Source: an uncultured archaeon (GTDB lineage Archaea; Asgardarchaeota; Thorarchaeia; Thorarchaeales; Thorarchaeaceae). Taken from it: a stretch of 18,749 nucleotides of DNA. Shown in pieces: positions 1 to 18,749 of this stretch. The stretch is from NCBI GenBank assembly GCA_964610875.1, contig CAZSWP010000058.1, forward strand, positions 1 through 18,749. The letters run 5' to 3'. Made by a program: the position numbers and the translations under genes. Numbering within the stretch: position 1 is the stretch's first letter; the number at the start of each line of letters is the position of its first letter. A model generated the notes under the pieces. The model made no database searches, had not been told where the DNA came from, and saw only the letters and a program-made list of their open reading frames with translations.

Positions 1-1
1 G

Positions 2-499
2 TTTGACGCGATAATTGGTGTTGGTGCAGCCTCCGCATACATTTTAGCAGCAGTATCTTCTCTCTATGGTGAAAAAGTCTATACGTTTGCTCGAGAAACC
101 ATGGTCATCTTTGGGACATCAGTGGCGTTGCTGGCTTTTCCAGATATTCAGGGTGGACGATGGGAAAATAGTCCTCTCTGGATTGCAATTATGATAATAG
201 CTTTAATTGGCCTTATACTGTTCATTCAGGTTGCTTATCGGATTTACAGAGCAGGATCTGGAATTGGTGCAGTGAGGTTACTTCTATTTATCTTCGCCTC
301 TATTGTAATTGCATATGTGACTATGTACTCAGATGAGATTGAAACAGTGGTGGCCTATACATTGCTAATAGTATCTGGAATACTTGCAGTAGTCAGTAGT
401 CCGGTTTTCACAAAAATGTTCAGAAGATCCAGAAAAAGGAGAGTTGAACCGAGTACTGAAATTCTGAGGTCGGAGAATTCAACTCGATACTCTCTATAG
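2..499 (+). CDS. Polytopic membrane protein A (5'-partial), paralog of the 1864..3231 protein
   Basis: The frame is open from base 2 (FDAIIGVGAASAYILAAVSSLYGEKVYTFARET) into the ORF at 101, so that ATG is internal. It aligns by eye with the C-terminal five TMs of 1864..3231 (LAAVS, RWExxPL, VAY, RxLLFxFA, SSP) and has a polybasic tail, KMFRRSRKRR. Confidence 0.85.
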   Translation, partial: FDAIIGVGAASAYILAAVSSLYGEKVYTFARETMVIFGTSVALLAFPDIQGGRWENSPLWIAIMIIALIGLILFIQVAYRIYRAGSGIGAVRLLLFIFASIVIAYVTMYSDEIETVVAYTLLIVSGILAVVSSPVFTKMFRRSRKRRVEPSTEILRSENSTRYSL

Positions 500-509
500 G
501 TGACATAAA

Positions 510-1061
510 ATGACAATCGTGAAGGCAGTGGTTCTTGGAGATACTGAGGTAGGCAAGACCTCGTTTACTACGAGGTATACCACCGGAAATTTTCCCGATC
601 CTGAGTTCCTAAAAACAACAATAGGAGCCTCTTTCGATACTAAGAAAGTTAGTCTTCCTTCCGGAAATAATGTAACATTATCCATATTTGATTTCGGAGG
701 ACAGATGCGTTTCATCGAGAGTTTCAAAATAATGATTCGTGGAGCTGTTATAGGACTCCTCTTCTTTGATGTTACTCGACTCCAGACTTTAGATAATCTT
801 GAGAACTATTGGTTACCAGCCATAGAAGACAATAGTATCTTGAAATTGAAGGAGGGTGATGGGAAACGCTTCATTATAGTAGGAAACAAGATTGACCTTA
901 TTGACAGTGAACGAATTGATTTCATACAATCCGAGATGATTCCAATTCTTGAAGAATATCATATGCGTGGAGGATTCATATCTGCAAGAACAGGTGTTGG
1001 GTTCGAAGCACTGGATAGAGAATTTCTAAAACTCGTAGATACTTATGGAATCGCTGAATAG
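510..1061 (+). CDS. Rab-like small GTPase A (Ras superfamily)
   Basis: G1 GDTEVGKTS, G2 TTIGASF, G3 DFGGQ, G4 NKID, G5 SART. AGGTGA RBS (498-503) overlaps the upstream stop. No C-terminal Cys prenylation motif. Confidence 0.95.
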   Translation: MTIVKAVVLGDTEVGKTSFTTRYTTGNFPDPEFLKTTIGASFDTKKVSLPSGNNVTLSIFDFGGQMRFIESFKIMIRGAVIGLLFFDVTRLQTLDNLENYWLPAIEDNSILKLKEGDGKRFIIVGNKIDLIDSERIDFIQSEMIPILEEYHMRGGFISARTGVGFEALDREFLKLVDTYGIAE

Positions 1062-1175
1062 ATTCGCTTTTCATACTATTAGTAGATATCTGAAAATCAT
1101 TTATTATATCCAAAAAATGTCAGAATTATTAGATATGCCATTTATTGGCTAGATAAACTGTTGGAGTAAACGATA

Positions 1176-1460
1176 TTGCAACTAATCATGTCTTGCCCAA
1201 GATGTTCCAAGGGAGCAATCCTGACTCTGGATGATGATGAGGTCGAATCAGTTAAGGAAGCGATTGTTGAGAAGGGAAGGTCACCTACTCTTCTTGCACG
1301 ATGTGAAAGTGGTCATGAACTTATAGTCACACTCTATGTTCGAGATGGTGAGTTGGGTGTTCGTGATATTGCTGTACCTTTGGATTCCAAGCGTGATGAG
1401 AAGGAACCTGAGAAAGCAAAGAGCGAACTGGATTGGGTAAAGGACGTTTTCGGAGGATAG
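1176..1460 (+). CDS. Small zinc-finger protein (CxxC...CxxxH)
   Basis: CPRC and CESGH putative metal ligands, TTG start preceded by GGAG, C-terminal amphipathic-looking segment ELDWVKDVFGG. Confidence 0.75.
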   Translation: MQLIMSCPRCSKGAILTLDDDEVESVKEAIVEKGRSPTLLARCESGHELIVTLYVRDGELGVRDIAVPLDSKRDEKEPEKAKSELDWVKDVFGG

Positions 1461-1467
1461 TGATTCA

Positions 1468-1845
1468 ATGGTTGTAAGACTTGTGGCAAAAGTACAAGCT
1501 GACAATATGGAACCGACAGTTTTGTATCCAGTAGATGGTGTTGATCAGGAGCGAATTGCACTATTAACAGGAATAGTTCAACTTGTTTCAGCGGCTCTTC
1601 AAAGAAGTGGACCTTCTACACTAGGAGAATTCACGCCAAATTTTATGAAATCAGAACGTGGCGTTATCGGATATTGTAGTATGGGTTCATATCTAATCAT
1701 CTGTGAAGGTGACAATGAAGAGGAAACAGGTTCAGCCCTGAAGGCGGCTTATGATGGACGGGATCTATCAAAGATGGATTTTGCACAAAAAGACATGAAA
1801 GAGGTTCAGCAACGCAGTAGGGAGATGGGAGATCTTTGGAAATAG
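1468..1845 (+). CDS. Putative longin/roadblock-superfamily protein
   Basis: 125 aa with an apparent beta-beta-alpha-beta-beta-beta-alpha-alpha pattern: VVRLVAKV / PTVLY / ERIALLTGIVQLVSAAL / FMKS / VIGYCS / YLIICEG / helices. It lies next to small GTPases. The fold call is by eye. Confidence 0.55.
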   Translation: MVVRLVAKVQADNMEPTVLYPVDGVDQERIALLTGIVQLVSAALQRSGPSTLGEFTPNFMKSERGVIGYCSMGSYLIICEGDNEEETGSALKAAYDGRDLSKMDFAQKDMKEVQQRSREMGDLWK

Positions 1846-1863
1846 AATGGGAGGTATAAATGA

Positions 1864-3231
1864 ATGGACTTTTTCTTAGCATTTCTAATCGCGATAACAA
1901 TAGTTTCCATATTACTCTATGCATCACTTAGTGCATTTATAGTAAGACTAAAGCGGATTTATGAAGATGTGAGCATCCCCGTTGGTAGAGCTCTGATTTG
2001 GTATGGCATTTCTGCGTTCTTGATGGGTACAATGGCACTGAATAATCTCTTCAACCCACAATTTGGTATGGTTATGGTGGCTCTGACATTTGGGACACTA
2101 TTAATATCTCAGCTACATCTAGTCATGACAAAACAGAAATCGATAAACTACTCGATTATCTTAATCTTTCTTTCATCTGGAATTGCTACAATTGAAACTT
2201 ACTACAGATGGATTCTCCCAGGAGTACCAATCATAACGGTGGTGGTGTTACTCTTCCTTCTCGTTTCAAGTCTAATTACGGCATTATATCTTGTTAGAGA
2301 GAGTCCAAATCCCTTTACAGCATCCATCCTGACTGTTGTGATTCTACTAATTATTGCTTCAGTAACTGTGATGACACTGAAACTATCTTATAATCCACAA
2401 TTCTTTATCATCCAACTTGCTCCTGTTATAGTTACTGCAGGAGTTACCGGAGCACTTCTGCAGCCATGGAGAAGAATCATCACTTACTCAGTATTGTTCA
2501 CTGCTATAAGTGTTGGAGGAGGTATTGCACTAGCAGCCTACTTAACTGGTGATTTTGTAATTTGGACTTTTGTGACTGTGGCAACCTTTGCAACGATATG
2601 TACAATCTTTCCAATGGACTTCTTCATTGATCAAGCAGCAAAAACAAGGTCGTCAACAGCTTTCTATATTTCTGTATGCGTGGCTATGATTGCTCTACTT
2701 GTGATAACTCATGCTAACAATTATGCAATCGCCAATAGTTATATCAATTCATGGGACCCATACATACTCTTTGTAGATTGGATTTTCGGTATCTTTGGGG
2801 TTAGTGCATTCTTACTTGCGGCTGTGTCAGCAAGCTTCACGGCAAATGCGCGGCATGCAACAAAAGAGTTACTGATTGGTATTGGTATGACTTTGATTAC
2901 TCTGGGAAGTCCTCCAGTACGATTCATTACACTGGATAATGGGGTAGTTTTGGAACGATGGGAGCTTGATCCTCTTTATCTTGGCATTTTCGCCCTACTG
3001 ATTGTCGCATTTGTAGTTTTCTTCAGAGTAGCCTATCAGCTCATCAAGATGGGATCAAAAGGAGCTGCTGCTAGATTCTTACTCTTCATGTTTGCAACAC
3101 TTGGTCTCGGAATTGTAGCTATGTTCGCAGACTTAATTGCTCTCGAAATATTGCTACCAACAATGACTGTTGCAGGGGTATTTCTAATATTCAGCAGTCC
3201 TAGGACTTTAGGCAGGTCTGAAAAAGGATGA
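1864..3231 (+). CDS. Polytopic membrane protein B (~15 hydrophobic segments), function unknown
   Basis: 455 aa, hydrophobic throughout, GGAGGT RBS upstream. No MFS, ABC or other transporter motif recognised. Paralog of 2..499. Confidence 0.85.
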   Translation: MDFFLAFLIAITIVSILLYASLSAFIVRLKRIYEDVSIPVGRALIWYGISAFLMGTMALNNLFNPQFGMVMVALTFGTLLISQLHLVMTKQKSINYSIILIFLSSGIATIETYYRWILPGVPIITVVVLLFLLVSSLITALYLVRESPNPFTASILTVVILLIIASVTVMTLKLSYNPQFFIIQLAPVIVTAGVTGALLQPWRRIITYSVLFTAISVGGGIALAAYLTGDFVIWTFVTVATFATICTIFPMDFFIDQAAKTRSSTAFYISVCVAMIALLVITHANNYAIANSYINSWDPYILFVDWIFGIFGVSAFLLAAVSASFTANARHATKELLIGIGMTLITLGSPPVRFITLDNGVVLERWELDPLYLGIFALLIVAFVVFFRVAYQLIKMGSKGAAARFLLFMFATLGLGIVAMFADLIALEILLPTMTVAGVFLIFSSPRTLGRSEKG

Positions 3232-3284
3232 TAAGTCACGATGTACACCCTGATAGTAAAGCAGGGAAAAAGGTGTCTAATCGA

Positions 3285-3824
3285 ATGAGTATAGTAAAAA
3301 CGGTTGTCCTTGGTGATAGTGAAGTGGGCAAGACTTCATTTACTACACGCTGGACGCAAGGCACCTTTCCAAATCCCGAGTCTCTCAAGACTACTATTGG
3401 CGCATCCTTTGATACCAAGAAGGTTGAACTCACCGATGGACGAATGGTTACAATTTCGTGCTGGGATTTTGGTGGTCAAAAACGATTCATTGAGGCTCTT
3501 AAGGGCATGGTCAAGGGTGCGAAGCTGGGGGTACTCTTTTTTGACGCTTCTCACTTACCAAGTCTTGACAGTCTGTACAATTATTGGATACCTCTTCTGG
3601 AGAAAGAAGGAGGATTTGATTTCTCATCTGGTGATGGTAAACGTTTCATCCTTGTGGCAAATAAGATAGACCTACTAAGCGGTCAGTTTGATTCCATATG
3701 TGAAGAGATGGAGAACTTCTGTGCGAAGTACGGTACTGAACAGGCCATGATCTCTGCAAAAACTGGAGTTGGTATAGAGAAATTAGATATGATTTTCGAA
3801 GGAATGTTAGAAGAATTCTCCTAA
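3285..3824 (+). CDS. Rab-like small GTPase B (paralog of 510..1061)
   Basis: G1 GDSEVGKTS, G2 TTIGASF, G3 WDFGGQ, G4 NKID, G5 SAKT. The likely start is ATG 3285 (MSIVK, matching MTIVK of paralog A; AGGTG at 3271-3275). An alternative start at 3228 overlaps the upstream stop (ATGA). Confidence 0.95.
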   Translation: MSIVKTVVLGDSEVGKTSFTTRWTQGTFPNPESLKTTIGASFDTKKVELTDGRMVTISCWDFGGQKRFIEALKGMVKGAKLGVLFFDASHLPSLDSLYNYWIPLLEKEGGFDFSSGDGKRFILVANKIDLLSGQFDSICEEMENFCAKYGTEQAMISAKTGVGIEKLDMIFEGMLEEFS

Positions 3825-3834
3825 AAGAAAGATT

Positions 3835-3856
3835 GAGTGGGCTATGTGCCCAGCTC
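3835..3856. terminator. Hairpin between convergent genes, possible terminator
   Basis: GAG-TGGGC-tatgt-GCCCA-g-CTC stem-loop, with T-rich tracts following on both strands. Confidence 0.35.
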
Positions 3857-3876
3857 GTTAACATTGATTTTTGAGA

Positions 3877-4353
3877 TTACCCACCAGGACTACCGTGCCA
3901 TGGAGAGTCTTTCCACAGGATATCCCAGATGAGGTCCTCCGTTAAGGTTTCTGGCTCAATAGCTGCTTTGTGAAGCTCCTTTAGGAGCGCATGATGTCGA
4001 ATTTCATCTTCACGAATCATAGATGCAATCGTCTTGACCTGTTCATTATCACTGTTCTCTACAAGTTCTCCATATGTTTTAATGGCTTCAGCTTCCAGAT
4101 CAATATGTGTCTGAATACCTTTGGCAATCTTGTCACGCTCCTCCATACTAATGAAGGGAGTTGGGCCCTCTACAGCTGAACGAAGTGATTTGAGAAGAGC
4201 CGCATGCTTTATTGAATCTTGAGAAATACCAATCAGCAAGTCCTTGACAAATGCATTACCAAGTTGTGAAACATTCTCTTCAACAATTTTGATTATTCGT
4301 TCCTCAAGCTCAATTTGTTTGTCAATAAACGCCAGTGTTTCTTCTTTATCCAT
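3877..4353 (-). CDS. Ferritin-like/rubrerythrin-family diiron four-helix bundle protein
   Basis: Two repeated halves, E...DSIKH and E...EDEIRH, typical of ferritin-like diiron sites. No rubredoxin CxxC pairs. Confidence 0.85.
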   Translation of the reverse strand: MDKEETLAFIDKQIELEERIIKIVEENVSQLGNAFVKDLLIGISQDSIKHAALLKSLRSAVEGPTPFISMEERDKIAKGIQTHIDLEAEAIKTYGELVENSDNEQVKTIASMIREDEIRHHALLKELHKAAIEPETLTEDLIWDILWKDSPWHGSPGG

Positions 4354-4420
4354 CTTACAAGCCTCTCATTGCTATAGAAAAATCAGTACAATCATTCCTT
4401 AAGACTGTTGACAAATATCA

Positions 4421-7321
4421 CTAACTCGGGATTGGTATAGTGAGATGAAATACTGAACCAGAAATTCCGTCACTACGAGGTTTGTATTTTATAGTTCCGC
4501 CATAACCTTCAATGACTCGTTGGCTAAGGTAAAGTCCCAATCCACTTCCACGAATTGATGTGCCCTTTTCAAATAGTTTCTTGACTAGTTTTGGTTCTAC
4601 TCCTGGACCATCATCAATAAAATCTATTTGAACCTCATCTTTACTTAACTTGAAACGGATATCCACAACCGGATTTTCTCCAGCATATTCTGCCGCATTA
4701 CGGAGAAGATTGTCAAAGACCATTGGTAAGAGTCGGCCTCCTGACACTCTTATTCCCTCTATTTCTTGTTTGTTTATCATAGTTATTTTTAGATGAGGAT
4801 GAATCTCATTTGCTCTTGATACAGCTTCCTCTACGAGAGGAAGAATTGTTTTTGTTGTTGAGGTTTCCACACTCCTCTCTTGAAAAATTTGTAGAACTCT
4901 GGCCATTCTTGTTGCACTAGCTTGAGTCACATCGAGTATTTCAGCAACCTTCTTTTCATCCATTCCTAGAATCTGCCCGGATTCTATTTGATTCAAAATT
5001 AATTGTAAATCATTTCCAAAATCATGTCTAAGAAGCGATGTATACAATTCTAGGTCTCTATAGGAATGTTTCAACTCTTCTTCAGCATTTACCCTTCTTG
5101 TTACATCTCTTGAAACACTCACGACAGAGATACCATCTTCATGTAATGAGAGATTAGCTGAGAACCATAATTTCTTTCCATCAATTACTAGTGGATAGTC
5201 AACCGATGTGGGTTTACCAGTTCTTCTGACTTTATGGATTCCCTCAATGATTACTTTCGCAATGTCTACTGGCAGGGCATTAATTAGTTTTGAACCTACA
5301 AGTGTTTGTAAGTCACCATATAATATCGATCTGTCTGAAGCAAATATTGAAGCATAACGATCTTCCTTATCAAATACAAATACAAGATCGTGCATCGATT
5401 GAATCATAGTACGTAATTGAACTTCGCTTAGTTCCCTTGCCTCTTGTTCTATTCTACGTCCAAGGACTGCTGAAAACATATCTGCAAGAGCTCGAAAGAA
5501 TGTTCTATCATCGTCACTCAATTCTTTAGGTGCAAATGATGATACATTCAAGACTCCAATTACACTATTTCCTGAACTGATTAATGGCCATATCACAGAT
5601 GAATTAAGTGACCACTCTCTGATTGATTCAACATACTCATTCTTGATGGTGGAGGCTTCTGTATTAGGAATAAAGAATCCTTGTTTTGAAAAAGCTGCGT
5701 GAGCACCAAGATGATGTCCCTCTTTAAAATCAACCATAGGATATGAGTAGGTGAGTTTCTCTTGTTCGACACCATAACTTGCTACTAATTCAAGTTGATT
5801 GTTTTCAGGATTCAAGAGACGTACGGTACCTATATCGAACTCAAGTGTTTCTACAATGCTTTGCAGTGCTTTTTCACTTAGAGATTCAATGTTAGTTGCC
5901 AAAATCGCAGCTTCTGCAATGGAACGATATGCCTGTCGTTCTTTTCTCAGCTTATCCTCCGTCTTTCTATGCTCAGTAATATCATTAATAATCGCGACCA
6001 TGGCGTAATGCTCTTGGTGAGGATTGAGTGCAATTGTAATCTCTACTTGAATAAGTGAATCTGAAGTAGTAAGAATCTCTCCCTCAAAAGTCATATTATC
6101 TACTGTACCTTTCTTATCGAATATTTCCTCTGCCAATGTTTTCAATTGCCAAAGAGTTCTAGGTGGAAACAGCTTATCGAGTGGTTCACTAAGAATATCT
6201 TCTCTCTCAATGCCGAAAAGTCTCACTGCAGAGGGATTCCAATGCGTGATTTGTAATTCTATATCGACTGCTAATACTGCATACGGGATAAGATTCAGGA
6301 GAGATTCTTGACTTGATTGTGCAAGCATTAGCTGTCCTAACAACTCTCTGTTCTCAATCGCAGAAAGCGTTGCTTCAGAAAGCATATCTCCGATGACTAG
6401 AATCGCATCTTCAGATTCATCCTGTAAGACCAAAGGACTACAGGGCGATACTAGAATTTCATCTGCTGAGATATATGATAGGATTGGAAGATTCTCATAT
6501 GAAGTATAATTCATCATCCTGTCTGAATGACTCTTAGAGAGTGCCATGACGAACCTTGGTTTCTTAATTGACCCATGTAACAAAGCATCGCGAAGTGCAA
6601 AATCTAATGGATCAATATCATGCTCAAGATACAGATCATTTATGGCTCCAATTCCAAGTCGCAAATTGGTTTCCAATACTACCAATACAATTGCATCTCT
6701 ATAGAGACGCTTGCCACATATGACTGCACTCTTATGTTTACTTGAATGTGGTTTAGCTATAGCTCCAATAATTCCAATGCAATTGGTATTCACATTTCTC
6801 TTTACGATTTCGAATAGATCATTTGGTTTTGTTACATTCGAATGTTGCAGTCCAATGCTACCAAATAACAAACCTGTTACACTTCGTCCTTTTGCTGAAA
6901 TCTCATTCCATATCTCACTATTTATATCAAAATATTCTGCAATCTCTGAGTTTTCTATTAGTTCTTTTATCCTGTTCTCAGGATTATCTGATACACTACT
7001 TACGAATGAAACCGTTGCTTTAACAAAGGGAGAAGCTAGAATTATGATTTGAAGGTTCACATATTTATTACCAAAATCTGGCTCGCTTGTAGCCATCCCT
7101 ACTATCGGCACATCTTCTAATATTTCACCAATTCCACGAAGTGATTCGGTCAAATTCAGTTCGCAGGATGAAAAGATGAATGCTATTACTGGTGAGTGTT
7201 CTTTTATCATATCAAGAGCTTCTGAAGCAAGCCTTTTTCCCAATACTCTTGCATTCTTATGGGAACCTGAGGAAAAACCTACTTCAAAATTAGCCACTTT
7301 CAATCTCTTCTTAAATTTCAA
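4421..7321 (-). CDS. Cytoplasmic sensor histidine kinase: FIST-like N-terminus, PAS, GAF, PAS, HisKA, HATPase
   Basis: H-box LLRHDFGNDL, N-box FDNLLRNA, G1 DDGPG, G2 GSGLGL. PAS signatures WNPSAVRLFG...DITE and ...RDVT. GAF PLISSGNSVIGVL. The N-terminus resembles FIST (AFIFSS...VPIVGMATSE). TTG start is uncertain. Confidence 0.9.
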   Translation of the reverse strand: MKFKKRLKVANFEVGFSSGSHKNARVLGKRLASEALDMIKEHSPVIAFIFSSCELNLTESLRGIGEILEDVPIVGMATSEPDFGNKYVNLQIIILASPFVKATVSFVSSVSDNPENRIKELIENSEIAEYFDINSEIWNEISAKGRSVTGLLFGSIGLQHSNVTKPNDLFEIVKRNVNTNCIGIIGAIAKPHSSKHKSAVICGKRLYRDAIVLVVLETNLRLGIGAINDLYLEHDIDPLDFALRDALLHGSIKKPRFVMALSKSHSDRMMNYTSYENLPILSYISADEILVSPCSPLVLQDESEDAILVIGDMLSEATLSAIENRELLGQLMLAQSSQESLLNLIPYAVLAVDIELQITHWNPSAVRLFGIEREDILSEPLDKLFPPRTLWQLKTLAEEIFDKKGTVDNMTFEGEILTTSDSLIQVEITIALNPHQEHYAMVAIINDITEHRKTEDKLRKERQAYRSIAEAAILATNIESLSEKALQSIVETLEFDIGTVRLLNPENNQLELVASYGVEQEKLTYSYPMVDFKEGHHLGAHAAFSKQGFFIPNTEASTIKNEYVESIREWSLNSSVIWPLISSGNSVIGVLNVSSFAPKELSDDDRTFFRALADMFSAVLGRRIEQEARELSEVQLRTMIQSMHDLVFVFDKEDRYASIFASDRSILYGDLQTLVGSKLINALPVDIAKVIIEGIHKVRRTGKPTSVDYPLVIDGKKLWFSANLSLHEDGISVVSVSRDVTRRVNAEEELKHSYRDLELYTSLLRHDFGNDLQLILNQIESGQILGMDEKKVAEILDVTQASATRMARVLQIFQERSVETSTTKTILPLVEEAVSRANEIHPHLKITMINKQEIEGIRVSGGRLLPMVFDNLLRNAAEYAGENPVVDIRFKLSKDEVQIDFIDDGPGVEPKLVKKLFEKGTSIRGSGLGLYLSQRVIEGYGGTIKYKPRSDGISGSVFHLTIPIPS

Positions 7322-7464
7322 TACTCAATGATGATAGTATAACATTACAACAGTTAGGTGATATGAATCTATTAATGAATCTGGGAGGTTTTTCTTACTA
7401 ATTTGTTTATATTATCTAAGAATTCTGCAAATATGAGAGGAATTTCCATAGTTGTGATATTGAT

Positions 7465-8139
7465 TTACCTATATTTTCGCATCTCAGTGTCAACTATTCG
7501 CAATCCAAGAAGCATAAACTCTGAACCTCTCGTGTTTACTACTGTCTTAGCCCTGGCAAGAATAGAGGGTGCTGTAATACTGAGGAAATCATAGAATGAG
7601 TCCTCTGATTTCGTTAAGGCTTTACACATTCTCTCCAAATATAATGAGAGTGTACTCTTGCTAATTCTTCTTCCAATATACTCTCTTTGTAGACACCTTT
7701 CAAGTTCACCCAAGAATCTGTATACAGTAGACTGTGACTCTGCAAGCAGTTCAGGAGTTATCTTTGGCGGAACTAATGGACGTAGCTTTTTGATTGCTCG
7801 TCTACTACCTAAAGCTAGTTTCATCTCATCAATCGGTCTTTGTGGAGTCAGGTGGTCATCAATAATTAAGCGACGATACGCATGTCTGCCATGAAGATCA
7901 ATAGGTTCGAGGTATCCTTTTGATTCCATTTTTCTTAGGAGATGCTTGAAACCTTCTAACGAGATGACCGATGTCATGCTGCTTAAATGGAGGAATCTCT
8001 CGAATAGTGTATCTTCATATGCAACAACAGTCCACCCAAAACAACGTAAGACATTCTGCTCTAACGTATTTGGGATATCAATACGCACATCACGCTCAGG
8101 CAACATGCTCCAACTCCATTGTTCAAATACTTTCATCAT
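7465..8139 (-). CDS. Hypothetical basic protein, possibly with an N-terminal winged-helix domain
   Basis: 224 aa ORF. FKHLLRKMESKGYLEPIDLHGRHAYRR resembles a wHTH recognition helix plus wing. Confidence 0.6.
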   Translation of the reverse strand: MMKVFEQWSWSMLPERDVRIDIPNTLEQNVLRCFGWTVVAYEDTLFERFLHLSSMTSVISLEGFKHLLRKMESKGYLEPIDLHGRHAYRRLIIDDHLTPQRPIDEMKLALGSRRAIKKLRPLVPPKITPELLAESQSTVYRFLGELERCLQREYIGRRISKSTLSLYLERMCKALTKSEDSFYDFLSITAPSILARAKTVVNTRGSEFMLLGLRIVDTEMRKYR

Positions 8140-8301
8140 AATCTAATAATCTATTGCATTCTAGGAAAATATTGGCCTTAGCACCAATTCACCATATGAG
8201 GTGTATTGATAAACAATGGGAATATATCTCAACCAAATCTTAATGTAGTGATATTGTATTGATTGATTGAATAATCGCGAGATAATTAGAGTGGATAACA
8301 T

Positions 8302-8541
8302 ATGAGTGATGTGATAATCTATACAGCACCAAAATGTCCTCATTCAACAAAACTCAAGGAATTCTTAGAGGAGAACAATATCTCTTTTGAGGAGAAGAAT
8401 GTTCTTACAGAGGATGTTTTGTTTGGAGAAATCAAATCAAAAACGGGACAAATGGGTATCCCTGTTGTTGATCTAAATGGAGAAACATTTGTTGGTTTTG
8501 ATAGACGCACAGAACGTCGATTGAAACGAAAGGTGGGATAG
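8302..8541 (+). CDS. Glutaredoxin-like (NrdH/YruB-type) protein with CPHS active site
   Basis: IIYTAPKCPHS, GQMGIPVV (cis-Pro loop), VGFD. Ends 5 nt before the thioredoxin reductase gene. Confidence 0.9.
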   Translation: MSDVIIYTAPKCPHSTKLKEFLEENNISFEEKNVLTEDVLFGEIKSKTGQMGIPVVDLNGETFVGFDRRTERRLKRKVG

Positions 8542-8546
8542 CTAGA

Positions 8547-9470
8547 ATGTACGATCTTTTCATTATAGGAAGTGGTGTTACTGGGTATGGTGCTGCTATG
8601 TATGCTGCTCGGCTTGATCTGACAGTAGCTTTGATGGGTGATGTGGAAGGAGGTACAATTACTCTCACAGATGACGTGGCAAATTATCCTGGATTCATTC
8701 AACTCACTGGGCTGGAGTTAGCTGGAAAATTGCGGGAGCATGCATTAGACTATGCTGTTCATATTGAAACTGGCACTGTTGAGGATGTTTTTCAAGATGA
8801 GCAAGACTTCTTCTACATTGTTGGTGACAAAAAGACATTCCTAGCAAGGTCAATACTTTTTGCTACTGGGATGAAAGAGAGAGAACTGGAGGTCCCTGGA
8901 CATGATGAGTTAAAAAACCGAGGAGTCAGTTATTGTGCCCTATGTGATGCTCCATTATTCAAGAACAAGGTTGTGGCTGTTGTGGGAGGAAGTGACAGTG
9001 CTGCGAAGGAAGCATTGCTTCTGGCGAAATATTGTTCTAAAGTCTATATTATCTATCGGAGAAAGAAAATACGCCCTGAACCAATCAATGCACGGCGAAT
9101 CGAGAAGGAGCCTAAGATTGAGATTATCACAGAAACTAATGTAACTGAAATACTAGGAGAAGATCGAGTTACTGGGGTGAAACTTGATAATCCCTACAAT
9201 GGTTCTGTTACTCTTGACTTAGATGGCGTCTTCATCGCGATAGGTGGCATTCCCTATTCCTCACTTGCTGAGAAACTTGGAGTAGAGCTAAATCAGAAAA
9301 AGGAAATTATTATTGATCGCTCCAGTAGAACAAATATCCAAGGAGTTTTTGCAGCTGGTGATGTCGTAGACTCCGAATTTAAGCAGGCAATCACTGGTGT
9401 AGCAGAAGGTGTTCATGCAGCTTATCAAACATACAAATACGTGAATGAAAGAGAACTACTACTCAAGTAA
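8547..9470 (+). CDS. trxB: Thioredoxin-disulfide reductase
   Basis: FAD motif IIGSGVTG, NYPG, ATG motif, GVSYCALCD active site, NAD(P)H motif VVGGSDSA, C-terminal GVFAAGD...QAITGVAEG. Confidence 0.95.
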   Translation: MYDLFIIGSGVTGYGAAMYAARLDLTVALMGDVEGGTITLTDDVANYPGFIQLTGLELAGKLREHALDYAVHIETGTVEDVFQDEQDFFYIVGDKKTFLARSILFATGMKERELEVPGHDELKNRGVSYCALCDAPLFKNKVVAVVGGSDSAAKEALLLAKYCSKVYIIYRRKKIRPEPINARRIEKEPKIEIITETNVTEILGEDRVTGVKLDNPYNGSVTLDLDGVFIAIGGIPYSSLAEKLGVELNQKKEIIIDRSSRTNIQGVFAAGDVVDSEFKQAITGVAEGVHAAYQTYKYVNERELLLK

Positions 9471-9491
9471 GATTCAATGTGTTTTAGCAGT

Positions 9492-9787
9492 TCAACATGG
9501 TTTGACTCCATCTGAGGGGGATGGTAATACTATTCTCCAAGGATACAATTCACCGTGAAATACTCCTGCTTTAATAACTGGGTCATTATTCATGACTTCT
9601 CTTGCTTCTTCATTTTCAACTTCGATAGATACTAAACCAATGAGCAGATTGGTGAATCTACCAGCAATAACTAATTTCTTTTTTCTAAGCAGTCTTTGTA
9701 AATATGAAAAATGAGCCGATACTACTTCAGGGTCATCAGAGTCATAGCATTTGCAGGACTTAGCATGATCATAAATGATTCAGTCAT
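9492..9787 (-). pseudogene. Frameshifted YciI (YCII-related) family gene
   Basis: ATG 9787 gives MTESFMIMLSPA, and that frame stops after 21 codons. A shifted frame from about 9750 reads YDSDDPEVVSAHFSYLQRLLRKKKLVIAGRFTNLLIGLVSIEVENEEAREVMNNDPVIKAGVFHGELYPWRIVLPSPSDGVKPC*, carrying the YciI H..YL..L, AG and DP...G...PW pattern. The span is 296 nt, one short of a whole number of codons. Confidence 0.75.
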
Positions 9788-9798
9788 AAATAGCATCT

Positions 9799-9827
9799 AG
9801 TGGAGAGATTGATTTATGCTCTCCACT
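9799..9827. promoter_or_regulatory. Inverted repeat AGTGGAGAG-n11-CTCTCCACT (terminator or operator)
   Basis: Perfect 9-bp stem just 3' of the PDO stop and just 5' of the YciI-like ATG. The AT-rich loop lies about 25-30 nt upstream of that ATG. Confidence 0.45.
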
Positions 9828-9838
9828 TGAATTTGTAA

Positions 9839-10483
9839 TCAATCTGTTGCATCATAGAGTTTCTCAATAAAGGAATCTGGTGGAATTGCACCATCAAGAT
9901 GGATATCCTCGTTGATTATTGTTTTTGGAACACCAAATACACTGTACTTGTTTGCAAGGTCTTGGAATTCCAGTGATTCGACCATATCTGCTTCAATTAA
10001 TGGATTCAGTATTGCCGCATAATGAGCTAGTCTTACCATGTCTGGGCAATAGGGACACTGAGGAGTGGTGAAGACCTGGATGTGAATAGGCTTATCGATA
10101 TCTTTGATATCAGCTATCATATCTTCTTCAAGTGGCACTCTACCAGTTGATACAGCAATGATTCCTGCAATAAGAGCTCCAAATTCATGACCTGCGGGAA
10201 TACCATAAAATCGGACCTTGTATGCATCAGCTCCGTGTAGAACAATCGCAGGTTGATGTTTTACTCCCATCTCAGCAGCTTTCCCGGTTCCAATATCATC
10301 ATTATGAACCTCTATTTTTACTTTCTTCGAAAGATCTGCAACTTGAGTCACAAGCTCCTTCGTATCACCACAATACAGACAATCATGATCTTTCACAAAA
10401 AGATGAATTGTCACTTCAGTATCGAGTGCTGCAAACATCATCTTGACTTGTTCTCTTGTTTCTTCATCCATTTGAACTACCAT
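9839..10483 (-). CDS. Protein disulfide oxidoreductase (PDO; two thioredoxin folds, AhpF-NTD-like)
   Basis: CLYC and CPYC active sites, RFYGIPAGHEF, VFTTPQCPYCP, GVPKTIINE. The likely start is ATG 10483 (MVVQMDEE) after GGAG, rather than 10531. Confidence 0.93.
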   Translation of the reverse strand: MVVQMDEETREQVKMMFAALDTEVTIHLFVKDHDCLYCGDTKELVTQVADLSKKVKIEVHNDDIGTGKAAEMGVKHQPAIVLHGADAYKVRFYGIPAGHEFGALIAGIIAVSTGRVPLEEDMIADIKDIDKPIHIQVFTTPQCPYCPDMVRLAHYAAILNPLIEADMVESLEFQDLANKYSVFGVPKTIINEDIHLDGAIPPDSFIEKLYDATD

Positions 10484-10550
10484 TTGACACTCAACTCCAT
10501 GTTCCGAGTATTTGCTATTGATGACTATCACATTAACTATATTTAACTGT

Positions 10551-10567
10551 AACGGAATTGTTCCGTT
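10551..10567. promoter_or_regulatory. Palindrome AACGGAA-n3-TTCCGTT upstream of PDO
   Basis: Perfect 7-3-7 inverted repeat directly upstream (on the minus strand) of a TATA-like TTAAATATA and just past the stop of 10579..10824. Confidence 0.4.
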
Positions 10568-10578
10568 GACTGGTTATT

Positions 10579-10824
10579 CTAAATCTCTCTTGCTGAGTCC
10601 ATAGTGTATGATACTCTGGGTTCAGATTTCTCTTCTAGTTTGGGTATTACTTCAACAACTGCTTTACCTTCATTCTTTGTTACTTGAAGCGTATCAAATG
10701 TTGAAACAATGGAAAAACTGTCTCCCTCTTTTAATCGTGAGAGTACTCCATTCCCCAAAGGACTGTTCAAATACTCCATGTAGAGTTTGGCCATACGTTG
10801 GATTTCTCTATCTCTCGCGTCCAT
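10579..10824 (-). CDS. Small hypothetical protein
   Basis: 81 aa, ATG start preceded by GGGTGA RBS, natural alpha/beta composition, co-oriented with its neighbours. Confidence 0.7.
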   Translation of the reverse strand: MDARDREIQRMAKLYMEYLNSPLGNGVLSRLKEGDSFSIVSTFDTLQVTKNEGKAVVEVIPKLEEKSEPRVSYTMDSAREI

Positions 10825-10925
10825 TTATTTCACCCAACGACGTGCTAAATCGTTAGGCGTGCTGATGGTAATGTGTATAAATCACATAAAAATCCATCAC
10901 TATTACTAAAAATTGATGTTTTCCT

Positions 10926-11993
10926 CTAAATCCAAGAGATTCTATCATCGTCTACCAGTTCATCTATAGCAAAGGGAATGTTCTTCTTCTTCTTGAGTTT
11001 TGCTGCCGCAGTTAATTCGGTTTGGTCACTAATAGTAAGGTCTTCAAGATCGTTACATGAGAAGAGTGGCGAAATATCCAAAGAACTGAATTCGTTCTCC
11101 TCAGGATGATTACTGTACAGATAAAGTTCTTCGAGGGATTTACAATTTCCAAGTGGTGTTAGATCTATTGATTCTAAACGGTTTCCTGCAATATCCAGAG
11201 CTCGTAATTGAGTACAATTTCTCAATGGGTCGAGATCAAGATATTCTATTTTATTCATAGCTAAGCCGAGACGACTCAGTTCAGTGCAGTTTTCAAGGGG
11301 TTTGAGGTCGAGGCTCTCAAGTTGATTTCCTCCTAGTCGCAAGATTTTGAGTTCTTTCCAATTTGCCATCGGTGAGAGATCCATCTGCGTTAGAGTGTTA
11401 TGATGAAGATAGAGGTAAGTCATCTTATTGCAGGCTGCTAGTGGCGTTAAGTCAATGCTGGATAATTCATTATACATGAGATTAAGTTGAGAAAGGTTAG
11501 CACAGTGTTTCAATGGACTGAGGTCTATTTCTGACAGCTGATTATTCTCCAACTCCAGAATTTCTAATGTTTCAAGGTCGACAAGAGGCGAAAGGTCAAT
11601 CTCGGAGATTGCATTATTAAATAACCTAAGCCTAACGAGTGAGGTGAAAGCCAGAGGAATGAGATCTATATCTGGTATTCCTGTTGTACCGAGATTCAGC
11701 TCCCGCAGGTTCGTACATCCCTTCAGTGGTTTGATATCGAGGTTGGATAGTTCATTTTTAAAGAGGCTAAGGAATTGTAATCCTTCACATGTACCAAGTG
11801 GTGAGAGATCAATAGAAGTGAGTCTATTTGATCCAAGATCTAGAATTAGAGGTTCTTTTATTCCCTCCAAGGGTGAAAGGTCAATACTCACAATGTTCTT
11901 CCTACTCAAATCTAATTTCTCATCCTCTGTATCATAATCTACAGTTACTGTTCTATCATCCTTATCCGTATAGTTAAGTACAACCTCTGACAC
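10926..11993 (-). CDS. Leucine-rich repeat protein (~12 repeats, mostly 24 aa)
   Basis: Repeated LxxLxLxxNxLxxIDLxPL. The likely start is GTG 11993 after GAGG (12004-12001); the ORF track start is 12068. No signal peptide or TM segment. Confidence 0.92.
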   Translation of the reverse strand: MSEVVLNYTDKDDRTVTVDYDTEDEKLDLSRKNIVSIDLSPLEGIKEPLILDLGSNRLTSIDLSPLGTCEGLQFLSLFKNELSNLDIKPLKGCTNLRELNLGTTGIPDIDLIPLAFTSLVRLRLFNNAISEIDLSPLVDLETLEILELENNQLSEIDLSPLKHCANLSQLNLMYNELSSIDLTPLAACNKMTYLYLHHNTLTQMDLSPMANWKELKILRLGGNQLESLDLKPLENCTELSRLGLAMNKIEYLDLDPLRNCTQLRALDIAGNRLESIDLTPLGNCKSLEELYLYSNHPEENEFSSLDISPLFSCNDLEDLTISDQTELTAAAKLKKKKNIPFAIDELVDDDRISWI

Positions 11994-12232
11994 GTGAATT
12001 CCTCGTTTTTTTCGAATATGATTTGAAAAACCACTGGTACATTTCAATGTTACCGGCTTGTGTTCCAATCAAAATTTCAATGAAGTTTCAGGATATCAGC
12101 TTACCGCTTACTGTGTCATTCCGTGCTTTTATGAGAGATTTTATGTCTACTTCCACACATCTAGAGTCCTTTAACTATACATTTTTTAACAAAAAAACTT
12201 CGCAATTCCCATTCGAGTGGAGTTGACTACAT

Positions 12233-12598
12233 TTGGAAAAAATGACATTGGGGATACTCCTCCTCACTAGTCCCTACACATTTGAAAACAGTCACACATT
12301 CTATGACCTTGCAAGGGCTGCCCTCGATAAGGGCTACAAGGTCAAAGCTTTCCTATTTGTGGATGCTGTGAATAATGCGAAGCTAAACCAAGAACCTGAT
12401 CCTGATAGACCAATGAATGATAAGTTCCAAGAACTCGCTGAGGATGGTCTTGAATTTCAGGCCTGTGGTCTATGTACATCTGCTAGAGGTTTTGATCAAG
12501 CGGGTGGCGATTTCATCCCTGGTGTTGAGGTTTCGGGACTTACAGAGCTAGCTGAGATTGTCGGCGAGTGTGATAGATTTGTTACGTTCACAATGTAG
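12233..12598 (+). CDS. dsrE: DsrE/TusD-family sulfur relay protein
   Basis: TSPY, ARAALDKG, FLFVDAV, catalytic-Cys region ACGLCTSARG, SGLTELAE...DRFVTF. Start is TTG 12233 or ATG 12242. Confidence 0.88.
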   Translation: MEKMTLGILLLTSPYTFENSHTFYDLARAALDKGYKVKAFLFVDAVNNAKLNQEPDPDRPMNDKFQELAEDGLEFQACGLCTSARGFDQAGGDFIPGVEVSGLTELAEIVGECDRFVTFTM

Positions 12599-12609
12599 GT
12601 GATGGAAAG

Positions 12610-12960
12610 ATGGAATTTGTTGAACGACCAGTATTATTGCTCATTAGGAGTAGACCCTTTGGGAACATTATTAATTTCGAGGGATGGCGTGCATCTGTTG
12701 GAATGTTTGGAATGGACCATGAACCAACTATGTTATTCATAGGTGAAGGTGTCTACGCGCTCTTGAAGAATATTGACGATATGCCAATTAGGATGTTCAA
12801 GTCAACCTATCAGAGTTTTGATGGAAGAATATGTGTGAGTAAACGTTCTCTCGAAGAGAGGAATATCTCCCCGGATGAGATTATCGAAGACGCGGAGATA
12901 ATAGATGAAGAAGAGGTTGGTAAAGCATTTGTTGAGAATGAGATTGTCGTTACATTCTAA
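12610..12960 (+). CDS. dsrF: DsrF/TusC-family sulfur relay protein
   Basis: RSRPFG...EG.R, LFIGEGVYALLK, SLEERNI, terminal VVTF. Follows dsrE with an AGGTGA RBS. Confidence 0.85.
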   Translation: MEFVERPVLLLIRSRPFGNIINFEGWRASVGMFGMDHEPTMLFIGEGVYALLKNIDDMPIRMFKSTYQSFDGRICVSKRSLEERNISPDEIIEDAEIIDEEEVGKAFVENEIVVTF

Positions 12961-12972
12961 GGTGAAGAAAAA

Positions 12973-13272
12973 ATGAAATTTCTCATATGGTTATCAAATG
13001 AATGCAGAAGTTTAGATGAAGTGATTGGTTCCATTACCTCCCAAGGTCATGAAGTTGGTGTTCTTCTAATTCAAGATGCTGTATTCCTCGCAGATAAGGG
13101 ATGTTCACATAATGAAGAAGTTAATTCTTATGGAGTACCTCTCTATCTTGCAAAACATCATGCCGAAGAACGTGGTATATTAGATCGGCTTGAAGGTAAC
13201 GTCAAGATTGTAGATTATCCAGAGATCATTGATCTCATGATGGAAGAATATGACCGTGTAATCTCAGTATAG
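12973..13272 (+). CDS. dsrH: DsrH/TusB-family sulfur relay protein
   Basis: VLLIQDAV, HAEERGI, VDYPEIIDLMMEEYDRVISV. Third gene of the operon, with an AGGTGA RBS. Confidence 0.85.
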   Translation: MKFLIWLSNECRSLDEVIGSITSQGHEVGVLLIQDAVFLADKGCSHNEEVNSYGVPLYLAKHHAEERGILDRLEGNVKIVDYPEIIDLMMEEYDRVISV

Positions 13273-13301
13273 GTAGTCAATGCCTATACAACTTTCACTC
13301 T

Positions 13302-13706
13302 TTATTTTTCACCAGCTATAATCAGTATTTGTCCGAGAAGGTCGCCAGGAAAAACTGAAGCTTTGATTCGTGATTGGAACATACCCACATTCGCTACTCT
13401 ATCCTCAGAGTGTTTCTTGAATTCCATAGCTCCAATACAATTGAGATGACCCATTCCATTTGAGCCATAGAATGACTGAAGAACGAATGAATTTGCTGAG
13501 ATATAAATTGGCTTGATTTCAACTACCCTTGTTTCTCCCTCTTGAAAATGAGTCTTTGTCGCTGCTACCACTGGTACAAGACGCGTCTTACTCCAATCCA
13601 ATTTTATTTCGGTTTCATCTAGACCATCAACGCTTGATCTTAATCGATCCATACCAATTGCAGCCAAATCCTGTCTGCAGCTAATAACATAGATTTTCTC
13701 TGTCAT
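13302..13706 (-). CDS. DUF22-like archaeal protein
   Basis: Pattern PVVA...GE...EIKPI...G....EDR....F....GDLLG recalled from archaeal DUF22 proteins. GGTGGT RBS. Confidence 0.65.
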   Translation of the reverse strand: MTEKIYVISCRQDLAAIGMDRLRSSVDGLDETEIKLDWSKTRLVPVVAATKTHFQEGETRVVEIKPIYISANSFVLQSFYGSNGMGHLNCIGAMEFKKHSEDRVANVGMFQSRIKASVFPGDLLGQILIIAGEK

Positions 13707-13878
13707 AGTCTACCACCTTCAATCATAATGAATCAATGGTATGTACATATCAATGCGGAGTTTAAGTGTTATCTTCTAGCCGTGATTAGACGAACCAAAA
13801 TTTGATGGACTCCTCTATGCTCCTTTCTTGATGTTGCTTGATTCATATGATATTATATCTAAAGACAAATTAGATGCT

Positions 13879-14169
13879 TTAGAAGCCTCCTAAAATGAAA
13901 ACTAGAACAACTAATAGAATCAAAGAGAGAGGAATGAGTATAGCTGCCCTCTTGCAACATACTTGCATTTCATTTGATTGTCTTCTTTGTGCCCCAAAGG
14001 TCGTATATCCCATTTGATTCATTCTGTTTCCACAACGTCCGCAAGTAATGTCACCAATTCGAGAATAACAATGAGTACACTTTGAAGTATCTTCACTAAT
14101 TCTTCCACAATTCGGACACATTACTCTTTGAATCGGATTTCCACAGACAGGACAACTTAGGGAACTCAT
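13879..14169 (-). CDS. Double zinc-ribbon protein with C-terminal membrane anchor
   Basis: Four CxxC pairs (CPVC, CPNC, CTHC, CGRC), then CCKR and one hydrophobic C-terminal helix. Confidence 0.8.
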   Translation of the reverse strand: MSSLSCPVCGNPIQRVMCPNCGRISEDTSKCTHCYSRIGDITCGRCGNRMNQMGYTTFGAQRRQSNEMQVCCKRAAILIPLSLILLVVLVFILGGF

Positions 14170-14180
14170 TTCAATCCACG

Positions 14181-14195
14181 ATAATTGTCAATTAT
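14181..14195. promoter_or_regulatory. 7-1-7 palindrome ATAATTG-t-CAATTAT (candidate operator)
   Basis: Perfect inverted repeat about 12 nt upstream of the Zn-ribbon start codon, within a divergent intergenic region. Confidence 0.35.
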
Positions 14196-14348
14196 TAGCT
14201 CAATATATCTATTGCGAGTCTATTCAAAGTATACACGAGCTCAAAACCTGCATCATCAATATTGAGTTTCTATTGAATCTAATGTTGGAATTATGTAGTT
14301 TAAGATGAGTTATATGTCATATTTCACTGAATTCCAGTTGTGAAGATA

Positions 14349-15179
14349 ATGAATACGAATGAGATTATGAGCTTGGCATTACAAATGGCTGGGCTGAAAG
14401 AGATCCCTGGTGATACTGGAATCCACGTTCCGGGAGATGACATCAAGAAAGTGCTTTTCGGCATCGATATGGGTACAGCAGAATTACTAATGGCTAAACA
14501 GCTCGGGTATGATTTAGTAATAGCTCATCATCCGCCAGGTGGTACATCACGGATACATTTCGAGGAAGTAGTAAAGACACAAATTGGTCAGATGATCGAA
14601 GCAGGGATTCCTCCTCACATTGCAGAAAAAGCGATTCAACCCCGACTTGACACAGTTCGTGTTAGAACACACGTTTCTAATTACGATCACATTGTTTCTT
14701 CAGCAAAACTACTTGAGATTCCTTTCATGAACATCCATCTCCCTCTTGATATGATATGTCGAAAAAGATTCACTGAAGTCATTTTGAAACATACTAAGGA
14801 TAATGAAGAAGCACGAGTGAAAGACGCACTAGATGCTATCAATACTCTTCCCGAGATTAAATTAGGAATGACTGAGCCTATGGTCTATGTTGGTTCTTCA
14901 GAGAATCTTCTCGGTAAATGGACTGTTGCAATGGCCGGAGGAACTAATGGTGGTGCAGGTGTCGCGAAAGCATACTTCACTCACGGTTACTCAACAATAT
15001 TCTACATGCATCTCGCAGAGTCTGATAAGAAACAACTCGCTAGGGATGATACATCAGGAAATCTGATTGCGACTGGACATATAGCTTCAGACTCTGTTGG
15101 TATTGCACCCTTTGTACATGCTCTTAGAGAGAATGGATTAGAAGTGACACCCATAAGCGGTGTCTTTGTACCAGAGTAG
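14349..15179 (+). CDS. Nif3-like dinuclear metal-centre protein
   Basis: IKKVLFGID, DLVIAHHP, NIHLPLD and GHIASD motifs. The likely start is ATG 14349 (alternative GTG 14340). Confidence 0.8.
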   Translation: MNTNEIMSLALQMAGLKEIPGDTGIHVPGDDIKKVLFGIDMGTAELLMAKQLGYDLVIAHHPPGGTSRIHFEEVVKTQIGQMIEAGIPPHIAEKAIQPRLDTVRVRTHVSNYDHIVSSAKLLEIPFMNIHLPLDMICRKRFTEVILKHTKDNEEARVKDALDAINTLPEIKLGMTEPMVYVGSSENLLGKWTVAMAGGTNGGAGVAKAYFTHGYSTIFYMHLAESDKKQLARDDTSGNLIATGHIASDSVGIAPFVHALRENGLEVTPISGVFVPE

Positions 15180-15260
15180 CTCAGATCAGAGTGTTTGAAG
15201 AAGATATCTTGAGGAGTTTGGACTATTCCCCGAATCAAGAATGGAAGCATAAGTAAGCAT

Positions 15261-16679
15261 TTACTGTGAATTATTCTCATATTCAGCTTCAAGATCATCT
15301 ACACTTATCTTGGGTTCAATGCTTTTCGTGATGAGAACGCCAAGAATCATGATATTGAGTATCAATACTACAAGCAACAGCGGTAAACCTTGATATAGGT
15401 CGTAAATTATACCAGCGGGTATTGGACCCAATGTTACGAACATCAAAACTACAACGGTTGTTAGGCTTAGCATTTTTCCAAGGTCTGGGCGTGGTAAAGA
15501 TTTCTGAATATATGTCACTAGAACACTAAACCACAATGTATCATTGATTGTCTTTATTGCTGTTGCAATGAATGCCAGTGAGAAAACAATACTGAGGCCT
15601 GGGTAAACAGAATCAACGGAATTAAGGACCGATTCAGCAACAATGTACGGAACTGATTGAGCGACAATAAGAAGAATGATTGCAACTGGCATAATTGCAT
15701 AAACTACTATCGTAAGACGCCTTCCTCCATGTTTATCAAAAACTCTTCCTAGAATCAGTGTGAGTGGTACTGAAATGATCATGGTGATCAATATCATTAG
15801 ATTAATTTCATACATTCCAAACGCCAGAGTTTCATTCAAATAGTACATGCTAGCAAATCGATAGAAAGCATCACTAAAAGCGTCAATTCCAATTACAAGA
15901 ACAAAAACCGGAAATATCTTGAATAGAAGTTTCAGTCCACGAATATTCTCACCCAAGAAATCTCTAAGCACATTTTCTTCTTGACCCGGTCTCTTATATT
16001 TTGGCAATGATTTTAGTGCGATGACTCGAATTAGAGCAGCAATCATATAGAGCATTCCTGCTACATACATTAGCAATCTCATGATTGATACAAAAGACCA
16101 GCCAAAATCAAAGAGAACTGAAATGACATAGAGTGGAACAAGACCAAATGCAGTTCCAAGCGTAAACAGGCTATTCGCAATACCTCCAAACCTTCGATCT
16201 ACCTGTTCCATATGATAAGCTTGACCTGCAGTTCCCGTGAATGCCGATAATCCTGAAATAAGCAATGCCAATGCTACAAGCCAAATATCGGTGACAAACG
16301 CTAAGAGAAAGAATGATAATCCATTTACTATCATGGTCACAGCAGAAAGAAGTCTTCTATCATAATTATCGGCTAAGTATCCAGAAATGAATGCCCCGAT
16401 TAGATTAACTGCAAGCATGAGAGAAATAAGTACACCTACAAAGACATAATCGATACCGATATCTCTCAAGTACAATGTGTAGTATTGACCAAGAACACTC
16501 ATACTAGAATAGACCCAGACAGTGATGAGGTAGATTGTCCAATTCTTATTACTAAGAACCCTCTTCATGGATTGCAAATAACCGAGTTTTGAGACATCTT
16601 CTTCATCGGATGTAGAATGTAATGTTTGACCATCTATTTCAGTAGAGCATTCTGAATTATCTATATCTTCTGTCAACAC
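15261..16679 (-). CDS. MFS transporter
   Basis: About 12 TMs, with MFS motif A GYLADNYDRR and its repeat GRVFDKHGGRR. Confidence 0.92.
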   Translation of the reverse strand: MLTEDIDNSECSTEIDGQTLHSTSDEEDVSKLGYLQSMKRVLSNKNWTIYLITVWVYSSMSVLGQYYTLYLRDIGIDYVFVGVLISLMLAVNLIGAFISGYLADNYDRRLLSAVTMIVNGLSFFLLAFVTDIWLVALALLISGLSAFTGTAGQAYHMEQVDRRFGGIANSLFTLGTAFGLVPLYVISVLFDFGWSFVSIMRLLMYVAGMLYMIAALIRVIALKSLPKYKRPGQEENVLRDFLGENIRGLKLLFKIFPVFVLVIGIDAFSDAFYRFASMYYLNETLAFGMYEINLMILITMIISVPLTLILGRVFDKHGGRRLTIVVYAIMPVAIILLIVAQSVPYIVAESVLNSVDSVYPGLSIVFSLAFIATAIKTINDTLWFSVLVTYIQKSLPRPDLGKMLSLTTVVVLMFVTLGPIPAGIIYDLYQGLPLLLVVLILNIMILGVLITKSIEPKISVDDLEAEYENNSQ

Positions 16680-16759
16680 TTAACATCCAATGTAGTTTTT
16701 ATGACCTTCTTCGATTCCACTTAAGAGTTATGTACTAGAATAGAGATTTTTTTGCCTCC

Positions 16760-17023
16760 CTATATCCGGTGCTTCAAATGAATAATTCCAACAATCACAA
16801 TGCTTGCAACTGCTACAACCAGGATAATTGGAAATAGATTCAACTGATCGTTTGGCGACCATGAGCCATCTGTCAATGATGGAAGGATCCAATAACCAAG
16901 GTAATTGATTCCAACACCAGAGGTGGATTTGAAAATGACAACCATTTCCTGGTTAGGAAGTGCGTGAATGAATTGTCCTTTGGAATTAATATAAGGAACA
17001 ACTTCAGCGCATTCTATATGTGA
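16760..17023 (-). pseudogene. Probable 3' remnant of a C-terminally anchored surface/membrane protein (or a small protein starting at 16945)
   Basis: The frame stays open upstream of ATG 16945 (SHIECAEVVPYINSKGQFIHALPNQE) back to an in-frame TAG near 17024-17026. It ends in a TM helix plus basic tail (FPIILVVAVASIVIVGIIHLKHRI). Confidence 0.4.
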
Positions 17024-17050
17024 CTAGCCTCTGACTACACATCCCTGTTA

Positions 17051-18748
17051 CTATAGGAAAACATCCTCCAATTTGTCTTGGTAATCAGTAAAGAATTCTT
17101 CAAATTCTCTGTATTTTTTTATGGCTCCTCTAGCTTGTTCTGCAATCTCATTTTCTATAGAGTCTTCTAGTCGTGGGACTAAAACCTGATTCATTATGTC
17201 ATCCGGATAAATATGGGCGGTTGTACCTTTGACACAAGATCTGAATTGCTCATTTATGTGAGGTAGACGAAGGACGCTAAGCAAATAGAAAGGGTCTATT
17301 TTTGTAGCATCTGCTCGAATGATGAGCAATTCTGCACACGCCATACATTTCTTTTCAGGTAAAGCATCAAGAATATCTATATTTTTGGCAATGTATTCTG
17401 GTTTATGGGCTGAAGCAATTACCAAGATATCATTTAACTGCAAATGAGCTCTTTCCTTTCCATTGAAAAGCTCTAATGGAACATGACCTCTCCTATCAAA
17501 ATTGAATTCCAAAAAGCGGTTCGTGAGATTTCTCACCTTGAAGATTGGAACACCAGAATTTGTATAATCCTGCCATTTAGGAGTGAAACCTCTGAAAACA
17601 GTAGCAATTTTTCCAAGTTTTTGATGTTCTCCCTTTCCGATTTTCTCATGTAGAAGATAAGTTGCTACTCTAAGATTCCTTCTAGCTTCTGAAATATCAC
17701 TGATTGTTATGATTTCGAATTGATCTTCTGAAATTCTGATATCCTTTTCATCTTCAAGAAAATCGTGGAAATATGGTACAATAGATAAGAATCCATTATC
17801 TCCATTTCCTTTTCTTCGGCCAGTTGAATCGTATCCTAAAGAATGAACTTTGGCCATGAATATTGATTTAGTCTTGTCGTTTGGATTGTTTTTCTTTTGA
17901 AAGAACAAAATAGTTGTCTTTGCTTGAGCTCCATAAGGATTGAAGGTCTCTGAAGGTAATGATACTACAGCTTGGATGATAGATTCTTGAAAAAGGAATT
18001 CGAGAACAATTTTATCAGTTAAGTTGACATCTGGAATTACAAAAGCAGCTCTCCCTCCTGGTTTTAGGAGTTCTATTGCTCTTTCTAAAACTAGAATTTC
18101 CAGCGCAATGGATTTATATTTTGTAGCCATTTCAAAACGATTCTTATAGTCCTTCAAATTTGATTTCTTACCAAACGGTGGATTTGTGAGAAGTATATCA
18201 AATCCTGCTTCCTCAATTCGCCTTTTTGCGAAGCTAGCATGTGAGAAACTAGCCAATGCATCACCTAACACCAAATTAGGTACCTTCTTGGTGTCAAATA
18301 TGAATCCCAAATAACAGGCTTCTGCTACATTGGAATCGATTTCAATTCCATTGACTGGATATTGGATTATATTATCGCCCGTACGTTCATACTTGATTTG
18401 GTGTTTCAATGCTTCTTGTAAAAATCCTCCAGTGCCGCAACAGGGGTCGATTATCCTTTCTTCGGGTTTAGGATCAATCATGGATACTGTTGGAATTACA
18501 ACTTCAAAGGGTGTGAAGTATTGTCCTGATTGTCCTCTTAGATAACCTCCTAGGAAGGCTTGGTAAGCTTCACCTTTAATGTCAAAATCAGTATTTGCAA
18601 TACTAATCGGAGATAACTCATCAATGATTTTTTCAATTGTTTCGATATTCCGAATGCCTAAAGATGATGAGAAAAATCCCCGTCCAAGTGGAAGATTACT
18701 CTCATAGATATTTCGAAGTCTATTGAATAATTGTTGTGGACTTTCACC
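17051..18748 (-). CDS. N6-adenine DNA methyltransferase (HsdM-like) fused to an HsdS-like target recognition domain; 5'-partial
   Basis: The frame is open to the window edge (…DIKGEAYQAFLGGYLRGQSGQYFTP). Motif I DPCCGTGGFL, motif IV NPPF, LKPGGRAAFVIP. The C-terminal region is TRD-like: LGKIATVFRG.TP, GVPIFKVRNL, DILV, GTT.HI. Confidence 0.9.
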   Translation of the reverse strand, partial: GESPQQLFNRLRNIYESNLPLGRGFFSSSLGIRNIETIEKIIDELSPISIANTDFDIKGEAYQAFLGGYLRGQSGQYFTPFEVVIPTVSMIDPKPEERIIDPCCGTGGFLQEALKHQIKYERTGDNIIQYPVNGIEIDSNVAEACYLGFIFDTKKVPNLVLGDALASFSHASFAKRRIEEAGFDILLTNPPFGKKSNLKDYKNRFEMATKYKSIALEILVLERAIELLKPGGRAAFVIPDVNLTDKIVLEFLFQESIIQAVVSLPSETFNPYGAQAKTTILFFQKKNNPNDKTKSIFMAKVHSLGYDSTGRRKGNGDNGFLSIVPYFHDFLEDEKDIRISEDQFEIITISDISEARRNLRVATYLLHEKIGKGEHQKLGKIATVFRGFTPKWQDYTNSGVPIFKVRNLTNRFLEFNFDRRGHVPLELFNGKERAHLQLNDILVIASAHKPEYIAKNIDILDALPEKKCMACAELLIIRADATKIDPFYLLSVLRLPHINEQFRSCVKGTTAHIYPDDIMNQVLVPRLEDSIENEIAEQARGAIKKYREFEEFFTDYQDKLEDVFL

Positions 18749-18749
18749 A

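Follow-up and report, generated by a model that had tools for sequence, protein, structure and literature searches.

Tandem four-gene cassettes of a Thorarchaeaceae archaeon join a Rab-like GTPase, a longin-fold protein and a Zn-ribbon protein to a membrane protein modelled as two seven-helix bundles

Our analysis of an 18,749-nucleotide stretch of an uncultured Thorarchaeaceae archaeon (the window) establishes that two paralogous four-gene operons lie in tandem here, and that the region at the window start, positions 2–3824, covers the second of them and the downstream half of the first. The repeating unit consists of four genes, in the order Zn-ribbon protein, longin-fold protein, polytopic membrane protein and Rab-like small GTPase, and these four have been passed on, duplicated, lost and diversified together. 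We favor, with moderate confidence, a model in which each cassette is a membrane-associated small-GTPase switch, with a double seven-transmembrane (7TM) protein as membrane partner, the longin setting the nucleotide state and the Zn-ribbon protein acting as adaptor. Such a cassette would be a rare case of a switch encoded together with its regulator and membrane partner in archaea closely related to eukaryotes. The original prediction noted no earlier description of this arrangement, and we likewise found no published account of the four-gene operon in the literature searched, the closest analogue being the actinobacterial conservon.

The region contains six real open reading frames, closely packed on the same strand as had been proposed, with neighboring genes overlapping or 7–18 nt apart and GGAG(G) motifs ahead of the starts. 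The sole gap of more than 20 nt is the spacer between the cassettes (1062–1175, plus strand), which is AT-rich. With stretches resembling a TATA box and a GGAG 9 nt ahead of the TTG start of the next gene, this spacer probably serves cassette B as promoter and leader. Since the window starts at the contig end, cassette A is truncated there: its membrane protein gene is an open-ended frame (2–499, plus strand) encoding the C-terminal 165 residues, with the last five TM helices and a basic tail. The remaining parts lie on the minus strand of a second contig, C94 (locus L004), which carries a second Zn-ribbon gene (1311–1595), a second longin gene (930–1304) and, open at the contig end, a frame (3–914) for residues 1–304 of the cassette-A membrane protein. 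The C94 piece aligns to residues 1–301 of the 455-residue paralogue in cassette B, and the window piece is colinear with residues 305–454 (30% identity, E = 1e-19). The reverse complement of C94 overlaps the window start by 3 nt with the reading frame kept, and the flanking genes, an IOR-type oxidoreductase on C94 and a ferritin-like protein and thioredoxin reductase in the window, bracket the same locus in relatives. We therefore conclude that there are two tandem four-gene cassettes. The original prediction was right about the duplication, about the paralogy of both the membrane proteins and the GTPases, and in suggesting a further Zn finger and longin copy upstream of the window. However, it took the unit to be a membrane protein/GTPase pair with regulators between the pairs, and this does not hold.

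The order Zn-ribbon, longin, membrane protein (in one or two copies) and GTPase, on a single strand, was found at all 40 fetched loci, drawn from 14 genera, and the arrangement is thus far beyond chance. A distant Asgardarchaeia-like metagenome contig has the same four-gene order. Membrane-protein homologues do not usually lack an adjacent GTPase: it lies immediately downstream at every sufficiently long locus, consistent with the self-contained module that had been postulated. Among the 86 genomes of the family, longin and membrane protein occur in exactly the same 40, with equal tallies per genus, and in these genomes the longin always adjoins the membrane protein and has no copies elsewhere; the source genome has two longin copies only, both inside the cassettes. 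Wherever the cassette type is clear, all four genes are A or all are B. The GTPase and longin trees have the same A/B split, with the GTPases at 510–1061 and 3228–3824 in clades A and B, respectively, and the tandem A-to-B arrangement recurs in G324, G325 and G328. At the orthologous locus of genus g12 the longin and membrane protein are both missing and a truncated Zn-ribbon gene and the GTPase remain, so the membrane protein may not be required for the GTPase to function. The idea that these are unrelated genes, neighbors by accident in one lineage, is already contradicted by these comparative data, the invariant order, exact co-occurrence, co-divergence and joint loss of two parts leaving it with practically no likelihood.

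A second, distantly homologous cassette family, found in Atabeyarchaeia and another Asgard family, argues in the same direction, as it keeps the same four parts across Asgard classes, including cases in which the GTPase gene now comes first. Its membrane protein (hhalign 96.7%, E = 3.4e-10, 424 columns) and its Zn-ribbon protein (97.7%, E = 1.7e-12) are homologous to those of the first. The first family's longin and its longin-like counterpart in the second family have no detectable sequence similarity. The counterpart has weak matches to Fuzzy/Mon1/Hps1 longin domain 1 (6 of 18 members, best E = 0.0018) and to MON1 in the PDB, and these matches lean toward a Rab-GEF-type longin.

The distribution of the module is patchy. 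It is missing from about half of the family's genomes, including 7 of 23 high-quality ones, and is therefore dispensable. Copy number ranges from 0 to 3 per genome, tandem duplications included, and the second family is similarly patchy. An accessory conflict or defense system, or cargo of a mobile element, would account for this spread and for the frequent duplication. However, PADLOC models match no component of either family, no integrase, transposase or phage gene flanks the cassettes in the window or on C94, different genera have the same housekeeping-type genes on both sides of the locus, and the base composition of the cassettes resembles that of the rest of the window. We consider this explanation highly improbable.

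The cassette-B membrane protein (1864–3231, plus strand) has 455 residues and 15 TM helices. It was correctly predicted to be polytopic, but that description was incomplete: the protein models as two receptor-type 7TM bundles (AF2 pLDDT 93.8, pTM 0.91), residues 1–204 and 229–455, joined by a linker helix (203–228). Both bundles are predicted to be N-out/C-in, the count of Lys plus Arg being 16.0 on predicted inside loops versus 3.7 outside, and in a broad alignment the best-conserved residues are on the cytoplasmic loops. For either half, the best 50 matches in a fold search (VIA) are GPCRs, designed GPCR-like folds or rhodopsins, with Z from 15.1 (best) to 10.5 (rank 50), a range that helical bundles of separate ancestry can also attain. 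Foldseek returned E values of 0.013 at best. Sequence searches of the protein found no Pfam family, no signature of a receptor class, GPCRs included, no transporter-family match and no detectable internal repeat. Relatives numbered only 67 among 1.84 billion representatives.

These features bear on whether the membrane protein is instead a regulated target, a transporter, channel or lipid-handling protein gated by the GTPase, with the longin and Zn-ribbon tuning the GTPase to a cytosolic cue. Such a system would resemble Rag–Ragulator with the transporter SLC38A9. The cassette contains no effector gene, no other part of it is as large or as often duplicated as the membrane protein, and 7TM folds are also found among transporters, of which OST-alpha and ion-pumping rhodopsins both appear in the list of matches. 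Yet the fold matches are overwhelmingly receptors, the conserved residues mark cytoplasmic loops rather than a membrane-embedded polar pathway, the retinal lysine of rhodopsin helix 7 is missing from both bundles, and, as noted, transporter families are unmatched. On balance we find a regulated target unlikely and prefer the membrane partner of a GTPase switch.

The longin-like gene of the original prediction indeed encodes, by its modeled structure, a longin. The 125-residue cassette-B protein (1468–1845, plus strand) has no Pfam match, and its AF2 model (pLDDT 77) has the strand and helix order b-b-a-b-b-b-a-a, a longin rather than a roadblock topology. Its best 50 structural matches are all longin or roadblock proteins (Z 9.8–7.0), and the full-length ones include DENND1A, BLOC-3, TRAPP, CPLANE, Mon1–Ccz1 and a Loki longin. 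The characterized prokaryotic roadblock partners of small GTPases, MglB and the conservon protein MfpD, are GTPase-activating proteins (GAPs) (PMC4316618, PMC13015309), and the longin could likewise be a GAP, as MglB is for MglA, in a polarity or localization switch whose membrane protein marks the GTPase-off site. MglB is itself among the structural matches (Z 8.1), and an invariant Arg29 stands where helix 1 begins. Several observations speak against this view: the modeled topology; a GTPase that is not MglA-type; the absence from the longin alignment (A2) of the GP motif in the b1–b2 loop that marks eukaryotic longin GAPs (PMC12290439); and full-length structural and weak profile matches that favor Rab-GEF longins. 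We regard the GAP-based polarity switch as possible but doubtful, an exchange factor being somewhat more likely than a GAP.

Both GTPases match Pfam Ras (PF00071): that of cassette A (510–1061, plus strand; 183 residues) with E = 1.9e-23 and that of cassette B (3228–3824, plus strand) with E = 1.8e-21. The latter is 198 residues long if read from an ATG that overlaps the stop of the gene before it (ATGA), and 179 if read from position 3285, where a second ATG corresponds to the start of its paralogue. The two are 56% identical (E = 4e-70), and the next-best GTPase in the same genome is at most 42% identical. They were described as Rab-like and unprenylated, and they have intact canonical G1–G5 motifs with a DFGGQ G3 that keeps the Asp and catalytic Gln, and no C-terminal Cys for prenylation; the closest solved relative of the cassette-A protein is the Thorarchaeota Rab 7EZB, followed by Rab28, Ypt7/Rab7 and Rab18. 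A tree that includes the Ras-family GTPases of one genome has a branch with 99% support that sets the cassette GTPases of both families apart from most of the others; four long-branch non-cassette GTPases fall on the cassette side.

The Zn finger of the original prediction is a 94-residue protein (1176–1460, plus strand; TTG start at 1176, with a further ATG at 1188). Its zinc-binding set, CPxC...C-x3-H, does not vary among the 21 aligned homologues (alignment A5), one of which is distant and Asgardarchaeia-like. Besides this set the protein has a GRSPT motif, a charged linker and, at its C-terminus, a conserved DW-x4-FG motif; Pfam Zn_ribbon_Brz matches it below threshold only.

We envision a scenario in which the conserved basic cytoplasmic loops of the double-7TM protein hold the soluble GTPase, its regulators or both at the membrane; the protein might also sense a ligand or the state of the membrane. 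The longin, probably dimeric, would be the platform that sets the nucleotide state of the GTPase, and the Zn-ribbon protein would be an adaptor whose conserved Trp-containing C-terminal peptide docks on one partner from a flexible linker. Cassettes A and B are old paralogues, each with its own cognate components, and so would form two insulated switches.

The proposed switch is reminiscent of several known systems. As in GPCR–G protein signaling, N-out/C-in seven-helix bundles with conserved cytoplasmic loops are coupled, here genetically, to a GTPase. However, the Asgard protein has two bundles per chain and no GPCR-class signature, the likeness being one of predicted fold, the GTPase is small and Rab-like rather than a heterotrimeric G-alpha, and the longin and Zn-ribbon are extra. 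The eukaryotic longin regulators Mon1–Ccz1, BLOC-3, CPLANE (Fuzzy–Inturned), the TRAPP core and DENN proteins also pair a longin fold with a Rab-type GTPase and are among the best full-length matches of the 125-residue protein (Z 7.4–9.7). They are multi-longin heterodimers, whereas each Asgard cassette has a single stand-alone longin that lacks sequence-level membership, and recruitment would use a dedicated polytopic protein instead of lipids or prenyl groups. In Rag–Ragulator–SLC38A9 and SRbeta–SRalpha (SRX), a small GTPase is held at the membrane through roadblock- or longin-fold partners and a polytopic or anchored protein, as our model suggests here, and Ragulator subunits, Gse1/Ego and SRX are structural matches of the longin (Z 8–9.8). 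In the Asgard cassettes the GTPase resembles Rab rather than Rag or Arf proteins, the membrane protein does not have the fold of APC transporters and the components are separate genes of one operon. Within Asgard archaea, an operon of a LAMTOR1-like roadblock protein, a Rab-like GTPase and a DENN protein has been proposed as a GEF module (Liu et al., bioRxiv 10.1101/2020.10.19.343400). It too is a conserved neighborhood joining a Rab-like GTPase to a roadblock/longin-superfamily protein, but it has neither membrane protein nor Zn-ribbon, and no cassette protein matches a DENN domain in Pfam.

The actinobacterial conservon (CvnA-D of Streptomyces, the Mfp operon of Mycobacterium) is likewise a four-gene operon, in which a small Ras-superfamily GTPase is encoded together with a membrane sensor, a member of the roadblock/longin superfamily and a small protein whose role is unknown. 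Its membrane part is a histidine kinase, whereas the Asgard double-7TM protein has no kinase or ATPase domain; its second protein is roadblock rather than longin in topology, its small protein DUF742 rather than a Zn-ribbon and its GTPase MglA-type rather than Rab-like (DFGGQ). Gene order differs as well, and the host here is an Asgard archaeon. Conservons occur in several paralogous copies, sometimes adjacent, with the GTPase occasionally lost from one (PMC4316618), and the Asgard cassettes share this behavior: they too have paralogous, sometimes adjacent copies, and at locus L061 one cassette copy has lost its GTPase.

Six tightly spaced plus-strand genes occupy positions 2–3824 of the window, as established by ORF listing and translation, and they belong to a four-gene operon that is present twice in tandem: the actual arrangement is Zn-ribbon, longin, membrane protein and GTPase, followed by the same four genes again. 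The downstream copy, cassette B, lies wholly within the window and encodes a 94-aa Cys/His protein with no family match above threshold (the Zn-ribbon; 1176–1460, +), a 125-aa longin, likewise with no family match (1468–1845, +), a 455-aa membrane protein (1864–3231, +) and a GTPase (3228–3824, +; Pfam Ras, E = 1.8e-21). Cassette A contributes a second GTPase (510–1061, +; Pfam Ras, E = 1.9e-23), 56% identical to the first, and, at 2–499 (+), an open-ended ORF for the C-terminal piece of its membrane protein that is colinear with the C-terminal 150 residues of its full-length paralogue in cassette B (30% identity, E = 1e-19). The genes in this set overlap or are separated by 7–18 nt, with GGAG(G) ahead of the starts, and the sole longer gap, the AT-rich stretch at 1062–1175, falls directly ahead of the Zn-ribbon gene. 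The window opens at a contig end, and a same-assembly search with the membrane protein located the N-terminal half of the cassette A protein on a 5.7-kb contig, C94; one strand of C94 bears another Zn-ribbon gene, another gene of 124 aa and the opening 304 codons of a membrane protein, which runs off the contig. The reverse complement of C94 shares a 3-nt overlap with the start of the window and continues into it in frame, giving a 469-aa protein colinear with its 455-aa paralogue. The join is further supported by genus g12, which has a reduced version of the locus, because there the IOR-type oxidoreductase that flanks the cassette on C94 and the genes that follow it in the window (ferritin-like, thioredoxin reductase) bracket one locus. 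The original prediction had described two membrane protein/GTPase pairs with a Zn finger and a longin between them; the six genes, their paralogy and the existence of a module, the last on the grounds of synteny and co-occurrence, all stand, but the boundaries do not, since what had been seen was the end of one copy and the whole of the next. Divergently upstream of cassette A, C94 (locus L004) also carries a 181-aa ORF (1918–2463, +) whose residues, judged by eye, hint at a macro domain; next come the genes for both subunits of an enzyme resembling indolepyruvate/2-oxoacid ferredoxin oxidoreductase.

The arrangement is strictly conserved. Had homologues of the membrane protein mostly lacked an adjacent GTPase, the original prediction would have lost its basis; instead, when the four families were mapped with phmmer on 40 fetched loci, gene order and strand were identical in all 40. 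Cassettes occur singly, with two tandem membrane genes, or as a full tandem like that in the window (genomes G324, G325, G328 and G323), and one tandem pair, in G336, has a first copy without the GTPase. The longin family is found in exactly the same 40 of 86 family genomes as the membrane protein, with identical per-genus counts, and its members always adjoin the membrane protein with no further copies elsewhere, the window genome having just two. When each gene was scored against the A and B paralogues of the window, all four genes of a cassette agreed wherever the type was clear. The trees built for the GTPase and for the longin show this division into clades A and B as well, the upstream cassette of the window falling in A and the downstream one in B. 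At the orthologous locus of g12 the GTPase and a truncated Zn-ribbon are kept and the longin and membrane genes have been lost together. These data show that the four genes form one evolutionary unit and, by operon structure, one expression unit. The g12 loci (L094, G375:C1; L095, G372:C1; L096, G377:C48) sit between the IOR-type oxidoreductase and the ferritin-like and thioredoxin reductase genes; their truncated Zn-ribbon has no C-terminal motif and the GTPase beside it is of the cassette type.

The main family is narrowly distributed. Within a 400-genome sample of the phylum the membrane protein is present in 40 genomes, every one in the window's own family (39 of its 85 other genomes, in 14 genera), and in none of 315 genomes from 32 other families. 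All homologues in a 5.8-billion-protein collection are labelled Candidatus Thorarchaeota or carry no label, and a full HMM scan of 1.84 billion representatives returned only 67 relatives. Weak full-length matches bear the labels Odinarchaeia and Asgardarchaeia; scanning genome contigs and a metagenome recovered the Asgardarchaeia-like homologue alone and no context for those labelled Odinarchaeia, and on the metagenome contig with this distant homologue all four cassette genes lie in the usual order. On that contig (L091) the GTPase frame at 3204–3782 (+) is open and intact from just past the stop of the membrane gene, with no ATG, GTG or TTG ahead of the P-loop, and may use an ATA or ATT start or be coupled to the upstream gene.

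The GTPase scores above the Pfam Ras cut-off and has G1 (GxxxxGK[ST]), the switch I Thr, G3 (DxxGQ), G4 (NKxD) and G5 (SAK), with the motifs LGDxExGKT, TTxGASFD, DFGGQ, NKiDL and SAkTG conserved in 38 homologues; in switch I, FPDP...TTxGASFD is conserved, and the catalytic Gln is present. The best PDB matches are the Thorarchaeota Rab 7EZB and then Rab28, Ypt7/Rab7 and Rab18 (E = 1e-19 to 1e-15) and Rab9. We rejected an MglA-type assignment, as G3 is WDFGGQ with a conserved Asp and not Thr (TxxGQ); the cassette GTPase is Rab-like. Both window GTPases lack the C-terminal Cys prenylation motif of eukaryotic Rabs, and any Cys at all falls in the last six residues of just 3 of the 38 homologues. 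For the membrane protein, longin and Zn-ribbon nothing scored above threshold in Pfam, NCBIfam or PDB profiles.

The longin call of the original prediction was confirmed at the level of fold. An AF2 model (27-sequence alignment, pLDDT only 77) has the topology b1-b2-a1-b3-b4-b5-a2-a3, with a five-stranded sheet and no N-terminal helix (E5–10, E16–20, H27–45, E58–62, E65–72, E75–81, H84–96, H102–123). Foldseek ranks AP2 sigma first (E = 6.6e-4), ahead of Asgard roadblocks, zeta-COP and Sec22b, and all of the top 50 VIA rows belong to the longin/roadblock superfamily, among them DENND1A (Z 9.7, residues 1–124), BLOC-3 (Z 9.0), TRAPP (Z 8.8), CPLANE (Z 8.7), VAMP7 (Z 8.1) and the Loki longin 8YQG (Z 8.0). 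Full-length matches comprise DENND1A, BLOC-3, TRAPP, CPLANE, Mon1-Ccz1 and the Lokiarchaeal longin (Z 9.7–7.4). The window protein matches no curated longin family in Pfam or NCBIfam, and its 27 homologues yield single sub-threshold matches to Robl_LC7 (E = 0.08) and Intu_longin_1 (E = 0.12). The helix that precedes the first strand in Roadblock/LC7 (MglB-like) proteins is absent from the model, which opens with two strands, and the roadblock matches span residues 1–100 only. A less likely rival view is that this subunit is an MglB-like GAP. GAP longins of the FLCN/SMCR8/NPRL2 type have a GP motif in the b1-b2 loop together with an arginine finger (PMC12290439). This GP motif is absent from our longin alignment, where the consensus is xLDxMxS; the same alignment has an invariant arginine, Arg29, at the start of helix 1. 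As the putative regulator of the nucleotide state of the GTPase, the longin is slightly more likely to be a GEF than a GAP, since the fold and the weak profile matches point to Rab-GEF longins and the GP motif is missing.

The AF2 model of the membrane protein (39 sequences, pLDDT 93.8, pTM 0.91) has 15 TM helices. When its halves are aligned separately, all of the top 50 VIA rows are GPCRs, designed GPCR-like folds, microbial rhodopsins or OST-alpha (Z 15.1–10.5). Residues 1–204 match ADGRL3 (Z 15.1, rmsd 3.9 over 194 residues), designed GPCR-like folds (Z 13.9 and 13.6) and mGlu5 and GABA-B (both Z 13.6), and residues 229–455 match ADGRV1 (Z 13.5) and CD97 (Z 13.4). Either half is thus predicted to be a seven-helix up-down bundle of canonical helix arrangement, with Z scores near the range that helical bundles reach by chance. 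Foldseek matches are weak (E ≥ 0.013), no Pfam family and no GPCR-class signature was found for any of the 39 homologues at E ≤ 5, and the ESM Atlas places the protein in unnamed clusters, the nearest named one being HisKA_7TM (10% share, score 0.87). Helix 203–228 joins the bundles, which would therefore share one orientation, and the positive-inside count (on average 16.0 K+R per protein in predicted inside loops vs 3.7 outside, across 39 homologues) indicates an N-out/C-in topology. We rejected a microbial rhodopsin, as neither helix 178–197 nor helix 427–444 (helix 7) of the 455-aa protein has a retinal-binding Lys. An internal duplication was likewise rejected: hhalign of residues 1–204 against 229–455 gave 51 columns at 5.5% probability, and a repeat is not demonstrable by sequence. 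Most residues conserved in the broad alignment map to cytoplasmic loops: F151 (SPNPF), R203 (PWR), G397/A401 (basic loop) and P446 (tail). In a less likely rival reading the membrane protein would be the target that is regulated.

The small protein is a putatively metal-binding Zn-ribbon. Its two knuckles (CPxC ... CxxxH) are preserved, with C3, P4, C6, C39 and H43 invariant in 21 homologues, and the Pfam model Zn_ribbon_Brz falls short of its cut-off (19.9 vs 27.9 bits). The protein also has a charged linker and the motifs GRSP and RD, and its C-terminal motif, DW-x4-FG, persists even in the distant Zn-ribbon homologue. The C-terminal GG of the window protein invites a ubiquitin-like reading, which we rejected because the conserved element is DW-x4-FG and not a terminal GG; many homologues run past the GG or end in FG.

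Weak Zn-ribbon matches elsewhere in the genomes of the family led to a second set of genes, encoding a Zn-ribbon-like protein, a protein of ~146 aa, a membrane protein of ~460 aa and a Ras-family GTPase, with the GTPase first or in the order of the window. This second family is present in 43 of the 86 family genomes and was not found with this query in the window's own genome. All three genomes sampled from a family identified as Atabeyarchaeia have it too, as does a further Asgard family; the order there is Zn-ribbon, longin-like protein, membrane protein and GTPase, and the NCBI annotation reads 'Rab family GTPase' for the last of these and 'hypothetical' for the others. Profile-profile comparison shows both its membrane protein (96.7%, E = 3.4e-10, 424 colinear columns) and its Zn-ribbon (97.7%, E = 1.7e-12) to be homologues of the window proteins, and its Zn-ribbon retains a C-terminal Trp. 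Similarity between the proteins in the longin position is not detectable by hhalign (E = 0.087) or with single sequences. The second-family protein has sub-threshold, convergent matches to longin domain 1 of Fuz/Mon1/Hps1 (6 of 18 members, best E = 0.0018) and further sub-threshold matches to Robl_LC7 and LAMTOR3 and, in the PDB, to an Odin roadblock and MON1. In a tree of one genome's Ras-family GTPases with cassette representatives, the cassette GTPases of both families all lie to the same side of a 99%-supported branch, a grouping that is only suggestive in an unrooted tree with long branches. Some second-family loci (L097–L139, L140–L144) have an extra gene of ~142 aa after the membrane protein. 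A final and improbable rival would make the cassette part of a defence or mobile system; none of seven proteins from the two families matched a PADLOC model of known anti-phage defence, and we rejected the defence reading on that ground.

The Asgard repertoire runs to dozens of Rab-, Arf- and Rag-like GTPases alongside numerous longin and roadblock proteins, and the cassette bears on which regulator pairs with which GTPase and on how GTPases without a lipid anchor gain access to membranes. The four proteins probably constitute a membrane-associated GTPase switch: the double-7TM protein would serve as membrane partner, the longin would set the nucleotide state of the GTPase, and the Zn-ribbon would be an adaptor that docks via its C-terminal peptide. 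In a bolder and unlikely reading, the double-7TM protein would be a genuine receptor for signals and would act jointly with the longin to control nucleotide exchange on the Rab-like GTPase of its own cassette, making this a '7TM receptor – small G protein' pathway in archaea. Should the 7TM reading hold, it would also be informative on how receptors first came to be coupled to GTPases.

Among described systems the nearest is the actinobacterial conservon, a multi-copy and sometimes tandem set of membrane histidine kinase, roadblock protein, DUF742 protein and MglA-type GTPase (PMC4316618). The logic is common to both, yet no component is of the same family: the membrane histidine kinase CvnA carries a HATPase domain whereas Pfam assigns no domain to the cassette membrane protein, CvnC belongs to DUF742 whereas its counterpart matches only Zn_ribbon_Brz, below cut-off, and CvnD is MglA-type whereas the cassette GTPase has a Ras-type G3. 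The cassette is thus not a conservon member. Further analogues are the longin Rab-GEFs, Rag-Ragulator-SLC38A9 and SRbeta-SRX. An Asgard roadblock-Rab-DENN operon (Liu et al., bioRxiv 10.1101/2020.10.19.343400) lacks the membrane protein and Zn-ribbon of the cassette, and a 2026 preprint that mentions Asgard 7TM proteins, along with a cluster resembling class C GPCRs, makes no link to GTPases (10.64898/2026.10.28.762692). In the main text of openly accessible full-text papers we found no published description of the operon, and the earlier statement that none was known holds within that scope.

The cassette is of the same general sort as systems that combine a membrane sensor, a roadblock or longin protein and a small GTPase, and it matters for Asgard cell biology. 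Longins have been reported in Loki and Odin, and in the cultured Lokiarchaeon MK-D1 GTPase genes generally lie outside operons with regulator partners (Tran et al. 2024, PMC10933270), so that pairs cannot be read from the genome. The cassette offers a cognate set ready to use, of presumed membrane partner, longin, presumed adaptor and GTPase, with cassettes A and B side by side as natural specificity controls and a second homologous family that carries the system into other Asgard classes. Its parts are small and fit for co-expression, exchange and hydrolysis assays and cryo-EM, and the results would tell if Rab regulation by longins and membrane recruitment through proteins are older than eukaryotes.

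The remainder of the window encodes proteins of varied kinds. Convergent on cassette B is a 158-aa ferritin-like protein (3877–4353, −), a downstream neighbour in other genera too, with sub-threshold matches to rubrerythrin, EncFtn-like and encapsulin-cargo families. Beyond it lies a 966-aa sensor with FIST, PAS, GAF and HATPase_c domains (4421–7321, −), and no receiver-domain protein was found among the window ORFs scanned against Pfam. Three DsrE/DsrF/DsrH-like genes in a row (12233–13272, +; TusBCD-type sulfur relay) are located near a thioredoxin reductase (8547–9470) and a thioredoxin-fold protein (9839–10531). A 380-aa leucine-rich-repeat protein (10926–12068, −; LRR_4, E = 1e-31) belongs to a class reported as enriched in Asgard archaea, and an N6-adenine DNA methylase with an Eco57I-like region (17051–18748, −) runs off the window end.
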